Source: a virus
Taxonomy: Duplodnaviria > Caudoviricetes
Reading direction: 5' to 3' (one strand)
Virus record (IMG/VR): IMGVR_UViG_3300043485_000022
Coordinates: 1 to 60,147 of that record
DNA: 60,147 nt
The notes under the pieces are model-generated. The model was given only the letters and a program-made list of their open reading frames with translations. It did no database searches and was not told the origin of the DNA. Positions 1-60,147 of this stretch are shown here, in pieces; positions within the stretch are counted from its first letter, which is position 1, and each line of letters opens with the position of its first letter. The translations under genes and the position numbers were made by a program.

Positions 1-6
1 GGGCGG

Positions 7-35
7 CCCCCCCCCCAGGTCTCACCCGACCTGCC
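7..35. repeat. Left arm of imperfect terminal inverted repeat (C10-A-GGTCTC...ACCTGCC)
   Basis: Complementary to GAGACC-G14-CAGGT at 60122-60146. Confidence 0.55.
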
Positions 36-134
36 TCTTTCCTTTCCACCCCTGTGGTGCTAAGCTAGCAGAGCTAAGCTATTGACAATGCAAGACTTAT
101 CCACATATCAGCTCGCCTTGGAGACTCCCAACCC

Positions 135-872
135 ATGACCATCATCAGACTTTCCGACCGCTCCGATCGTCAATCCAAGTCCGGAATCGTTTCATCCAAG
201 ATCAAATCTACTAAAAGCAAGTCTGGTGGTGTGACTCCTATCTTCAAGGCTCTGTCAACAAACGACTTTGAGAAGATATCAATCCCGGACATGATGGACG
301 AACTAAGTCGCAACTCACATCTCTACTACATCGATAAGAAAGATCCACAAGCTGATTGGGTTTCAATTCGCAACCTACCCGACACAATCACCAACCTCAC
401 ATCTTCGCTGAAACCTAAACTTAACACAGAACGTCCACCTGGAGTTAGAACATGTCTTTGTTTGTTCTTGACACATGGACTTGAGATCTTGTCTGCAAAC
501 GAGTCTATTCAACTGATGATCCAGGTGAGAGACAAGTTATTCAACCACACTTTGCTTGGGACTGCTCAGGAGTCTTATGTCATGCAGGTTGTCAAGACCT
601 CTGTTCAGATGACAAAAGAAAGTGGACATCGTGTGAACGTGCCAGCTACAGAATGGGTTTCTAATACTGTTGCGAGGTTGAGCAAAGATCTCGGGATAGA
701 CGCAAACCTGATCGCTGTGATGGCGATGTATGCCTACTTGACAACCCAACATGACTACTGTCCGGATAGTTACGTTGATCTGTGGAGTGGATTGTTAGAT
801 GATTTTCTGTTGACAATCGAGATGAAATCAAAGGGGGTTGATATGATGATGAAGGTGATCTATGGATCATAG
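135..872 (+). CDS. Hypothetical protein (245 aa), basic N-terminus; possible DNA-binding or replication protein
   Basis: Long ORF with TTGACA at 82-87 upstream; close to the putative origin; no motif recognised. Confidence 0.6.
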   Translation: MTIIRLSDRSDRQSKSGIVSSKIKSTKSKSGGVTPIFKALSTNDFEKISIPDMMDELSRNSHLYYIDKKDPQADWVSIRNLPDTITNLTSSLKPKLNTERPPGVRTCLCLFLTHGLEILSANESIQLMIQVRDKLFNHTLLGTAQESYVMQVVKTSVQMTKESGHRVNVPATEWVSNTVARLSKDLGIDANLIAVMAMYAYLTTQHDYCPDSYVDLWSGLLDDFLLTIEMKSKGVDMMMKVIYGS

Positions 873-1206
873 AGGAGGTCACAGAACTGTAGATCATCGT
901 GGCGAGCTGATCTCTCATCGACACGAGGAATGGTCCACAGAAGAGAGATACACGTATCAACCTGAATCAGAAGAGGACAGCCGACATCGAGGCTTGCATG
1001 TTGCTGGTCTCCAGTGGTTTGAGATCAGTGGTCCAGGCGAGATCATCTTCTATGTGAGAGGTGAAGACGAGGCTAAGCGACACGCCGAACGACTCAACAC
1101 TGCTTTGGAGGTTGGGTTGATTCGAGGGATCAGAGCGATTGAACAAGAGATAGACAAGATCCGCGAGGGCAATAAGAAGGCTTACGGGGTTGGGGGTCCC
1201 AAATGA
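862..1206 (+). CDS. Hypothetical protein
   Basis: Overlaps the previous stop codon, consistent with translational coupling. Confidence 0.55.
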   Translation: MDHRGGHRTVDHRGELISHRHEEWSTEERYTYQPESEEDSRHRGLHVAGLQWFEISGPGEIIFYVRGEDEAKRHAERLNTALEVGLIRGIRAIEQEIDKIREGNKKAYGVGGPK

Positions 1207-1488
1207 CGAAACCGGACCCCCAGGCTAATCTATTCGCTATCGATCAGATTATCTGCATTGAATCTTGGGGGTCCGCGAATGTGAAAGTGGACCCCCGAGT
1301 CGACAATTCTCCAAAAATATTGGTCGGGGGTCCCGGGGGGCAGGGTGGACCCCCGGGACCCCCATACGCCTTTAAGCGTAAGTTAGACGAAAAGGGGGCG
1401 TATGGGGGTCCCGGGGGTCCTACCGGTTTATATATATATAAAGAGGGTGGATTTTCTTGGGGGTCCGCTTTTTGAGACTCGGACCCCC
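1192..1488. repeat. Palindromic iteron-like array, putative replication origin
   Basis: 11 copies of GGGGGTCC/GGACCCCC, a perfect 24-bp inverted repeat (1347-1370 vs 1397-1420) and a (TA)n tract at about 1428-1441. Confidence 0.7.
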
Positions 1489-1514
1489 ATGTCTAGCTGG
1501 GCTGCATAATTCAT

Positions 1515-1959
1515 GTGACTATTCTTAGACCTTTCCGCCTGGGGATCGTCGGACACGCTGCCGACAAGTTCACGAGCGAGACTGAAGATCGGGCTAAGCG
1601 GGAGATGAAGCGCGTCATCACAGACATCTATAACCCTGACGTTGTGGTGAGTGGCGGTTGTCATCTAGGCGGGATTGATGTCTGGGCAGTTGAGATTGCG
1701 GCTGGACTAGGGATTAGAACAGAGGTCTTATCTACCTGAGAATAGATCGTGGTCAAGCGGGTACAGAGAACGGAACTTGAAGATAGCGGCGAGATCAACG
1801 GTGGTGGTGTGCGTGGTTGTGGGTGATTATCCGCCATCGTATCGTGGACGAAGGTTTGACCGCTGCTATCATTGTCGAGACAGGAATCCGCCTCATCTCA
1901 AATCCGGCGGATGTTGGACGGCGTGGAGATGTAAGAGACACGAGTGGATTATCATCTGA
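1515..1959 (+). pseudogene. SLOG-superfamily (YspA/DUF2493-like) protein split by a 1-nt frameshift near 1728
   Basis: VVVSGGCHLGGIDVWA motif. Removing one T in GAGGTCTTATCTA joins the frame to YLPENRSWSSGYRERNLKIA, the expected continuation of this family. Confidence 0.6.
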
Positions 1960-2183
1960 TGTTTACGCCTGTCTTACGTCGTAACCTTCACCAGACCCCC
2001 TGAGCGCAAGACAATCGACTTGGGAGAGTTTGGACAGCACACGCTGACTGATCTTGGGCTAGATCAATCACCTAGTCGAATCGTGGTCGATGATGGTTAT
2101 GAGAGACATGTCGAGATGGTCTATGCTGGAGTGAGTTATGGTGTCGCTTACTACTCGATCGAGTCGAGGGGCAAGTTTGCTGG

Positions 2184-2213
2184 TTGACTATCCACCTACA
2201 AGCATAGTAGAAT
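2184..2213 (+). promoter_or_regulatory. sigma70-type promoter
   Basis: TTGACT-N18-TAGAAT. Confidence 0.6.
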
Positions 2214-2466
2214 CTTGAGACGAAAAGAGACAAGAAAGGACATATTCCCAATGAACGACGATCATCAGCACGCTCTAGACGAGATCTCGGGTGATATCGA
2301 TCGTGCGACTCATCCCGATAATATGAGTCAAGAAGAAGCTCTAGAGTTCTTGGAAGAGCTTCAATCAAACATCGAGGCTTCTATTGCTGGTCTCAAAGAT
2401 GACATGCAGAGCTAGTCATTACACCTCTCATTAAGACAAGACAAAGAAACAAAGAGGATTCACCTG

Positions 2467-5058
2467 ATGAACCAGCAAGACAGCGACAAGATCAAGTCCA
2501 TCATCACAGAGCTGCGGGATTTGGTTTCAGAGACAACCCGAGCTGTCATTCTCAAGTTGGATGATTGCCGGACTACAGTCGAGACCAAGCTCGCAAGCCT
2601 GTCAGAACTCAGCCAGCATGTAGACCCGCCTGCGCCCCCTATACAACCTCCTGTCACGCCTCCGGTTCAGCCCCCGAGTCAACCCCCGAGCACTCCGCCA
2701 ATCAGCCCGCCAACGTTAGAAGTCCTCACGCGACTCACAGCCGTCGAGTGCTCTAGTGTCAGTCGACAAGCAATGCTGATCTCAAGTGGAGTTCCGATTG
2801 CTCAGTCAGTAGGGCTGAAGGATGTTAGCAGGCTTGTGATCAACAGCGCTGACGGAGTGTTTGTTGAGTCGGATGTCAGACCAACCGCGTGGTGGTCTGA
2901 CGGAAGTATTCAATGGGTGCAGGTTGAGCTTCTGGACTCGATTGAAAGCGGAAAGCAGAAGAACTACAACCTCGTTCTCAGTAAGACCGCATCGGTTTCA
3001 ACCATCAATCCTCTGTCTTATATTATCAATAGCAGTCCAATCGGAAAGAACGCAGTTGTAGACACAGGCTCAGCGGTGTTCACGATTGGCGCCGAGGGTC
3101 TCATCCGCTCTATCAAGACTCGTGACGGTCTGACTCTGACAGGCTCAGCGACATCATTCGCGTTTGACGGGAAAACAGACACCTTCTCAGACACACAGGT
3201 CCGTCGAATGGAGTTCGAGTACATCGGACCGCTTGTCTGCTATCTCGTGGTAGAGACGATATCAAAGTCATTCACCACGGCTGCAACGGTTAAGGAGTTT
3301 GGACGGATCTCAACCACCCGCCGCTATCGGTTCGTCAAAGGCTCCTCTCTAGCAACTGTCACGTCTGTCATCAAGTGGGAAGGCAGCAAGAACGGGACAG
3401 AAGCGATGATGTCAGACGGGAAGACTGTTAATGGTGTGCTGGGAACAAGCTGGTTTGACACAATCAAGATTGATCCGTCTCTGCTCGATAATCCCTCACT
3501 CTTTCATCTGGACCAACCGCTGAGATCTAATCGAAAGCAGTCAAGAGTCCTCAAGACAGAGGGCGCGTCCATATCTCTGCCTCTCAAAGACAAGAAGAAT
3601 ATGATCATTATGGGATTGAGACGAATGGACTTGTACGAGCCTCAATCTCTGTCACAATCACAAGGCGAGTTGAGGATCTATCACGCGTCAGATAAGTTTT
3701 GGCTTGCGCACCATCAAGGTGCATCGACAACCTGTCTTATAGGCGTTTGTGGTGTCAATCAATCTGATGCTAATCTGCTTGCTGATCTCAACCACCCAGT
3801 GAGACTGTTTGCTGATCCAAGTTATTATCAGGTTGCTGGCAAGTCTGTCCCCTTCTCTAGCAACTCTCTGGGCTCTCAGTACGTTGCTGCTTTGACTCAG
3901 ATCTGCAACAAGACTCTTTCGCTAATCGCCCGTGATGGTCTCTACGGGCTACAAACCTACGCTTGGTGGCCGCGCTACTGGGATGACAACGAGATTGAGA
4001 TGAGTGACAAAGAAGCTAACTGGGACACGCTCTACAAGACAGGCGCTTTCACTGACTATTACAGCACGAGCAGATCAGCCGCCACTCTCTCGCTGATGAC
4101 GCAGAACTCTCTCTGGCTGGACAATCTCGCTCACCCCTCAGCTCTGCGGATGTTGTGGACGCAGATCATGCACACGAGTCCTGAGGACAATTGGGTGTAT
4201 GGCAACTGGGCGTCAGCGGGCTATGGTTGTGGCAGATCAGATTTCAACTCCTCACACTCGTACTACGAGAACCTGTTCTGGTACTACCTGCTGACAGGTA
4301 ACAGGTTGGTGGTTGACATTCTCGCTCGGGGTGAAGAGCGAATGATCAACGAGGTCAAGTCGCAGCCACTTGCAGGACGGTTCCCGCATCAACGATTGCG
4401 CGCCTGGAGGTTCCTGTCGCAAGTTCATGGAGATCCTGTCAAGCGGAAGCTGTTCCGCGACGCTTGGATATCAAGCATGCAACGCGCGATCAACGAATGC
4501 TATGTCGAGGGAACATACAACGGAGAGCCTGCTGCATTCTGGACTGACGGTGTGAAGAAGGCAGGTACCATCGCCACTCCAAACCTCTACGCACTATCTA
4601 TCTGGGATCTCGAAAGCCTCTGGGAGTACGGCAAAGAAATTCCCTTTGTTTCAGGACCAACTAATTCGCAATCTCATCCGTGGAATATTCTGATCAAGGT
4701 TGTGTCAACCATTCAACGTTACGGATCGTTTATCGTTGGTGGTGACTCCACTCTCGCCAAATCCTCCAAGTGGGCACGTGCCTTCTCATTTACCTGGGAC
4801 GATGCCAACAAGATTATCAACCTCAAAGTCCAGCCCGATAGCGAGAACGTCTCAACCATGTACCCTGGTGACTTGCCTGGAATGTGCGCGAGTTGGGCAC
4901 GTGCGGCTGTGATCAGCGGAGATCCTGCGATGAAGCAGAAGGCACAGGAGTTGATCACCTACACACTCAGCTTGATCAAGGAAGGGGGCCAGCCCATGAA
5001 CAAGTTGTCTGGACTGGCCGATAGTACACTGGCGGATGCGATTACGTCTTTGATCTAG
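2467..5058 (+). CDS. Large YetA/PcRGLX-like protein (RIFT barrel plus alpha/alpha toroid), putative polysaccharide lyase or depolymerase
   Basis: SGVP..G.....L......WWSDGSIQWV N-terminal pattern, Trp/Tyr-rich helical C-terminal half, N-terminal coiled coil and Pro-rich linker. Confidence 0.55.
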   Translation: MNQQDSDKIKSIITELRDLVSETTRAVILKLDDCRTTVETKLASLSELSQHVDPPAPPIQPPVTPPVQPPSQPPSTPPISPPTLEVLTRLTAVECSSVSRQAMLISSGVPIAQSVGLKDVSRLVINSADGVFVESDVRPTAWWSDGSIQWVQVELLDSIESGKQKNYNLVLSKTASVSTINPLSYIINSSPIGKNAVVDTGSAVFTIGAEGLIRSIKTRDGLTLTGSATSFAFDGKTDTFSDTQVRRMEFEYIGPLVCYLVVETISKSFTTAATVKEFGRISTTRRYRFVKGSSLATVTSVIKWEGSKNGTEAMMSDGKTVNGVLGTSWFDTIKIDPSLLDNPSLFHLDQPLRSNRKQSRVLKTEGASISLPLKDKKNMIIMGLRRMDLYEPQSLSQSQGELRIYHASDKFWLAHHQGASTTCLIGVCGVNQSDANLLADLNHPVRLFADPSYYQVAGKSVPFSSNSLGSQYVAALTQICNKTLSLIARDGLYGLQTYAWWPRYWDDNEIEMSDKEANWDTLYKTGAFTDYYSTSRSAATLSLMTQNSLWLDNLAHPSALRMLWTQIMHTSPEDNWVYGNWASAGYGCGRSDFNSSHSYYENLFWYYLLTGNRLVVDILARGEERMINEVKSQPLAGRFPHQRLRAWRFLSQVHGDPVKRKLFRDAWISSMQRAINECYVEGTYNGEPAAFWTDGVKKAGTIATPNLYALSIWDLESLWEYGKEIPFVSGPTNSQSHPWNILIKVVSTIQRYGSFIVGGDSTLAKSSKWARAFSFTWDDANKIINLKVQPDSENVSTMYPGDLPGMCASWARAAVISGDPAMKQKAQELITYTLSLIKEGGQPMNKLSGLADSTLADAITSLI

Positions 5059-5267
5059 TTATAGTAGGGACCGCAGCATCCCGGTCCACCTGTTGCACAC
5101 GAGCCATAAGCGGTATTGGAAAACCCAGTGCCGCAGGTCTCTGTGGGGTAACAAGCTTGTGCATAGCATGTATCGGTTGTGCCCAAAGGTGGATCGGGCT
5201 TACCTCCATTCAGGTAACGAAGTGTTTCACGATTGAGAGAAAGACGTCTGATCTGCGTTTTCTTCAC
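5055..5267 (-). CDS. RiPP (lanthipeptide-like) precursor peptide 1
   Basis: Leader MKKTQIRRLSLNRETLRYLNGG; core has 6 Cys and 10 Ser/Thr; AGGAGG SD before GTG; own promoter. Confidence 0.75.
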   Translation of the reverse strand: MKKTQIRRLSLNRETLRYLNGGKPDPPLGTTDTCYAQACYPTETCGTGFSNTAYGSCATGGPGCCGPYYN

Positions 5268-5291
5268 TAAGTCCTCCTTTTTGATGTTCAG

Positions 5292-5321
5292 ATTCTACAA
5301 CGTACGGACCGGACGCGTCAA
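5292..5321 (-). promoter_or_regulatory. sigma70 promoter for precursor 1, operator in spacer
   Basis: Minus strand TTGACG-N18-TAGAAT; spacer holds GTACGGACCGGAC (5302-5314 on +). Confidence 0.75.
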
Positions 5322-5407
5322 GTGGTTCTGTGAAGATCGCAGAAGTTTTACAACTCGTCACCTAGAGAAGACAAGATGTAAAATGTTTGCTGCAAGACAG
5401 ATTTGTG

Positions 5408-5436
5408 TTGACACGACGTACGGACCGTACTATAGT
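5408..5436 (+). promoter_or_regulatory. Near-consensus sigma70 promoter with palindromic operator, probably leaderless
   Basis: TTGACA-N17-TATAGT; spacer holds GTACGGACCGTAC; ATG at 5444 lies 7 nt after the -10. Confidence 0.85.
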
Positions 5437-5443
5437 CCTCTAC

Positions 5444-5719
5444 ATGGTTACCAACAAGCACTTCGCCACCTGCACTGACGGCAGCATCATCTCTTTGAAG
5501 AACGTCTACACGCGCGAACTAGGGCGTACTGCTGAGGGCAAGATCATTGCCGGTGTAGGTGGCGACTGTGGTACCTGCGGCGGTGTTCACAAGGTCGAGC
5601 GCACGATTCAACGCAAGGCCAATCCTTCCAACCATAAGTGCTCTGACCGCTGCCGTTCCGCCAAGGGACATCAGTGCGAGTGTGAGTGCGGCGGCAAGTA
5701 TCATGGACACAACGCGTGA
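5444..5719 (+). CDS. Small Cys/His-rich Zn-binding early protein
   Basis: CGTC and CSDRC...CECECGGKYHG; directly behind the promoter. Confidence 0.7.
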   Translation: MVTNKHFATCTDGSIISLKNVYTRELGRTAEGKIIAGVGGDCGTCGGVHKVERTIQRKANPSNHKCSDRCRSAKGHQCECECGGKYHGHNA

Positions 5720-5940
5720 TGAACAAAGTAAACCGTTATCGGCTAACACACCGTGAGACCGGTCAGTATCTAGCCACCAAGAGCGCGAATAGTGTTGAAG
5801 AAGCAATTAGTTCTTTGCTTCAAGAGCGAGGATACGACTACTATAATTCGTCCGTAATTGATGCAGAGCTGTTAGGCCCAATAGACACGACCGATTGGAA
5901 GGGTAAGCGTAAGATAGTTGTAAAATCTTGAGACGGTGTG

Positions 5941-5969
5941 TTGACGTACGGACCGGACAGGAGTAGAGT
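5941..5969 (+). promoter_or_regulatory. sigma70 promoter with operator
   Basis: TTGACG-N17-TAGAGT; GTACGGACCGGAC at 5946-5958. Confidence 0.8.
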
Positions 5970-6005
5970 ACGGACAATGGACACCACGAGACAAGGAGAG
6001 TAGAG

Positions 6006-6245
6006 ATGACCATCACTAACGTTCTGAGCATGAGCCGCGAGGAAGCCAGCCAAGCGATGAATCCGGCAATTGGTCGTCTGTTTCGCATGATGTCACGACC
6101 GACTGAGGAAGGCGACATCGCTTGCTACTATGAGTGTGAACGTATCTGCAAGGAAGCTGCTGAGGTTCTTGGGATGGAGACAGGTGGTACTGATCTAGGT
6201 TCGTGTCGTCCTGGCTGGAATTTTGGCAACATGTGTATTGAGTAG
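6006..6245 (+). CDS. Hypothetical early protein
   Basis: AGGAG SD, downstream of promoter. Confidence 0.65.
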   Translation: MTITNVLSMSREEASQAMNPAIGRLFRMMSRPTEEGDIACYYECERICKEAAEVLGMETGGTDLGSCRPGWNFGNMCIE

Positions 6246-6256
6246 GAGGACTGCAA

Positions 6257-6595
6257 ATGACTACAACTGTTTGCATCTGTGAGTCCGAGCACTTCTGCGA
6301 TGCGTGTCTGCGAGACAGAGAAGCTCAAACCGCCACCGAACCGACTATTCAGTGGCAGATCCAAGCTCGTCTTGAGGCTTGTGGTCTGCCTTACAAAGAG
6401 GTCAAGGTCTACGGCTCCCAGATCATGATCACGACATGGTCTGACAAAGCAGCTCGCAAGTGGTACTCATTACTGTTCAAGCTCTGCACGACTGTGCGAC
6501 CGCCCGGTGAGTCCAGAGATTATAACAAGGTCAATGAAGGTACTAACCTACTACCGACACGACACAAGGTGTGGAGAGTCTGGGGGACCATCTAA
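6257..6595 (+). CDS. Hypothetical early protein
   Basis: GGAGG SD; operon packing. Confidence 0.65.
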   Translation: MTTTVCICESEHFCDACLRDREAQTATEPTIQWQIQARLEACGLPYKEVKVYGSQIMITTWSDKAARKWYSLLFKLCTTVRPPGESRDYNKVNEGTNLLPTRHKVWRVWGTI

Positions 6596-6874
6596 TGATC
6601 ACGCCATCGGCATCAGCTATTGGTCTTCAACGAGGTCGCGAACTGCGAGACTTCCAGAATCGGCGAGACTTCCAGAATCGGAGACAAGCAAGTAAAGACG
6701 CTACGATCTCCGCCCTGGCGCAGGAGGTCGAGCGGCTGGCGAACGAGGTTTCCGACGCTGGTTTTTGGATTCAACGACGTGTTGGTGGTCCTGAGTCCGA
6801 CACTAAGGTATGGAAGCTCCATGCCTCAGCAACGCGAGGGAGAGATCTCCTTGCAAGTCTTGCGGGTGGCTCGC

Positions 6875-7084
6875 GTGCCTGAGCCCTACACCCGCGTTGA
6901 ACTCAAGATCCCTGACAGCACAGGACTGGCTCACCAGATCGACCAAGCTTGTCAAGCGAGGAAGATACCGGTATCACGATCGGAGTGGTTGCGAGAGGCT
7001 GCGAGGGAGAAGCTAAGCAGGGATGGTGAGCAAGCGGGAGTTCAATCAATGGACTTACTAAACATATTATCTGAAATGGAGTGA
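6875..7084 (+). CDS. Ribbon-helix-helix (CopG/Arc-like) DNA-binding protein
   Basis: TRVELKIP strand, then ID..C...VSRSEWLREAAREKL; GTG start overlaps the previous stop. Confidence 0.7.
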   Translation: MPEPYTRVELKIPDSTGLAHQIDQACQARKIPVSRSEWLREAAREKLSRDGEQAGVQSMDLLNILSEME

Positions 7085-7407
7085 ATCAAATGACTAATGA
7101 CAGTTGGGAAGGCGAGAAGTGGTATCACTACTTTGAAACTGATGAGGAGACCAAGGTAGTGGATTTGTTGGCTTGGCTGTTGGATCGTGACAATGATCTG
7201 ATAGAACTAGAGACGTTCCACTTAACAGAAGGGGAAGCAACTGTGCTCGCCAATCTCGAAGCCGGATACATGTATATTCACTGGTTTGGCGAACTGACTG
7301 ACTTTGAGGGTCTAGCCAATGCGACGAGTGAAGATCTCTATAAGGGCGGAATTAGGAAGTATGGGGTTGAGGTGTTTGGCTACGATGATGAGGATCAAGA
7401 ACAATGA
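7081..7407 (+). CDS. Acidic hypothetical protein
   Basis: Coupled ORF, rich in Asp/Glu. Confidence 0.6.
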   Translation: MNQMTNDSWEGEKWYHYFETDEETKVVDLLAWLLDRDNDLIELETFHLTEGEATVLANLEAGYMYIHWFGELTDFEGLANATSEDLYKGGIRKYGVEVFGYDDEDQEQ

Positions 7408-7649
7408 GCGTCGTACATATCGTGGCTTTAATCGAGTGTGACAAGTGTGGATACAGGTTTCAAGTCGCAATGGAAGAAGCTCGTAAGGTACCAAAAGATT
7501 GGACCCTATTTGATTGTGCAGAGGATGCTGTCAGAGGTGGTATTGATGTCGTGGATGGTATCGGGTCCACTTCGGTCCAAGACAATCAAATGCTTTGTAC
7601 GGATTGCACAAAGAAGGCAGATCGGCAGGCAGTCGGGGAGGACAAGTGA
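7404..7649 (+). CDS. Small Zn-finger protein
   Basis: CDKC...CTDC; ATGA overlap. Confidence 0.6.
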   Translation: MSVVHIVALIECDKCGYRFQVAMEEARKVPKDWTLFDCAEDAVRGGIDVVDGIGSTSVQDNQMLCTDCTKKADRQAVGEDK

Positions 7650-7748
7650 CATACGATCTTGTGAGTCGAATGATGAGGATTAGTGAGCGGCTCGGGTTGT
7701 ATGATAGAGAGAAGTTGAATATGAAAGCTCTAGTAAGGTGAACAGGAT

Positions 7749-8105
7749 ATGAAATGGCAAGACGGAAACGGAAATTGGAGGGAATATCCAGCATCAGAAG
7801 CCTCACAAGACAGGTCTCGTCCAGCAATAACTGGCAATGGGGCAAGACAAGCTGTGTGCAAGTGCGGTCAGCCGTGTCTACTCGGGTCCAGCAAGTGCCA
7901 CGACTGTCAGCACGAAGCAATGTTCAAGCCTCCACCTGATGTTCTGGAGAAAGGGGAGAAGTTTCGGCGGATCTGCTCGTCGTGTCGAGGACGAGGGTAC
8001 TTTACAGGACTAGCAAGCGATGTGGTCAGCACTAAATCCCCTCTTGTTGGTCGAGTGGACTGTGTCCGTTGCAATGGGAGCGGCTATGTCCTGACGATCG
8101 GATAG
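7749..8105 (+). CDS. Zn-finger protein with DnaJ-type CxxCxGxG repeats
   Basis: CSSCRGRG and CVRCNGSG. Confidence 0.6.
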   Translation: MKWQDGNGNWREYPASEASQDRSRPAITGNGARQAVCKCGQPCLLGSSKCHDCQHEAMFKPPPDVLEKGEKFRRICSSCRGRGYFTGLASDVVSTKSPLVGRVDCVRCNGSGYVLTIG

Positions 8106-8122
8106 ACTATAATCCAGCGTCT

Positions 8123-9637
8123 ATGGCTGTTCTAGACGCCAAGAGGCAAGACCCCTCCGTAGCACTCCCGCCTGCACCTGTCTCTCTAGACAGCCCTGCC
8201 GAGGCTCTATCCGTCAGCTTCACCTCCCTTGAAGACGACATCCGCAGGTCGGTCTATCAGCGCAACCCGGCTCTCTGGGCGAGGAAGAAGCTCAAGGCTC
8301 ACCTCTGGAGCCTACAGACCAAGATCATCGAATCTGTACGAGACAACCGCCGTACAGCCGTCAAGTCGTGCCATTCTGCCGGGAAATCGCACGTAGCAGC
8401 TATTCTGGCGGCTTGGTGGATCGAGTCTCACAAGCCCGGTGAAGCTTTTGTTATCACCTCTGCGCCGACAGCTCCACAAGTCCGAGCAATCCTGTGGCGC
8501 TATATCAACCGTCTACACGCGAGCGGCGGGCTCTCAGGTCGGTTGAACCAAACCGAGTGGTGGGCCAAGATGCCTGAAGGTCACGAGGAGATGGTTGCGT
8601 TTGGGCGGAAGCCTGCCGATATGGACGTTGCAGCGTTCCAGGGGATTCATGCTAAGTACGTGCTGGTGATTTTTGATGAAGGTGCGGGTATCCACAAGGA
8701 TCTGTTTGATCAAGCGGACTCGTTGATCTCTAATGAGTTCAGCCGAATGATCGTGATCGGCAACCCTGATGATCCTCAATCTCACTTCGCAACTGTTTGC
8801 AAGCCCGGGTCAGGTTGGAATGTCATCAAGATCTCAGCGTTTGACACGCCCAACTTCACAGGCGAACCAATTCCCGACTATCTGCGGCATGTGCTCGTCA
8901 GTCCCGTGTGGGTTGAGGAGAAGAAGAAGTCTTGGGGCGAAACAAACCCGCTCTACATAGCTAAGATCCTGGGTGAGTTCCCAGAACTATCTACAGATGG
9001 GCTGATTCCTATCTCGTGGATCAAAGCCGCGCAGGAGAGAACGATACAACCCAGCTTGCCAATTGAGCTGGGGGTTGATGTTGGTGGTGGTCGAGACAAG
9101 AGTGTCATTGCTGTTCGCAAGGGTGGATGGGTGCGGATACTCAAGCACCGCAAGACTCAAACACCCAACACAATGACAACACTGGGGAATGTTATTCTGG
9201 CTTTGAGAGAAGAAGACGCCTCTAAAGTCAAGATAGACGATATTGGAATCGGTCGTGGTGTGAAAGACAGGGCTGAAGAGATGGCTTCGGATCAGTCCTC
9301 TAGCGATGATGAACGGCGTGAAGCAAGCTTGATAGAAGGCGTGAACGTAGGCAGATCTGCTGTTGACACGAAGCAGTTTGTCAACCTTCGTGCTGAGGGC
9401 TACTGGAAACTACGTCAGATGTTCGAATCAGGACAGACTGACATTGATCCTGATGACGATGACCTTGCAGCTCAACTCGTGGACTTGAAGTGGAAAGCAA
9501 TCGGCGGTCGTATCCAGATCGAGAGTAAGGAAGAGATCCGCAAGCGCGGCAAGAACTCGCCTGATGATGCTGATGCTGTCATGCTGGTGTTTATAGATCC
9601 GCCTGAGAAAGAGAAAGTCCACACGCTAGGATGGTAA
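8123..9637 (+). CDS. terL: Terminase large subunit
   Basis: Walker A variant SCHSAGKS, Walker B VIFDEG, coupling motif IGNP, nuclease motifs LGVDVG and SPDDADA. Confidence 0.95.
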   Translation: MAVLDAKRQDPSVALPPAPVSLDSPAEALSVSFTSLEDDIRRSVYQRNPALWARKKLKAHLWSLQTKIIESVRDNRRTAVKSCHSAGKSHVAAILAAWWIESHKPGEAFVITSAPTAPQVRAILWRYINRLHASGGLSGRLNQTEWWAKMPEGHEEMVAFGRKPADMDVAAFQGIHAKYVLVIFDEGAGIHKDLFDQADSLISNEFSRMIVIGNPDDPQSHFATVCKPGSGWNVIKISAFDTPNFTGEPIPDYLRHVLVSPVWVEEKKKSWGETNPLYIAKILGEFPELSTDGLIPISWIKAAQERTIQPSLPIELGVDVGGGRDKSVIAVRKGGWVRILKHRKTQTPNTMTTLGNVILALREEDASKVKIDDIGIGRGVKDRAEEMASDQSSSDDERREASLIEGVNVGRSAVDTKQFVNLRAEGYWKLRQMFESGQTDIDPDDDDLAAQLVDLKWKAIGGRIQIESKEEIRKRGKNSPDDADAVMLVFIDPPEKEKVHTLGW

Positions 9638-9653
9638 CTTGAGGAGACAAGAC

Positions 9654-9866
9654 ATGACAAAGAAAGAAGCAACTCGAATTCTGATTACACATGCGGCTCG
9701 TTCTGTTTCTGGAACTGGCGCAGGATTGAGATCGTCAACTCAAGAATACGAGAAGAATCAAGTTAGAGAAGCTATTATCAAATTGTGGTCGGACGGCAAG
9801 TACGGTTATGGTCCGACTGAATCATATCTTTTCAATCTCGGTCTTGCAGGACTTAACACTATATAA
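9654..9866 (+). CDS. Small hypothetical protein between terL and portal
   Basis: GAGGAG SD and GACAAGAC directly before the ATG. Confidence 0.55.
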   Translation: MTKKEATRILITHAARSVSGTGAGLRSSTQEYEKNQVREAIIKLWSDGKYGYGPTESYLFNLGLAGLNTI

Positions 9867-9930
9867 CACCTCTCGTTCGTTGATATTACTCTCTGCTCAT
9901 GTTATACCTGTGAGTGGGAGACCGTCTATC

Positions 9931-11328
9931 TTGAGCCCGCATAACACGCCCACCAACGGCTCGCCCCAACTGGTCTCATCCCTCAGCGCGGCTGTCTCAC
10001 GGCTCATGTTTGCCTCCGAGCACGGCTTCGACTCATTCGACGGCAACCGGGATCTCTACAAGACCCTCGGATATAAGCAGAAGATCAGCTTGCAGGCGTA
10101 CCGTCAGCGGTACAAGCGCGGAGGAATTGCCAAGCGGATCGTCAACGCCATGCCGCGAGAGGCTTGGGCGGGTGGGGTTGACATCATCGAGAATGAAGAT
10201 GTTGAGGTCCACACGGAGTTTGAGCAGGACATCACGGCTCTGTTTGAAGATAACGATGTGATCACTCGAATGTTGCGGATTGACATCCTCGCAGGGCTTG
10301 GACAGTACGCGTTGGGGATCATCGGTGTTGATGACGGTCAGGAGCTTTCTGTCCCGCTCACGAAGCGAGTTGGACAGAAAGTGATCTATCTGACTCCGAT
10401 CATCCAAGAACGAGCGCGGATCAAGTCCTACGAAGAGAACAAATCTAGCAAGCGGTTTGGTCGTCCTCTGATCTATGGAGTGAACTTCAATCGCTCTAAG
10501 TCCTCTGGTGTCAAGGAGATGGAGGATGTTCATTGGACGCGAGTCCTGCACCATGTCCACAACCCTCTAGACGATGACATATTTGGAGACCCTGATCTAG
10601 AGGATGTCTATAATCTGTTTGATGATCTCTACAAGTTGATCGGTGGCGGATCTGAAGCTGCTTGGAAGCAGATGGTCAGCAAGACTCTGTTTGATATCGA
10701 CAAGGACGTCACGCTCGCAGGGACAGAACTAGAGAAGAAGCAGATTGTTGAGCAGAAAGAAGAAGAGCTAGAAGAGATGGTCAACGGTCTACGGCAGTTC
10801 ATGATGACTCGCGGGGTTACGCCCAAGACTTTCGGCGCGACCGTATACGACTTCTCCAGCAACGCTAATACGATCGTTCAGCACATCGCTGGCACCAAGG
10901 GGTTGCCCGTGCGGTACGTAATGGGCTCAGAGCGAGGTGAATTGGCGAGCGTTACCGACCGCGACATGATTAAGAATCGCGTGACGGAACACTGTAACGA
11001 TCATGCTATCCCGCTGGTGAGGCAGTTCGTGGACAGGATGATCGAATACGGTTTCGTGCGTCCGCCCGCTGCGAAGAAGTATAAGGTTGTCATGGGTGCG
11101 AGCATCAGCACCATGTCGGAGCAAGAGAAAGCTGATCTTGCCAACAAGCTCACAGAAGCGAATCTGAACCAGAAGCGAGCCGGGCAACCGCCGATCATGT
11201 CTGATAGTGAGATCCGTGACAAGGCCCATGGGTTGAAGCCTCTACCAGCAGCGAAGGTGGACACGATTCCAAATGCTGATCCTGTTGCCACGGCTGATCC
11301 TCCTGCCGCTGCTGGAGGTGGTGCGTGA
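9931..11328 (+). CDS. Portal protein (DUF1073-like)
   Basis: YKRGGIAKRIVNAMPREAW, VHWTRVLH and GSERGELAS motifs; follows terL. Start uncertain (ORF open from 9808). Confidence 0.88.
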   Translation: MSPHNTPTNGSPQLVSSLSAAVSRLMFASEHGFDSFDGNRDLYKTLGYKQKISLQAYRQRYKRGGIAKRIVNAMPREAWAGGVDIIENEDVEVHTEFEQDITALFEDNDVITRMLRIDILAGLGQYALGIIGVDDGQELSVPLTKRVGQKVIYLTPIIQERARIKSYEENKSSKRFGRPLIYGVNFNRSKSSGVKEMEDVHWTRVLHHVHNPLDDDIFGDPDLEDVYNLFDDLYKLIGGGSEAAWKQMVSKTLFDIDKDVTLAGTELEKKQIVEQKEEELEEMVNGLRQFMMTRGVTPKTFGATVYDFSSNANTIVQHIAGTKGLPVRYVMGSERGELASVTDRDMIKNRVTEHCNDHAIPLVRQFVDRMIEYGFVRPPAAKKYKVVMGASISTMSEQEKADLANKLTEANLNQKRAGQPPIMSDSEIRDKAHGLKPLPAAKVDTIPNADPVATADPPAAAGGGA

Positions 11329-13061
11329 GGCCCTTGCTCGGAACATCGAAGGTGGACAAGTCTGCTGATCAACCTGCTCGCACATACGAGTACCGGCTTG
11401 AGACGTATCAGATCAACGGCTCGCTGCTTAGAACAGAACAGTTCAACGGTCGCGACTACATCGTCTGTCCAGTCGTGTCCATGCTTGGCGACACGGTTGT
11501 CTGGTCCGTCACGGCTCCCGCGCCTGAGTTCGTCCCTGCGCAAGTCGTCTACATTGCCTCGCAAGGGTGGAACTACCGACCTGTCGTGATGAACCACCCC
11601 CAGGTTGATGGCGAATATGTGTCGGCGAATAGTCCTGCTGTTCTTGAGCAGAACTGTTTCGGGTTTGTGTTCAACGCTGACTATACTGATAAGGATCAGC
11701 TGTTGGTCGAGGCTTGGTTAGACCCCACAAGTGCTGAGACAGTGGGACCTGAAGCTGTTGACGTGATCGCTCGACTGCAAGCCGGTGAGATCGTCGAGGT
11801 TTCAAACGGTCAGTACGTGATCATGTCTATGCAGGAAGGCAAGACGATCACTGGACAGGAATACTACGCGGTCTGGGAGCAGGTCGTCCCTGATCATCTT
11901 GCTATGCTCGGGCAAGGGTCTGTCGGTGCGTGTAGCATCGAGATGGGCTGCGGGGCTAATCGTGTGTTGGTTCAGAAAGAGAACGTCATCCAAGTAACTC
12001 AGGGGGCTGTCAGACCTTTGATCGTCCCACAGGATAATAGATCGGAGGTCAAAGTGGCTGCAAGCGAGATCGAAGACAAGCCAAAAGAAAATCAGCAGCA
12101 GAGAGTTGGATTGTTTGATCGATTGATGGCAAAGATCAGATCATCAATGTCGAACAATGATCTACGCTTTAAGCTTTACAAGGCTTTGTCTGACATCGAG
12201 CCTGTTGAGTACGTGGATGATGAAGACGTAGACACTAAGACTGTCCGCTATGTCGTGGTTGTCAGATATGGCGACTATTGGATGGACGACTGGAAACCGG
12301 AATACCACTACTACCAGCGGACTTTCTCGGCAGATGCTGCTGAAAACGTGACTATCAATGACGATCGAATCGAGCTAGAATACTTCGAAGGGTGGAAGCC
12401 GAAAGCTGAGAGCACTACTGCGGCTGCCGATCCAACCCTCAGCGATGCGATCGATCAATCCACCATGAGTGATCAAGTTCAAGACCCTCACGTCTCAGAA
12501 GATACCCATTCAACCTGTGCCTGTAAGGGAGGAACCATGGCAAACGCGACCGCAAACACGAACTCTGCTCGACTGCTGGGTGATAACGGCAAGCCTGATG
12601 ATGACAAGAAGAAGGAAGGTGATCAGGTCCCCGCCGCTGCTCCTGCTGCTCCTGAGGCTCAGCAGCCTGTTCAGCCTGCACAGCCTGCTATCCCTGTCGC
12701 GACCACCAACACCGTAGAGATCGATCAGGAGGAGCTGAAGACCCTTCGACAGATGGCTGCCCGCTACCAGCAGCAGGAGAACAAGAAGCGTGACGCTCTC
12801 GTCTCGGTGCTCAAGGGAGCTACCAAGTTCACTGAGGATCGGCTGAAGCAGATGCCGCTTGACGATCTGACCGTGCTTGCTGAGACGGTTGGTGTCGGCG
12901 AGAGTGCCAAGTCGAGCCGCACGGTGGACTATTCCGCTTCCCGCTTCATCGGTGAGGGCGAGGACATCTCCACTGACGACGAGAGCAGCGCGCCTGTCAT
13001 GCCGAAGCTCAGCGACATGATTAAGAACCGTGCGAACGGCGGACAGAGTAAGACCAACTGA
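11325..13061 (+). CDS. Prohead protease (DUF2213-like) fused to scaffold
   Basis: RPVVMNHP, EVSNG and PDHLAML...GACS...GCG motifs; C-terminal coiled-coil scaffold region. Confidence 0.85.
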   Translation: MRPLLGTSKVDKSADQPARTYEYRLETYQINGSLLRTEQFNGRDYIVCPVVSMLGDTVVWSVTAPAPEFVPAQVVYIASQGWNYRPVVMNHPQVDGEYVSANSPAVLEQNCFGFVFNADYTDKDQLLVEAWLDPTSAETVGPEAVDVIARLQAGEIVEVSNGQYVIMSMQEGKTITGQEYYAVWEQVVPDHLAMLGQGSVGACSIEMGCGANRVLVQKENVIQVTQGAVRPLIVPQDNRSEVKVAASEIEDKPKENQQQRVGLFDRLMAKIRSSMSNNDLRFKLYKALSDIEPVEYVDDEDVDTKTVRYVVVVRYGDYWMDDWKPEYHYYQRTFSADAAENVTINDDRIELEYFEGWKPKAESTTAAADPTLSDAIDQSTMSDQVQDPHVSEDTHSTCACKGGTMANATANTNSARLLGDNGKPDDDKKKEGDQVPAAAPAAPEAQQPVQPAQPAIPVATTNTVEIDQEELKTLRQMAARYQQQENKKRDALVSVLKGATKFTEDRLKQMPLDDLTVLAETVGVGESAKSSRTVDYSASRFIGEGEDISTDDESSAPVMPKLSDMIKNRANGGQSKTN

Positions 13062-13108
13062 GACAAGATCTATCAACCCGAACTTGATCTGTAAGGAGGA
13101 ATCACTAG

Positions 13109-13561
13109 ATGGCAAGCCACGTTATCGCACTCAGAGGTGAACCGATCGTTGACGAGCAGAACACTGCTTCGGAAGCGATTACCCCTGGCATGCTCTGTCA
13201 GACCAATCTGCCTGCGTTGGGACAGGTCCGCAAGCACGCTACCGCTGCTGCCAATGCTGCTCCTCTGTTCGCTCTTGAGCGGGACGAGATGGGTAAGACG
13301 ATTGACACTGCCTATGCAATCGGTGATCGCGTCAAGCTGGGCAGATTCGCTCCTGGTGATGGTGTCAACGCTCTTGTCGGAGCTGGGCAAACCCTGACCG
13401 GGGTTGAGTTCCTGGAATCCGCTGGAGATGGTACTCTGCGGGCGGTTGTTACTGACGCCTCCACCGATGACACCCAGCGCAATGCAATCGTGGCACGGTC
13501 TGCCGAGAGCACGGGTGGGGCTACGGCTGGTGTCACGCGGCATCGAGTTGTGATCGTCTAA
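13109..13561 (+). CDS. Capsid decoration/cement protein
   Basis: AITPGML motif; lies between protease and capsid; strong SD. Confidence 0.75.
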   Translation: MASHVIALRGEPIVDEQNTASEAITPGMLCQTNLPALGQVRKHATAAANAAPLFALERDEMGKTIDTAYAIGDRVKLGRFAPGDGVNALVGAGQTLTGVEFLESAGDGTLRAVVTDASTDDTQRNAIVARSAESTGGATAGVTRHRVVIV

Positions 13562-13618
13562 ACGTGTTCATCAATCATCAATCGACATTCCACATAAGAG
13601 GGGAGAAAGGATCAATCA

Positions 13619-14659
13619 ATGAGTAGCGAAGCACTGGTACAGGGAGGTAATGCGTTCGTCAACTCTGCCGTAGTTGGGGGGCAGTGGGCTGGAAAGCGAC
13701 TGCTCAAAGCACTCGCTGAAGGTCGGGAGCTGTCGCCGGCTGAACTCCGCTCTTGCGACACCCTCCGTCGTGACGAGTGGATCGAAATCGATACCACGGT
13801 CGTCGAGGAAGCTGGACTGCGGCTGCGAGGGGTTGCTGACCTGATTGGCGCTGGGCTGACTCGTCCGATCCCCAACGCGATGGGCAAAACCCTTCTCGAA
13901 TACTCGGGTATCGGTGACATGGACGACGCTGTTGTGTCGATGGATGGGCTGGCTCGCTCTGACAACGATCGGGTCGAGTTCGGCGCGAACAATGTCCCTC
14001 TGCCGATCACCCACAAGGACTTCAACATTGGCATCAGAACCCTCGCGGCGAGCCGTTCTGGTGGTCGTTCCAGCTCCACTGTACGCGAGGGGCTCGACAC
14101 CACGCAGATCCGCATCAGCACTCGCAAGGTCTCCGAGATGTTGGAGCGGATGTTGTTCAAGGGTGGTGCGAAGTTCGGCGGGTCTACTATCTACGGCTAC
14201 ACGACTCACCCGCAGCGCAACACGGGCGGGTTCGGCACCAACGGCAACTGGGCTCAGGTTGCCAAGACCGGCGACAACATGCTCGCTGATCTGCTGACGA
14301 TGAAAGCGGCCATGATCGCTGATGGCTTCCCTGGTCCCTACTGGCTTTATAGTGGGACGGACTACTCAGTCGTGCTGGACAAGAACTTCGTCGCCAACTA
14401 CCCCGGCTCGATTCGTGATCGTCTGCTCGGCATCGATGGGCTCACCAAGATCGAGTTCAGTGATCAGCTCGCCGCCAACACTCTCGTGATGGTCCAGGCC
14501 ACACCTGATGTCATCCAGTGGGGCATGGGCGAAGACATTCAGCCCGTGCAGTGGGACATCTATGGTGGGTTCGGGATCGCTTTCAAGGTGTTCGCGATTC
14601 AGATCCCGATCATCCGTAGCACGCAGAGTGGCAAGTCCGGCATCTTTCATATGAGCTAA
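13619..14659 (+). CDS. Major capsid protein (HK97 fold, encapsulin/linocin-M18-like subgroup)
   Basis: TLRRDEWIEIDTTVV, PLPITHKDF and YGYTTHPQRNT patterns; synteny. Confidence 0.88.
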   Translation: MSSEALVQGGNAFVNSAVVGGQWAGKRLLKALAEGRELSPAELRSCDTLRRDEWIEIDTTVVEEAGLRLRGVADLIGAGLTRPIPNAMGKTLLEYSGIGDMDDAVVSMDGLARSDNDRVEFGANNVPLPITHKDFNIGIRTLAASRSGGRSSSTVREGLDTTQIRISTRKVSEMLERMLFKGGAKFGGSTIYGYTTHPQRNTGGFGTNGNWAQVAKTGDNMLADLLTMKAAMIADGFPGPYWLYSGTDYSVVLDKNFVANYPGSIRDRLLGIDGLTKIEFSDQLAANTLVMVQATPDVIQWGMGEDIQPVQWDIYGGFGIAFKVFAIQIPIIRSTQSGKSGIFHMS

Positions 14660-14697
14660 CTGTCAAGAGACTGAGAGATAGAAGGGAGCAAAGCAAC

Positions 14698-15297
14698 ATG
14701 GGAACCAGTCAGTACAAGCTGAGAGAGGGTTTCAGGCACTTCGTCTCTGTCACGGATGAGAAAGGTGCTGTCGTGTCGAGTCGTCGGATGGAAGCAGGCG
14801 AGACCGTCGAGCTGGACGACGACCGCGTGCGTGAGGCTAATCTGCTCGACAGGTTCGAGAAGGTTGAGGGCGGTGAAGACAAGACCGTCGTCAGCATCCC
14901 GCCTGATCCGACCCGCTTCACCCGCTCCGAGAAGTCTGATCATCAAGTGGCGGTCGTGACGGAAGGTGACGGGGATGAGACTGTGCTCAGCGACAGCGAC
15001 GAGGACATCAACGAAGGTGCGCCGACCGAGGGGACGAATCGCGAGCTGGTCAATGGGGCTGGACTGGCTCCTGCGGGTCCTGGGGGAGCTGCTGCGGGCA
15101 CATCGGCTGCCAACAGTACCTCCGCCCCTGCTAATCAGTCCGTGGGCGAGATGACGGTCCCTCAGGCCAAGACATACATCAACTCTCTGGGCACCAAGGT
15201 CGAGGTCCGCAAGGTGCTTGACTACGAGAAAGCCAACCTTCAGCGGCAGGGCGTGATCACGGCTGCTGAGACCCGTATGCAGCAGCTCGACAAGTGA
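14698..15297 (+). CDS. Head-associated hypothetical protein
   Basis: Follows capsid; small helical C-terminal domain (E..N..R.GVI.A). Confidence 0.6.
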   Translation: MGTSQYKLREGFRHFVSVTDEKGAVVSSRRMEAGETVELDDDRVREANLLDRFEKVEGGEDKTVVSIPPDPTRFTRSEKSDHQVAVVTEGDGDETVLSDSDEDINEGAPTEGTNRELVNGAGLAPAGPGGAAAGTSAANSTSAPANQSVGEMTVPQAKTYINSLGTKVEVRKVLDYEKANLQRQGVITAAETRMQQLDK

Positions 15298-15346
15298 TCC
15301 ACTAGACAAGACAAGACAAAGCTTCAAGAACTGTTGAGGACAAGAC

Positions 15347-15748
15347 ATGAGTCAAAACGATAGTGATAGCAGTAGTGGGGGGATCAACCCTTCAGGACGT
15401 CCAGCGGCGCAGTACATCCCGACATTCGTCCGCAGATCACCACGCCGCCGAGATGACATCAAAGCTCCGTGCGATCGGATCCAGATCACTGACCTGCGGG
15501 ATGAGCCTGTCAAGGGGGGTAAGGACGGACGGATCAAGATCGAACTCATCAGACAGGTGTATGACGGGCCTGGACAGTCAACCGGTATCGAAGTTGAGGA
15601 GTGCTACTTGAGCGGACCTGGAGAGTCTTTCTACGCGAGCAATGCTCAGACTGGCAAAACGGTACAAGCAATTACGTGGCAAGAGGCAGATGAAGCCGAC
15701 AACAAGCCTGAAGACAAGCCGATGAGACGACCGCAGTTCCGCGTATGA
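15347..15748 (+). CDS. Hypothetical protein
   Basis: GAGGA SD with GACAAGAC-ATG. Confidence 0.6.
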   Translation: MSQNDSDSSSGGINPSGRPAAQYIPTFVRRSPRRRDDIKAPCDRIQITDLRDEPVKGGKDGRIKIELIRQVYDGPGQSTGIEVEECYLSGPGESFYASNAQTGKTVQAITWQEADEADNKPEDKPMRRPQFRV

Positions 15749-15958
15749 CAAGACAGGAGATCAGAGAAAATGTTACACCTCACTTTTGATACCGGAATTC
15801 CCTCTTTCGGTCGTCTCATTGTTACGCCGTTTGGTCTGGCAACTGTCCAACGATTCTATGAAAACGGGTCTGTGGACATCTACATTGGAGGCGGACGAAC
15901 TTTCAATGTGCCCGGATCTACGAGTTGGAGATCTGTGTAAGTAGAAGGCGACACGCTA

Positions 15959-16552
15959 ATGGCTCTCAATCCCACACCTGGAGACTCGGAAGCTAACACC
16001 TACGCTGATCTAACGTACTTCAAGTCTTATCTACAGTCGAGACATCCCAATCTTGATTGGTTTGACGACGCTGTTGCTGGGTTGATCGATCCAGAGCTTG
16101 AATCCTTACTAGTGCTCAGCGCGCAGGTGCTTGATCTGTCTTTTAACTGGACGGGAGCAGCGACAAGTCAAGATCAGGCAATGGCTTGGTACCGCACAGG
16201 GATGTTGAATCGCAATGGATACTTGATCGCCAGCAACGTAATCCCTTCTGAGATCTTGCGTGCTCAGTGCGAGCTGGCTGTCCTGCTACACGAGACTCCG
16301 GATCTGTTCAGCGAGAGCCAAGCTGCCAGAACAGGCGTCAAGAAGGTAGATGCGGACGGGACCAGTGTAGAGTTTCAAGCTCAGAAGACAGACCGCAGCT
16401 ATCTGGAGTTTGTCTCGCTCAGGTCGTCCCGCGATTATGCCTACTTGCAAGTGCCAATGGTGGTCAGGTTGATGCTCGTACCGTCTTGGTACAGTGAGGT
16501 TGATCTGACAGTCACAGACGACACGTCAACATTTCTGTTCGAGGTGTTATAA
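15959..16552 (+). CDS. Head-tail adaptor (DnaT-like phage family)
   Basis: ANTYADL, Q.MAW.R and IP.EI..AQCELA motifs. Confidence 0.78.
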   Translation: MALNPTPGDSEANTYADLTYFKSYLQSRHPNLDWFDDAVAGLIDPELESLLVLSAQVLDLSFNWTGAATSQDQAMAWYRTGMLNRNGYLIASNVIPSEILRAQCELAVLLHETPDLFSESQAARTGVKKVDADGTSVEFQAQKTDRSYLEFVSLRSSRDYAYLQVPMVVRLMLVPSWYSEVDLTVTDDTSTFLFEVL

Positions 16553-16954
16553 GTGGCTTTCCCTGCTGAGATCCTTCGCGACGGTGTGAAGACGATTAAG
16601 GATCTCACGGGTGGGATTCAAGTCGTCGTGCAGCACCGGGCATGGCAAGGCTACACCGACGCGAGTGGAACAGAATCATTCTCGGATCCAATCTCACGCA
16701 AGTGTATCGTCTCGACGCAACAGAAAGAGTTACAGACTACCTCAGGCGAGACTGTAACCGTTATGGCTACGCTGAACTTTCTGGGCGATGTCGAACCGAA
16801 CGGAGCTATTGGACGGAAAGAACCCTTTGATCCGCGAGATATCATCATTCTACCGGACGGTTTCACAGGACCGATCGTTGATACTCCGAGCGGAGTGATG
16901 GACCCGAAGACGAATCGAGGTTTTACTCACAAAGTTATGCTCGGCAAACCCTGA
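16553..16954 (+). CDS. Head closure/stopper protein
   Basis: Synteny after the adaptor; DPRDIIILPDG. Confidence 0.65.
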   Translation: MAFPAEILRDGVKTIKDLTGGIQVVVQHRAWQGYTDASGTESFSDPISRKCIVSTQQKELQTTSGETVTVMATLNFLGDVEPNGAIGRKEPFDPRDIIILPDGFTGPIVDTPSGVMDPKTNRGFTHKVMLGKP

Positions 16955-17001
16955 TAATCAATTCACAGCTCGCAACCCTTCACAAGGAGGCTATTTACAC
17001 C

Positions 17002-17493
17002 ATGCCGCACACAGGTTCAGTTCAAACCAAGATCAATTCCAAGCTCACTGGCACCAGTCTGCTTGGCAGCCCCGCAGACCCGCTCGATTTCGTGTTCACG
17101 GTTGACATGCCCAACGGAACCGGAGCGGGACAGGCGAACTACCGCTTTGCCGATCTGCGCACGCTCAACGCTGCCGCTAACGAAGATCTCGACTTGGCTG
17201 GAGGTCTCACGGGTTCTCTCGGTGGCACCTTGACCTTCACCAAGATCAAGTACCTGGGTATCTTCGCCCCAGTCACCAACTCGGGCAACCTTGTTGTCAG
17301 TCGTCCTGCTGCTAACGGTGTCGCTATCTTCGCAGCGGCGAGTGACGCACTAACGGTCACTCCCGGCGGCAAGTTCGAGTGGAGTGATCCGACTGGTGTT
17401 ACGGTTACTCCTGCCACCGGGGATCTGATCAACGTCAGCAATCCTGGTGGTGCTCAGTCGAAGTACAATGTTGTCATCATCGGGACTGTCTAA
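17002..17493 (+). CDS. Virion structural protein, beta-rich
   Basis: Gly/Thr/Ala-rich; AAGGAGG SD; neck/tail region. Confidence 0.6.
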   Translation: MPHTGSVQTKINSKLTGTSLLGSPADPLDFVFTVDMPNGTGAGQANYRFADLRTLNAAANEDLDLAGGLTGSLGGTLTFTKIKYLGIFAPVTNSGNLVVSRPAANGVAIFAAASDALTVTPGGKFEWSDPTGVTVTPATGDLINVSNPGGAQSKYNVVIIGTV

Positions 17494-17552
17494 CCTGTCA
17501 AACTGTCAACTGATCTCATGACTTGACCAATAGAAGGAGGAATTAACAACCC

Positions 17553-18002
17553 ATGGCAACTGGACACGGATCACTTATAGCAGCGGAAGTGGACCCGTCA
17601 TTGGCACCTGATGTGTTTCAAACAGTCGGGGATCTTGTCGGGGACATCTCACAGAAGTGGAACTTGGGGGGCACAGAAAACACCCCTCACAACCTCAGCG
17701 CCTCGACATACGAACCTGATGCGGTCCTAGAGATGGACGAGATATCGATCGAGGTCAACTATCGCTACGGGAACGCCGGTGCTTATCATATGATTCTTCG
17801 CAACCACTTCCTGAACAAGCGGACGTTCAAGATTCGTCTGCGAGGTCCCGGAGGCACCACCAACAGCGATGAGGTGATTTACTCGGGATATCTCAGCTCG
17901 TGGCAGGAGGTCAACCCGCGCAAGACGGGCTCTCGCAAGGCTACGGGGATGTTTCGTCCGTCAGGCCCGTTTATCGTGGACGGTGTGACCTACGGGGCTT
18001 AA
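17553..18002 (+). CDS. Major tail tube protein
   Basis: Size, position, ISIEVNY and terminal FRPSGP pattern. Confidence 0.72.
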   Translation: MATGHGSLIAAEVDPSLAPDVFQTVGDLVGDISQKWNLGGTENTPHNLSASTYEPDAVLEMDEISIEVNYRYGNAGAYHMILRNHFLNKRTFKIRLRGPGGTTNSDEVIYSGYLSSWQEVNPRKTGSRKATGMFRPSGPFIVDGVTYGA

Positions 18003-18047
18003 ACCGTCTCGTAAGACAAGACAAGACAACGTGTCAGGACAAGTCTC

Positions 18048-18479
18048 ATGAGTGATGTCAACTTCACATTCAAGGGCAGTAAGCAACTAGCAGATAAGCT
18101 CAAGTCGCTAGAGAAAGAAGCTAAGCGGAAGTCCAAAGCAGCTGTTCTGAACGAGTCCTACGCGATCATGGAAGACAGCCGCGAGAACTACGTGCCTGTT
18201 GACATGGGTGACTTGAAAGCCTCTGGGCGGGTCGAGCAGAACGTCCGTGGCAACAATATCTCGGTCTCGCTGGTCTATGGAGATGAGAAGACAGATCCGT
18301 ATGCGCTCGCGGTACATGAGCATCCTTCAGAGTTCAGTCCGCCGTCGTGGCAAGGGGTGGAGGTCAAGTTCAGCCCGACAGGTCACGGCCCCAAGTATTT
18401 AGAGCGGCCGGTCAAAGCGGCTGTGAAGGGGATGCGTGAGAGACTTGCCGAGGATATGAAGCTTGACGGTGGAGGATAA
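18048..18479 (+). CDS. HK97 gp10-like tail completion protein
   Basis: VPVDMGDLKAS, YALAVHE and PKYLERP motifs. Confidence 0.8.
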   Translation: MSDVNFTFKGSKQLADKLKSLEKEAKRKSKAAVLNESYAIMEDSRENYVPVDMGDLKASGRVEQNVRGNNISVSLVYGDEKTDPYALAVHEHPSEFSPPSWQGVEVKFSPTGHGPKYLERPVKAAVKGMRERLAEDMKLDGGG

Positions 18480-18481
18480 GG

Positions 18482-19159
18482 GTGATGGATCAGCATTCGA
18501 GTTCATGGCCTAGTGAACCTCAAAACTACGCGCTGTCGGTTGTCAAGTCCGAAGAAGCAGACACGGATCGAAGTCCTTTTCCGTCTGACGAATCATATCT
18601 TCATGCAGCGGAGATCTTAGAGGTCCATGTCAACGTGATCAAAGCGTTTGCTGTTGTCGAGGGCGGCGCGTGGGGAGCCTTCTTACCAAGTGGACTGCCG
18701 ATCATTCTCTTTGAACGTCATCTTTTTCATCGTTACACAGGCGGCAAATATGATACAGCGGGAGTCTCAAATCCTTCTATCTCCCCTCAGAATAGTCTAA
18801 TCTCCAGTCCTGTTCCTGGTGGCTACGGGTCGCCTTATGTGCAGCACATCAAACTAGCCAGAGCGGCTGAACTGGACCGCCCCGCTGCTCTCAAGGCTAC
18901 ATCGTGGGGGTTGTTTCAAATCCTTGGTGTGAATCATGAGCGGGCTGGTTTCGCTTTGCTGCAAGCTTTCATAAACGCAATGTACAGGTCGGCTGATGAT
19001 CACTTGTTGGCGTTTGTCGGGTTTATCAAGTCTGATCTGAGACTGCTGAAGGCTTTGCAGACTAAGAACTGGCCTGTGGCTGAGAAGCTTTACAATGGAC
19101 CAATGGCGAAGGGATACGCCGCAAAGATCCAGCATGAATACGCTCGTCTATCCGCCTGA
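18482..19159 (+). CDS. Endolysin, N-acetylmuramidase (DUF3380)
   Basis: AFAVVE, ILFERHLF, ATSWGLFQILGVNH and YNGP motifs. Confidence 0.92.
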   Translation: MMDQHSSSWPSEPQNYALSVVKSEEADTDRSPFPSDESYLHAAEILEVHVNVIKAFAVVEGGAWGAFLPSGLPIILFERHLFHRYTGGKYDTAGVSNPSISPQNSLISSPVPGGYGSPYVQHIKLARAAELDRPAALKATSWGLFQILGVNHERAGFALLQAFINAMYRSADDHLLAFVGFIKSDLRLLKALQTKNWPVAEKLYNGPMAKGYAAKIQHEYARLSA

Positions 19160-19167
19160 GATACCCG

Positions 19168-19584
19168 ATGTCCTATTACGAGGAGATCCTTGCAGTTCAA
19201 CCCCCATTTGACATTGGCCCTGATAATGTCAAGCGGCCCACGTTCTCTGTCAACTTCGATTGTCGCGTCACTGGCTACACAGGCAAGCTTGAACAAGAGA
19301 TCTGCTCTTACATAGCTGTCAACAATCTAGGTCAGCTTCCTCCAGTAGGCACCACTCTTTGGTATGGCAGATCTGCTCCTATCCCAACTGGAGACGGGCC
19401 TATTATCCATTTGTTCAACACCGGTGGCAGCTCTACCGATGAGACCCATGATGACCGAGACACGTTCAATTTATCCTTTCAAATCGTCGTGCGAGCGTTG
19501 AAGTACGATGATGCTCGGCAGCGCGTGTGGGCAATCTGGAGGCTGCTGGACGGGCTGAGGGAAATTGAGATAGAATCAAGCTGA
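19168..19584 (+). CDS. Tail terminator-like protein
   Basis: TGG, SFQIVVRA..YDDA pattern; synteny. Confidence 0.65.
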   Translation: MSYYEEILAVQPPFDIGPDNVKRPTFSVNFDCRVTGYTGKLEQEICSYIAVNNLGQLPPVGTTLWYGRSAPIPTGDGPIIHLFNTGGSSTDETHDDRDTFNLSFQIVVRALKYDDARQRVWAIWRLLDGLREIEIESS

Positions 19585-19620
19585 TCGATCCACAAGACAA
19601 GACAAGAAAGGATTTCTGCC

Positions 19621-20028
19621 ATGCCTCGCACTGCCACCCAGAAGTCGTCCGTAGGTCCCAAGCGCCTCTCCAAATCCGCTGCTTCTACCGCAAAGACTCC
19701 TGCTGTTCTAGTTCCGCTGTCAGCTCAAGCGTTCACGTTCTATCGTGACAGTCACATTCAACAGTCTCACATCGATAATCTGTTCGGTGATGGTTTCACA
19801 GCTGTTATTTACCACAAGATCATTTCGGTTCGTATCAGTTCGACCTTGCGAAACTCTTCTTCCACTGGGAATGAGCTTGAGGCTGCTGCCCAGATGTGTG
19901 CAGAGAACGTCGTGATCTCACCTGACAACCCTCGACCCCTCATGAGCTTCGAGCAATGGATGGAGATCGATCTCGGCTCGCTCAGCAAGATCGTAGAAGC
20001 CATGAGCAACAACGTGGGAAAAGACTGA
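19621..20028 (+). CDS. Tail assembly chaperone (gpG-like)
   Basis: Ends in slippery site G GGA AAA (20016-20022), upstream of the tape measure. Confidence 0.78.
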   Translation: MPRTATQKSSVGPKRLSKSAASTAKTPAVLVPLSAQAFTFYRDSHIQQSHIDNLFGDGFTAVIYHKIISVRISSTLRNSSSTGNELEAAAQMCAENVVISPDNPRPLMSFEQWMEIDLGSLSKIVEAMSNNVGKD

Positions 20029-20405
20029 CGCAGAGTGACGAGCTACGCTTTCTCTACCGACTAGCCTTCTACTGTGGAGAGTGGAACGTTGAAGACCCAG
20101 GCGGGCTGCTGGACAAGATGTCAGTCAAGCAGTTCCGTGGCTGGGTAGAATACGCGCAGTTGGAGCCTTTTGGTGAGGAGCGTAGCGATTGGCGTGCGGG
20201 GCTGATCACTTCTGCGATCTATAACGTCAATATGGATACCCGCAAGCACAAGCCGATGGAACCCACGGACTTTATGCCGAAGTTCGGTACAGCGGTTGAA
20301 AGCGAAGATCACAGGGACGACGAAAGTGGGGACGAATCTATCACGTTAGAGCAGTGGAACAACTTCAAGTCGGAGATCGTCATGGCTGCTAAACCGAGAA
20401 GTTGA
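20016..20405 (+). CDS. Tail assembly chaperone -1 frameshift extension (gpGT-like)
   Basis: -1 frame continues GKRLTQ...W..Y..LEPFGEERSDWRAGLI. Confidence 0.8.
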   Translation, partial: GKRLTQSDELRFLYRLAFYCGEWNVEDPGGLLDKMSVKQFRGWVEYAQLEPFGEERSDWRAGLITSAIYNVNMDTRKHKPMEPTDFMPKFGTAVESEDHRDDESGDESITLEQWNNFKSEIVMAAKPRS

Positions 20406-20542
20406 CATGAGATATTGGAGAGCAGCGAAGGTTGTAATCGCCTTTTTACCGATGGTAGTTCTAGAGCTACTGGAGAGTTCCGGGGACTTAGCCAATCGGC
20501 TCAGTTGGAAGTTGTCTGCATGGATCAAGAGATGAGACCGGC

Positions 20543-23500
20543 ATGTCAGTAAACATCGGCGCGATCGAAGCGACTCTCTCGCTCATAGATAACCTCACTC
20601 AGCCGCTTGCCAAGGCTGGATCGAACCTGACTCAGTTCTCTGGCTCGACGGTGACTAAAGCCTCCAGTAACATCAAGTCGGCGTCCAACTCAATCGAACA
20701 GTCCTTCGCCAAACTCGCCGCCAGTCTTGATCCTGTAGTCGCTGGAGAGCAAAAGCTTGCCAAGGCTAGTGAAACCCTCACTGCTGCTCTCGGCAAGGGT
20801 CTGATCACTCAACAGCAGCACCATGCTCTTCTTGACAAGGCCAAGGAGAAGTATTCCAATCTCGAAAACCCTCTCGTCACCTTGCGTGGTCGTGTTGGCG
20901 AGTTGACCGAAACTATTGCAAGGTTTGGTGGCGAGGCTGGCGAAGGACTCAATAGAGTAGCGGGGGGGTTGCTCGGATTAGGGGCTTCGGCGGGCACTGC
21001 TGCGGCTGAGCTAGGACCCCTTCTGCCTGTCATCGCCGGCATCGCGGCGGTCGCGGCTACAGTCTCTGTAGGTTTTAAGCTTGCTGAGTGGCTGGGGGAT
21101 GTTGTCAAGGAAGGGTTAGCAGCTCAGCAGGTCGTAGAGCAGCTTAACCAGACCCTGCGCACCAACGGCTCAGCGTCGGGCTTGTCTGCTCACGAGATGA
21201 TTGAGTATGCGGGTTCATTGGAGTTGCTGACAGGTCGATCCGACGAAGCTATCGCTGCTGGCGAGGGTATTCTCTCTAAGTTCTCGCATATTGGGCCGAC
21301 TGTATTCAAGCCAGCGACGCAAGCTGCTTTGGACTTGGCTGCTGGCGGGAAAAGTATCGATGAGTCCTTCAAGATAGTCGCCAAGGTTTTGGACGGTAAT
21401 ACAAGAGGCTTCCGCGCTCTTGCCGATGAAGGCATCCATCTTACTAAAGGTCAGATGGCAACTGCCGAGGAGATGATAAAGACTGGACATATTGTTGAAT
21501 ATCAAAACCTCATCTTGGGTGTTCTAAAGGAAAAGACCGGTGATGCGGCGGCAGCGTTTGGTAGAACCCTTCCAGGGCAAATGTCAATCGCTCGGGAGGA
21601 GTTTGGCAACTTCAAAGAGGAAATTGCCAGTGAAATCATCCCAGCTCTAGAGGATCTCGTCAATTCGACAATCGACAACGCAGGAGGCTGGGTAACTCTC
21701 CACAACATTATTGTTGGTCAAGCACATGAGATAGGCGATGTGATTCGTACGATGATCTATGGGATCACAATGACTTATCACGAATGGGCCGCCCAGCAAG
21801 ATGCCTTGGGCGCAAATATCTCTGCCGGATTTGAGAAAATAGATAATGCAATAGCTGTTTTTGCACGGGCCATGTCTGCTCTGCCATCTGCCATGGGTGG
21901 TGGTCAAGTATGGGCAGATATCGCGGATGGAATGACAGCAGCAGCAGCAAGAATGGGAGCAGAGGCGGAGAAGAGCGCTGCTTCGGCGTTTAAACACGGA
22001 CAAACTTATGTCGAATTGGGGAACAAGCTAGCGCAGCATCGTCTGGCACTTGAGGGTGACACGAATGTCGTTAAGAAGAATGGCTCATCGCTTGATGAAC
22101 TCGAGGAGAAGCAAAAGTCACAAGCTGCTGCTCAAGAGAAGCTGAACAGGCTCTTGCTAGAGGGTAGTGATGCGGTTCGGACTTACGATGATAAGCTTGC
22201 AGACCTGATCAACAAGATCAATGAACAAGTCATCGCTCAAAACGCTCTGCTCGTAGTTGCTGGCAAGAGCCTCTTTGCCTATGCTCAAGCTAAACAGGAA
22301 GAAGAGAGAAACAAAGCTGTTGAGTCAGCGACGATTCAGCTTGCGAAGGATCATCGGACGGAGATAGAAAAACTCCTCGACGTGGAATCCAAGCTTCGTG
22401 CCAGTCGCCACGATGCCGAAGCCGACAAGATAGCTGCGCAGATCGTCAAGATCAACGCTGCTTACAAAGAGCAGTCCAAGGCTGTTGGTACGCTTGCCGG
22501 ACGAAACTTCGATCTCAAGGCATCAACAGATCAAGTCCTCAAGTCCATGCAGAGCAACTTCAACTTTACAAACAAGATCCTCTCGCTGCAAGCTGACTTG
22601 TCAGATGCTATTGACGGCACGACTTTCTCCAGCCGCGAGATGTCTATACAACTCGATACCACCGCAAGGCAGTTGGATGAGCTGAAGACGACTGAGGGTG
22701 ATCTCGCCAAGTCAATCGCTGAGACCGTCCGCCGCGAGCACGAGCGTGTCAACGTCATGCAAGATGTTATTGACGTGGCGCGGCAACTTGGCACGCTGAA
22801 CAATCAAGCAAGTCTGCAAACTGCTGTCTCGCATATCGACTCCAGCTCCTCCCACTATATCCAAGAGATCGAGCAGAAGTACCTTGAGGTTGTGGCTTCC
22901 ATTGGCAAGGGTTCTATCGAGGAAGGCCAGCGGATCATTGCTGAGACTCAAAAGGTTCTGGAAGATCTCGGCATCAACATCGGCAACATCTCTGACAAGA
23001 TCAAGGGTGATCTCCAGGCTATCCAAGATGCGCAGATTATCTCCTCTGCAAAGGGAGCCGCCAAAACCCCCTACGATCTCTACAAGGAAGAGCGTGAGAA
23101 GATCGTCCAGCTCATGAAGACTAGTGCTGGGCAGACTGAGAGTGTTGCTGCTGACTTGGCTGCTTATCTGGAGAGGTTGGACTCAGACTTTTTCAACTCT
23201 CGCTTGTCTATTTGGACTTCAGCGTTGGACGGACTGGGGAATCTATTCGGCGGGTTCCTCGGAAAGATCATCCAACAGATCTCTACTGCGGTTAAGAATG
23301 TCCAATCTGCCTATCAGACTGGTCAACAGCTCGGGAGTGCTCTAAATAGCGCTGGGATCGGCGGTGCTGGTCTAGGTGGTTCGCTTGGTGGCATCCTCGC
23401 TGTAGTCCAGATCTTCTACGAGGTCTACAGCGCAGTCAGTAAGAACATCAAGAAGCAACGCGATGCGATCATGGGCGAAGTCACGAGTTTACAAGCTATC

Positions 23501-25969
23501 AATGGAGTCTTCTCGTCGCCGCAATACTTTGATCAAGCTGGACGGAAGTTCAACCAATCTTTGCGGAACTTGATCGATCAAATCCTCTCCACGATCACAG
23601 GGACTCTTGACGATCTACCCGAGATTCTGATCAAGGCTCGCCATGATGGGAAGAAGTTTGCGGTCTATGTCGCGGGTGTCTTTCTGGGGATGTTCAATGA
23701 TGCCCAGACCGCGATGGAAGAAGCTGTCAGCTACGCCATATCAACAGCCTCGTTTGAAGGGATGGGGCCTGAGCTCGCCAGAGCCTTACAAGCCAGCATT
23801 GGCAAGACTCTAGAAGAGCTTCAAGCAAATATTGCTACAGCTACGAGTGTTCGCAACGCTCGTATCGGTGATGCTGGCGCTGGCTATGTGGAAGCTTCGG
23901 ACAAGTACCGGCAGGAGATCGAAGCTGCTCAGCGTTTGGGGCTGGCTATCACGGATCTGATCGCCAAGCGCGACAAGGAACTCCAGGCGATCACCAATAG
24001 CGCCTTGGGGATTGATACGAGCGCGTCGGACAGGTTGGAGGGGCTGAGGTCACTGTCGGCAGGAATAGCTGAAGTCGCGGATAGCACGACAGCTCAGCTC
24101 CGCCAGTTGATCACTCGTACGATGGATGAAATCGCTCAACTCCAGCACGAGATGCATGATCAGCCCAATGGACCTGTCACCACTCAGAGAGAGCCAGGAG
24201 GTGGAGGTGGGGGCGGTACGACTTCCAACCGGTGGAACCCCTATGGCGGTTTCAGAACCAAAATAGGAGAAGTCCTGGACGATACCACCGGCGATGCTGA
24301 GCAGCAGATCCAGCGTCTTCGCGAGGCTCTGGCTCAGTACACTGCCGAGCTGGACAAGGTTCCGCAAGCCTTGTCCGATCAGCAGTTGAGCATGGGCATT
24401 TTCGACACCCTCTACAAGTTTGTCCAAGGTAATCATAAGTACGACGCTGAAGCGATCAAATACGCTCGTATGCGTGTGCAGATCGAGTTTGATCTCATCA
24501 AGCTGAAGCTGGTCGAACTGGGGCGTTGGGAGCAGTTCGCCGGGATGTTCAACGATGCTTTCAACGCCGCTATGCAGTCGGCGGGCAAGCTTCCCCACAG
24601 TAGTGGAGGCGGTAAGCAAGACGGTGTCCAGTCGTTTATTGATGATCGTCGTAAGGATGCAGCTCAACGCGGGATGGCTGATTATCAGAAGCAGATCGAT
24701 GATGTCATGAGGAGTTATGCTGAGCAGATCAAAGCCGCCGGTAAGAACTCGGCTGCTGTCAAGGAGCTGACTGCTCTCCGGAATGCCGAAGTCGCCGCGA
24801 TCAACAAGCAAAAGGGCGCTGATGTTGTCGAGTCGTTCCGTGGGTTCTTGGGGCTTGTCACGCCGTTTGATCAGGTCCGTGACACTGCTGAAGGACTGAT
24901 CAAGTCGATTGAAGACTCGCCGTTTGGAAGCACCCGCAAGGCTAACATGATTCTGCGTGTGATGGACAAGATCAACGCCGAGATCTCGCGGATGTCTCAG
25001 GAGTCGGCACGTGGGCTGCTCAGCGAGATGCTCGGGGATATGGAAAAGTTTGGTGCCACGGATGCTCAGATGTTCCAGGCGCGGCAGAGCATGGCGATTC
25101 TGGAACATACACTCAAGATGGTCCACTATCAGGAAGAGATCGAGATCTTGCGGGCGCAGGGCAAGCTTGCTCCGGAAGTGATGGCCGCTCTGGACAAGTC
25201 TTTTCAGTTCCTCTCAGGGATTGATCCAACTCGGTTTATTACAGGTGGTGCTGGTGGCGGCGAGACCCAGCAAGACCTGATCAATGCCGTAGCAGCTCGA
25301 CAAGAGCAAGCTGCTCAAGACGCGCTGGACGCGTTGCACCGTGCGCAGGAGAGCCTGCGGAGTTATCAGGATGATGGTCTCGACTCACTGACTAGATCAC
25401 TTCGCAAGATCAACGATGACTTCGTGCTCATCCGTCGCTCACTCGGCAACACCCCCGAGGTCATAAACACCTTCAACCAAGCTGTTCACAGAGCCGTGCA
25501 GGACTTCCTGCAACCTGTGGTGGACAGTCAGCGAGACTTGTTCTACGGTGAGAACTCCACTGTCGGCACGATGGACCAATGGTCTCGCATGCAGCAAGAG
25601 GAAGCCACGCTCATGGCTCGGTTCAGAGCTGGTGATTTGTCGGTTGTGGGTCAGTTGTCCAGTTTCGGCCAGCAGTTCATGTCTCTAGCAGAGCAAGTGT
25701 TGCCACACGGGAGCATGGGCTTTGCTCAGATCTCAGATCAGTGGAATCAGTTCCTGACCGAGGTTCAGCAGAACGCGCCGGATATGGCGATGGGATCTGC
25801 TCTCAACCCTATGGCGGTTGCTGGGCTGCCGGACTTGGTGGATATTGGGGAGGCTCAGGCTGAAACGTTGGGGATGATCTACGGACAAACCATGCGAGGA
25901 GCTGTTGCTACTGAGGCTTTGCTCGCAAGACTGCAAACTCCTGGAGGAGGGATGAATAATGTCATGTAG
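20543..25969 (+). CDS. Tape measure protein (1808 aa)
   Basis: Very long Ala/Leu/Gln-rich helical protein directly after the chaperones. Confidence 0.93.
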   Translation: MSVNIGAIEATLSLIDNLTQPLAKAGSNLTQFSGSTVTKASSNIKSASNSIEQSFAKLAASLDPVVAGEQKLAKASETLTAALGKGLITQQQHHALLDKAKEKYSNLENPLVTLRGRVGELTETIARFGGEAGEGLNRVAGGLLGLGASAGTAAAELGPLLPVIAGIAAVAATVSVGFKLAEWLGDVVKEGLAAQQVVEQLNQTLRTNGSASGLSAHEMIEYAGSLELLTGRSDEAIAAGEGILSKFSHIGPTVFKPATQAALDLAAGGKSIDESFKIVAKVLDGNTRGFRALADEGIHLTKGQMATAEEMIKTGHIVEYQNLILGVLKEKTGDAAAAFGRTLPGQMSIAREEFGNFKEEIASEIIPALEDLVNSTIDNAGGWVTLHNIIVGQAHEIGDVIRTMIYGITMTYHEWAAQQDALGANISAGFEKIDNAIAVFARAMSALPSAMGGGQVWADIADGMTAAAARMGAEAEKSAASAFKHGQTYVELGNKLAQHRLALEGDTNVVKKNGSSLDELEEKQKSQAAAQEKLNRLLLEGSDAVRTYDDKLADLINKINEQVIAQNALLVVAGKSLFAYAQAKQEEERNKAVESATIQLAKDHRTEIEKLLDVESKLRASRHDAEADKIAAQIVKINAAYKEQSKAVGTLAGRNFDLKASTDQVLKSMQSNFNFTNKILSLQADLSDAIDGTTFSSREMSIQLDTTARQLDELKTTEGDLAKSIAETVRREHERVNVMQDVIDVARQLGTLNNQASLQTAVSHIDSSSSHYIQEIEQKYLEVVASIGKGSIEEGQRIIAETQKVLEDLGINIGNISDKIKGDLQAIQDAQIISSAKGAAKTPYDLYKEEREKIVQLMKTSAGQTESVAADLAAYLERLDSDFFNSRLSIWTSALDGLGNLFGGFLGKIIQQISTAVKNVQSAYQTGQQLGSALNSAGIGGAGLGGSLGGILAVVQIFYEVYSAVSKNIKKQRDAIMGEVTSLQAINGVFSSPQYFDQAGRKFNQSLRNLIDQILSTITGTLDDLPEILIKARHDGKKFAVYVAGVFLGMFNDAQTAMEEAVSYAISTASFEGMGPELARALQASIGKTLEELQANIATATSVRNARIGDAGAGYVEASDKYRQEIEAAQRLGLAITDLIAKRDKELQAITNSALGIDTSASDRLEGLRSLSAGIAEVADSTTAQLRQLITRTMDEIAQLQHEMHDQPNGPVTTQREPGGGGGGGTTSNRWNPYGGFRTKIGEVLDDTTGDAEQQIQRLREALAQYTAELDKVPQALSDQQLSMGIFDTLYKFVQGNHKYDAEAIKYARMRVQIEFDLIKLKLVELGRWEQFAGMFNDAFNAAMQSAGKLPHSSGGGKQDGVQSFIDDRRKDAAQRGMADYQKQIDDVMRSYAEQIKAAGKNSAAVKELTALRNAEVAAINKQKGADVVESFRGFLGLVTPFDQVRDTAEGLIKSIEDSPFGSTRKANMILRVMDKINAEISRMSQESARGLLSEMLGDMEKFGATDAQMFQARQSMAILEHTLKMVHYQEEIEILRAQGKLAPEVMAALDKSFQFLSGIDPTRFITGGAGGGETQQDLINAVAARQEQAAQDALDALHRAQESLRSYQDDGLDSLTRSLRKINDDFVLIRRSLGNTPEVINTFNQAVHRAVQDFLQPVVDSQRDLFYGENSTVGTMDQWSRMQQEEATLMARFRAGDLSVVGQLSSFGQQFMSLAEQVLPHGSMGFAQISDQWNQFLTEVQQNAPDMAMGSALNPMAVAGLPDLVDIGEAQAETLGMIYGQTMRGAVATEALLARLQTPGGGMNNVM

Positions 25970-27329
25970 CGCACAAGGGTTGACAACTGAGACGAGTCAT
26001 GGGACGATTGTCCTGCAACGGAGCCCTTCGCCGGATCTCCTGGAGCAGCCTGACAGCCCGTCTGCCCACGGCCTTCGCCCCTCAAGCTTGAGGAGCCTTT
26101 TTTCTGCCCTCTCAGCGGCCATTCTGGGCCTCCTCGTTGCCTCGGGGCTGGCTACCCCCCTACTACAGGCCCAGACGTGCCCCTGGACTACCACCATCCG
26201 CCAGGAAGTATGCCCTGGGGGCTCCTGCGCCTCCAAAGGTGCCACTCTCACCTACCAGGAACTCGATCGCGACCTGCTCAACACAGTAGGGCTCTGCTCA
26301 GGCCCGGGGCTGTTCACATGGCCCACGGTTGCAGCCGGGGTGATGCAATCCACAAGTGGTGGAGCCTTGTCGATCCTCGCCCCAACAGACGACAACTTGC
26401 TCGTGGGGTCTGGCACGGCTTTTCAGCTCAAAGCCCTCCCCAACTGCACAGACACAACCGGCAACCACCTTAACTACACCACCAGCACCAACACGTTCTC
26501 TTGCGGCACGACGTCCAGCGGTGGTGGAGGTGGATTCGCTTTCTCAACCATAGACGCTGGCACGGGAACTGATCCTGTCGCTGATGCTGCCGCCGACACG
26601 CTCATTATCACTTCTGGGGACGGGATTGTTGTCCTGGGAGACGCCACTGCTGACTCAGTCACGATCTCTCAGCAGGACCCCATGCTTGTCAGCGACATGC
26701 AGGATGAGTTCTGCTCGCGAAACACCACAGCCGGAGTCTATGGCAGTTTGAACTGGTCTATCTACGGGACCAATGCGTTGAGTGAGATCGCGGCTGAGGC
26801 ATCCCACCCATGTATCCAGACGATGTTCACCACGACCACGAGCGGGAACGTCAATGCCATAGGCATGGGAAAGTTCTCTAACACTGATCAATTCCGCTTG
26901 GCTGACATAGACCGTGCATGGTTTGTTATCAAAACCGACGTGAGCATCGCTTCGACTGAGATCAGAGTTGGGTTCATGGACGACCTGTCTTCTACTAATG
27001 GAGGGAACGAAGCTTTTCTAGTCGAGTATGATCCGACTGTCTCGGGGGTGTGGCGGTGCATCACCAGAACAGGCGGCGTAGCTACTACAACTGCCTCGGC
27101 TGTGACGGTCGCGGCTAATACCTGGTACACGATTGAACTGGAGAGGACTAGCGGCGCTGCATACCGCTGCTATGTGAACAGCTTGACGAGTTTCGCGAGC
27201 CACACGACCAATATTTCTAGTAGTTTCATGCAGGTTGGGTTTGCAGTGGAGACACAAGCGGCTGCCGGCAAGACCATTCTCATTGACTTTTTCCGTTTGC
27301 TACACAAGGTCTTTACGCAGCGCTGGTAA
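25959..27329 (+). CDS. Tail fibre/receptor-binding-like protein with N-terminal hydrophobic segment and C-terminal lectin-like domain
   Basis: KGATLTYQELD motif, Thr/Gly-rich shaft, ConA-like C-terminus. Start uncertain. Confidence 0.55.
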   Translation: MSCSAQGLTTETSHGTIVLQRSPSPDLLEQPDSPSAHGLRPSSLRSLFSALSAAILGLLVASGLATPLLQAQTCPWTTTIRQEVCPGGSCASKGATLTYQELDRDLLNTVGLCSGPGLFTWPTVAAGVMQSTSGGALSILAPTDDNLLVGSGTAFQLKALPNCTDTTGNHLNYTTSTNTFSCGTTSSGGGGGFAFSTIDAGTGTDPVADAAADTLIITSGDGIVVLGDATADSVTISQQDPMLVSDMQDEFCSRNTTAGVYGSLNWSIYGTNALSEIAAEASHPCIQTMFTTTTSGNVNAIGMGKFSNTDQFRLADIDRAWFVIKTDVSIASTEIRVGFMDDLSSTNGGNEAFLVEYDPTVSGVWRCITRTGGVATTTASAVTVAANTWYTIELERTSGAAYRCYVNSLTSFASHTTNISSSFMQVGFAVETQAAAGKTILIDFFRLLHKVFTQRW

Positions 27330-27399
27330 GCTGGCTGGCTTGGCTGGCTGGACGACCTGTTAGCTAGACAAGACATGAGACAGAACTTGGGGTGATCGC

Positions 27400-30300
27400 A
27401 TGCCAACGACTTTTGTAGACGACGGTTTTGTCACAGCAGGCTTCATTGACGATGCTGTTGCTGTTTCGAGTCCTGGGTTGACTCCACCTGTCCCAGGGCA
27501 GCACTGGACCGACTTCAGGGAGTACCGGCGCGGAAGGTTGATGGGTGACTGGCAGCCGATGTTCAACCCCGCCACTGAGATTCAGGTTGAGGGGAACTTT
27601 ATCGACCTTGCTGACAAGAACTTCCTGCGCTTGCAAGGACCTGACGCGAGAGCCGGTGTCACATGGAAAGCCCCAACAAACGATGTGGGCTATGCTGATC
27701 AGGAAGAAAGATTCAGAGTTCGTTTTATCGTCCAGACGGCCGATCGGAACATAGGGGCTTTACGTGTCTCAGGGACGATTGGCGCGGAGAACTGCTACTT
27801 CCTGCGGCTTGGGCCTACAGGAATGGTGATTGGGAAGTTTGTTGCGGGAGTGTCGACGGACCTTATGAGCAGTGCGACGGGATTATCGACAGGAGTTTTT
27901 TATAACGTTGCTTTCAGAGCTACTGGCACGACTCTGCGAGCGAAGTTCTGGGCGGATGGAACTGCTGAGTCTGGATGGACGTTGACGACAACGGATGCAT
28001 CGATTGTGAGTGGTGCTGTGGGGCTGTTGTGGAACATGTCCACTGAGATTGCCGAGGTTCACTACTTCTCCTGTGCAACGAACGGTCAGACAGCACCTAG
28101 CGAGGATGCGAAAGATGAAGCGATGCGTCAGTGGATCACCGAGCCTGATGAGACCATGGAAACAACGCTGCGGGTGGAGTATTACAACCCCGTGGTGGAT
28201 GCGGTGCAGGAGGCTTGGTTTAGCTCGCACCCACGTGTCACAGGGCCTACTGACTACCCGGCTAATACGCGGATGTATCAACTTTTGGACGCGGGGGTGA
28301 TCGCTAGTAAGGTTGAGGCTGATGCTTTTCTGTCTGGGGCCGGGCTGCCAACTCGGAATAATATTGTTGTCTCGAATCAAGCCACGAGCCCCAATAGCTC
28401 AGGCCCGTTGAGTGTCTGGTCGAAGTACTCTTTCTACGGCAGGCCGATTGAGGTTCGGGTTAATAAGTTGTGGAAGATCAAGCCGGGCCTGTCCACTGAT
28501 TATCTCGCTGGAGTCCGCAACCTGCACAGGCGGAGCGAGATTGCCGGGTTTGCGATCCCTTCCAAGGAACCGGACATCAGCGGCGATCAGATTTCTTTTC
28601 AGGTTGGACCCCCCGTCTCATACTTGTCAAAAGAGGTGCCTGTCGAGCGAAACATTGGAATCAGCACTGGCGTCAAATCTCTAACCAGCCTGGGCTACCT
28701 CTCTGTCCCCTCAAACACCAACTACAATCAGACGAGTTTCGTCATCTATGCAAGAGTTTTCATTCCTACGGCTGGAATAGCCGGAACATCCTATGGTCTG
28801 ATCTCGCAGCGCTTCCACACCGCCACCTCGCGTTTGCAGTGGGAAATCATTGTCTTTCAAGCTTCCTATGCCACGACTGGCAACAGACATCGCCTGTGGT
28901 TTCGGGCAACCGCTAACGACGGTACCAACCTGTTTACGTCGATCTCAAGTCCCGCGCTGAATACAAACGAGTTCCATCACATCATCGCTGGACTGAGTAG
29001 CGGTAATTCGTGGTATCTCAACATCGATGGTAAGCATATTGATGGTGGTGTGTTGACCAAGACGGTTCAGGTAGGGGACTCCGCTACTAGCGTTCTATCG
29101 GGCATGGTCGGCTGTATCTATTCAGATCACAGGATTGAGACCTACGTTGACGAGAAATCCGCGTTGGCAAGGTTCTCCACGCGGAGAGATCCTGACGTCA
29201 TAACCATTTCCATGCATCGTGGGGATGACAACACAGGTTCAACAGTAACAGACTACGCGACGATTGCAAATCACGGGACTCTTCAGGGAGTCAACAATAC
29301 GGACAGATCGTGGTATCCGACATTTCTAGGATCGGTTGAGATTACAGGCTCACCTATGCCTATGAGTGGCGGAGTCCTATCCCACGCACCCACGCAAAAT
29401 ATTGATCCGCTCAGGAGCATCTATCGTTATAACGATCGGGCCAAGACTACAGGCACAGCACTTGAGATCCGCGTGCAAGGCGCTGTCTTGACTCCTGTCA
29501 CTGATTATGCGGAGTTAGCAGAAGGTCCAGGAACAGCCGATCTCAATCCGAGTGGTCAACCTGTTACCTATGGACTCACGAAAGATTTAGCCACGTTGCA
29601 GTCAACAGCAACACACGTTGCTCAACTTGTCTCAGACACTTTGACAACCCGTGAGCTTTCGGATCGCAGCAATACAGACCTAGAATCATTTTTGGCTCTC
29701 AGAAAGACTATGCCTGTCCGTGGAGGATTTAACTATCCTCAGCCCCCGACCGTCAGCAAGTTTCTTGATGACAACATTGGTAGCACTGCGGGATGCTACG
29801 CGCTGGACAGGGACGCGAGATTGGCGGTTGGTACGATACTGCCAACGATCAATCCTGATCCATACTTGCGGATGAGTAATCTATTGGAGTTCACAGGTCT
29901 GCCAAATGGGGGTGTGACTCTCTCTGATGTAACAGGTGCCTACGCTCTGACGCAGACAGCAGGAGACTTCGGGGTTGTGTGTTGGTTCAAGATTACCAGA
30001 CCGATCGTTCCCGATCTCTCCATCTCAACAGTCGGCGGTGACTACTCACAGCCCGGCTACACAATCATCGACAAGATGGCTGGAACGACGAAGGGATACT
30101 ATCTCGGTATTGACGGTGACACAGGAGCTTTGAGATTTGCTGCCGGGGGAGTCAACTTCGGCGGCGGTCTCCACTACGCCACCATAGGCAATTACAGCAC
30201 TTGGAAAGCTGGAACGTGGTACGCGGTGTCAGCAACGGTTCAGGACGGTCATTGGTGGCTCGAGACTGCTAATCTGGTCTATGGTCCTTTGGGAGGTGAT

Positions 30301-31101
30301 GGTGGATCGGTCGGCATCTTCAATGTAACCGGAACTGGAATCGCCACAGGCACGTTGACAGATTCAACTGGCATTCCGTTGAGAATCGGTCACGGTCCCA
30401 TGGGCGGATTTGTGGGATCGATCTGTTATACAATCGGTTGTTCTCCAGCTCAAGACCCACCGTCTTATTCCCCGCTGCTTTTTCTGCCTGTACAGACGTT
30501 CGGCACAGACAGATTCTCAATGACGTTGATGGACGGAGTTCTAGCAGATCAGCCCTACGAATCCGCTCAAGGGATTTACGCTCGTGCTCATGGGTGCCGA
30601 TGGTGTCCGAGTCTCGTAGTGGATCTGAAACGCTCTCAGGCACAAGCTTCTCTTGTGAATGTCAGGACGCCTGTGCCAGCCACTCGAATCACTGTACCGT
30701 TCAAGGTCAATCTGCAAGTGCTGTCGAATGCTGATATCGTAGCTAGTGTGTCAGTCAACGTCAGATCGTCGCTGATCAATCCGGACCAGGAAAATCCTCG
30801 TTTGACAAACATTGACGACACCAAGTACGCTGGTGGTAGGCAGGTAAAGATCGAAAACAGTGTGCTGTATGATCAGACGGGATCACAAGCGGTAGCTGAT
30901 CTGCTTGATCTTCGCTTGTCTGTCAACACGAGATACGCCGAGCTAATGGAACTGACTCGAAGTCTGTTGTCTGTGGCTCTGGGAGATGAGATCGTAATCT
31001 ATGACTATCATCCTGATTTCGTCTCAGGCAGAGCTGGGCGGGTCATCAATATCAGTGGGAGTTTGTCAACTGAGAATGGAAGCCTTGGGCTGTGGGGATA
31101 G
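27400..31101 (+). CDS. Large tail tip/hub protein with LamG/ConA-like insertions
   Basis: 1233 aa, beta-rich; EFHHII..WYLNIDG; terminal LGD.I.......GRV hub-like signature. Confidence 0.72.
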   Translation: MPTTFVDDGFVTAGFIDDAVAVSSPGLTPPVPGQHWTDFREYRRGRLMGDWQPMFNPATEIQVEGNFIDLADKNFLRLQGPDARAGVTWKAPTNDVGYADQEERFRVRFIVQTADRNIGALRVSGTIGAENCYFLRLGPTGMVIGKFVAGVSTDLMSSATGLSTGVFYNVAFRATGTTLRAKFWADGTAESGWTLTTTDASIVSGAVGLLWNMSTEIAEVHYFSCATNGQTAPSEDAKDEAMRQWITEPDETMETTLRVEYYNPVVDAVQEAWFSSHPRVTGPTDYPANTRMYQLLDAGVIASKVEADAFLSGAGLPTRNNIVVSNQATSPNSSGPLSVWSKYSFYGRPIEVRVNKLWKIKPGLSTDYLAGVRNLHRRSEIAGFAIPSKEPDISGDQISFQVGPPVSYLSKEVPVERNIGISTGVKSLTSLGYLSVPSNTNYNQTSFVIYARVFIPTAGIAGTSYGLISQRFHTATSRLQWEIIVFQASYATTGNRHRLWFRATANDGTNLFTSISSPALNTNEFHHIIAGLSSGNSWYLNIDGKHIDGGVLTKTVQVGDSATSVLSGMVGCIYSDHRIETYVDEKSALARFSTRRDPDVITISMHRGDDNTGSTVTDYATIANHGTLQGVNNTDRSWYPTFLGSVEITGSPMPMSGGVLSHAPTQNIDPLRSIYRYNDRAKTTGTALEIRVQGAVLTPVTDYAELAEGPGTADLNPSGQPVTYGLTKDLATLQSTATHVAQLVSDTLTTRELSDRSNTDLESFLALRKTMPVRGGFNYPQPPTVSKFLDDNIGSTAGCYALDRDARLAVGTILPTINPDPYLRMSNLLEFTGLPNGGVTLSDVTGAYALTQTAGDFGVVCWFKITRPIVPDLSISTVGGDYSQPGYTIIDKMAGTTKGYYLGIDGDTGALRFAAGGVNFGGGLHYATIGNYSTWKAGTWYAVSATVQDGHWWLETANLVYGPLGGDGGSVGIFNVTGTGIATGTLTDSTGIPLRIGHGPMGGFVGSICYTIGCSPAQDPPSYSPLLFLPVQTFGTDRFSMTLMDGVLADQPYESAQGIYARAHGCRWCPSLVVDLKRSQAQASLVNVRTPVPATRITVPFKVNLQVLSNADIVASVSVNVRSSLINPDQENPRLTNIDDTKYAGGRQVKIENSVLYDQTGSQAVADLLDLRLSVNTRYAELMELTRSLLSVALGDEIVIYDYHPDFVSGRAGRVINISGSLSTENGSLGLWG

Positions 31102-31109
31102 GAAGTTTT

Positions 31110-31149
31110 AAAAAGAGGGGGAGGGTCTTGACGCAGACCCTCCCCCTCT
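31110..31149 (-). terminator. Intrinsic terminator of the minus-strand cassette
   Basis: Perfect 15-bp stem (31114-31128/31135-31149), followed by a T-run only on the minus strand. Confidence 0.82.
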
Positions 31150-31164
31150 CCTCTCTCACATATT

Positions 31165-31614
31165 TTATTTTGCAGTGCAGGCGGTGGACTGACGAGTGAA
31201 CAGCGCATCCAACGGGAGCTGCAATCCACCCGTGGCGTTCTGCATGTAACCCCAGCCCCATACACACCGTCCCACATAGCCGGGCTGACACTGAACACCA
31301 GAGGTCGTGGGCGAGTCTCCGCCGGTCGTGCCGTAGGACGGACAATCGACCAGCGTAGCCGTGTCGAGACACAGGTTGTGCAGAGCCGTGGATGCGAGGG
31401 GACAATCCACCTTGATGATCTGTGATCCACGATCATCCGTCCTGATACTGAGCGTAATGCGAGTGATGGTGTTGCTTGAATTGCGGGTCACTTCCTGACT
31501 CACCACATTGCCAACGATCTCGTAGTAGTTGTAGTCGGCAGCCGAGGCAAGCGAGGCGAAGAGGAGACAGACTGTGACGGCGAGCAGCACGGATGTGAAG
31601 AGGTTCTTTTTCAT
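31165..31614 (-). CDS. Secreted Cys-rich protein (moron)
   Basis: Sec signal MKKNLFTSVLLAVTVCLLFASLASA; 6 Cys in mature part; AGGA SD. Confidence 0.75.
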   Translation of the reverse strand: MKKNLFTSVLLAVTVCLLFASLASAADYNYYEIVGNVVSQEVTRNSSNTITRITLSIRTDDRGSQIIKVDCPLASTALHNLCLDTATLVDCPSYGTTGGDSPTTSGVQCQPGYVGRCVWGWGYMQNATGGLQLPLDALFTRQSTACTAK

Positions 31615-31642
31615 GTTCCTTTCCTTTCTTTTGGGTTCGGAT

Positions 31643-32209
31643 TTAGTTGCAGCCGGTTCCGTGTTGGATGAGATCGATTCTTCCGATGAGTCCTGCGCTC
31701 ATCAAGCACTCAGCAGTGGCGGGGTTTTGGCAAGCCCATTGGTAGGTGGTTGAAGTTTCGCCCCACGGAAGGGTCTGATTCACCGTTACGCAGGACTTGC
31801 TACAAGATCCCAGAATGTAGGTAATAGCACTTTTCATATTCGCGTTCAAGCTAGACCACGAACAAGAGTTGATCGTGGCGAGAGCGACACAAGTAGAGTC
31901 CAGAGAGCCGTTGCAACTTGCCGACTCAGACTGCAATGAGAGGTTCGTGCTGGAGTTGTAGATCGTCAGAGTCGTCGTGACGGTAGAACCCGAGGTCGTG
32001 ACAGTGGCTCCGTAGACATTAGCTGCGCTGCTCGTGTACACGTCTTGGTAGAGAGTGGTGTTGATGTCGCCGAACTGACGCCGCTCCGTGGTGACTTGAT
32101 TGGTACGACCTAGGCGTAGAGAGGGAGATTGATCAGCGTGAGCAGGGGAAGATGAAGAGAGAGTTGAACTGAAAAGAAGAACGAGAAGTAGAACGATCTT
32201 TCGTGCCAT
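31643..32209 (-). CDS. Secreted Cys/Ser/Thr-rich protein (moron)
   Basis: Sec signal ending AHA; 8 Cys; GAGG SD. Confidence 0.75.
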   Translation of the reverse strand: MARKIVLLLVLLFSSTLSSSSPAHADQSPSLRLGRTNQVTTERRQFGDINTTLYQDVYTSSAANVYGATVTTSGSTVTTTLTIYNSSTNLSLQSESASCNGSLDSTCVALATINSCSWSSLNANMKSAITYILGSCSKSCVTVNQTLPWGETSTTYQWACQNPATAECLMSAGLIGRIDLIQHGTGCN

Positions 32210-32291
32210 GTCTTGACCTCTATCTGGAGAGGTAAGAGGCTTGATTGCCTCTGAGAAAGTAAGACACCAATCTTTGTGCTACGGGTTAAAG

Positions 32292-32321
32292 ACTCTAGTC
32301 AACTCCTTTGGCTCAGGTCAA
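32292..32321 (-). promoter_or_regulatory. sigma70 promoter for the secreted-protein pair
   Basis: Minus strand TTGACC-N18-TAGAGT; AGATTTCTCTTGAC is shared with 32667-32680. Confidence 0.7.
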
Positions 32322-32356
32322 GAGAAATCTCAGCGCTCGGCGTAAAAGATCAGCAG

Positions 32357-32389
32357 TCCACTCTCTTTGTGGTCGGCAAAGAGAGTGGA
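32357..32389 (-). terminator. Hairpin directly after precursor 2 (terminator or stabiliser)
   Basis: Perfect 13-bp stem TCCACTCTCTTTG/CAAAGAGAGTGGA. Confidence 0.6.
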
Positions 32390-32398
32390 TGAAGCGTT

Positions 32399-32593
32399 TT
32401 AGTACAAAGGCGGGATGCAGGGCAGCAATACAGTGTCGCCCTCTCCACCTCCTGTCCCTTGCCGAGGGCGGGGATTGCAGGGGCACGTCACATGCGAAAA
32501 CTCGATGTTGGGAGGATTGGGCGGATCTTCACCTCCACGCAGACTGCGCAATGTCTCAGACGTCAGAGCCAACTTTCGCAATTTCTTCTTCAT
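32399..32593 (-). CDS. RiPP (lanthipeptide-like) precursor peptide 2
   Basis: Leader MKKKLRKLALTSETLRSLRGG aligns with precursor 1; core has 3 Cys and 4 Ser/Thr; AAGGA SD. Confidence 0.72.
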   Translation of the reverse strand: MKKKLRKLALTSETLRSLRGGEDPPNPPNIEFSHVTCPCNPRPRQGTGGGEGDTVLLPCIPPLY

Positions 32594-32751
32594 TGTGCGT
32601 TTCCTTTGATCTCGAAATTGGAGCTTCAGTGCTCCATAAAAATCATCTTACAGAACTCTTGTGAGAGTCAAGAGAAATCTTCGTCCTCTAACGATGAGGC
32701 CCTGTTCTGTCCTCTGGGGTGTGCTAAACTCCTCCCCAGGTCTACTCTCCC

Positions 32752-33564
32752 ATGCCAACCACCACCACCAACACCCTGCTCATCGCCTTCTTCGACGGCA
32801 TCGGCGAGAACACCATCCCCACAGCCAACTTTACGCCTGTATCGGGCTTTCCGCTAGCGAATCTTAAAAACTCCCAACTCCTCAGCAGAACCAGAACTCC
32901 AGACCTCACCACCGACCGTCAACTGACCTGGGACTGGGGGGTCCCTGTGGAGTTCAACGTCTTCATGCTGACGGGGACGAACGCCTCTCCACAAGCTCTG
33001 CGAAGGTTTCGGGCTGCGGATGATGCCGGGTTTACGACCGGGGTAGTCGAGTCGGGAGCAATCCTCACGAGCGCAACCGATTTGTCCCTCGGGCAGTCCC
33101 GCGTCATCTACACCCCGCCTTGGGGCCGCTCGCTGATTTACGTCCTCCCGACCAGCATCTCAAAGCGTTACACCCGCTGGCACCAGTCCGACGCTCTGAA
33201 CCCCGACAACTATCAAGAGTGGGGGATTGCTCGGATCGGACTGGGGTTGCAGTTCCCGTTCATGGAATGGAAAAGCTCCACAAGCATCCAAGGTGTCCCG
33301 GGGAGTCAGAAGGCCCAGCGGACCCACGAGTACAGTCTGGAGAGATTGACCAAGGATCAAGCTTATACGGTCGAGAACTTGTGCTTGCAATCGCTGAACA
33401 CACGTCGAGTGCTGGTGATCCCAGAGCCTCTGACACCCGCAACCTATTCAGACGCGATCTGGGCCACATTCGAGGGTTCACACACTCGCGAGCCGATTAG
33501 CCGTTCGGCCTACTCCAGCAAGAAGTACAAGGTTACTATTTCGTTCAAAGAAGCTGATCAATAA
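32752..33564 (+). CDS. Tail tip/distal tail-type protein
   Basis: Position in tail module; terminal YKVTISFKEA pattern. Confidence 0.6.
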   Translation: MPTTTTNTLLIAFFDGIGENTIPTANFTPVSGFPLANLKNSQLLSRTRTPDLTTDRQLTWDWGVPVEFNVFMLTGTNASPQALRRFRAADDAGFTTGVVESGAILTSATDLSLGQSRVIYTPPWGRSLIYVLPTSISKRYTRWHQSDALNPDNYQEWGIARIGLGLQFPFMEWKSSTSIQGVPGSQKAQRTHEYSLERLTKDQAYTVENLCLQSLNTRRVLVIPEPLTPATYSDAIWATFEGSHTREPISRSAYSSKKYKVTISFKEADQ

Positions 33565-33627
33565 GCTGATCAGCCGATGTTGCAGCGTAGCACCAGACAA
33601 GACAGCGTTTCAGGAAAGGATCTCACA

Positions 33628-34305
33628 ATGGAAGCAGGAGTCTTCACCAACCTCGCAGGAGCCCAGACCGTCGCTCGTCTCTTCTCAGCCCTGGGCCAGA
33701 AGATCTACGGCAGGTTCAACCCGCAGCTCCCCTATCCACCCTTGTACTCGGCGGATGGGCTGAACCGCTACGGCTTTCGCCAGTTCTACAACGGCTACGT
33801 GCGTGGGCCGGAGGGGACAAGTCTGAGTCAGTTGCAAGCAGCAACGGATCGCGGCCTGTTGCCTGGGATTCACCAGAACTCAGCTGGCGTCTATCCGCGC
33901 TTGAGCCTGCAAGACTACTACGACTCGCTCTACCTACAAGCTCCGAACGGGTCGAGCTTCTACGACATGTACGTGCCTGCTGAGGATGTCGTAACGCCGA
34001 CTGAGACGGGACCTGTCACGAAGCCGGTTGAGCCTCCGGTTGTCCAGCCTTCTGCGCCGCCTGTCGTACCCCCCACGACTCCTCCTGTTGGTCAGCCGGA
34101 CGTGTCCGTAGCTCTGGAGGCCATGACTCTGAAGTACACGACTCTGCTGAAGGATCATCAGGCTCTTATTCGCAACGTAGAGCGCATCCCGCGCAGCTAT
34201 GACGAACTCCCCACGCGTGGCGGTGGAAAGTGGGTCAATGTCATTCGTTCGATCTACGATGACCTCAACCGTCTGACAACCGACGCGAAGAACAAGCCTC
34301 GTTGA
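33628..34305 (+). CDS. Hypothetical protein with Pro-rich linker
   Basis: AAGGA SD before ATG. Confidence 0.6.
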   Translation: MEAGVFTNLAGAQTVARLFSALGQKIYGRFNPQLPYPPLYSADGLNRYGFRQFYNGYVRGPEGTSLSQLQAATDRGLLPGIHQNSAGVYPRLSLQDYYDSLYLQAPNGSSFYDMYVPAEDVVTPTETGPVTKPVEPPVVQPSAPPVVPPTTPPVGQPDVSVALEAMTLKYTTLLKDHQALIRNVERIPRSYDELPTRGGGKWVNVIRSIYDDLNRLTTDAKNKPR

Positions 34306-34435
34306 AACTGAGCTAGTCATGTGGGAGATCATCAAAACAACCTTTGCTCTCGTCGGGCTGTTGTACACCTGTCTACTCGCTAAAGACCTGTACTGGTACC
34401 GACGATTCAAGCACTAGCATAAGGAGGTCCTCGCG

Positions 34436-34831
34436 ATGGATGACAACCGACAAACCTTGCCACCGCCTGACCTGGAGGAGGTGTTCAGCACAGCGATTGG
34501 AACCAACATGCGGACCTACATCACTGCCGGTGTGGGAATCGTGACGATGTTCCTCTCTGGCTTTAACCTGATCGAGCTGAATGAGAAACAGATCACTGCC
34601 ACCACGGGTGCTCTGATCTTCCTGGCTTTCATCTTCACGCGGCTGGCGATCGCTCGCGGACAGAAAGACTCAGCTCTGGCAGCTCAGGCGTCGGTACAGA
34701 CTTTGATCCACGCAAAGCAACAGACCGACGAGATCAAGGCTTCCATCGAAGCAGCGTCGCCTGAAGGTAGACTCTTGGCAGCGATATCGCCTCGAATTCC
34801 TCGGCAGCGAAGCGAGGGGGAGGATCGATGA
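34436..34831 (+). CDS. Holin-like membrane protein (2 TM)
   Basis: Two hydrophobic helices, AGGAGG SD, follows tail module. Confidence 0.55.
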   Translation: MDDNRQTLPPPDLEEVFSTAIGTNMRTYITAGVGIVTMFLSGFNLIELNEKQITATTGALIFLAFIFTRLAIARGQKDSALAAQASVQTLIHAKQQTDEIKASIEAASPEGRLLAAISPRIPRQRSEGEDR

Positions 34832-35262
34832 AACCGTCCAATCGCTTCGCCCTCTCAGCAGCCCTGGTAGCCTTGCTTAGCTTGTGGGGCTGCTCGGCTG
34901 TCCCCCCGCCACAGAACTCCGCTCAGCCGTCCGCCCAGCACCAGCAACGGACGCTCTACAAGTCCTACGCGGACTGGCTCGTCTCGGCAGCAACCGTCCA
35001 CCGGCAGTTGATGATTGCTGCGGGTGGGGCTGCTGAATCAAGGCTGCTCACTGAAGATCAGCTCTCTATCGTCCGCCGCTCAGGCAAGCAGCTCGAACTC
35101 GCTCTTCGGGCTGCTCAGATCGCCCTGACAGCCTACGTGTCAGGCGGGGTGGAGCCGGGGTTCGTCGGCCAGGACTCGACCAGCTTGAGCGAAAAGATCA
35201 CCAACTGCATGCAACTGCTGGCGAGCTTCACACAACTCGTGCAGTCGATGGGGGTCAAGTAA
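34828..35262 (+). CDS. Lipoprotein, possible o-spanin
   Basis: Signal peptide with lipobox LWGC. Confidence 0.6.
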   Translation: MKPSNRFALSAALVALLSLWGCSAVPPPQNSAQPSAQHQQRTLYKSYADWLVSAATVHRQLMIAAGGAAESRLLTEDQLSIVRRSGKQLELALRAAQIALTAYVSGGVEPGFVGQDSTSLSEKITNCMQLLASFTQLVQSMGVK

Positions 35263-35263
35263 G

Positions 35264-35593
35264 ATGGGATTCAACCTCAATCCAGAAGTCATGTCAGAGC
35301 TTATCCGCGTTGGCGTTCCTCTCGTGGTGGATCTGATTGAACGTCGTGCGTCAAAACCCATTGACGAGATCCCCGACACGGAGCTGCTGCTGATGCTTCG
35401 CGACCCGAACCTGATCGCAGACACGGACAGCGCGATTGAGGAGGGTCGGGAGCGAGTGAGAGTGGTGAAGCAGAAGTCAGACGAAGATCGTGTTCAGAGC
35501 TTGGCTACTTCTCTGGGAGAGTTCAAGCCAGAAGACGCAACCGCGGAGCATCACGAAGACGACGAGATCATGCCACAGGACTTTCCCGAGTAG
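35264..35593 (+). CDS. Hypothetical protein
   Basis: Coupled ORF in membrane cluster. Confidence 0.55.
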   Translation: MGFNLNPEVMSELIRVGVPLVVDLIERRASKPIDEIPDTELLLMLRDPNLIADTDSAIEEGRERVRVVKQKSDEDRVQSLATSLGEFKPEDATAEHHEDDEIMPQDFPE

Positions 35594-35632
35594 CCACACG
35601 TCAAGCAACCTGTAAGGGATTCCACCCCGCGA

Positions 35633-36055
35633 ATGCTAACAACTCTATCCCATCCTGCCGCCGCTCGCCTCTCATCCCAGGGCAAGTGCTGGGGGTGGAA
35701 TCCCTATCTCGTCGTCTCTCACAGCATTGGCAGCTTGCTAATCTGGTTTGGCTTCACCTTCATCACCTTCGCCGCTCTGTGGGTTTACAAGCGTGGCGGG
35801 CTAGCTCAGATCTACACGACTTATCCTAGCTTGTGGCGCTGGGGAATGGGGTTTCTGTTCTGCTGTGGCATGGCTCGGCTTGGGGAGTTTCTGGAGATCT
35901 TCTATGGCGGTAAGTTCTACTACGTGACAGCTGGACTGAAGATTGTGACAGGTGGGTTTGCTCTCGGGTTTGCTTGCGTGTTCGTGCGAGCGGCTAATGA
36001 TCTCGTCGCTATGGCCAAGCTGATCGGAATTGCTCTTAAAGCTGACAACGGATGA
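35633..36055 (+). CDS. Stand-alone 3-TM protein resembling the ETR1-type ethylene-binding domain
   Basis: G.C..W.P.LV..H....LI, F...CG...L.E and Y......K..T pattern. Confidence 0.6.
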   Translation: MLTTLSHPAAARLSSQGKCWGWNPYLVVSHSIGSLLIWFGFTFITFAALWVYKRGGLAQIYTTYPSLWRWGMGFLFCCGMARLGEFLEIFYGGKFYYVTAGLKIVTGGFALGFACVFVRAANDLVAMAKLIGIALKADNG

Positions 36056-36543
36056 TGATTGACATGACAACACACTGGCCACAGCAGTTGATATTGCTCA
36101 TGTTTCAAGCCGGCAATCCCATGGACCCTTCGCAGTACCAAGCTTGGGGGATCTTAGGCACTCTGGCTTTTGCTATCTTTGTCCTGTGTGCAGTGCTGTG
36201 GCGATTGTTTAATCGCCAGACGCAGGCTTTCGAGGCCCGTGACAAGGTGCTCATGGATTTCGTTGACAGACATCGCTCCGAGAACTCGGCAAGTCTAGTC
36301 AAGATCGCTGATACGATGTCAGCTTCACACGAGAAGCTTGGCAACGTCTTGGATCATTCGATGTCGAAGCTTGAAGAGGCTTTTGTTCGACAGCAACGAC
36401 GGCTGGATGAAGTGCTGCTGACAGGCCGAGTGCTCGAAAAAGTAGCTGCGATGAAGAAGCGTGGCGATCAACTGGACGAAACCACCATAGAGCGCGTGAT
36501 CTCCGCTGTTTTACAACAGAATAAGACTTCGGGAGAGTCCTGA
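36052..36543 (+). CDS. 1-TM coiled-coil protein (holin or spanin-like)
   Basis: N-terminal TM followed by coiled coil. Confidence 0.5.
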   Translation: MMIDMTTHWPQQLILLMFQAGNPMDPSQYQAWGILGTLAFAIFVLCAVLWRLFNRQTQAFEARDKVLMDFVDRHRSENSASLVKIADTMSASHEKLGNVLDHSMSKLEEAFVRQQRRLDEVLLTGRVLEKVAAMKKRGDQLDETTIERVISAVLQQNKTSGES

Positions 36544-36824
36544 TGCGGGGATTGCTGATCCGAACAGTGGACAGGTGGGCTCCGTGTCTGATCGCAGTTG
36601 TTACTCTTTTTCTGGTTATCGGGATCGGTTGGATCAACTCTGAGCGCGTCGCCAAGTTGGAAGGAATGATCGCTGTCCAAGACAAGACAATCTCTCGCTT
36701 AGATGTCAGCTTGCGCGAGGATGTCCGGATGTATCAGACCTATGTGCTGGTGTTGCAGCGCAAGATGATCGAATACGGAATGCAAGTCCCTGACCTCAAA
36801 CCCACTGATAAAAAGGAGAAGTGA
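36543..36824 (+). CDS. 1-TM coiled-coil protein (i-spanin-like)
   Basis: TM followed by coiled coil. Confidence 0.45.
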   Translation: MRGLLIRTVDRWAPCLIAVVTLFLVIGIGWINSERVAKLEGMIAVQDKTISRLDVSLREDVRMYQTYVLVLQRKMIEYGMQVPDLKPTDKKEK

Positions 36825-36825
36825 C

Positions 36826-37164
36826 ATGGCCGGAGCTGCTTGCAAGATCATCATCGACAACATGCGCGAGGGGATTGCTCGGGGGTTGGAACAGGTCCTT
36901 ACCTCGCCCCTGGTGCGCGGAAAGATGTTGGATGAACAGACTTGCAATGACATGCTTCAAACCCTTGTCAACATCGATCTGCGCTCGTACACAGGGGTTG
37001 AGTACGGCGGGACTCCCCTAGAGAGCTGCGACAGAGACTCAGAAAGACGCGAGCGCGGCTATGGCTATATGGACATCATCGCTGAGCTTGTTCGCCTGGG
37101 AGTGTTCACAGACGAGGTGTGGGTGATGCTGAGGCATCCGGACAACCCACGAGTACCGCGCTAG
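36826..37164 (+). CDS. Hypothetical protein
   Basis: AGGAG SD; last gene before the terminator. Confidence 0.55.
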   Translation: MAGAACKIIIDNMREGIARGLEQVLTSPLVRGKMLDEQTCNDMLQTLVNIDLRSYTGVEYGGTPLESCDRDSERRERGYGYMDIIAELVRLGVFTDEVWVMLRHPDNPRVPR

Positions 37165-37199
37165 CAAGTCTCGCACGTCACAGTCACAGTTCTGGTTTC

Positions 37200-37231
37200 G
37201 AGAAGGGCTCCTCAGGGGCCTTTCTCCATTT
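37200..37231 (+). terminator. Probable end of late operon
   Basis: GAGAAGGGCTCC-TCA-GGGGCCTTTCTC hairpin (with G-U pairs). Confidence 0.55.
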
Positions 37232-37243
37232 CAGGGCTCATCC

Positions 37244-37550
37244 GAGGTTTTACAACTTGTTTACATCTAGAGTCTTGACCGGACCGTATCAAGACTGACA
37301 CACTGTTTCACATCATGGTTAAGATCTTCACTGTCTGGCAAAGATACCGACGCAGGATCGCCCCTGGTGAATGGGACATCGACTCCGGCAAGACTCATGC
37401 TGTCATTGGCGGTAGGACACTCTGCGGACGCAATCCAGGCAGCATTGAGAAAGGATGGGAACTTGATCCTTATCGTCCCCCCGTCGAGTGTGAGAAGTGC
37501 CGTGCAGCACTGGCCAAACTGTGATGGGGAGGTTTTACAACTTGTTTACA
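37244..37550 (+). repeat. 22-bp direct repeat GAGGTTTTACAACTTGTTTACA (37244-37265, 37529-37550)
   Basis: Exact copies, each 9 nt upstream of a -35-like hexamer (TTGACC 37275, TTGCGT 37560). Confidence 0.85.
37315..37524 (+). CDS. Small Zn-binding early protein
   Basis: H...LCG...CEKC; flanked by the direct repeats. Confidence 0.65.
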   Translation: MVKIFTVWQRYRRRIAPGEWDIDSGKTHAVIGGRTLCGRNPGSIEKGWELDPYRPPVECEKCRAALAKL

Positions 37551-38216
37551 ACTTACCTATTGCGTTGGATCAAGTGAGGATAGACAATGGTCCTCGCCAG
37601 AACAAAGAGGAATCTACCAGATGACACACGGTGAATACGAAGAGGCGTTTGGATTCGACCTTGAAGAAGAGAACTCTCCGATGACTCTGCATTGTTCTTG
37701 CTGCGGCGACGTGTGATGCGGCCTCAATGCCAGTGTTGTGGTGGATTCAAAGTTTTTCGTGTGAGAGTAGGACAGTTTAAGCCTGACATCATCTGTCCTG
37801 ATTGCTTTGTCTGGGCTGTTGATATGGTAGATTGGCTCAAGAACAAGGCCAGCCAAGGAGACATGTGATGACTTGCAAGTGCTGTGGCTTTGCCAACTCT
37901 CACACAAGCGAGCGGAGATTCTTCTCTACGATGGCTCAAGATCTGCTGTGCGAAATCTGCCAGGAGTGGTTTCAAGAGACAATCTACACCGCCATGGTCA
38001 ACAGGAGCTTCTAGTGGCTAAGAAGACTGTCAACATCGCTCCAACAAACGTCCTTATTCTTGGTCTGGCTGAAGCAGATCAAGGCACTCAAGTTGAAGTA
38101 GATCAACTCCTGCTGGACGAGTGGGCAGCAGTTATTCTGCGCATGGATGCTGTGCAGACTGCTTTTGCTCACGCCGTGCGAATGGCTTCTTAGGCAAAAT
38201 CGAAGTTCAACTAGTC

Positions 38217-39785
38217 ATGTCCCTTCTGCCTTCATCACTCGGCCTCTCAGGCTTCCCTGGCTACCGTCCTGGCCAGGAAGATCTGATCTGGCAACTTGCC
38301 GCGAGCCCTAATCGCTTCTCAGGTCTCAACGCTCCTCCCGGGACTGGCAAATCCTTGATCTCAATGTCTGTTGCCAGAGTCCTGGGGGGGCGTTGCTTGT
38401 ACCTGGTGGTGACTAAGAATCTTGGCAGACAACTGCTGGCAAGTTTCGAGTCATCAGGCCTGTACAACATCAATGGACATCTCAACTACCCATGCGCGAC
38501 TAGCTTCACCACAGAAGACGAGCTTGAAATCGAGTGCCAATGGGGCGACCAGTGCGACTATCAAGCTGCTGTTGCTGAGAGCTTGCGGCATGACGCAGTC
38601 ACGACGAACTACGCTCATCATGTTTCAATCGGCAAGTCCGAAGATTCTATGAGACTTGGGGAGTTCGACACTCTCGTGCTGGACGAAGCTCATAACGTCC
38701 TGCCTAAGCTCAGCGAGTATCTGTCTATCACGTTTAGCGAGCGGGCGATGTCAAGGTATGTGGGCGTGTCTCTACCGCCCATGTCTGCTAATCTATCTGC
38801 TTGTCTCACATGGGCTCAGGAAGTCATTCCCATCTGCCGTGACAGGTACAAGTCCCTTACGGCTTCGAAGGCAGACCCGCGAGACATCCGTCGTGTCAAG
38901 AGAATCGGGATTGATCTGGCCCGATTTATCAAAGATGCTGACAGAGCAGACTGGCTCTTGAAACCCCGCAACCCGCAATTGCAATATCAAAGCTTGACCT
39001 TTCTACCCTTGGACATCAGCAGCTACACAGAACAATATCTATTCCGTGGAATCAAGCGCGTGCTGCTTGTCTCAGGCACGCTATTCGAGGATGACTTGAA
39101 GCCTCTTGGAATCACTGACTCGTACGACTACACAGAAGTTCCAAGCCCCTTCCAGGCAGCACACAGGCCCATCTACTTCTTCCCCTCAACACCTGCGATT
39201 CGCGTGAACGATCAGATGTCCAAGTCAGAGCGCACGGTCTGGCAGCGGCATGTAGACAAGATTTGCGAGTACGAGCTGGCACTCGGGAATAGAGGGATTG
39301 TCCACACGCGATCGTACAAGCGTGCGGTGGATATGATCTCTCAAAGCCGACTAGAAGAATATCTCGTGATCACTCACGAGAGCGGTAGTCAGCACACATC
39401 AAATGCCATTGACATGTTCAAATCGTATCACCGTCCCATAGCCTTGTTCTCCCCCAGCTTAGAAGAAGGGGTAGACTTCCCATACGACTCCTGTCGCTTC
39501 CAGATTATCCCCAAGATCCCGTTTCTCTACCATCGCGACGTGGTAACAGCAGCACGGATCGCTCGCGACAAGTCCTACGCCGACCGCGAAACCTGCCGCA
39601 CGATGATCCAGGAGATGGGGCGGATTGTTCGTGCGCCGGATGACTGGGGCAGGACTTACGTGACAGATTCGCATTGGGAGTGGTTCAGGAAGAAGAAATA
39701 CTTTTACCGCTGGCTCAGGCTGGCTTACAAGACAGCGCGGCAGATGTCAGAAATCAAAGCGATCACAATAAAGGAGAGTAAGTAA
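38217..39785 (+). CDS. DinG/Rad3-like SF2 helicase
   Basis: Q motif RPGQ, APPGTGKS, DEAH, SGT, EGVDFP and QEMGRIVR. Confidence 0.93.
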   Translation: MSLLPSSLGLSGFPGYRPGQEDLIWQLAASPNRFSGLNAPPGTGKSLISMSVARVLGGRCLYLVVTKNLGRQLLASFESSGLYNINGHLNYPCATSFTTEDELEIECQWGDQCDYQAAVAESLRHDAVTTNYAHHVSIGKSEDSMRLGEFDTLVLDEAHNVLPKLSEYLSITFSERAMSRYVGVSLPPMSANLSACLTWAQEVIPICRDRYKSLTASKADPRDIRRVKRIGIDLARFIKDADRADWLLKPRNPQLQYQSLTFLPLDISSYTEQYLFRGIKRVLLVSGTLFEDDLKPLGITDSYDYTEVPSPFQAAHRPIYFFPSTPAIRVNDQMSKSERTVWQRHVDKICEYELALGNRGIVHTRSYKRAVDMISQSRLEEYLVITHESGSQHTSNAIDMFKSYHRPIALFSPSLEEGVDFPYDSCRFQIIPKIPFLYHRDVVTAARIARDKSYADRETCRTMIQEMGRIVRAPDDWGRTYVTDSHWEWFRKKKYFYRWLRLAYKTARQMSEIKAITIKESK

Positions 39786-40033
39786 TGGCTAAGACTCCAA
39801 GTCGAGCGACGCGATGGAATGACGCGTGCATTGCAGCAAGTGTCGCTCTGATGGATCTCAAGGAATTGCAAGACGAGTACCAGGAGTGGATGGACAACCT
39901 GCCTGAAAACTTGCAGAACTCACCTGTTGCCGAGAGGCTTCAAGAAGTTTGCGATCTTGACGTTGATGGTGCACAGGACATGATTGGTGAAGCTGAAGGG
40001 ATCGACCTGCCTCAAGGCTTCGGTAGAGACTAA
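39785..40033 (+). CDS. Acidic hypothetical protein
   Basis: AAGGAG SD; DNLPENLQNS pattern. Confidence 0.65.
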   Translation: MAKTPSRATRWNDACIAASVALMDLKELQDEYQEWMDNLPENLQNSPVAERLQEVCDLDVDGAQDMIGEAEGIDLPQGFGRD

Positions 40034-40107
40034 GGTCAGATCAACACGACTTTTGGATCTGATCCTCTGAACGATATCAACCCACGACAAGGAGACAAAA
40101 CAAGCCC

Positions 40108-41160
40108 ATGGCTAAGACAGACAAGGAACAACCCATCTTCCAAGCACTCGGAGTCGATGACTTCGGGTCTACACGCCCTGACGATTTCGACGGAGCGATC
40201 AAAGGCGCTCGCTACATCGCGTTCAAGTGGCCCAACAGTCAGTACGGTCATGCGCTGTACGCTGAAATCACCTTCCTCCCCGACCCTGACAGCGGTTTCG
40301 AAGAGTTCTCGGAAGTCTACAAGGTTGGGAGCCTGAAGTTCAACTTCCCCAGCCTGGATGGTAAAACCCTCGCTGGGCCTGAAGATATCTCTGTGGACGA
40401 CTATGAGACTTTGGCGGATGATCCTGAAGCGTTCATCCCTGAGGGAGAAGAGGAGCTGTACAAGGGTCCCTTCGTCCTTACAATCGTAAAGGACAGAGAC
40501 AAGAAGACCGATCGCAAGCTCCCCAACTCGCACTGGTCTCAGTTCATGAAAGCTGTCAAGGATCTCTATCCGCCGGACGATCCCGAAGCTGATCCGGACG
40601 GTACCAGTTTCCCCACGCAGCTCAACATCGATGCCATGCTCGCAGGGTATCGCTTCCACTTCCTGCGCGTCGATGAAGACAACACCAAGCGCAAGAAGAA
40701 GGACAATGGCAAGGGGCCGTTTCAGATTCTCGTGCCTACGGATGCGCTGGGGAAGGATGACAGCCTGGCGGCGGATGATGGGGACAGCAAGAAGTCCAGC
40801 AAGGCCAAGCCTGCTCCCGCTGCTGCCAAGAAGAACAAGCCCAAGCCCGAGCCCGAGGAGGATGAAGACGAGGACACCGAGACTGACCTGGAGGATCTGG
40901 ACGACACAGAGGCTGACGCCGACGAGGAAGATGCTGAGGAGTCCGATGAATCGCGCTACATCAATATGATTCGCGGAATTCTGGGGTCTGCTAAGAAAGG
41001 TGAAGGGATGACCACTCAGGCCATCATCGCTCGTTTTGTGGGCACAGCCAAGACCCCCAGTGACAAGTCCGCTGGGATGAAGCTGATCCAGACCCCCAAG
41101 TGGATGCAGGCAGCGGATAGGCCGTGGAAGCTCAAGGAGGGCAAGTACTACCCCAAGTGA
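40108..41160 (+). CDS. Acidic protein, putative ssDNA-binding/recombination accessory
   Basis: In the replication module; long Asp/Glu tract. Function inferred only. Confidence 0.45.
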   Translation: MAKTDKEQPIFQALGVDDFGSTRPDDFDGAIKGARYIAFKWPNSQYGHALYAEITFLPDPDSGFEEFSEVYKVGSLKFNFPSLDGKTLAGPEDISVDDYETLADDPEAFIPEGEEELYKGPFVLTIVKDRDKKTDRKLPNSHWSQFMKAVKDLYPPDDPEADPDGTSFPTQLNIDAMLAGYRFHFLRVDEDNTKRKKKDNGKGPFQILVPTDALGKDDSLAADDGDSKKSSKAKPAPAAAKKNKPKPEPEEDEDEDTETDLEDLDDTEADADEEDAEESDESRYINMIRGILGSAKKGEGMTTQAIIARFVGTAKTPSDKSAGMKLIQTPKWMQAADRPWKLKEGKYYPK

Positions 41161-41172
41161 TCTGACAAGTGA

Positions 41173-41252
41173 GGCGAAACGGTCGGCAGGACTACTCAGT
41201 CAGGGTTCTGTCAACCGTCTCCACCTGTTAGCTACAGGTGGACTGACGAGCC
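41173..41252 (+). ncRNA. Type II hammerhead ribozyme
   Basis: GGC-GAAA-CGGU...ACC-GUC, 9-bp stem I, CUGACGA-GCC. All core nucleotides present; intergenic. Confidence 0.9.
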
Positions 41253-41751
41253 AAGCTCCATAAGGACTTTTTACATGATGGCAAGGGAGATAATACGACA
41301 CATGATCGATAACAGAGAATCGCCGCGCACGGGGTTTAGCTTTGCTCCTCTTGTCAACTTGAGGGATGGAAAGTCTCTCAACTCGGCTGACTCGCGCTAC
41401 CTCGTCCCTGCAAGTAGTGAACAAGTAGAGTGTGAGCATCTTTGCTCTGCTAACCCTCACTACGCCTGCACCCGTCGTAAGGCTCACAAGGGTGATCACG
41501 CGGCGCATGGAGCGAATGATGGTACGCCTGTGATGTTCGCTCGGTGGAGGAGAGAGTAAAATGAGCGAGAGAATGTCTGACACTGAAATGATCAACCTCC
41601 TTGAGTCTCTAATTGCAGCAGGAGGCATAACCGGCTGGAAGATTGTCGGACTATACGGTGGGCGTGGCTGGCTCCTCAAAAATACAACAGAGCTGCCCAA
41701 TTATCCGACAGTGCGCGATGCGATTCAAGTCTTCAGGGATCGGCAAGATCA

Positions 41752-42339
41752 ATGATCACAACCCTCGTATCCTCCACGCTGCCTCTATTCCAGCTCAACC
41801 ACGAGCGGACCCGAGGCCGTCATGTCTCAGCCATCATCCACGATCTCTGCTTGCGCCGGGGGATCTACAAGCGACAAGAGAACGATTCAGACTCAGGTGA
41901 TGAGGATCTTGATACGACGTGGATGCGACTTGGCCAAGCCTGGGAACACGCGCTGATTGCTCAGACTCGGCTAGAACATCCCGGAGAGTATATTGAGCTG
42001 CCTGAGATAGAACGTGATGGCATCTTCGGGCATCTTGATTTGTACAAGCTAGTCCACGAGATAGATGAGATCAAATGCACCCGCTTGTCATCTCGCCATG
42101 AGCTTGGGTCCATAAAAATGTGGAAATATGGAGCTCAGCTCATGGCCTATTGTTGGATGATGAGATGTCTGATTGGGAATCTCAAAGTCGTGTTCACGCG
42201 AGGTAATTACAGTGACAAGCTAGTCGAGTACAGACATTGGCGGATTGTCTTCACGAAACAAGAATTGTGGACGAACTGGCGAACGTTGACAACTCACGCA
42301 GATCTGATGGAAGGAGAGGGACACCAGTGGCAAGCCTGA
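41752..42339 (+). CDS. PD-(D/E)XK (Cas4/RecB-like) exonuclease
   Basis: G..WE, GHLD, EIK and QL.AY motifs. Confidence 0.8.
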   Translation: MITTLVSSTLPLFQLNHERTRGRHVSAIIHDLCLRRGIYKRQENDSDSGDEDLDTTWMRLGQAWEHALIAQTRLEHPGEYIELPEIERDGIFGHLDLYKLVHEIDEIKCTRLSSRHELGSIKMWKYGAQLMAYCWMMRCLIGNLKVVFTRGNYSDKLVEYRHWRIVFTKQELWTNWRTLTTHADLMEGEGHQWQA

Positions 42340-42550
42340 CAGCCGGAAAACTACTAGAGATGATCCTGAGTCGGAGGCTTCCACCCGAGACTCCAATAGA
42401 GATCTACAACGGCAGTGTGGAGTTCTATGGGATCGACACGGTAGATGAGAGACAACTACAAATAATTGACGATCGGGTTGTGATCAGCTTTGCGGTTCCT
42501 TGGACTCCTGATGACCTCCGTCAGTACAGGAAAGATCGGAGCAAACTGTA

Positions 42551-43387
42551 ATGACGATTATCAAAAAGCGCCGTGTCGATCCGTCCCACCTCTCCTCGAT
42601 CTCTGTAGACTGGGACGATGCCCCCACAGAGTTCTCCCTCAGACGTTGTGTGTCAGAGATCTATGGTCCATCTGGCTCAGGTCGCACCACTTTGGCTCTC
42701 TCTGCGCCAGGATCGATAGCTTACTTGTTTTTCCACGAAAAGGTCCAAGGCATCGTGCAGGAGTTCGCCAGAGTCAAAAAGATTCAATGGAAGAAGATGG
42801 GCGGTTCATTCCGTGGCAGTGAGTCAAACATCCTCAGTAAGGCTAGTGAGGCTATGCGGCGGTTTGAAGATTTCTTCTATGACTCTTACACTTGGGCGAC
42901 TACAGTAATCGTAGACACGCACAACGAAGCCTGGATGCTAGAGCGGCTTGGTGAGTTCGGTGCACCTAAACCAGACGGCGGGCGTGTAGACCAAAACTAC
43001 GCTGCTATCAACAATCGCTGGCTAAGTATGTTAAACCACGCCCGCGATGAAGCCGACGCCAACCGCTGCAATACCATCTTTATCGGCCAGACTGAATCTG
43101 AGTGGAAGGAAGATGCGAAGGGTTTTGGCAAGAAGACCGGCAAGATCGTTCGTATCGACACCAGTGCGAGCCAGAAAGTCTATCTGAAGTCTGACGTGGT
43201 GATTCGTACGGAGGTTTCCATCAACCGTCGCCGTGAACATGAGTTCAAAGCCACGGTAGACAAGCCATGGTGGAATAGCGCTTACATGGATTTCGAGATC
43301 TCGCTGGGGGATAAGCCAGATCAGTTGCAGTGGCCGGATGTCATGGGAATGATCACCGAGACGGATGCAGAGGAATGGCGCTCGTGA
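42551..43387 (+). CDS. P-loop ATPase (AAA_24/Sak4-like annealing protein)
   Basis: YGPSGSGRTT and TVIVD motifs; next to the exonuclease. Confidence 0.72.
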   Translation: MTIIKKRRVDPSHLSSISVDWDDAPTEFSLRRCVSEIYGPSGSGRTTLALSAPGSIAYLFFHEKVQGIVQEFARVKKIQWKKMGGSFRGSESNILSKASEAMRRFEDFFYDSYTWATTVIVDTHNEAWMLERLGEFGAPKPDGGRVDQNYAAINNRWLSMLNHARDEADANRCNTIFIGQTESEWKEDAKGFGKKTGKIVRIDTSASQKVYLKSDVVIRTEVSINRRREHEFKATVDKPWWNSAYMDFEISLGDKPDQLQWPDVMGMITETDAEEWRS

Positions 43388-44110
43388 CTCACAAACTACT
43401 AGTTGATAAATGTCAATTCTGTGGTTTGACGCTCTGCTACCATTGCCCCGAGTGCGGCAACCATGTCTTTGATGAACATAAAGACGGCTGCTCACTTGAT
43501 CCGACAAAAGTTCAAGAAGCTTTAGACAGACAGCGCGAGAGTGAAATCCAATGGGTTCTCACGGGTGAGGGACCGAAACCGTGACAACTTCGCGGGTGGT
43601 CGATTCCTGGATCGGTGGTTCCTCCCCCTCCTGCCAGTACCGGTACAGGCTTGTTCAGCCCAGCGGCAGTTCCGTCGAGTACCAAGTCGAGGTATCCATG
43701 CTGGACGATCCTGACATGGACGAGTTCTACAAGCCTGTGACGAGAGGGTCTGTGCATTTGGTCGCGCTGAGGTTGGGGGAGCTACTGAGAGAGGACCACA
43801 AGGAACGTCAGATCAACCGATCAAAGAGAGCCTGATCATGAGCAAAGAAGAACTGACACTTTCTGATTGGATTTATCAGTACGCCCCTGACTGGATTTAC
43901 AAGGGGTCAGGCACTAGAGGAGCATTCGAGTACGGCTTTCGTGCTGAGCTTGGCGGTAAAGAACTAGGCAACGTCTACTTCAGAGCTGATTGTGTTCGGG
44001 CGGAATCTTTAGGCAGGACTCTCGCCAGCAGAATAGTAGATCAGCAAAAGACTGTGATCGTCTGCGACTGCTGCCAACAGCCATTCTCCAGAACTCCGCG
44101 AGACTAGCCT

Positions 44111-45019
44111 GTGCTGATGCTCGACAAAATGGAAGGCTCTTATCAGCTCGCTCTGCACGAGCCTGTCCGCTCGCTACTCCCAGCGTGCGCTGATTGCGTC
44201 GGCAAGACTTCTACCCACTCATCCACGTGCAAGTCATGTCGCGGGACAGGTCGATTCCTGTCCAACCTCGCGAGTGGAGACGTCGCTTTTGCTGGCAACG
44301 GGCCTGAGTCACAACTGATGATCGGCGTCGAGATCAAATCCGTCTCAGATATGCTCCAGTCGATGCACCAGGGCAGGCTGCAAGAGCAGATCAAGCGGAT
44401 GTCTACTTGTTACGACCTGATCTGGCTTCTACAATACGGACGCTATCGAGCCAACCCCAAGTCCAAGTATCCGTCCTGTCCGAACCCTGTGCAGGTCTAC
44501 AAGTCTCGTTCCAGAACCCGCCAACGCGAGGGTTGGTACGACATCCGTCTTGACAACAAACCTGTTCCCTACGGCTACTTGGAAGCTTTCAAGTGCTCGC
44601 CAAGCTTGATGTCCCTTGGAGTACAGATCGTCCGCGTCGAGTCGCTAGAGGAAGCTGCTCAATGGCTGGGCGTGCTCTACAGGACTTGGACCAAGCCTTT
44701 CCACAAGCACTCTAGCATGAGGGTGTTCAACACTTCTGGAGATCAGCTTGGCTCAACCCGCCTCAAGACGATGTCCACCTTTCCAGACCTCAGCTCAGAT
44801 GTCTTGGAAGCTGCCAAGTTTCTCTCCGGCATCCCTGGAATCAGATACGAGCGAGCTATAGCGATCGCTAAGTACTTTCCATCGCTAGACAGGATGATTA
44901 GCGCGGATGTTGACGACTGGGCTGAGATCAGAATCGAGAGCAGAAGCGGGACAAGTCGCAAGCTGGGCAAGGTGTTGGCGAAATCGATTGTGCAGTTCTT
45001 GACGAAGAAGAGGAGATGA
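44111..45019 (+). CDS. ERCC4/XPF-like structure-specific nuclease with Zn-finger insertion and C-terminal HhH
   Basis: GD..., VEIKSVSDM...GRLQEQ and LSGIPGI motifs; CADC...CKSC. Confidence 0.82.
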   Translation: MLMLDKMEGSYQLALHEPVRSLLPACADCVGKTSTHSSTCKSCRGTGRFLSNLASGDVAFAGNGPESQLMIGVEIKSVSDMLQSMHQGRLQEQIKRMSTCYDLIWLLQYGRYRANPKSKYPSCPNPVQVYKSRSRTRQREGWYDIRLDNKPVPYGYLEAFKCSPSLMSLGVQIVRVESLEEAAQWLGVLYRTWTKPFHKHSSMRVFNTSGDQLGSTRLKTMSTFPDLSSDVLEAAKFLSGIPGIRYERAIAIAKYFPSLDRMISADVDDWAEIRIESRSGTSRKLGKVLAKSIVQFLTKKRR

Positions 45020-45201
45020 GCCAAATGAACTCATATCAAGTTGTCGCGGCGGACACCACTAGAGAGCTTGAGTCGAAAGTCTCCGAGATGATTCTCAACG
45101 GATGGGTTCCGACCGGCGGACCGATAATCATTGGCGAGAAGTTCCACCAGAGAATTCTACAGGCTGTCTATCTGCCGCTTGAGAAATGAGAGACCGATGA
45201 A

Positions 45202-45586
45202 AACTATCTCTAAGCCAATGCTCTATTCGGCGTGGGTAGATCTGTCCTCTAATCAAATGATCGGAGTCACGCTTCGTAAAGCTGGTGAGTATTATGATCT
45301 CTATGTTGAGATGCCTATTGTCCATGGTTATGGTTCAGGGCTTCTTATTAATGATGGAGAGGAAGAATCAGATGATCTGGGAGAACAAGTCCGCCAGCAG
45401 CTCTCTCAAATCTCTCAGCGTTGCGAGGCCCTAGCCGCTGAACTCCTCAACCACGCTGTGGAGTTCTCCAGACTGGCTGAGGGAAAGATCGACCTTGCGG
45501 GTTGTGAGTCACCAGGCAAGCCGAAGAGACCTAATGCTGACTCAGAGGATGATCTGCTCGCTGACTTGCTAGACGAGCTGGAGTAG
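45202..45586 (+). CDS. Hypothetical protein ending DLLDELE
   Basis: Part of ORF 45131-45586; start approximate. Confidence 0.5.
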
Positions 45587-45590
45587 ATAA

Positions 45591-45788
45591 ATGTCAGACT
45601 CGCAATTCACCTGTCTCTCTTGCGGCAACATCATCTCTGGAGCGCCAGACGATCACGCTGAGACCTGTCCTCTGTGCCCGGAGCGGCAACGGCTGATAGA
45701 TTTGCTAGTTGAGTGGGCAGGAGACGGCGCAGCCGATGAAACCGCCACTGAGCTAGACTTAGACGACTTGTTAGACGAACTGGAGTAA
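45591..45788 (+). CDS. Zn-ribbon protein ending DLLDELE
   Basis: CLSC...CPLC; GGAG SD. Confidence 0.6.
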   Translation: MSDSQFTCLSCGNIISGAPDDHAETCPLCPERQRLIDLLVEWAGDGAADETATELDLDDLLDELE

Positions 45789-45931
45789 CCTCAGCCACAT
45801 GTCTACACCTGTAGTCACTAGATTGCCTGTTGACTCTCGCTAGATCTCCTGCTAGACTCCTCTACAGATTGAGATCCACGAACAAGTCCATCATAGGGCT
45901 TGCTCGACACCAGACAAGACAGGAGCCTGAC

Positions 45932-46417
45932 ATGAGCGTCAAGACGAACCGCAAGCCCGCGAGCACCCCGACTGATGAGCCTCAGCTGACTGCCGTCGAT
46001 CCGACCGCTGGCGAGGACAACAGTGAGAGCCAGAATCAGGAGACGACTCCGACCTCCGCCCGCCGTCGTGGCCGCTCGGGTCCCAAGGGTCCGGCCCTGA
46101 ACTTTAACAAGCCTCGGCAGGTCGCTCTGGGGCTGTTGATGCGTCGTATCGCCAACGGCAAGATCCCTGGCCCTCTGACCACCCCTGTGGTCTCGGCCTA
46201 CATCACCGGCGCCAAGCCTCTCCCTGAAGGCCACGACGACCTCGCAGAGCACCTTGCGAGCTTCAAGGGCGTAGAGGATCTGGTCACGGGAGCCAAGCTG
46301 ACCGCCGCTCGCAACAAGGTGCATGACATCCTCATGCAGGCTGGGAAGACCGGCCTGCCGGAGTTCGAGCGTACGCGGACGATGGTCGATCCCGACGCCT
46401 TTGACGGCCTGGAGTAA
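45932..46417 (+). CDS. Basic hypothetical protein, possibly DNA-binding
   Basis: AGGAG SD; RRRGRSGPKG motif. Confidence 0.6.
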   Translation: MSVKTNRKPASTPTDEPQLTAVDPTAGEDNSESQNQETTPTSARRRGRSGPKGPALNFNKPRQVALGLLMRRIANGKIPGPLTTPVVSAYITGAKPLPEGHDDLAEHLASFKGVEDLVTGAKLTAARNKVHDILMQAGKTGLPEFERTRTMVDPDAFDGLE

Positions 46418-46563
46418 GCTGACAGGTCAAATCGTATGCTGGACGTAAAGGGAGGCCGCGTAAGAGCCTCCCCTGTCTACCCTCGCTCCTTCTCCCCTGT
46501 CGTCCTCCACTGTCCTGTTCTGACGGCAAGTTGTAAAATCTTTGGTCGATCTCGATTTTGTTC

Positions 46564-46592
46564 TTGACTCGGTACGGACCGTACTGTAGTCT
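46564..46592 (+). promoter_or_regulatory. sigma70 promoter with operator, probably leaderless
   Basis: TTGACT-N17-TAGTCT; GTACGGACCGTAC at 46572-46584; ATG at 46599. Confidence 0.78.
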
Positions 46593-46598
46593 TCTCAC

Positions 46599-46838
46599 AT
46601 GGCAACCGAGACCGCAACCTTCGTTCCCGAATACCGTTATCGGATCAAGTCCACTGGCTACTCCTCAACTCGCTACGGCAACTGCGAAGTCTGTAAGCAG
46701 CCTGTCTCGGAAGTCTTTCTCCAGAGCGAACAGAGATCGTATGAAGGTGGATCGAGTTGGACGTATGAAGGATGTAACACGTCTCTCTTCGACCATGAGG
46801 ATTGTCTGCTTTCTGTCCGGAGAGGACAGCAGTCATGA
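46599..46838 (+). CDS. Small Zn-binding early protein
   Basis: CEVC...H..C. Confidence 0.65.
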   Translation: MATETATFVPEYRYRIKSTGYSSTRYGNCEVCKQPVSEVFLQSEQRSYEGGSSWTYEGCNTSLFDHEDCLLSVRRGQQS

Positions 46839-47092
46839 GATGCACGACATGGGAGCAAGGACGGGACCGCTGCTCGAACCAAGCTGAGTATCGTCTTGTG
46901 TTAGAGGTCAAGGATGGAGTCCCGCAGACGAACCCTAGAAGAGCCCCTGTGTGCTCTGGCTGTGCTGTGGCTTATATCGAGGAGTATGCCGAGAAGCTTC
47001 CGAGCTGGACCTGGAATGCTGTCCCGATCGAGCCTAAAGCGTCCTCTCCAGTGGACGAGTCGTAAAATCTTTTGCCAATCCTCTCTACCCTA

Positions 47093-47122
47093 TTGACGGG
47101 CTATAACAGGCTGTTATACAGT
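47093..47122 (+). promoter_or_regulatory. sigma70 promoter with a distinct palindromic operator, probably leaderless
   Basis: TTGACG-N18-TACAGT; TATAACAG-G-CTGTTATA at 47102-47118; ATG at 47129. Confidence 0.75.
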
Positions 47123-47128
47123 CTGTTC

Positions 47129-47425
47129 ATGGCAACCACCCAGGTCTCCGCCCGCTCCTCCTGGATCTCCTCGGTCAAGTACCTCCAGACCCTTCCCGGG
47201 TTTGGTTCGCGGGTGCTGGTTGTCTTCCCGCAGGACGGGTCTGGAGCCTGGGTGTATCGCGAGGTCCCTTCCACCCTCCCAGGGCTGCTGACGGCCGGAC
47301 AAGCCACGACCAAGACCGGCAGCAAGCAGTCGATTGGAGCGACGTTCCACCGGCTGGTCAAGGGGCGGTATGACGAGCTGTATGTCAAGGATCAGGAGAT
47401 GGTCGAGGCTCTGAGGCAGATCTGA
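47129..47425 (+). CDS. KTSC-domain-like protein
   Basis: SSWISSVKY, L.V.F, Y.EVP and S.G..F...VKG.Y pattern. Confidence 0.7.
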   Translation: MATTQVSARSSWISSVKYLQTLPGFGSRVLVVFPQDGSGAWVYREVPSTLPGLLTAGQATTKTGSKQSIGATFHRLVKGRYDELYVKDQEMVEALRQI

Positions 47426-48358
47426 AAGGACGAAATCCAATGTCGAAACGATGCATTTGTGGTCACGAGGATGCACTACTCTCCTTCAGGAGCTTGTAAG
47501 AAGATCATCACGCGAGATTCTTCTCTCCAGAACCATCTGACTTGCACCTGCAAGAAGTTTCGTGAAGAGGAGCAGACAAAAAATGCGAACTCGTAACGAC
47601 GACATCAATCAATCCATCAACATCAATCTCATGTCTCTCAACTCGCGTCCTCAGTCTCAGCAGCAGCGTGAACTCGCTCTGTCAGAACGTCCTCTAGTGT
47701 GGCTGGTTGAACGTCACGCTGAGTTGATGAACTTTGATGTCTGCTCGGTTTGCGGCCCCACTTGTCCAGGTGGTTGTGACGACGATCTAGCTGCGCGCGG
47801 TGATGGTGCACGATTCGTCCCCACAGAAGTTCGGTTAGAACTTGAGAGCATAGAGGACGAAATCATCGACCGCGACGAACAAGGTGACTTGGAGCACTTG
47901 GAGCGACTTGACAACAGCCTGTGGGAACGTGCTCAACAGATCATTCAGAGAGGATCAAACCGGTGACCAGAATTCCGCACGGCTATGAGCTTATCCACTC
48001 TCCAGTTGAACTCCAGCTCGGGACTTTTGTTCCGCTGGTCTATGACGCAAAGCTCCAACGGAATACTATAATGTGGTACCGAGTGCAGAACGGGTTTGGT
48101 AGTCGTGGCGATAGGGAGGACTGGGTTGCCGATCTTCCTGTTTCTGTCTCAGTTAGTGATTATCACTGGAACGGCAGTGACTTTGGGCCTAGCTACGGAA
48201 CGTTTGACAATGCATGTCTCCAAGTTCTGAGAATAGAACTTCTTGACTACCTGCCACAAATGATTCAACGAGCAAAAGACAAATTATCGAGACTGGAATC
48301 CGCCAGCGAGATTATATCCAAAGCACTCGATACTTCTGAAAACCAATAAGGAGATCTG

Positions 48359-48685
48359 ATGAATCCCCACATCAGCACCCCGCCTCGTCCCTCAACTCTC
48401 CAATGGAAGGTCGGCAAGAAGTCGTCCCCATGGTCATCTTTTCTCTGGTCGTGCTTTGCTGTTCTAGTGTTCGCGTTCTGCTGTTTCCTTGCAATCATCG
48501 GTTCTCAACGCAAGGCTACCCTGCGAGCCGTTCACGCTTGCGACACTGGTCATACGACCTGCCGCATCTCGATGGGCTACTCAGCGTTACGTGTCAAGTC
48601 AGAAGACGCCGCTGAGGACCAGACTGTCTGCGGCGATGGCTGGAGAGCTTGTGTTGACGCAGCGAGTGAAGGAAACATCCAATGA
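48359..48685 (+). CDS. Membrane-anchored Cys-rich protein
   Basis: One TM helix; 4 Cys in the C-terminal domain. Confidence 0.5.
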   Translation: MNPHISTPPRPSTLQWKVGKKSSPWSSFLWSCFAVLVFAFCCFLAIIGSQRKATLRAVHACDTGHTTCRISMGYSALRVKSEDAAEDQTVCGDGWRACVDAASEGNIQ

Positions 48686-49237
48686 CCATTCTGCGTCTAA
48701 TCGAGAAGTTCTCTTTCGGTGTGGAGATCTCTCTCGCTCAGTCGGATGGCACAGGATACATGATCGTTGTTCATCAGGAAAATAAGTTAGAGTCTGCCTG
48801 CCAAGCGCGAATCGACCGAGGAGGTCAACGATACGGTGTTAATTCTCAGGCATATAAGATGGCTAGGAGCGATGCCAGGAGACTAATTCGAGATTGTCGA
48901 GTTAATATGGGTGTCTTCAACACGCTACACAAGTTCATAGAAGGATCTGCCAAATACGAAAGAGGACGCAAATGACTAGTGATCTGTCAACACTCTTTGA
49001 GCTGTACGACCAAGCCGACGAAGCTGTCAACAAGGCTCGTGCCGAATTGGAAGGTACTCTTGCTCTGCGCTCTAGCTACGTGAAAATGATCCGCGACTCC
49101 GCCCAGTCAAGCGGCCCGTTCAACCACAACGGTCACGCCTGCAAGATTGTCCAGCGCGGCAAGACGTTCTTTTTCAGAACAAGTAAGATGGTCGCGGTGG
49201 ACGTGACAAGCAAGACCAGTGGACAGGAGAATGGTAG

Positions 49238-49801
49238 ATGATCCGTTCTATCGAGGAAATAAAAAAGGCTTTCTGGTCGGGCAGGACTTGGGACGATGCC
49301 CTTCAAGAGATCTACGATCTTGGGCGAAGAGATGCTGTAGCTCAGTCTGCACCTGTCACGATCCGTCAGGAAGTCATGGGACCGCATTTCACCAAGTATC
49401 ACATCGAAGGTCTGCCCGTCCCTACTGTTCTGCATCACATCACTCAGGCTGAGCCTGAAGCTGATCCACACGACCATCCGTGGGGGTTCACGAGCTTTGT
49501 GATCGCTGGGGGATATGTGGAGGAGGTGTTTCAGCCGCGTGGTCTCCGATCAAGCGAATGGCTCAGGGTGGTGGATGGCAAGGGTTATCTAGTTGAGCGC
49601 CAACAAGGACAAGTGTTCAGAGTAAATGCGAGTCGTGTCCATCGCATTGTCCGTCTGCTAGGCCCTGAAAGCTGGACCCTTATCCTCCCTGGTCCTCCCG
49701 AGCGCAAGCCTGGGTTCTACCGCTGGGACGAGAATGGACAACCACTATACCGTCCGTGGGACCGGGGAGACTTCCAACCCCTCGCGAGGACTGAGCCATG
49801 A
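49238..49801 (+). CDS. Cupin-fold protein (HDHPW family)
   Basis: LH....PHDHPW.F.S....GGY.E, HRI and WTL motifs. Confidence 0.72.
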   Translation: MIRSIEEIKKAFWSGRTWDDALQEIYDLGRRDAVAQSAPVTIRQEVMGPHFTKYHIEGLPVPTVLHHITQAEPEADPHDHPWGFTSFVIAGGYVEEVFQPRGLRSSEWLRVVDGKGYLVERQQGQVFRVNASRVHRIVRLLGPESWTLILPGPPERKPGFYRWDENGQPLYRPWDRGDFQPLARTEP

Positions 49802-50475
49802 TCACGAGAAAGAAAGCCGCTCGCAAACCACGAACGACCAAGAAGCGGGATTTCGAGCGTGAGGGTTCCGGCTACAAACTTGCTGAAAAAGAAATCGATC
49901 GCATGGCCGGTTTTCTGCGAGGCAACCCAGCCAATCTAGACGTGTACGATCCTCGTGATAATCAGATGATCCCTCCTGCTGGCTCGTGGGCAATGATCAC
50001 TCGCAAGCTACCTCCCATCGAAGGTAGACTAGACGAGAACATGCGGGTTGGTAGGATCTTTTTCGTGGAACATCTCAGCAACGTAGACGAGAAAGGATTT
50101 CAACCCAATGGCATGTATAGGGCGATGTGTCATAGTCCGTGGGGCGATCTTCATCTCTGGCCTTATGAGTACTCCACAATAGATGTCGTGGATATTGTCA
50201 AGCTGTGGACTGCTGAAGAGGTTATCTTCCATCCCACCTCAATTGACAATGCTCGATTCTCGGAAATTGCTTTCTATGCTCGCAGTCGTGGGATTGGACT
50301 GGCTGATGCTGCTGTGATGGCACTAGGGACTCTTACAGGATCAGTGGGATGGTTTGAGCCAAGAGAGGATTTGGCCGCCGAATGTGAAGCCATGGAAAGA
50401 AGCATGCATCGTCCGTGGCGTGCGAGCTTCGGCAGAAGAGAAGCCAACATAAAAAGGCTGAGTGTTGACTTGTGA
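49798..50475 (+). CDS. Hypothetical protein
   Basis: ATGA-coupled; contains FYARSRGI. Confidence 0.6.
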   Translation: MITRKKAARKPRTTKKRDFEREGSGYKLAEKEIDRMAGFLRGNPANLDVYDPRDNQMIPPAGSWAMITRKLPPIEGRLDENMRVGRIFFVEHLSNVDEKGFQPNGMYRAMCHSPWGDLHLWPYEYSTIDVVDIVKLWTAEEVIFHPTSIDNARFSEIAFYARSRGIGLADAAVMALGTLTGSVGWFEPREDLAAECEAMERSMHRPWRASFGRREANIKRLSVDL

Positions 50476-50765
50476 CGACCAAGCGCAAGCGGCGTGGATC
50501 AAAAGATCGTCTCAAGCTTCGTGCTCAACTGTTCAAGCTCAGCAAGGGCAAATGTTACTACTGCAAACTCCCACTTGTCCTGCGACTTGATCCGCCACCA
50601 GACTCCAGTAAGGGTGTGCCTGGGAACTACATGACGATCGATCACCGAGTGCCGTTGGTTGAAGGTGGAGCGGATCAGCTCAGCAACATGGTAGCTTGTT
50701 GTCTAAGGTGCAATCAAGTAAGGTCGTATGACTATGGAGGATTTCCCTCGTGTCAAAATCAATAG
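50472..50765 (+). CDS. HNH endonuclease
   Basis: CYYC, TIDHRVP..EGG...NMVACCLRCN. Confidence 0.88.
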   Translation: MTTKRKRRGSKDRLKLRAQLFKLSKGKCYYCKLPLVLRLDPPPDSSKGVPGNYMTIDHRVPLVEGGADQLSNMVACCLRCNQVRSYDYGGFPSCQNQ

Positions 50766-50956
50766 CAGTAGATCAAAACACGATAGAGCAGGAAGCACGG
50801 CTCATATACAAGGAAATGAGATCAGCGGACCAAAAATCACAGTCGGAAAGATTTGATTCTCTCAGAGATGAGTGGCTCTCCTGTATTCGATCACTCAGAA
50901 AGCCTTATAGCTTCCTCCGGCAACTGAACGAAGATGTGTTCCACGGACGAATCTAA

Positions 50957-53617
50957 ATGTCTGTCATTGTTCCTGGCTTTGGACGGACTCCCAATCGCGT
51001 CCTCCTCTGCGGAGAAGCCCCAGGCCGCACCGAGTTCGAACGTGGCAGACCCTTTTCCGGAAAATCTGGTGAAGAGCAGAAATGGTATCTATCACCTTAC
51101 AGAATAAACCCTGATCACTGGTACATGACAAACGTTGTCAAGCTCTATTTGGAGGGAAACCCAGATCCCACCCCTGAGCTGATTTCGGAGTGGACCCCGG
51201 AGTTGATCCGCGAAGTCCACGCTTGCAACCCTCAGCTCATCATCGCTGTTGGCAGATTTGCTATCCAATGGTTTCTAGGCGATCGTGCTGACTTGGATTC
51301 TTGCCATAACATCCCTCACAAGCCTGGAGCGTTTGACCTGTCTCGCGCAAGTCGCTCTCCACAAAACTCGATCATTCTGCCGATCTATCACCCAGCGGCG
51401 GGGTTCTATAAAGCCAAAGTACGGCCCTTGATCCAAGAAGATTACCGAGTCGTAGCGAGCACTGTTAAGAAGCTCCAAGCGGGCGAGCAGATCGAGTTCC
51501 GCCATGACCCCTACGCCGGGCAGGAAGACTATCGTGACGTGACAGGCCGTCAACTCGAATCAGCAATCAGGTCTGCCAAGCCTGCCGACCTACGATACAT
51601 CGGCCTCGACACAGAAGGCTACCCCAAGCGAGGCATGCACTGGTCAACACAGGTCTCGTGGCAGCCCGGGGTAGCTTACGTCCTCAGAACCTCCCAGCCC
51701 GACCTCCAGCGTGGTATAGCAGCCCTCCAGAGGCTCGCAGACACCAGCCGCACGACATTCATCACCCACGACGCCTCCACCCCTTCAGGCTGCCTCTACG
51801 ACCTCACCATGTCCAGTGTCGTCGGGCTGAACTACTCGCGTGCTCCTCTCTACAACACCATGTACGCCGCTTACCTAACTCGCCTAGAGCCTAAGGGCCT
51901 CAAACCCCTCTGCTGGCGGTTCAACGGCATGTACATGGAAGACTACCACTCGCTCATTGGAGACGTGGCTAGGCAGAAGCAGCTTGATTATCTGATCGAA
52001 GTCTCGTGTCGAACGTGGCCTAAAGCAGAACCTCGCCTTGAGCATAACAATGACGGCAGTAGCAAGCTGAAGACTTACCAGCACATCACCAAAGCTGTCA
52101 ACAAGCTTATCGTAGACATCGTAACAGGCAAGGAGACTAAAGACGGTCCCACGAATCCCTTGAAGCGCTGGAGAGACCTCGACCCGCTACAGGTCAAGCA
52201 CGTAGAGTCGGTCATGGGCCGGATGCCGATTGCAACATTGGATGATGTTCCGTTGGATCAAGCTATCATCTATGCTGCTCGTGATAGCGACGGGACTAGA
52301 AGATTGATGTTCCAACTAGACGAACGGCTCAAATCTCTCGACCTCCAGCACCGCATGCCCGATGACATGCAAGTCGCTCCTATCTTCTGGGAGATGCAGC
52401 AGAACGGTATGACTGCTGATCGACAAATGTTCTTCGACCTAGGCGAAAGCATGTCCGAGCAGATGTACGCCATCGGAGCAAGACTGTCACATGAGTTCTT
52501 CAGCTCACGGCGGTTCAACCCAGGCTCACCCAAGCAGGTTCAAGTCCTATTGAAGCGCCGTGGCTTGAGAGCTTCGAAGCAGACTGACACGGGAGACGAA
52601 TCAACCGCTAAGAAGTCTATCGAACATTTGAGATTTTTAGACCCCGCGATCGGTCTGGTGTTTGATTGGCGGGAACGTCAGCACATCCGCGATTCGTTCT
52701 GCAAACCCATCCTCAGCATCATCCCTGGAGATCAGAGATTTTGGAATGTCCGCTCTAATCTACGCATCGCTGATACAGAGACTCGCAGACTATCAAGCTC
52801 AGCCCCTAATCTGCTCAACATACCCGTGCGTACAGACATCGGCCGGGCTGTGCGATCGTGCTACCGGCTTGCTGAAGACTCAGGACAAGTCTTGTACGCC
52901 GCTGACTTATCACAGATTGAACTCCGAATATTGGCCGATGAAAGCAACAGCAAGTTTCTCATTGGCGAATTCCTCAAGCCCAAGTCAGACCCGCACAAGC
53001 AAATCGCCATGCGCGTCTTCGGCATAGCTCGCGAAGAGGACGTAGACGAGTTCAAGCACCGCCTCCCTGCCAAGACAACCATCTATGGCATCTCTTATGG
53101 TCAACAGGATCAGGGGTTATCAGACCAGCTTCGCATGCTCGGGCTTGACAACTGGGACGTAAGAGCCTGCGGAGAACTCCGCCGAGAGATCTTGTCTATC
53201 ATCGGCATCAATGACTACAAGGAAAGGTTGATCTCCAGCGCTCGCTCGCGTGGATACATCCGCGACCGTGGCGGGATGTACCGCTACCTGCCAGACTTGC
53301 GGTCCCACGATCGTAAACTCTCAGCAGAGGCAGAGCGGCATGTCGTCTCCAGTCGCATCCAAGGCACAGCCCAAACCGCTATTCAGAACTCCATGCGACA
53401 CTTGCGCCCGTCCATCCAAACCCTGTCAGACAGTGGACATGACATCAAGTGGCGGTTGCAAGTGCACGATGAGCTGATCTTGACCTGTCCGCGAGAAGAC
53501 GTAGAGATTGTAGACTACCTGTGCCTCGACGCGATGACGAACCACCACGGATTGAAGTTGAAGATTCCGATTGTCGCCAAGGGACACACAGCAACCACTT
53601 GGGGAGAACTGAAATGA
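50957..53617 (+). CDS. polA: Family A DNA polymerase with N-terminal uracil-DNA-glycosylase-like domain and 3'-5' exonuclease
   Basis: UDG: GEAPG, PFSG.SG, TNVVK, YHPAA. Exonuclease: LDTE, YAARD. Polymerase: DLSQIELR, AKTTIYGISYG, VHDEL. Confidence 0.95.
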   Translation: MSVIVPGFGRTPNRVLLCGEAPGRTEFERGRPFSGKSGEEQKWYLSPYRINPDHWYMTNVVKLYLEGNPDPTPELISEWTPELIREVHACNPQLIIAVGRFAIQWFLGDRADLDSCHNIPHKPGAFDLSRASRSPQNSIILPIYHPAAGFYKAKVRPLIQEDYRVVASTVKKLQAGEQIEFRHDPYAGQEDYRDVTGRQLESAIRSAKPADLRYIGLDTEGYPKRGMHWSTQVSWQPGVAYVLRTSQPDLQRGIAALQRLADTSRTTFITHDASTPSGCLYDLTMSSVVGLNYSRAPLYNTMYAAYLTRLEPKGLKPLCWRFNGMYMEDYHSLIGDVARQKQLDYLIEVSCRTWPKAEPRLEHNNDGSSKLKTYQHITKAVNKLIVDIVTGKETKDGPTNPLKRWRDLDPLQVKHVESVMGRMPIATLDDVPLDQAIIYAARDSDGTRRLMFQLDERLKSLDLQHRMPDDMQVAPIFWEMQQNGMTADRQMFFDLGESMSEQMYAIGARLSHEFFSSRRFNPGSPKQVQVLLKRRGLRASKQTDTGDESTAKKSIEHLRFLDPAIGLVFDWRERQHIRDSFCKPILSIIPGDQRFWNVRSNLRIADTETRRLSSSAPNLLNIPVRTDIGRAVRSCYRLAEDSGQVLYAADLSQIELRILADESNSKFLIGEFLKPKSDPHKQIAMRVFGIAREEDVDEFKHRLPAKTTIYGISYGQQDQGLSDQLRMLGLDNWDVRACGELRREILSIIGINDYKERLISSARSRGYIRDRGGMYRYLPDLRSHDRKLSAEAERHVVSSRIQGTAQTAIQNSMRHLRPSIQTLSDSGHDIKWRLQVHDELILTCPREDVEIVDYLCLDAMTNHHGLKLKIPIVAKGHTATTWGELK

Positions 53618-53765
53618 TGACGATTTGGGATGCTCATCGGAAGCGTTGTACTTTTGATTATTGCTCTTATTCTTCAAGACTTCATGTTCAAGAAGAAGTG
53701 AGACAAGAACAGCGTCCACTTCTGGTGACGAGTTGTAAAACTTCTGTAAAACCCCTGCCGACCTG

Positions 53766-53794
53766 TTGCTAAGCTGTGTTAAGTCGGATAGAGT
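53766..53794 (+). promoter_or_regulatory. sigma70-type promoter
   Basis: TTGCTA-N17-TAGAGT, downstream of the 23-bp element at 53724-53746. Confidence 0.6.
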
Positions 53795-54501
53795 CTCGAC
53801 AGTCAAACGACACAAGAACTGGAGACCGAAATGACCGACGCACACCAGATCGCTAACGCCAAGCTATCCGCCGCTGGTCGCTTGAACATGCTTGCGTCGT
53901 TCGAGCAGACCGAGGATGTCAAGCAGCGTTGGTGTCGTGAGATCTCCAACTGTATTGGCACGATCGTCGTCATTGGACGGGACTCGAAATGAATCCTCAG
54001 TGGCACGAAATCGAAGACAGAGAAGGTCACAGGTACATGATTAATCTCAGTAGAGTCCAGTACACTTGGGAAGCTCTACCGTCAAGACGAGTTCTCAACC
54101 ATCTCTCGACAGAACTTTGAGAAGTACCGGCAGCGCTACTTACGGCCCTGTGTACTCAAACCTTTGAGAGGAGACAAGACATGTGGATCAGAGCAATCGA
54201 AGCCATACCCGACTACAGCAAGAGAACAGAAGAAGGAGACACGTTTATTGCTGGAGGCGAGGTTATCATCAACACCAGTCGGATCTGTACTCTTCATGTC
54301 AGACCACCTCAAGACGGCAAGACTTTGACTGAGATCATGTTCTACGAGTCCTATGCCGTGACCTGTTTTGATTTCCCGCTGATAGATATGTTAATCGGAG
54401 ATGGAACCGGCTGTAACTTCTCTGTATCCCAGGATTGATCTGTTAAGCCCGTGTTAAGCGCCAACCACATAACTTGTTAACCTCAGAGAGCCCCTCAACT
54501 C

Positions 54502-54855
54502 ATGTCCAAACCGCGCAAGTCATCTCTCCCATCTGTCCCTGAAATCGTCTTGCAATCAATCGAGACTCTAGGCAGCAAGATCAGATCCACCAACGTTATG
54601 ATCAAGGATCTCGAGGAAGACCGAGACAAGGACAAAAAAGAGCTAGAGTTGATCTGCCGCGACTATAAGGTAGACAAGCATGCAGGCTCTACCTTCCGCC
54701 TGAACCACATCGTCTCAGTCACGCAAACACTGGACGAATCTCTGCTGCTGTCCAACGGTGTCGGCATGGACGTGATCGAAGTGAGCAAGCGACCTGTTGT
54801 CAAGGATTACTATCGGATTGATGGTCTCGCTGAGCCAAAGGAGAAGAAGCCGTGA
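54502..54855 (+). CDS. Coiled-coil hypothetical protein
   Basis: ORF with heptad pattern. Confidence 0.55.
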   Translation: MSKPRKSSLPSVPEIVLQSIETLGSKIRSTNVMIKDLEEDRDKDKKELELICRDYKVDKHAGSTFRLNHIVSVTQTLDESLLLSNGVGMDVIEVSKRPVVKDYYRIDGLAEPKEKKP

Positions 54856-55231
54856 GCACTCAGGACGACAGAGATATTCTCTCGGCTCTGCAAGACTTCC
54901 TGTCACTGGACAAACCCGACCCGCGAGCAGAAATGCTATCTTCCTGGAGACACAGCCGTCCTGATTATCTCTTTCCTGGGACACCAACCTGTGATCTCTC
55001 CCCCAGCTCAGATCTGCCTCCTCTAGAGCGTGATCTACAGCACAAACTTTTGGAAGTGATTGATCAGTTTGGCGAGATTGCCAATCAAATCAATTTGCTG
55101 GGTATCAAGAAGTCTACAGGTGTCAGACACTTAGATGAATACAGTGAGATGTGGAGCGATGCCGTGACAGCCGCTTTCTCACAAGTTATGTCGCAGGTCA
55201 ACTGGTACGGCAACACTTAAAGGAGACAACG

Positions 55232-55591
55232 ATGAAGATCAAGCAAGGCCTCGAAACCGAATACGCAAAGTACGTCGAAACCAACAGCCGGGACGGCTAC
55301 AGCAAAGCGGTCGTAGACTACTCAGAGCGGTGGGCGAATTTGATGGAAGAACGTCTCTCCGCCACAGGATCTACAATCGCTGAGATCGCCAAGAAAGCCA
55401 GCCACGACGCCGATACGGAAGGTATCACTGGTTTCATGTACGGGTGTGCCGTCCAAGCCCTTGCCTACTTCTGGGAGCACGGCGAAGAACTCCGCCGCTG
55501 GCACAATAAGAATGCTCAGCTTGGCGACGAAGGCGATCGAGCCAATGAGTCAGGTGGTGTTCTCAATCCTGCTCTGCTTTCTATTGGATGA
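55232..55591 (+). CDS. Hypothetical phage protein
   Basis: AAGGAG SD; GITGFMYGCAV. Confidence 0.65.
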   Translation: MKIKQGLETEYAKYVETNSRDGYSKAVVDYSERWANLMEERLSATGSTIAEIAKKASHDADTEGITGFMYGCAVQALAYFWEHGEELRRWHNKNAQLGDEGDRANESGGVLNPALLSIG

Positions 55592-55606
55592 GAGAGGATC
55601 AATCCC

Positions 55607-56560
55607 ATGCCTAAAGATCGCCCCAAACCCCAGACCGATCAGACTGCCAACAATGCTCTCAAGACCGACTGGAGCCACGCCCTCATCCCATGGCTCGACA
55701 AGCTCCTCTCTTTTCTAGAAGGCAAGACAGACTCCTCCCTCCCGTTTTTCAACCCCGGTCTCGCGTGGCCTGTAGAAGGCGCCAACAAAGGTTCCGATAA
55801 CCACGAAGCGCAAGCCTGGACGGGTGAATGCCTCCGTGCGTGGCTCGCCAAAGACGGTCGTTTCCAGGTCGCCAAGCGAGTCCTGCTGACCGCCTACTAC
55901 CCTCGCGAGATGGGGCTTGGCGACAGAGGCGTAGGGCTACAAGGTGCCGAGCAGAACTGCCCCTCCTCGCACGACGCTCAACACCGTAACGGGACCAGCT
56001 TCTTCAGGCTTGTAGCGTGGCTCTCTCAGGACCCTGAACTACTTGCGGCTTCTGAAACCCTTCTACTGACAACCGTTCGTGCGAAGCTCTGCATTGCCTC
56101 CACCGATCTGACGGTCTGCGGGCCAGGGTTTCGTTGCCCTGGCAAGCCTGTCTTTGCAGGAGACACGGCATGGCTGCGGGTTGCGTTGGGGAGAGATACA
56201 CGAGTCCGCAAGGGGATTGAGAATGATCAGTTCTACGTCGGCGTGAGAGCCCTGCAATATCTCCGCAAGATAGGTGATCCGCTACTCGCCCAGACTGCCC
56301 GCATGACGTTGCAAGACATGGCTCCCTGTACTCTGAAGTATCCCATGGACGTTGTACGCGGGGACGGCTGGTACTTCGCACAGCTCGTGGGTGATAAGAA
56401 TCAACTCCCATCCCGCGACACCTGCGACTGGGCCTACTGTCGAGATAATCAACCACCCCAGTTCTCCCGTGAGTGGAACAAGCAGCGGCCGTTCCCGCTG
56501 GCGAAGTCGTCGGTGATTCATTTTCCTGGAATCTCGGAAGGCAGGAGAACAGGAAAATGA
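55607..56560 (+). CDS. Hypothetical protein (317 aa)
   Basis: GAGGA SD; long ORF, no motif recognised. Confidence 0.65.
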   Translation: MPKDRPKPQTDQTANNALKTDWSHALIPWLDKLLSFLEGKTDSSLPFFNPGLAWPVEGANKGSDNHEAQAWTGECLRAWLAKDGRFQVAKRVLLTAYYPREMGLGDRGVGLQGAEQNCPSSHDAQHRNGTSFFRLVAWLSQDPELLAASETLLLTTVRAKLCIASTDLTVCGPGFRCPGKPVFAGDTAWLRVALGRDTRVRKGIENDQFYVGVRALQYLRKIGDPLLAQTARMTLQDMAPCTLKYPMDVVRGDGWYFAQLVGDKNQLPSRDTCDWAYCRDNQPPQFSREWNKQRPFPLAKSSVIHFPGISEGRRTGK

Positions 56561-57182
56561 GTGATCCTATCAGTATGGATATTGTCACCTCCACAGTGGG
56601 AAGAAGACACGTTCTTACTCTACCTGGAATTAATTTCGTCTACATTCCACTGACCGCAGAAGAGGTTGAGGCGTTGGCACTTCCTGAGTCTGAGGGCCTG
56701 TGTGTTCGGTTGAGCGTCGCCGCTGGCAAAGACAGCAAACGATGTCTCTGTGGCTGTATGGATGTCCCAGACAACGGACCTTGTAATCTTCCTGTAAAAG
56801 GCGGCAATGGGCGATGTGTCTACTGCGATCACGCTCTCACCTGTCACACTTCAAAGAAATGGAAGAAGGAGCGTAAGTGAATCAGCAAGGTCATTACTCA
56901 ACAAGTGGTTCAGATTGGGGTGCGGCTATCAAAGCGCAGGACAGACCTAGCGCATCAGACCGCGCCCATGCTCTTGAAGTCCGTCGCCTCAAGTTTCTTA
57001 CCAAGGTCTATCTCGCCTGTCGATTGAGCACGGACAGGTCTCTTGCTTTCAAATCCTTGAAGCCAAAAGACTGCTGGCCGGAATTAGGTGCAAACGTTGT
57101 CATCGCGGAAAGGCGAATAGACGAACAGACGAGACAGCGGATCGACTCTTTCCCGCGAACCATTACGATTGGATAGCCAGCA

Positions 57183-57713
57183 ATGAGACCTCCAAACTTC
57201 ATAATCGGCAGTCCTGACAATCCGTACATGCTGCGATGGTTTCTGATCCCTCGCAACACTAGACTCAATATCTATCTTCACAAGTTCCTTCGTGACGACG
57301 ATGACAGAGCCTTGCACGATCATCCGTGGTGGTTCCTATCCGTTGTCCTCGCCGGAACTTACAGGGAAATCACCAAGGACGTAAAGCGCTGCACCGGCTG
57401 CGGTAATGACTTCTGGGATGAGGAAGGACAATCCACGAATTCACTGCCGACGCACTGCCCGAATTGCTCGGAACCAATGTTCATTATCTCCGGATGGCGG
57501 AAGAGATTCAGCATCGCCTTCCGTAGGGCAGAGCACCGCCATCGGGTGGTGCTCAAGAAAGATCTCTACGGCTCCCCTATCCCCTGCTGGACTCTTGTGA
57601 TAACAGGTCCGAGAGTACGAGAGTGGGGGTTCTGGTGTCCTCGCGGCTTCGTCCATTGGAAGGCTTTTACGAAGTCTAAGAATTCTGGCGAGGTTGGGAG
57701 AGGCTGCGAATGA
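57183..57713 (+). CDS. Cupin-fold protein (HDHPW family) with Zn-ribbon insertion
   Basis: NIYLHKFLR.D.DR.LHDHPW; CTGC...CPNC; WTL..TGP..R.WGF. Confidence 0.75.
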   Translation: MRPPNFIIGSPDNPYMLRWFLIPRNTRLNIYLHKFLRDDDDRALHDHPWWFLSVVLAGTYREITKDVKRCTGCGNDFWDEEGQSTNSLPTHCPNCSEPMFIISGWRKRFSIAFRRAEHRHRVVLKKDLYGSPIPCWTLVITGPRVREWGFWCPRGFVHWKAFTKSKNSGEVGRGCE

Positions 57714-58459
57714 AAGACGACGAGACCACCACCAAAGAAGCGATAGAAGAACTCTCTACTCACTCACTTGAGCCTGTAGACGACCCTGACGACGAGCGTG
57801 ATCTCGAAGACCTACTCGAAGTCCTGGCAGAGCAGTCGCAGGCTCGTGTTGGTAGACCTCCAGGCAGCCGCTCCGCCACCGCTGAGCCTCTTGTATCCGC
57901 CGTCAGCGAGACAAGCCTCACATCTCCCCGTGGCTCCAAAAACCAATCCAAGGACTTGACCTACGAAGTTCTCAGCAACACCTCGCTCACTCCGAAACAG
58001 CTACTCGGTGTGCGCGTCCTGATAGAAGCTTCACCCACCGACACCCGTGAAGACTTGGCCCGTCGAATCGGGATCAGCCGCGTCACTCTGTGGCAATGGC
58101 TGACAACCTCTGAATTCCGGCGAGTCTTCAACGCTCTACTCAGCGTGACCATAGACGCTGCAAAAGGCAAGACCCTGCAATCCCTGATCCGTGGCGCAAA
58201 TACAGTCGGCCCGCAGCAAGCTCAGATGCAGAAGGTATTCTGGACCCTCGCGGGAAGTGTGTCAGACCGCATCGAAGTTTCTGGACCGAACGGCGAACCC
58301 CTGCAAGTCGAGACTAAAAACATCGATGTCGATTCGCTCCCCATGGTGGTCAAGAAGCTGATCTATCACGCTGTCAAGGGCGGCAGCTTGTCACACGAAC
58401 TGGAAGCCAGGCTGAACGAGGAGCTGGACTTGAGTATCATGGAGGCTATTGATGTCTGA
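57710..58459 (+). CDS. terS: Terminase small subunit-like HTH protein
   Basis: HTH LARRIGISRVTLWQW; C-terminal RIEVSGPNGEPLQV typical of TerS. Confidence 0.72.
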   Translation: MKDDETTTKEAIEELSTHSLEPVDDPDDERDLEDLLEVLAEQSQARVGRPPGSRSATAEPLVSAVSETSLTSPRGSKNQSKDLTYEVLSNTSLTPKQLLGVRVLIEASPTDTREDLARRIGISRVTLWQWLTTSEFRRVFNALLSVTIDAAKGKTLQSLIRGANTVGPQQAQMQKVFWTLAGSVSDRIEVSGPNGEPLQVETKNIDVDSLPMVVKKLIYHAVKGGSLSHELEARLNEELDLSIMEAIDV

Positions 58460-58489
58460 CCAAATTCAGAAATGGCTGGTTGAACGCCA

Positions 58490-59638
58490 ATGATCCATTT
58501 GCCTTCCCAGCGTCAGATGCGGCTGAACATCTGGCACGCCCTACTCTCAGCCAGCGACACCGAGATCACGGAAGGCATGTCTTTCTATGACGGCGCGCAT
58601 GGGATCTGCCGGATGATCTCCCGGTTGACCAATGACCGCGTCTCGGTCTCTCACGTTGCAGGCATCTACGCTGCTCTGAGTCCCATGAACGGTTGGGAAG
58701 AGAACGTCGCTAACATCTTCTCTGTCATCCGCGAGCAAGACTCCTGCACTGTCAACACTTCTCATCCAAACCGTCTCAAGGCTCTGCGGATTTACCATGG
58801 CGAAGATCCTCTACAAGTCTTGCGGGGTCGAAAAGTAACAGCCTTCTACCACTCCATTGCTGGCCCTCTCAACCATCAGCACATCCCTATCGATCGCCAC
58901 TTGATCAACCTTGCTATGGGCTGGAAGCTTGGCAAGAACGACCTCAGCCGAGCAGCCTCATCTCGTGAGCTGTACGACAGGATAGAAAAGGTCTACCAGG
59001 ACTTAGGCGCTCGGGAGCAGCTAGGCAACCGCCTTGCCTCTATCGCGTGGTTTGTCCAGCGGCGGGCGGAATCAGGCCAAGCGATCATCCCCCACCATCT
59101 GTCGCCTGTCTGTTGTCTCAAGCCGATGCAGTCACAGGGCCAGAAGCCGAGACGGTTTCTCTGTTCAACCTGTGGCAGATCGAAGGTCATCAGACTAGAC
59201 ATCACCAATCTCAAGACAAAGATCAGGATTTCTAGACCGCCCATAGCTATACTCGATGGCTTTCCAATCACCCAGCACAGAGATCCTGTCACCAAGCGAC
59301 TAGGCCGAAAGATCATCAGACTTGGCAAGGATCACCTCTTTGCTAATGGCGCTGGATGGCAATACCTTTCACGCTATCTGGTGATGAAGGAACTAGACGA
59401 GAGGTTGAGATCCGACGAGCATGTCGATCACAAAGATCTTGACAAGACAAATGATACTCTAGATAACCTTCGTGTCATGCTCGCTGAACGTCACGGTAAG
59501 CACCATGTCTACCTTGCTGAGCTGGCTGGCGGTCGCGGCGAGGATGGTAGGTTCCGGAAGTATGATCAACCAATCACCCACGGCGAGCCGGATTACCCAG
59601 ACGACAGCTTAGCAAGCTTGGAAGATATCCCGTTCTAA
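58490..59638 (+). CDS. DUF7178-like (HhH glycosylase-like) domain fused to an HNH endonuclease
   Basis: AALSP...W..N, G.KV.AFY..I and IDRH motifs; C-terminal EHVDHKDLDKTNDTLDNL. Confidence 0.6.
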   Translation: MIHLPSQRQMRLNIWHALLSASDTEITEGMSFYDGAHGICRMISRLTNDRVSVSHVAGIYAALSPMNGWEENVANIFSVIREQDSCTVNTSHPNRLKALRIYHGEDPLQVLRGRKVTAFYHSIAGPLNHQHIPIDRHLINLAMGWKLGKNDLSRAASSRELYDRIEKVYQDLGAREQLGNRLASIAWFVQRRAESGQAIIPHHLSPVCCLKPMQSQGQKPRRFLCSTCGRSKVIRLDITNLKTKIRISRPPIAILDGFPITQHRDPVTKRLGRKIIRLGKDHLFANGAGWQYLSRYLVMKELDERLRSDEHVDHKDLDKTNDTLDNLRVMLAERHGKHHVYLAELAGGRGEDGRFRKYDQPITHGEPDYPDDSLASLEDIPF

Positions 59639-59673
59639 GCCCGATCAACCGTCCAACGAAAGGAGCCAACAAT

Positions 59674-60111
59674 GTGCTAACCCGAATCAAAATCATCTTT
59701 CGTTTCCTCGGTCGTCTTGACTACTTCCTCCAGTCAATCGACTTCATCAAAACCCAGCTCACCACACAAAGGAGCCTACTAGTGTCCATCCACGACGATC
59801 TCCAGTCCATCATCCAGCAAGCCCAAGTCAACCACGACGTGGAGCTGTCAGCTACCCAAGCCATCCACTCCCTTCTGGACCGCCTGGACGAGCAAGTCTC
59901 CCAGGGTGATCTCGACGCGATCCGCCAGACCGTCGCCACAATGCGTGAGAGCGCTGGCAGCCTGGGACAGGCCATCGCGGCTACGGGTCAGCAGGACGGC
60001 CAGAGTGGTCAGCAGCCCAGTGAGCAGACCTCAGGTGAGCCCAGCAGCCCTGGAGAGCCTGCCAGCGGGCCTGTGAGTGAGCCTCTGGAGTCTGAGGAAG
60101 AGCACCGTTAG
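59674..60111 (+). CDS. Coiled-coil hypothetical protein with low-complexity acidic tail
   Basis: AAGGAG SD. Confidence 0.6.
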   Translation: MLTRIKIIFRFLGRLDYFLQSIDFIKTQLTTQRSLLVSIHDDLQSIIQQAQVNHDVELSATQAIHSLLDRLDEQVSQGDLDAIRQTVATMRESAGSLGQAIAATGQQDGQSGQQPSEQTSGEPSSPGEPASGPVSEPLESEEEHR

Positions 60112-60121
60112 AACGGCCTGA

Positions 60122-60146
60122 GAGACCGGGGGGGGGGGGGGCAGGT
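60122..60146. repeat. Right arm of imperfect terminal inverted repeat (GAGACC-G14-CAGGT)
   Basis: Complementary to the left-end element at 7-35. Confidence 0.55.
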
Positions 60147-60147
60147 A

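What the first reader, a model, noticed from the sequence alone, without database searches (positions are those of the whole stretch)
5055..5321. Phage-encoded orphan RiPP precursor 1, wired into the phage operator network
Seen: a 70-aa minus-strand ORF with leader MKKTQIRRLSLNRETLRYLN-GG and core KPDPPLGTTDTCYAQACYPTETCGTGFSNTAYGSCATGGPGCCGPYYN (6 Cys, 10 Ser/Thr), an AGGAGG SD, and a TTGACG-N18-TAGAAT promoter whose spacer carries the operator found at phage early promoters. Established: KKLxLx(K/R)ET-type leaders characterise a group of class I lanthipeptide precursors, and GG is a typical cleavage site. I recognise no LanB/C/M, radical SAM enzyme, peptidase or exporter in the window. Inference: the phage supplies only the substrate and borrows host maturation and export machinery to make a bacteriocin or signal, or uses it as a decoy that titrates host RiPP enzymes. 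From memory such leaders are common in Thermoanaerobaculia/Acidobacteriota, which is a host hint only.
Basis: partly seen in the sequence, partly recalled or inferred. Interest (0 to 1): 0.85.

Follow-up and report, generated by a model that had tools for sequence, protein, structure and literature searches.

The report
Orphan lanthipeptide-type precursor gene in phage
A soil phage with no integrase carries a real 70-codon gene (and a second one like it) for a cysteine-rich peptide whose front end matches the recognition leader of bacterial ring-forming (lanthipeptide) peptides, yet it has none of the enzymes that mature or export them, so the peptide probably uses, or interferes with, host machinery.

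Summary
Window 5055-5267(-) is a 70-codon GTG-start ORF with AGGAGG 5 nt upstream and a TTGACG-N18-TAGAAT promoter. A one-mismatch copy of the palindrome GTACGGACCGTAC lies in the spacer.

An HMM built only from bacterial peptides finds this ORF and a paralogue at 32399-32593(-) as the top two of 1433 window frames. Scores are 25.4 and 21.0 bits, and the next frame scores 8.2.

In the six bacterial genomes sampled, this leader family sits beside LanB/LanC: 13 of 96 copies lie within 2 kb. Both phage peptides score below the curated cut-offs of NF038153 and TIGR04149.

The phage record is 91% complete. It has no match to LanB, LanC, LanM, radical SAM, C39 peptidase, ABC transporter or integrase families.

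Not established:
- The host is not identified.
- No RNA data exist.
- None of 80 TerL-related phage loci carries such a peptide.
- Host-borrowing and decoy readings are untested.

This scan has noted the same phenomenon on other DNA (34 notes in at least 27 genomes). Five literature searches found no paper describing it.

The parts
5055..5267 (-). pep1 coding sequence: 70 codons plus stop, GTG start. It has an L1a-type leader (residues 1-22) and a Cys/Thr/Gly/Pro-rich remainder.
   Evidence: Best of six frames. Bacterial-only HMMs score it 37.1, 25.4 and 13.0 bits, and it is first or second of 1433 frames each time.
5273..5278 (-). Shine-Dalgarno AGGAGG, 5 nt before the GTG.
   Evidence: Read.
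5292..5321 (-). Sigma-70-like promoter TTGACG-N18-TAGAAT.
   Evidence: 10 of 12 matches.
5302..5314 (.). Operator-like 13-mer GTACGGACCGGAC in the promoter spacer, one mismatch from the palindrome found at 5418, 5946 and 46572.
5346..5355 (-). Upstream element AGTTGTAAAA, 24 nt before the -35. All four operator-bearing promoters share it.
5374..5436 (+). Divergent partner promoter: AGATGTAAAA, then TTGACA-N17-TATAGT with the perfect palindrome in the spacer, and an ATG 7 nt after the -10.
32399..32593 (-). pep2, a 64-codon paralogue (MKKKLRKLALTSETLRSLRGG-EDPPNPP...). It is the first gene of a minus-strand cassette with two Sec-signal Cys-rich proteins (31643-32209 and 31165-31614).
   Evidence: (E 9.3e-5 to pep1), (TIGR04149, 14.2 bits).

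Best explanation
pep1 is a real phage accessory gene (a 'moron'). It encodes a precursor-type peptide of the class I lanthipeptide family with LxLx(K/R)x5L...GG leaders. The phage makes only the substrate. After infection the peptide is transcribed from a promoter of the phage's own promoter class. Its leader is recognised in trans by a host LanB dehydratase and LanC cyclase, which install thioether rings in the Thr/Ser/Cys-rich part. The leader is removed at or after the double glycine. The product leaves the cell through a host double-glycine exporter or simply at lysis, and acts outside as a bacteriocin or signal.

Shown: the gene, its signals, its leader-family resemblance, the link of that family to LanB/LanC in bacteria, and the absence of such enzymes in the phage record.

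Inferred: every step from recognition by host enzymes onward.
For: Gene and signals.

Leader family, tested with profiles that contain no phage sequence, against 1433 window frames with all filters off:
- A 21-peptide HMM gives pep1 37.1 bits (E 2.4e-10) and pep2 22.1 bits (E 1.1e-5). The next frame scores 7.5.
- A 14-peptide HMM without the pattern-derived sequences gives 25.4 and 21.0 bits, next 8.2.
- A 5-peptide HMM of precursors adjacent to LanB/LanC gives pep2 19.3 and pep1 13.0 bits, next 7.1.

Curated libraries give the same direction at sub-threshold scores: NF038153 for pep1 (E 0.055), TIGR04149 for pep2 (E 0.031), and NF038153 for 6 of 12 members of alignment A4.

A full HMMER search of 1.84 billion proteins returned only two relatives, both leader-GG-Pro-rich-Cys/Thr peptides (E 3.7e-4 and 8.5e-4).

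Association with enzymes in bacteria:
- LanC and LanB are over cut-off in 6 of 6 genomes with true leader hits, against 0 of 14 control genomes.
- 13 of 96 leader-type ORFs lie within 2 kb of LanB/LanC. One sits between LanB and LanC at G004:C175.
- The other 83 of 96 are remote, so precursors acting in trans would be the norm in these genomes.

Published description of the leader type: PMC7268733 (passages).

Orphan status.

The core has 6 Cys and 10 Ser/Thr.
Against: - Both peptides fail the curated cut-offs of the two named families. A six-frame search of the record with NF038153 found no candidate at all.
- The phage peptides lack the second leader module (ELxxVxGG) present in most bacterial members. 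Recognition and cleavage may therefore differ.
- pep2 has only 3 Cys and 4 Ser/Thr.
- The host is unknown. TerL finds only matches of 35% identity or less in 301 genomes of the phylum richest in pattern hits.
- The family is patchy there (3 of 120). Those genomes are far richer in G+C than the phage.
- No integrase or resolvase was found. A lytic phage gains less obviously from an exported bacteriocin.
- The codon score of pep1 is low.
- None of 80 TerL-related phage loci has such a peptide, so there is no conservation evidence.
- No modification chemistry can be shown from sequence.
Confidence: 0.45

Rival explanations
1. Decoy or inhibitor. The peptide is not a product. It is a leader-bearing bait that occupies the host's LanB/LanC (or its double-glycine peptidase-exporter) during infection. 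This would block a host lanthipeptide pathway, for example an intracellular anti-phage lanthipeptide.
For: The phage has no integrase, and the promoter belongs to the phage's own promoter class. Expression during lytic growth is therefore likely. Class I lanthipeptide clusters with intracellular anti-phage activity ('lanthiphages') are described in bioRxiv 10.1101/2024.06.26.600839 (passages) and reviewed in PMC12360287 (passages). The phage leader is a shortened form of the bacterial one, which could bind without being processed normally. There are two different cores behind one leader type.
Against: The described lanthiphages are reported as restricted to Actinobacteria and are not said to use this leader. 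The cores keep the Cys/Ser/Thr make-up of substrates, which a pure bait would not need. No binding data exist.
Confidence: 0.2
2. Unmodified double-glycine-leader peptide. A host peptidase-containing ABC transporter cuts pep1 after G21-G22 and exports it. The peptide folds by disulfides (6 Cys) into a bacteriocin-like or receptor-blocking peptide, with no lanthionine chemistry.
For: With cleavage after G22, Leu falls at -12, -7 and -4. This resembles the classical double-glycine leader consensus (recalled, not from a call). The number of Cys is even. pep2 sits with two Sec-signal Cys-rich proteins in one cassette. An unrelated 67.7-kb phage has the same kind of cassette, which suggests an extracellular, disulfide-rich function.
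Against: Leader similarity is to the family found beside LanB/LanC, not to class II bacteriocin models. The only such NCBIfam hit was E 0.3 for 1 of 12 members. pep2 has an odd number of Cys (3).
Confidence: 0.15
3. Substrate of another RiPP pathway. The same leader type also fronts radical-SAM-modified Cys-rich peptides (TIGR04149), so the host enzyme could be an rSAM/SPASM maturase rather than LanB/LanC.
For: pep2's only curated hit is TIGR04149 (E 0.031; E 0.0068 in the six-frame search). PMC11118758 (passage) notes that Cys-rich precursors of this kind are classed ambiguously between rSAM-modified peptides and lanthipeptides.
Against: The hit is below cut-off (14.2 against 25 bits). pep1 does not hit that model. 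The bacterial relatives examined sit beside LanB/LanC. Proximity to rSAM genes was not examined in those genomes.
Confidence: 0.1
4. Not a functional gene: a chance ORF in a 385-bp gap between plus-strand genes.
For: The codon score is below the 5th percentile of real in-frame pieces. No orthologue was found in 5.8 billion clustered proteins by word search. No RNA data exist.
Against: It is the best of six frames. It has an SD and a promoter with two phage-specific motifs. It has a paralogue in the same genome. Independent bacterial profiles hit it with E values from 1e-6 to 1e-10, while the next frame has E of about 0.3.
Confidence: 0.05

Closest known systems
Class I lanthipeptide precursors (LanA) with LxLxKx5L...GG leaders: NCBIfam NF038153 lant_leader_L1a, and family I-17 with pinensin in Walker et al. 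2020, PMC7268733
   Same: N-terminal MKK, the L-x-L-x-(K/R)-E-T-L-R-x-L motif, a double glycine, and a Cys/Ser/Thr-rich C-terminal part. Profiles of bacterial members select the phage ORFs.
   Different: It scores below the curated cut-off. It is encoded by a phage with no LanB, LanC, protease or exporter. Its leader is shortened, lacks the ELxxVxGG module, and is followed by a Pro-rich stretch.
TIGR04149 GG_sam_targ_CFB, radical-SAM-modified RiPP precursors with a related leader
   Same: A related leader, a GG and a Cys-rich core. pep2 hits this model.
   Different: The hit is below cut-off. No radical SAM gene is in the record. pep1 does not hit the model.
Multi-precursor lanthipeptide systems in which many dispersed precursors serve few enzymes (prochlorosin-type; recalled, not from a call)
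   Same: In genomes G003 and G005 there are 36 and 44 leader-type ORFs, most of them far from any LanB/LanC. Supply of a precursor in trans is therefore plausible.
   Different: Here the extra precursor comes from a virus, not from the producer's chromosome.
Other phage-borne orphan lanthipeptide-type precursors: earlier notes of this scan, and IMG/VR records G307, G308 and G309 seen here
   Same: Short leader-type ORFs in phage contigs without Lan enzymes. G307 also has a minus-strand cassette that alternates such peptides with Sec-signal Cys-rich proteins.
   Different: The phages are unrelated: TerL finds no match in G307-G309. The cores are different, and the secreted proteins share no detectable similarity.
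'Lanthiphage' class I lanthipeptide clusters with anti-phage function (bioRxiv 10.1101/2024.06.26.600839)
   Same: They link class I lanthipeptide chemistry to phage-host conflict.
   Different: They are host-encoded complete clusters in Actinobacteria. Nothing connects them directly to this peptide.

Membership tests
NCBIfam NF038153 lant_leader_L1a (class I lanthipeptide leader) | HMM score at or above the curated cut-off of 22 bits | tested here: not met
   pep1 scores 13.6 bits, E 0.055. pep2 has no hit at E<=10. The six-frame search of the record found no candidate.
Class I LanA with LxLxKx5L...GG leader (Walker et al. 2020) | LxLxKx5L motif in the leader | tested here: met
   pep1 has L9-x-L11-x-R13-x5-L19, with R in place of K. 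pep2 has L8-x-L10-x-S12-x5-L18, with S in place of K. Both were read. The motif is as quoted.
Class I LanA with LxLxKx5L...GG leader (Walker et al. 2020) | Leader ends in Gly-Gly | tested here: inconclusive
   GG is present at 21-22 (pep1) and 20-21 (pep2). In most bacterial relatives, however, the terminal GG lies 8-10 residues further on, after ELxxVx. The true cleavage site is unknown.
Class I LanA with LxLxKx5L...GG leader (Walker et al. 2020) | Core with Cys plus Ser/Thr for (methyl)lanthionine rings | tested here: met
   pep1 has 6 Cys, 8 Thr and 2 Ser in 48 residues. pep2 has 3 Cys, 3 Thr and 1 Ser in 43.
Class I LanA with LxLxKx5L...GG leader (Walker et al. 2020) | Encoded in or served by a cluster with LanB and LanC | tested here: not met
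   No LANC_like, Lant_dehydr_N or Lant_dehydr_C match at E<=1 in the 91%-complete record. The host genome is unknown, so service in trans could not be tested.
Class I LanA with LxLxKx5L...GG leader (Walker et al. 2020) | Dehydration and thioether formation in the mature peptide | not testable with these tools
   This needs mass spectrometry of peptide made with host enzymes.
Profile of bacterial leader-type peptides from LanB/LanC-bearing genomes (built here) | Significant match to a profile that holds no phage sequence | tested here: met
   The 14-peptide HMM gives pep1 25.4 bits (E 1.1e-6) and pep2 21.0 bits (E 2.5e-5). The next of 1433 frames scores 8.2.
TIGR04149 GG_sam_targ_CFB (rSAM-modified RiPP) | HMM score at or above 25 bits, and a radical SAM maturase nearby | tested here: not met
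   pep2 scores 14.2 bits and 12.9 bits in six frames. pep1 has no hit. No Radical_SAM match is in the record.
Double-glycine-leader peptides exported by C39 peptidase-ABC transporters | GG preceded by hydrophobic residues at -4, -7 and -12, with a C39/ABC exporter available | tested here: inconclusive
   Leu is at -4, -7 and -12 relative to G22 (read; the consensus is recalled). No Peptidase_C39 or ABC_tran match is in the record. The host is unknown.

The most novel reading that the evidence does not exclude
Unrelated soil phages repeatedly acquire stand-alone lanthipeptide-type precursor genes and place them under phage promoters. They do this to reprogram or jam the host's promiscuous in-trans RiPP machinery during infection. 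This would be a viral 'substrate-only' strategy: either a counter-defence bait against RiPP-based immunity, or a way to turn the dying host into a factory for a phage-chosen peptide that lysis releases without any exporter.
Probability: 0.3. Interest if true: 0.8.

Novelty: new variant of a known kind. Interest (0 to 1): 0.6.

Why it matters
RiPP precursors are normally thought of as parts of bacterial biosynthetic clusters. A virus that brings only the substrate would be using, or sabotaging, a host biosynthetic pathway in a way not described in the papers I could search. It would also give a simple experimental handle: one small gene plus host LanB/LanC.

In the bacterial genomes examined, most precursors of this leader family lie far from any enzyme (83 of 96). 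Supply in trans is therefore plausible.

The same pattern recurs in unrelated phages, which argues for selection rather than accident. For this particular window the value is limited, because the host is unknown and no expression or chemistry data exist.

Tried and rejected
Searches for close relatives
- Word-index searches of 5.8 billion proteins with pep1 and with the pep1/pep2 alignment returned only the window's own protein.
- Pfam gave no hit for pep1.
- Atlas look-alikes scored 0.85-0.87, below the level at which they count. They included clusters with PF28317 Lant_leader_dom and are leads only.
- tblastn of pep1 and pep2 against 50,697 GenBank phage records gave only chance-level rows, E 0.3-10.

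Context of the nearest relatives
P0002 lies on an 856-bp contig and P0003 on a 6081-bp contig that I did not obtain.
- The metagenome scan with P0003 returned a different 7331-bp contig, L003. It has a leader-type ORF, no Lan enzyme-sized ORF that I recognised by eye, and three Sec-signal Cys-rich ORFs. I did not run family searches on L003.

Related phages
- TerL as a single query found nothing in IMG/VR.
- With an alignment of 16 TerL sequences, 262 relatives were found and 80 loci kept (1.05 Mb). None of the 80 holds a leader-type ORF at E<=0.1.

Pattern scans of IMG/VR
- The strict pattern gave 1 locus, and it holds a true leader peptide.
Only 2 of these have a clear leader peptide.

Host identification
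- It failed. There is no tRNA. TerL finds only 26-35% identity in 9 of 301 genomes of G003's phylum. The listing of cluster members gave no names.
- The leader family is patchy: 3 of 120 other genomes of G003's phylum and 0 of 120 of G002's phylum at E<=1e-5, with only 51 candidates scored per genome.

Other negative results
- Expression: no RNA holder is listed. Only two DNA runs of one soil sample hold the stretch.
- Terminator: none was found downstream of pep1. The hairpin at about 4990-5020 has z = -1.19. The pep1 stop overlaps the stop of the convergent 863-aa gene by 2 nt.
- The secreted cassette proteins have no Pfam, NCBIfam or BLAST relatives among the loci held.
- I considered a complex prediction of the leader with LanB and left it out as an enzyme-substrate case.
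- Supplementary files of papers were not opened. Walker et al.'s supplementary tables might list phage-borne precursors that I could not see.
Full report
What is there

The window is a whole IMG/VR virus record of 60,147 bp, estimated 91% complete, with 53% G+C. It has the following phage genes:
- a terminase large subunit (8069-9637);
- a portal (9808-11328);
- a long tail module;
- a family A DNA polymerase fused to a uracil-DNA glycosylase domain (50957-53617);
- helicases and nucleases.

No tRNA was found. There is no match to the tyrosine integrase or resolvase families, so the phage looks virulent, with the caveat that about 9% may be missing.

Almost all genes are on the plus strand. 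The finding lies in a 385-bp gap between the stop of an 863-aa PcRGLX-like protein (2467-5058; Pfam PF19501, 22.3 bits) and the next plus-strand gene.

The observation

The minus-strand ORF 5055-5267 is as described. It has a GTG start and 70 residues, with N-terminus VKKTQIRRLSLNRETLRYLNGG. The 48-residue remainder has 6 Cys, 8 Thr, 2 Ser, 8 Gly and 6 Pro.

AGGAGG sits 5 nt before the start. The consensus scan finds TTGACG-N18-TAGAAT at 5321-5292.

The spacer carries GTACGGACCGGAC. This is one mismatch from the palindrome GTACGGACCGTAC, which is perfect at 5418 and 46572 and has one mismatch at 5946. All of these copies also lie inside sigma-70-like promoter spacers (0 of 100 shuffles reach the observed count).

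I found a second shared element. AGWTGTAAAA occurs 7 times in the window against 0.08 expected. Four of the seven copies lie 15-28 nt upstream of the -35 of exactly these four promoters.

So the pep1 promoter belongs to a phage-specific promoter class, and it forms a back-to-back pair with the plus-strand promoter at 5408-5436. The three plus-strand members have an ATG 6-9 nt after the -10, so they look leaderless. pep1 has a 24-nt leader with a strong SD. Nothing shows whether this promoter class is early.

The ORF's frame has the best codon score of the six frames, though the score is low for a gene of this phage. That fits a foreign, compositionally odd peptide gene.

Is the leader really of the lanthipeptide type?

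Curated libraries point that way, but below threshold:
- NF038153 lant_leader_L1a: 13.6 bits against a cut-off of 22 for pep1.
- TIGR04149: 14.2 bits against 25 for a paralogue, pep2, at 32399-32593(-).

I therefore built an independent test.

Step 1. A degenerate DNA pattern for [RK][RK]LxLxxETLRx[LIM]xGG was scanned over one genome of each of 185,579 species. It gave 25 loci. Seven of them are short MKK-initiated ORFs with Cys-rich tails. The other 18 are chance matches inside long frames. Six of the seven are in Acidobacteriota MAGs, three of them labelled Thermoanaerobaculia. The pattern fixes one Arg codon as CGN, so it favours G+C-rich genomes.

Step 2. All six genomes carry LanB and LanC over the Pfam cut-offs. 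None of 14 control genomes does at that threshold.

Step 3. A profile of 12 leader peptides finds 96 such ORFs in the six genomes, 36 and 44 of them in two genomes. Thirteen of the 96 lie within 2 kb of a LanB or LanC match. Examples are an ORF between LanB and LanC on G004:C175, and two ORFs between two LanB genes on G006:C28.

Step 4. HMMs built only from bacterial peptides were run with all filters off against all 1433 stop-to-stop frames of the window. pep1 and pep2 come first and second every time:

| HMM | pep1 | pep2 | next frame |
|---|---|---|---|
| 21 peptides | 37.1 bits | 22.1 bits | 7.5 bits |
| 14 peptides, none derived from the pattern scan | 25.4 bits | 21.0 bits | 8.2 bits |
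| 5 peptides adjacent to LanB/LanC | 13.0 bits | 19.3 bits | 7.1 bits |

The leader resemblance is therefore real and specific. It links the phage ORFs to a family that Walker et al. 2020 describe as class I LanAs with an LxLxKx5L motif, a terminal GG and frequent C39 proteases (PMC7268733, passages read).

How the phage peptides differ

Most bacterial members continue after ETLRxL with about ten more leader residues, xxxELxxVxGG. The phage peptides have GG directly after ETLRxLx, followed by a Pro-rich stretch (KPDPPLG in pep1, EDPPNPP in pep2).

A full HMMER search of 1.84 billion proteins found only two relatives, P0002 and P0003 (E 3.7e-4 and 8.5e-4). Both share this short-leader, Pro-rich form.

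The position of leader cleavage is therefore open. With cleavage after G22, Leu falls at -4, -7 and -12. This resembles the classical double-glycine consensus, which I recall rather than tested.

Orphan status

Six-frame searches of the record at E<=1 found no LanC, LanB N- or C-domain, LanM dehydratase domain, radical SAM, C39 peptidase or ABC ATPase. For two of these families (Lant_dehydr_C and DUF4135) the control genomes were silent too, so those blanks are weaker.

Context in other phages

- Cultured phages in GenBank have no relative.
- None of 80 IMG/VR loci around TerL relatives (45-57% identity, 1.05 Mb) has a leader-type ORF. pep1 is thus a lineage-specific accessory gene, not a conserved module.
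- Unrelated IMG/VR phages do carry such genes. These are G309 (61.7 kb, terminal repeats, 66% G+C), G308 (a fragment) and G307 (67.7 kb, complete, 54% G+C).
- G307 has a minus-strand cassette that alternates two leader peptides with two Sec-signal Cys-rich proteins. This is the same design as window 31165-32593, where pep2 precedes two Sec-signal Cys-rich proteins. There is no detectable sequence similarity between the secreted proteins.
- Earlier notes of this scan report the same phenomenon on other DNA: 34 notes in at least 27 genomes. I treat those as leads, not evidence.

Literature

Five searches found no paper describing phage-encoded stand-alone lanthipeptide-type precursors.

PMC11118758 studies host RiPPs against phages and removes viral contigs from its RiPP set (passages). 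The lanthiphage preprint shows that host class I lanthipeptides can act inside the cell against phages (passages). PMC12360287 reviews this (passages).

For PMC11953309 I saw only the search listing. Supplements were not available.

Host and expression

The host was not identified. The stretch is held only by DNA runs of one soil sample, and no RNA holder is listed.

However, the scan was biased. The family is present in only 3 of 120 other sampled genomes of that phylum. The hit genomes are 64-70% G+C against 53% for the phage.

Verdict

The gene is real with high probability. Its leader belongs, at sub-threshold strength, to the LxLx(K/R)x5L class I lanthipeptide leader family. The phage lacks all maturation and export enzymes.

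The most likely mechanism is that host LanB/LanC modify the peptide in trans and that it is released by a host exporter or at lysis (0.45). Rival readings:
- a bait that jams host RiPP or export machinery (0.2);
- an unmodified, disulfide-folded double-glycine peptide (0.15);
- a substrate of a radical SAM pathway (0.1);
- a spurious ORF (0.05).

It is a new variant of a known kind. It is interesting because it recurs in unrelated phages and appears undescribed in the searched literature. For this window it is not testable further without a host.

Noticed in passing
window 31165-32680 (-): A minus-strand cassette sits between plus-strand tail genes. It holds pep2 (32399-32593), a 188-aa Sec-signal Cys-rich protein (31643-32209) and a 149-aa one (31165-31614). 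AGATTTCTCTTGAC is repeated before pep2 and before the 188-aa gene. None of the three has a Pfam or NCBIfam family above cut-off.
   Followed up: partly
L174/L175 (IMG/VR record G307, about 31.0-32.6 kb of a 67.7-kb complete phage): An unrelated phage has an analogous minus-strand cassette: leader peptide (73 aa), Sec-signal Cys-rich protein (118 aa), leader peptide (72 aa), then Sec-signal Cys-rich protein (282 aa). There is no BLAST similarity to the window's secreted proteins.
   Followed up: partly
window 5346-5355, 5374-5383, 5916-5925, 37248-37257, 37533-37542, 46529-46538, 53731-53740: AGWTGTAAAA occurs 7 times against 0.08 expected. Four copies precede the operator-bearing promoters. 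The three others (37248 and 37533 on the minus strand, 53731 on the plus strand) were not examined.
   Followed up: partly
window 5431-5446, 5964-5980, about 46585-46600: In the three plus-strand operator-bearing promoters an ATG follows the -10 hexamer by 6-9 nt. This suggests leaderless mRNAs. pep1 instead has a leader with AGGAGG.
   Followed up: no
genomes G003 and G005 (handles from L018 and L022/L028): These two Acidobacteriota MAGs hold 36 and 44 leader-type ORFs scattered over many contigs. G005 has 11 LanC-like matches but only one LanB match. This is a large precursor expansion, with several stand-alone LanC genes directly beside precursors.
   Followed up: partly
L003 (metagenome contig, 7331 bp), 311-838(-), 1253-1636(+), 2295-2453(+), 5146-5589(+): A G+C-rich contig has a leader-type ORF (MKKNVKKLQLNRETL...) flanked by three small Sec-signal Cys-rich ORFs, with no Lan-sized enzyme gene seen by eye. 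This is the same peptide-plus-secreted-protein neighbourhood as in the phage cassettes.
   Followed up: no
window 50957-53617 (+): An 886-aa protein combines an N-terminal UDG-superfamily domain (residues 6-150) with a 3'-5' exonuclease region and a family A DNA polymerase.
   Followed up: no
window 8069-9637 (+): The terminase belongs to a very large uncultured clade. 4590 proteins match at E<=1e-30 among 8000 scored candidates, many on 45-73 kb contigs, and there are 262 relatives in IMG/VR. The best cultured matches are only 39-48% identical: a faecal phage, a Microcystis phage and Arthrobacter phages.
   Followed up: partly
window 5055-5058: The stop codons of pep1 (minus strand) and of the convergent 863-aa PcRGLX-like gene (plus strand) overlap in the palindrome CTAG. 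No terminator-like site follows pep1, so its transcript would run antisense into the 863-aa gene.
   Followed up: partly

What the first reader, a model, noticed from the sequence alone, without database searches (positions are those of the whole stretch)
32399..32593. Second orphan RiPP precursor: same leader, different core
Seen: MKKKLRKLALTSETLRSLR-GG-EDPP aligns with precursor 1 (MKK..R/KL.L..ETLR.L.GG..DPP), but the core differs (SHVTCPC...TVLLPC). The two genes are 27 kb apart. Established: conserved leader with hypervariable core is the RiPP hallmark. Inference: two independent loci suggest selection for feeding host RiPP machinery, possibly a modified-peptide phage communication system analogous in role to arbitrium, or an anti-defence decoy.
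Basis: partly seen in the sequence, partly recalled or inferred. Interest (0 to 1): 0.8.

Follow-up and report, generated by a model that had tools for sequence, protein, structure and literature searches.

The report
Phage-borne orphan lanthipeptide-type precursor gene
A 60-kb uncultivated phage carries two small genes for peptides whose front ends match the recognition leaders of bacterial lanthipeptide precursors, but it has none of the enzymes or exporters that process such peptides, so they probably depend on the host's machinery.

Summary
ORF2 (32399-32593, minus strand, 64 aa) and ORF1 (5055-5267, minus strand, 70 aa) share a leader: 14 of 25 residues identical.

A leader HMM built from 135 peptides from outside the window picks out only these two among 1433 six-frame ORFs. 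E-values are 2.4e-8 and 2.7e-10; the next best is 0.32.

The leader belongs to a large family of small Cys/Thr/Ser-rich peptides:
- 392 cluster representatives reach E<=1e-3.
- 28 of 37 sampled members (the two phage ORFs are among the 37) match NCBIfam NF038153, the class I lanthipeptide leader L1a.
- The phage ORFs themselves do not reach that model.

The family is concentrated in one family of Thermoanaerobaculia (Acidobacteriota): 46 of 61 genomes, against 8 of 121 in the class and 2 of 151 in the phylum. Those genomes carry LanB, LanC and C39 exporters; the phage has none.

One other phage fragment (L038) carries such a gene.

Maturation by host machinery is inferred, and the peptide's function is untested. 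ORF2's core is atypical: Pro-rich and poor in Ser/Thr.

This scan has already noted phage-borne orphan lanthipeptide-type precursors on other DNA, so this is a further instance of that. I rate it a new variant of a known kind.

The parts
32399..32593 (-). ORF2: a 64-aa precursor-like peptide. The leader is MKKKLRKLALTSETLRSLRGG (LxLxSx5L then GG), followed by a 43-aa Pro-rich core with 3 Cys.
   Evidence: leader HMM 30.0 bits, E 2.4e-8; best codon score of the six frames; BLASTP against an enzyme-adjacent LanA (L036:3148-3348) gives 13 of 22 identical, E 1e-6.
32642..32671 (-). Promoter-like site P1 upstream of ORF2 (TTGACT, 18 nt, GATGAT). It overlaps the 14-mer AGATTTCTCTTGAC at 32667-32680.
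   Evidence: This is a consensus match only; expression is not shown.
32357..32389 (-). A 13-bp perfect hairpin just after the ORF2 stop, followed by a weak U-tract. Possibly a partial terminator or attenuator between ORF2 and the downstream genes.
   Evidence: -21.6 kcal/mol, z -4.43, 0 of 200 shuffles fold as well.
32292..32330 (-). Second promoter-like site P2 (TTGACC, 18 nt, TAGAGT), carrying the same 14-mer AGATTTCTCTTGAC at 32317-32330.
   Evidence: There are 2 exact copies of the 14-mer in the window, both in this cassette.
31643..32209 (-). 188-aa protein with an N-terminal signal-peptide-like segment. No family was found.
   Evidence: no Pfam, NCBIfam or PHROG match; positive codon score only in this frame.
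31165..31614 (-). 149-aa Cys-containing protein with a signal-peptide-like N-terminus. It is conserved at 38% identity in the related phage L001.
   Evidence: Only 5 proteins in its family, itself included, in 5.8 billion clusters. The AF2 model is poor, pLDDT 49.8.
31110..31153 (-). Intrinsic-terminator-like hairpin (19-bp stem running into a U-run) that closes the minus-strand cassette.
   Evidence: -37.9 kcal/mol, z -5.41, 0 of 200 shuffles fold as well.
5055..5267 (-). ORF1: a 70-aa precursor-like peptide. GTG start after AAGGAGG; leader MKKTQIRRLSLNRETLRYLNGG (LxLxRx5L then GG); 48-aa core with 6 Cys and 10 Ser/Thr.
   Evidence: leader HMM 36.3 bits; BLASTP against the enzyme-adjacent LanA gives 19 of 46 identical, E 7e-8, and runs into the core; present in the public protein collection as P0001.
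5292..5321 (-). Promoter-like site of ORF1 (TTGACG, 18 nt, TAGAAT). A one-mismatch copy of the palindrome GTACGGNCCGTAC (5302-5314) sits in its spacer.
   Evidence: One search finds 4 copies of the palindrome in the window against 0.03 expected.

Best explanation
ORF2, like ORF1, is a real phage gene for a precursor peptide of the class-I-lanthipeptide leader type (LxLx[K/R]x5L ... GG). In ORF2 the K/R position is Ser.

The phage encodes no dehydratase, cyclase or peptidase-exporter. The peptide would therefore be recognised through its leader by the host's LanB/LanC-type enzymes. Alternatively, or in addition, it would be cut after the Gly-Gly and exported by the host's C39-peptidase ABC transporter.

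This trans arrangement is already normal in the bacteria that carry the leader family. They hold dozens of precursor genes per genome, and most of those lie far from any enzyme gene.

The likely host is an Acidobacteriota bacterium of the Thermoanaerobaculia family in which the leader is concentrated.

Shown: the gene anatomy, membership of the leader family, the absence of machinery in the phage, and its presence in candidate hosts. Inferred: recognition, modification, cleavage, export, the host, and the biological role. My favoured role is a secreted, modified, bacteriocin-like or interfering peptide made by infected cells.
For: (1) Leader family. Profile A3 finds 392 proteins at E<=1e-3 among 1.84 billion cluster representatives. 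Of the best 150, nearly all are 47-84 aa, with the leader at the N-terminus and Cys/Thr/Ser-rich cores.

(2) Of the 37 members of alignment A4, 28 match NF038153 lant_leader_L1a, best E 1e-10.

(3) Walker et al. 2020 (PMC7268733, passages read) describe class I LanAs with an LxLxKx5L leader motif. Many of those leaders end in Gly-Gly, often with a C39 protease in the cluster.

(4) A full cluster uses this leader at G005:C28: two precursors, two LanB, one LanC and a C39 transporter within 10 kb. One of its precursors scores 30.2 bits on NF038153. ORF2 matches that precursor at 13 of 22 residues and ORF1 at 19 of 46.

(5) Five Acidobacteriota genomes hold 55, 41, 48, 8 and 58 leader matches at E<=1. 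They also hold 6-11 LanC-domain matches, 1-5 LanB matches and 1-3 C39 matches each. The phage has 0 of each.

(6) Only 11 of the 120 best leader matches lie within 3 kb of a LanC, LanB or C39 match, and 13 of 120 within 10 kb. Trans-processing of orphan precursors would therefore be the norm there.

(7) Taxonomic concentration: 46 of 61 genomes in the family of G002 at E<=1e-5, 8 of 121 in the class and 2 of 151 in the phylum at E<=1e-4. Four unrelated control genomes gave 0 of 4.

(8) Read from the sequence, both phage leaders place Leu at -4, -7 and -12 and Glu at -9 relative to the GG. This is close to the double-glycine leader pattern, which I state from recall.

(9) Complex prediction of the C39 domain of the G005 transporter with the ORF2 leader alignment returned weak support. 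The score was 0.45 and the best of 3 controls 0.02. The mark was reached by 58 of 80 solved complexes and 2 of 110 mismatched pairs. At 0.60 or under, however, only 7 of those 80 solved complexes reached it, as did both of the mismatches that passed. The runs agree in at least 84% of contacts and the partner pLDDT is at least 58. My own alignment was used, so these counts hold only roughly. Leader-C39 complexes have been solved (recalled), so the pass may reflect likeness only.

(10) The genes look like integrated phage genes. Each has its own promoter-like site. ORF1's promoter spacer contains one of 4 copies of a palindrome that also sits at other promoter-like sites. ORF2 heads a cassette closed by a strong terminator-like hairpin.

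(11) An unrelated phage fragment (L038: portal, Mu F domain and terminase) carries a 51-aa member at HMM E 7.2e-10.
Against: - The curated model NF038153 does not report either phage ORF. ORF2's only NCBIfam hit is TIGR04149, at 14.2 bits against a cut-off of 25.
- Both phage leaders match only positions 1-22 of my 36-position leader HMM. They lack the second half (L..V.GG) that most members have.
- ORF2's core is atypical for the family. It is 7% Cys, 9% Ser+Thr and 23% Pro, against family medians of 16%, 22% and 6%. Its Ser+Thr lies below the family's 5th percentile and its Pro above the 95th.
- In ORF2 the K/R of the LxLxKx5L motif is Ser.
- The host is unproven. The phage is 53% G+C, whereas the six bacterial loci are 63-70%.
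- 20 kb of phage DNA gave only marginal 30-34 nt matches in 13 leader-positive genomes.
- The two secreted cassette proteins have no relatives in five such genomes.
- The related phage L001 has no such leader. The same slot there holds Sec-signal Cys-rich small proteins instead.
- There are no expression data.
- The family HMM is partly circular, because its members were collected with a profile that included the phage leaders.
Confidence: 0.6

Rival explanations
1. Unmodified double-glycine peptide. ORF2 is simply a PCAT substrate: a class II bacteriocin-like or signalling peptide, possibly disulfide-bonded. It would be cut after GG and exported by a host C39 ABC transporter without any lanthionine chemistry.
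For: The GG follows Leu at -4, -7 and -12 (read from the sequence). ORF2's core has only 4 Ser/Thr in 43 residues and is Pro-rich, which is atypical for the lanthipeptide family. C39 transporters are present in 5 of 5 candidate-host genomes. Complex prediction gave weak support: score 0.45, best of 3 controls 0.02; the mark was reached by 58 of 80 solved complexes and 2 of 110 mismatched pairs. At 0.60 or under, only 7 of those 80 solved complexes reached it, as did both mismatches that passed. The runs agree in at least 84% of contacts and the partner pLDDT is at least 58. In the related phage the same slot holds Sec-exported Cys-rich mini-proteins, which suggests that what is selected is an exported Cys-rich peptide rather than lanthionine chemistry.
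Against: The conserved part of the leader, LxLx[K/R]ETLRxL, is the part shared with enzyme-adjacent LanA genes. ORF1's core is typical of the lanthipeptide family: 12.5% Cys and 21% Ser+Thr, counted from the ORF1 sequence and compared with the family statistics.
Confidence: 0.15
2. Decoy or jammer. The phage peptides are not meant to become products. They would compete, through their leader, for the host's lanthipeptide enzymes or C39 transporter. That would block production or export of host peptides, possibly including anti-phage lanthipeptides.
For: The leader's recognition half is kept while the second half is lost, and ORF2's core is a poor lanthipeptide substrate by composition. There are two independently transcribed copies with diverged leaders. 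No integrase or serine recombinase was found, so a lytic lifestyle is possible, and a bacteriocin would then bring little benefit. Class I lanthipeptide clusters with anti-phage function have been reported in Actinobacteria (bioRxiv 10.1101/2024.06.26.600839; abstract read).
Against: There is no direct evidence. Anti-phage lanthipeptides are not known in Acidobacteriota. ORF1 has a fully typical core, which a decoy would not need. The genome is estimated 91% complete, so an integrase could have been missed.
Confidence: 0.13
3. Phage-phage communication peptide, analogous in role to arbitrium.
For: It is a small phage-encoded peptide that would be exported. The two loci have different promoters.
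Against: The peptide has no Sec-type hydrophobic signal (read from the sequence). No receptor-like or DNA-binding gene was recognised next to either ORF. No lysogeny genes were found. The peptide family is overwhelmingly bacterial, and some members sit beside lanthipeptide enzyme genes.
Confidence: 0.04
4. Non-functional passenger or chance ORF: a recently captured fragment of a host precursor gene with no role for the phage.
For: ORF2 was not called as a gene in public collections. Its codon score is low for a phage gene, at the 7th percentile. The related phage lacks it.
Against: There are two copies, 27 kb apart, with leaders only 56% identical, so this is not a recent duplication. Each has a promoter-like site and a ribosome-binding site. 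ORF1's promoter carries the phage's own operator-like palindrome. ORF2 heads a well-formed cassette with hairpin and terminator. A member also occurs in an unrelated phage fragment.
Confidence: 0.08

Closest known systems
Class I lanthipeptide precursors (LanA) with the LxLxKx5L ... Gly-Gly leader (Walker et al. 2020, PMC7268733; NCBIfam NF038153 lant_leader_L1a)
   Same: Small size, an N-terminal MKK start, the LxLx[K/R]ETLRxL motif, a Gly-Gly, and then a variable Cys-containing core. ORF2 matches an NF038153-positive precursor lying beside LanB/LanC/C39 genes at 13 of 22 residues, and ORF1 matches it at 19 of 46.
   Different: Neither phage ORF reaches NF038153. Their leader is the short form, with GG directly after ETLRxLx; 24 of the 145 best family members have this form, and 11 of them have no second G[GA] nearby. 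ORF2 has Ser in place of the motif's K/R and a Pro-rich core poor in Ser/Thr. No enzyme gene exists in the same genome. The paper describes the motif in Bacteroidetes; here the family is concentrated in one Thermoanaerobaculia family.
Prochlorosins (many ProcA precursors, one promiscuous ProcM, in marine picocyanobacteria)
   Same: It works in a similar way. There are dozens of precursor genes with one conserved leader and hypervariable cores, scattered through the genome and processed in trans. Here there are 41-58 leader matches in four of five genomes, and only 11 of the 120 best lie within 3 kb of an enzyme or C39 gene.
   Different: The leader is different (Nif11 type in prochlorosins, as recalled and as stated in the abstract of PMC10783134 seen in a search listing). 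The enzyme class is class II LanM there. Nothing in the listings I saw places prochlorosin genes on phages.
Sublancin cluster on Bacillus subtilis prophage SPbeta, and other phage-borne bacteriocin clusters (bioRxiv 10.1101/2020.10.01.322628; passages read)
   Same: A phage-encoded, ribosomally made, Cys-containing peptide that would be exported by a dedicated transporter. That sublancin itself has a double-glycine-type leader is recalled, not read in the passages. Phage-borne BGCs in that survey are mostly bacteriocins.
   Different: SPbeta carries the whole pathway: precursor, modification enzymes, transporter and immunity gene. This phage carries precursors only. No integrase was recognised here, whereas 64 of the phage BGCs in that survey were in temperate phages and 5 in lytic ones.
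Double-glycine leader peptides exported by peptidase-containing ABC transporters (class II bacteriocins, PCAT substrates)
   Same: A GG preceded by hydrophobic residues at -4, -7 and -12 and an acidic residue at -9 (read from the sequence; the consensus is recalled). Weak complex prediction support for docking of the leader on a C39 domain (scores and calibration counts are given in the For line).
   Different: No transporter gene is in cis. Beyond the GG, the leader carries the lanthipeptide-type LxLxKx5L recognition motif.
TIGR04149 (GG_sam_targ_CFB) rSAM-modified RiPP precursors of Bacteroidota
   Same: A similar MKK..L.L.KET...L...GG leader outline. It is the only curated model that reports ORF2 (E 0.031).
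   Different: The score of 14.2 bits is well under the cut-off of 25. The phage uses Shine-Dalgarno sites and TTGACA-type promoter-like sites. I recall that both are atypical for Bacteroidota. Two Bacteroidota control genomes gave 0 leader matches.

Membership tests
Class I lanthipeptide precursor, LxLxKx5L-GG leader type (NF038153 lant_leader_L1a) | Scores at or above the NF038153 curated cut-off (22 bits) | tested here: not met
   hmmscan at E up to 10 reports no NF038153 hit for ORF2 or ORF1, and none for ORF2. The six-frame search of the phage with NF038153 gave 0 matches, but that first look also missed the L038 peptide, which scores 13 bits in hmmscan. By contrast, 28 of 37 family members in A4 match, and the enzyme-adjacent precursor scores 30.2 bits.
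Class I lanthipeptide precursor, LxLxKx5L-GG leader type (NF038153 lant_leader_L1a) | LxLxKx5L motif in the leader (Walker et al. 2020; passage read) | tested here: inconclusive
   ORF2 reads L8-A-L10-T-S12-ETLRS-L18: the spacing is kept but K is replaced by Ser. ORF1 reads L9-S-L11-N-R13-ETLRY-L19, with K replaced by Arg, as in most family members.
Class I lanthipeptide precursor, LxLxKx5L-GG leader type (NF038153 lant_leader_L1a) | Core rich in Ser/Thr and Cys, able to form (methyl)lanthionine rings | tested here: inconclusive
   ORF2's core has 3 Cys and 4 Ser/Thr in 43 residues. Each Cys has a Ser or Thr upstream, but Ser+Thr at 9% is below the family's 5th percentile of 14%. ORF1's core, with 6 Cys and 10 Ser/Thr in 48 residues, is typical.
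Class I lanthipeptide precursor, LxLxKx5L-GG leader type (NF038153 lant_leader_L1a) | LanB dehydratase and LanC cyclase encoded in the same cluster or genome | tested here: not met
   PF04738 and PF05147 each give 0 matches in the phage. The five Acidobacteriota genomes have 1-5 and 6-11 matches each. The related or peptide-bearing viral records G001, G271 and G272 also have none.
Class I lanthipeptide precursor, LxLxKx5L-GG leader type (NF038153 lant_leader_L1a) | Dehydration and thioether formation in the mature peptide | not testable with these tools
   This needs expression and mass spectrometry.
Double-glycine leader peptide / PCAT substrate | N-terminal leader ending in GG with hydrophobic residues at -4, -7 and -12 and an acidic residue near -8 | tested here: met
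   ORF2 has G21 and G20 at -1 and -2, L18 at -4, L15 at -7, E13 at -9 and L10 at -12. ORF1 has the same spacing. Both are read; the consensus positions are recalled.
Double-glycine leader peptide / PCAT substrate | C39-peptidase ABC transporter available | tested here: inconclusive
   There is none in the phage. It is present in 5 of 5 leader-positive Acidobacteriota genomes, but the host is not established.
TIGR04149 (GG_sam_targ_CFB) | Scores at or above the curated cut-off (25 bits) | tested here: not met
   ORF2 scores 14.2 bits, E 0.031, and 12.9 bits in the six-frame search. ORF1 has no hit.
Arbitrium-type phage communication (AimP/AimR) | Propeptide with a Sec signal, encoded next to its receptor gene | tested here: not met
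   There is no hydrophobic signal segment in ORF2 or ORF1 (read from the sequence). The neighbouring genes have no recognised family. No AimR model was searched specifically.
Complete phage-borne RiPP/bacteriocin cluster (sublancin type) | Precursor together with modification enzyme, transporter and immunity gene on the phage | tested here: not met
   The phage has no LanB, LanC or C39. An immunity role for the two secreted cassette proteins is neither shown nor excluded.

The most novel reading that the evidence does not exclude
Soil phages repeatedly carry enzyme-less, leader-bearing lanthipeptide-type precursor genes as a way of exploiting a host trait. The trait is a promiscuous lanthipeptide and PCAT system that already serves dozens of scattered precursor genes. 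The phage peptides would either turn infected cells into producers of a phage-chosen secreted peptide, or jam the system and so switch off host peptide-based antagonism or anti-phage defence. In this phage, one copy is under the early operator-type control and one sits in a fast-evolving tail-module cassette. In a sister phage that cassette holds Sec-exported Cys-rich peptides instead.
Probability: 0.2. Interest if true: 0.85.

Novelty: new variant of a known kind. Interest (0 to 1): 0.6.

Why it matters
If the phage peptides are processed by host enzymes, this would be a case of a virus supplying only the substrate gene of a natural-product pathway and borrowing the rest. The phage-borne clusters described in the passages I read, such as sublancin on SPbeta, carry the complete pathway.

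It would also:
- link a phage to a poorly known Acidobacteriota lineage;
- draw attention to that lineage's very large, mostly enzyme-distant set of lanthipeptide-type precursor genes;
- offer a concrete test of whether phages use or block host RiPP machinery. That question gains weight from the report of anti-phage lanthipeptides (abstract).

My three literature searches on phage-borne or orphan precursors listed no paper whose title or abstract start describes phage-borne orphan lanthipeptide precursors. Subscription journals and supplementary files were not searchable, so this is not proof that none is in print.

Tried and rejected
Searches that found nothing
- The word-index homologue search for ORF2 found no candidate, not even ORF2 itself. 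The same search for ORF1 found only itself.
- The search for related loci with the two-leader alignment A1 gave 70 pattern stretches in viral contigs and 25 in genome contigs. None was confirmed by tblastn.
- My strict DNA pattern (MKK ... ETLR.L.GG) found 0 stretches in viral contigs.
- The metagenome scan with the neighbouring 270-aa protein only re-found the L001 contig. The lineage therefore has one known relative, and it lacks the leader.

Weak or uninformative results
- The protein-atlas search gave only leads below 0.9.
- PHROGs gave nothing for 10 ORFs.
- Pfam on the 37 family peptides gave nothing meaningful.
- The AlphaFold model of the 149-aa cassette protein was poor (pLDDT 49.8), so I ran no fold search.

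Host linkage
- 20 kb of phage DNA against 13 leader-positive genomes gave 3 marginal 30-34 nt matches, which I reject as chance. Only 20 of the 60 kb were searched.
- The cassette proteins gave 0 of 5 genomes each.
- Sequencing runs: no RNA holder is listed. The 2 DNA runs, from one study, may be the source of this DNA.

Readings considered and rejected
- The 863-aa neighbour of ORF1 as a LanB or LanC: it has only a PcRGLX N-terminal match and no LanB/LanC match in the genome.
- The GGG near ORF2's C-terminus as the cleavage site: it has no hydrophobic -4/-7 pattern.

Candidate kept as possible only
- L058 has a 73-aa Cys/Thr-rich ORF scoring 17.1 bits. The two chance hits of the same pattern score 12.5-12.7 bits, so it stays a possible member only.
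Full report
What is there

The window is the whole record: 60,147 bp in one contig, estimated 91% complete, with linear ends. It is a tailed-phage genome. It has a terminase-like gene, a portal (PF06381), a capsid-like protein (DUF6260), a 1808-aa tape-measure-sized gene and a 1233-aa fibre-like protein. It also has its own helicase and a PolA fused to a UDG domain. Nearly all genes lie on the plus strand. No tRNA genes were found. No tyrosine or serine recombinase was found. It has no close relative among 50,697 deposited phage records; the best portal identity is 32%.

ORF2 lies at 32399..32593 on the minus strand and encodes 64 aa. The only other frame in the window with the ETLR..GG signature is ORF1 at 5055..5267, also on the minus strand. 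ORF1 encodes 70 aa and has a GTG start seven bases after AAGGAGG. The two share 14 of 25 residues at the N-terminus (E 4e-7), and their cores do not align.

Is ORF2 a gene?

- Its frame has the best codon-usage score of the six frames. The score is low for this phage's genes, as are the scores of ORF1 and the two downstream genes.
- It has a sigma70-like site and an AAGGA upstream (read).
- A perfect 13-bp hairpin follows the stop.
- A second promoter-like site then follows, carrying the same 14-mer AGATTTCTCTTGAC.
- Two genes for proteins with signal-peptide-like N-termini come next (188 and 149 aa).
- A 19-bp terminator-like hairpin running into a U-run closes the unit.

This is a self-contained minus-strand cassette between the fibre-like gene and the next plus-strand genes.

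ORF1 has its own promoter-like site. The spacer of that site holds one of four copies of the palindrome GTACGGNCCGTAC, where 0.03 copies are expected by chance.

Against ORF2 being a gene, public gene calls include ORF1 but not ORF2.

What the leader is

Curated libraries barely see it. Pfam finds nothing. NCBIfam gives TIGR04149 at 14.2 bits for ORF2, against a cut-off of 25, and nothing for ORF1.

A degenerate DNA pattern for MKK-x(7-12)-ETLRxLxGG found 12 stretches in one genome per species of 185,579 species. By my own estimate about 4 would be expected by chance. Eight of the 12 are in frame. Six of those are small peptide genes with the same leader and Cys-rich cores. Four of the six are in records titled Thermoanaerobaculia bacterium, one in an Acidobacteriota MAG and one in a MAG titled uncultured proteobacterium. 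The other two in-frame hits lie inside larger proteins. Positions the pattern did not force are also conserved, namely [KR][KR][LM]x[LF]x[RK] before ETLR.

A 30-column profile of the eight leaders (A3) finds 392 cluster representatives at E<=1e-3 among 1.84 billion. Nearly all of the best 150 are 47-84 aa, with the leader at residue 1 and hypervariable Cys/Thr/Ser-rich cores.

Of 37 aligned members, 28 match NF038153 lant_leader_L1a (class I lanthipeptide), 7 match TIGR04149 and 6 match NF038158. Walker et al. 2020 describe this leader type: LxLxKx5L in place of FxLD, often ending in Gly-Gly, with a C39 protease in the cluster (passages read).

Link to enzymes

Five Acidobacteriota genomes that carry the leader have 55, 41, 48, 8 and 58 matches at E<=1. 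Each also has 6-11 LanC-domain matches, 1-5 LanB matches and 1-3 C39-peptidase matches in transporter-sized frames. The LanC and LanB models gave no match at their default threshold in 14 control genomes.

At G005:C28, two precursors, two LanB, a LanC and a C39 transporter lie within 10 kb. One of those precursors scores 30.2 bits on NF038153. It matches ORF2 at 13 of 22 residues and ORF1 at 19 of 46, the latter alignment running into the core. Several other precursors sit directly beside stand-alone LanC genes, for example at G004:C12 and G002:C103.

Only 11 of the 120 best leader matches lie within 3 kb of a LanC, LanB or C39 match, and 13 within 10 kb. MAG contigs are fragmented, which inflates the share of apparent orphans. 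Enzyme-distant precursor genes would nevertheless be the rule in these genomes, much as in the prochlorosin system.

Taxonomic range

At E<=1e-5 the leader is found in 46 of 61 genomes sampled from the family of G002. At E<=1e-4 it is found in 8 of 121 genomes from its class and 2 of 151 from its phylum; each count includes G002 itself. Four unrelated genomes gave 0 matches. The 10.6-Mb MAG titled proteobacterium gave 2.

The phage side

The phage has no LanB, LanC or C39 domain.

A leader HMM built only from 135 non-window peptides finds exactly two frames among the window's 1433: ORF1 at 36.3 bits and ORF2 at 30.0 bits. The next best scores 7.2 bits. Both match only the first 22 of the 36 model positions. 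They are a short-leader form in which GG follows ETLRxLx directly. Of the 145 best family members, 24 have this form, and 11 have no second G[GA] close by. Several of those 11 continue with a Pro/Thr-rich stretch, as the phage peptides do.

ORF1's core is typical for the family. ORF2's is not: it has 3 Cys, 4 Ser/Thr and 10 Pro in 43 residues.

In both leaders the GG is preceded by Leu at -4, -7 and -12 and Glu at -9. This is close to the double-glycine pattern that C39 transporters read; I state that consensus from recall.

A structure-prediction test was run on the C39 domain of the G005 transporter with the ORF2 leader alignment. It gave weak support only: score 0.45, best of 3 controls 0.02. 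The mark was reached by 58 of 80 solved complexes and 2 of 110 mismatched pairs. At 0.60 or under, however, only 7 of those 80 solved complexes reached it, as did both mismatches that passed. The runs agree in at least 84% of contacts and the partner pLDDT is at least 58. My own alignment was used, and similar complexes have been solved, so this may reflect likeness only.

Other phages

The one relative of this phage is L001, about 80% identical in DNA in the conserved blocks; its 270-aa neighbour protein is 93% identical. It has no such leader in its 40 kb. The same slot there holds two Sec-signal, Cys-rich small proteins and a 38%-identical homologue of the 149-aa protein. The cassette therefore evolves fast and always encodes small exported Cys-rich products.

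A looser pattern (MKK..LxLxxETLR) found 20 stretches in IMG/VR, and one is a real member. It is a 51-aa gene in L038, a phage fragment with portal, Mu F domain and terminase. It lies on the strand opposite to those genes and scores E 7.2e-10 among 3625 frames. A further pattern gave 3 stretches, with one possible member in a 96.7-kb viral contig (L058, 17.1 bits). None of these viral records has LanB or LanC, though their completeness is only 15%, 73% and 56%.

Earlier notes of this scan describe phage-borne orphan lanthipeptide-type precursors in at least 12 other genomes. Those notes are unchecked AI notes that agree with this reading; they are not independent evidence.

How it most likely works

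I commit, at 0.6 confidence, to this reading. ORF2 and ORF1 are real precursor genes of the LxLx[K/R]x5L-GG lanthipeptide-type leader family. They are made in infected cells. The leader is recognised by host LanB/LanC-type enzymes, by the host C39 transporter, or by both. The peptide is cut after GG and exported.

Shown: the gene anatomy, membership of the leader family by a custom profile, the absence of machinery in the phage, and its abundance in the bacteria that carry the leader. Inferred: the host, the modification, the cleavage, the export and the role.

The main rivals are these:
- An unmodified double-glycine peptide (0.15), favoured by ORF2's core composition.
- A decoy that jams the host system (0.13). 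A preprint abstract reports anti-phage class I lanthipeptides in Actinobacteria.
- A communication peptide (0.04).
- A passenger or chance ORF (0.08).

Weak points

- The curated model NF038153 does not recognise the phage ORFs.
- My family HMM is partly circular.
- The phage's 53% G+C is 10-17 points below that of the candidate-host loci.
- There is no DNA-level host link.
- There are no expression data.

Novelty and verdict

The peptide type is known. A phage that carries only the precursor genes is not described in the papers I could search: searches were listings, and passages were read. Supplements and subscription journals were not covered. Within this scan the pattern is already recurrent.

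What this window adds:
- two differently regulated copies in one phage;
- a sister phage in which Sec-exported Cys-rich peptides occupy the same slot;
- a sharp taxonomic pointer to one Thermoanaerobaculia family with a very large, mostly enzyme-distant precursor repertoire.

I rate it a new variant of a known kind, interest 0.6.

Noticed in passing
G002-G006 (loci L004, L009-L011, L015-L036) and the family sample: One family of Thermoanaerobaculia (Acidobacteriota) carries a very large repertoire of lanthipeptide-type precursor genes. There are up to 58 leader matches per genome, often in tandem runs such as five at G003:C472:1664-2718. Only about a tenth lie near LanB, LanC or C39 genes. This is a prochlorosin-like layout, but with a class I type leader.
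   Followed up: partly
L001:8579-9820 (minus strand): The sister phage has, in the slot of ORF2, two small Sec-signal proteins that are very rich in Cys (82 aa at 9572-9820 and about 86 aa within 9227-9562). It also has a homologue of the 149-aa protein. The flanking 270-aa protein is 93% identical, whereas the cassette protein is only 38% identical.
   Followed up: partly
L038:8126-8281 (+): An unrelated phage fragment (47% G+C; portal fused to a Mu F domain; terminase) carries a 51-aa member of the same leader family on the strand opposite its structural genes. After the leader it continues with EDQDP, which recalls ORF2's EDPP.
   Followed up: partly
L058:618-842 (-): A 96.7-kb viral contig (63% G+C) has a 73-aa ORF with a KKLRLVRETLSGL leader-like start and a Cys/Thr-rich core, after an AAGGAGG site. 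The profile score is weak, at 17.1 bits.
   Followed up: partly
window 5302-5314, 5418-5430, 5946-5958, 46572-46584: There are four copies of the palindrome GTACGGNCCGTAC, where 0.03 are expected. One lies in the spacer of ORF1's promoter-like site and one inside the spacer of the divergent plus-strand promoter-like site (5408-5436). This suggests a shared operator. The binding protein was not identified.
   Followed up: partly
window 31165-31614 (-): The 149-aa secreted cassette protein belongs to a tiny family. Only 5 proteins, itself included, reach E<=1e-3 in 5.8 billion clusters (the other four at E 3.8e-27 or lower), all unnamed and on short or phage contigs.
   Followed up: partly
window 50957-53617 (+): An 886-aa protein combines a uracil-DNA glycosylase superfamily domain (PF03167, residues 6-150) with a family A DNA polymerase (PF00476).
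   Followed up: no
window 34828-35262 (+): A 144-aa protein begins with a lipobox-like LSLWGC. It follows a 131-aa protein with a membrane-segment-like stretch. This could be a spanin-like pair, which would point to a diderm host. This is read from the sequence only.
   Followed up: no
L004:2443-4901: In one Thermoanaerobaculia MAG, a 31-aa member of the leader family is followed by a stand-alone Lant_dehydr_C domain protein (PF14028). A JmjC/cupin protein lies on the opposite strand. This is an unusual enzyme set for this precursor type.
   Followed up: no
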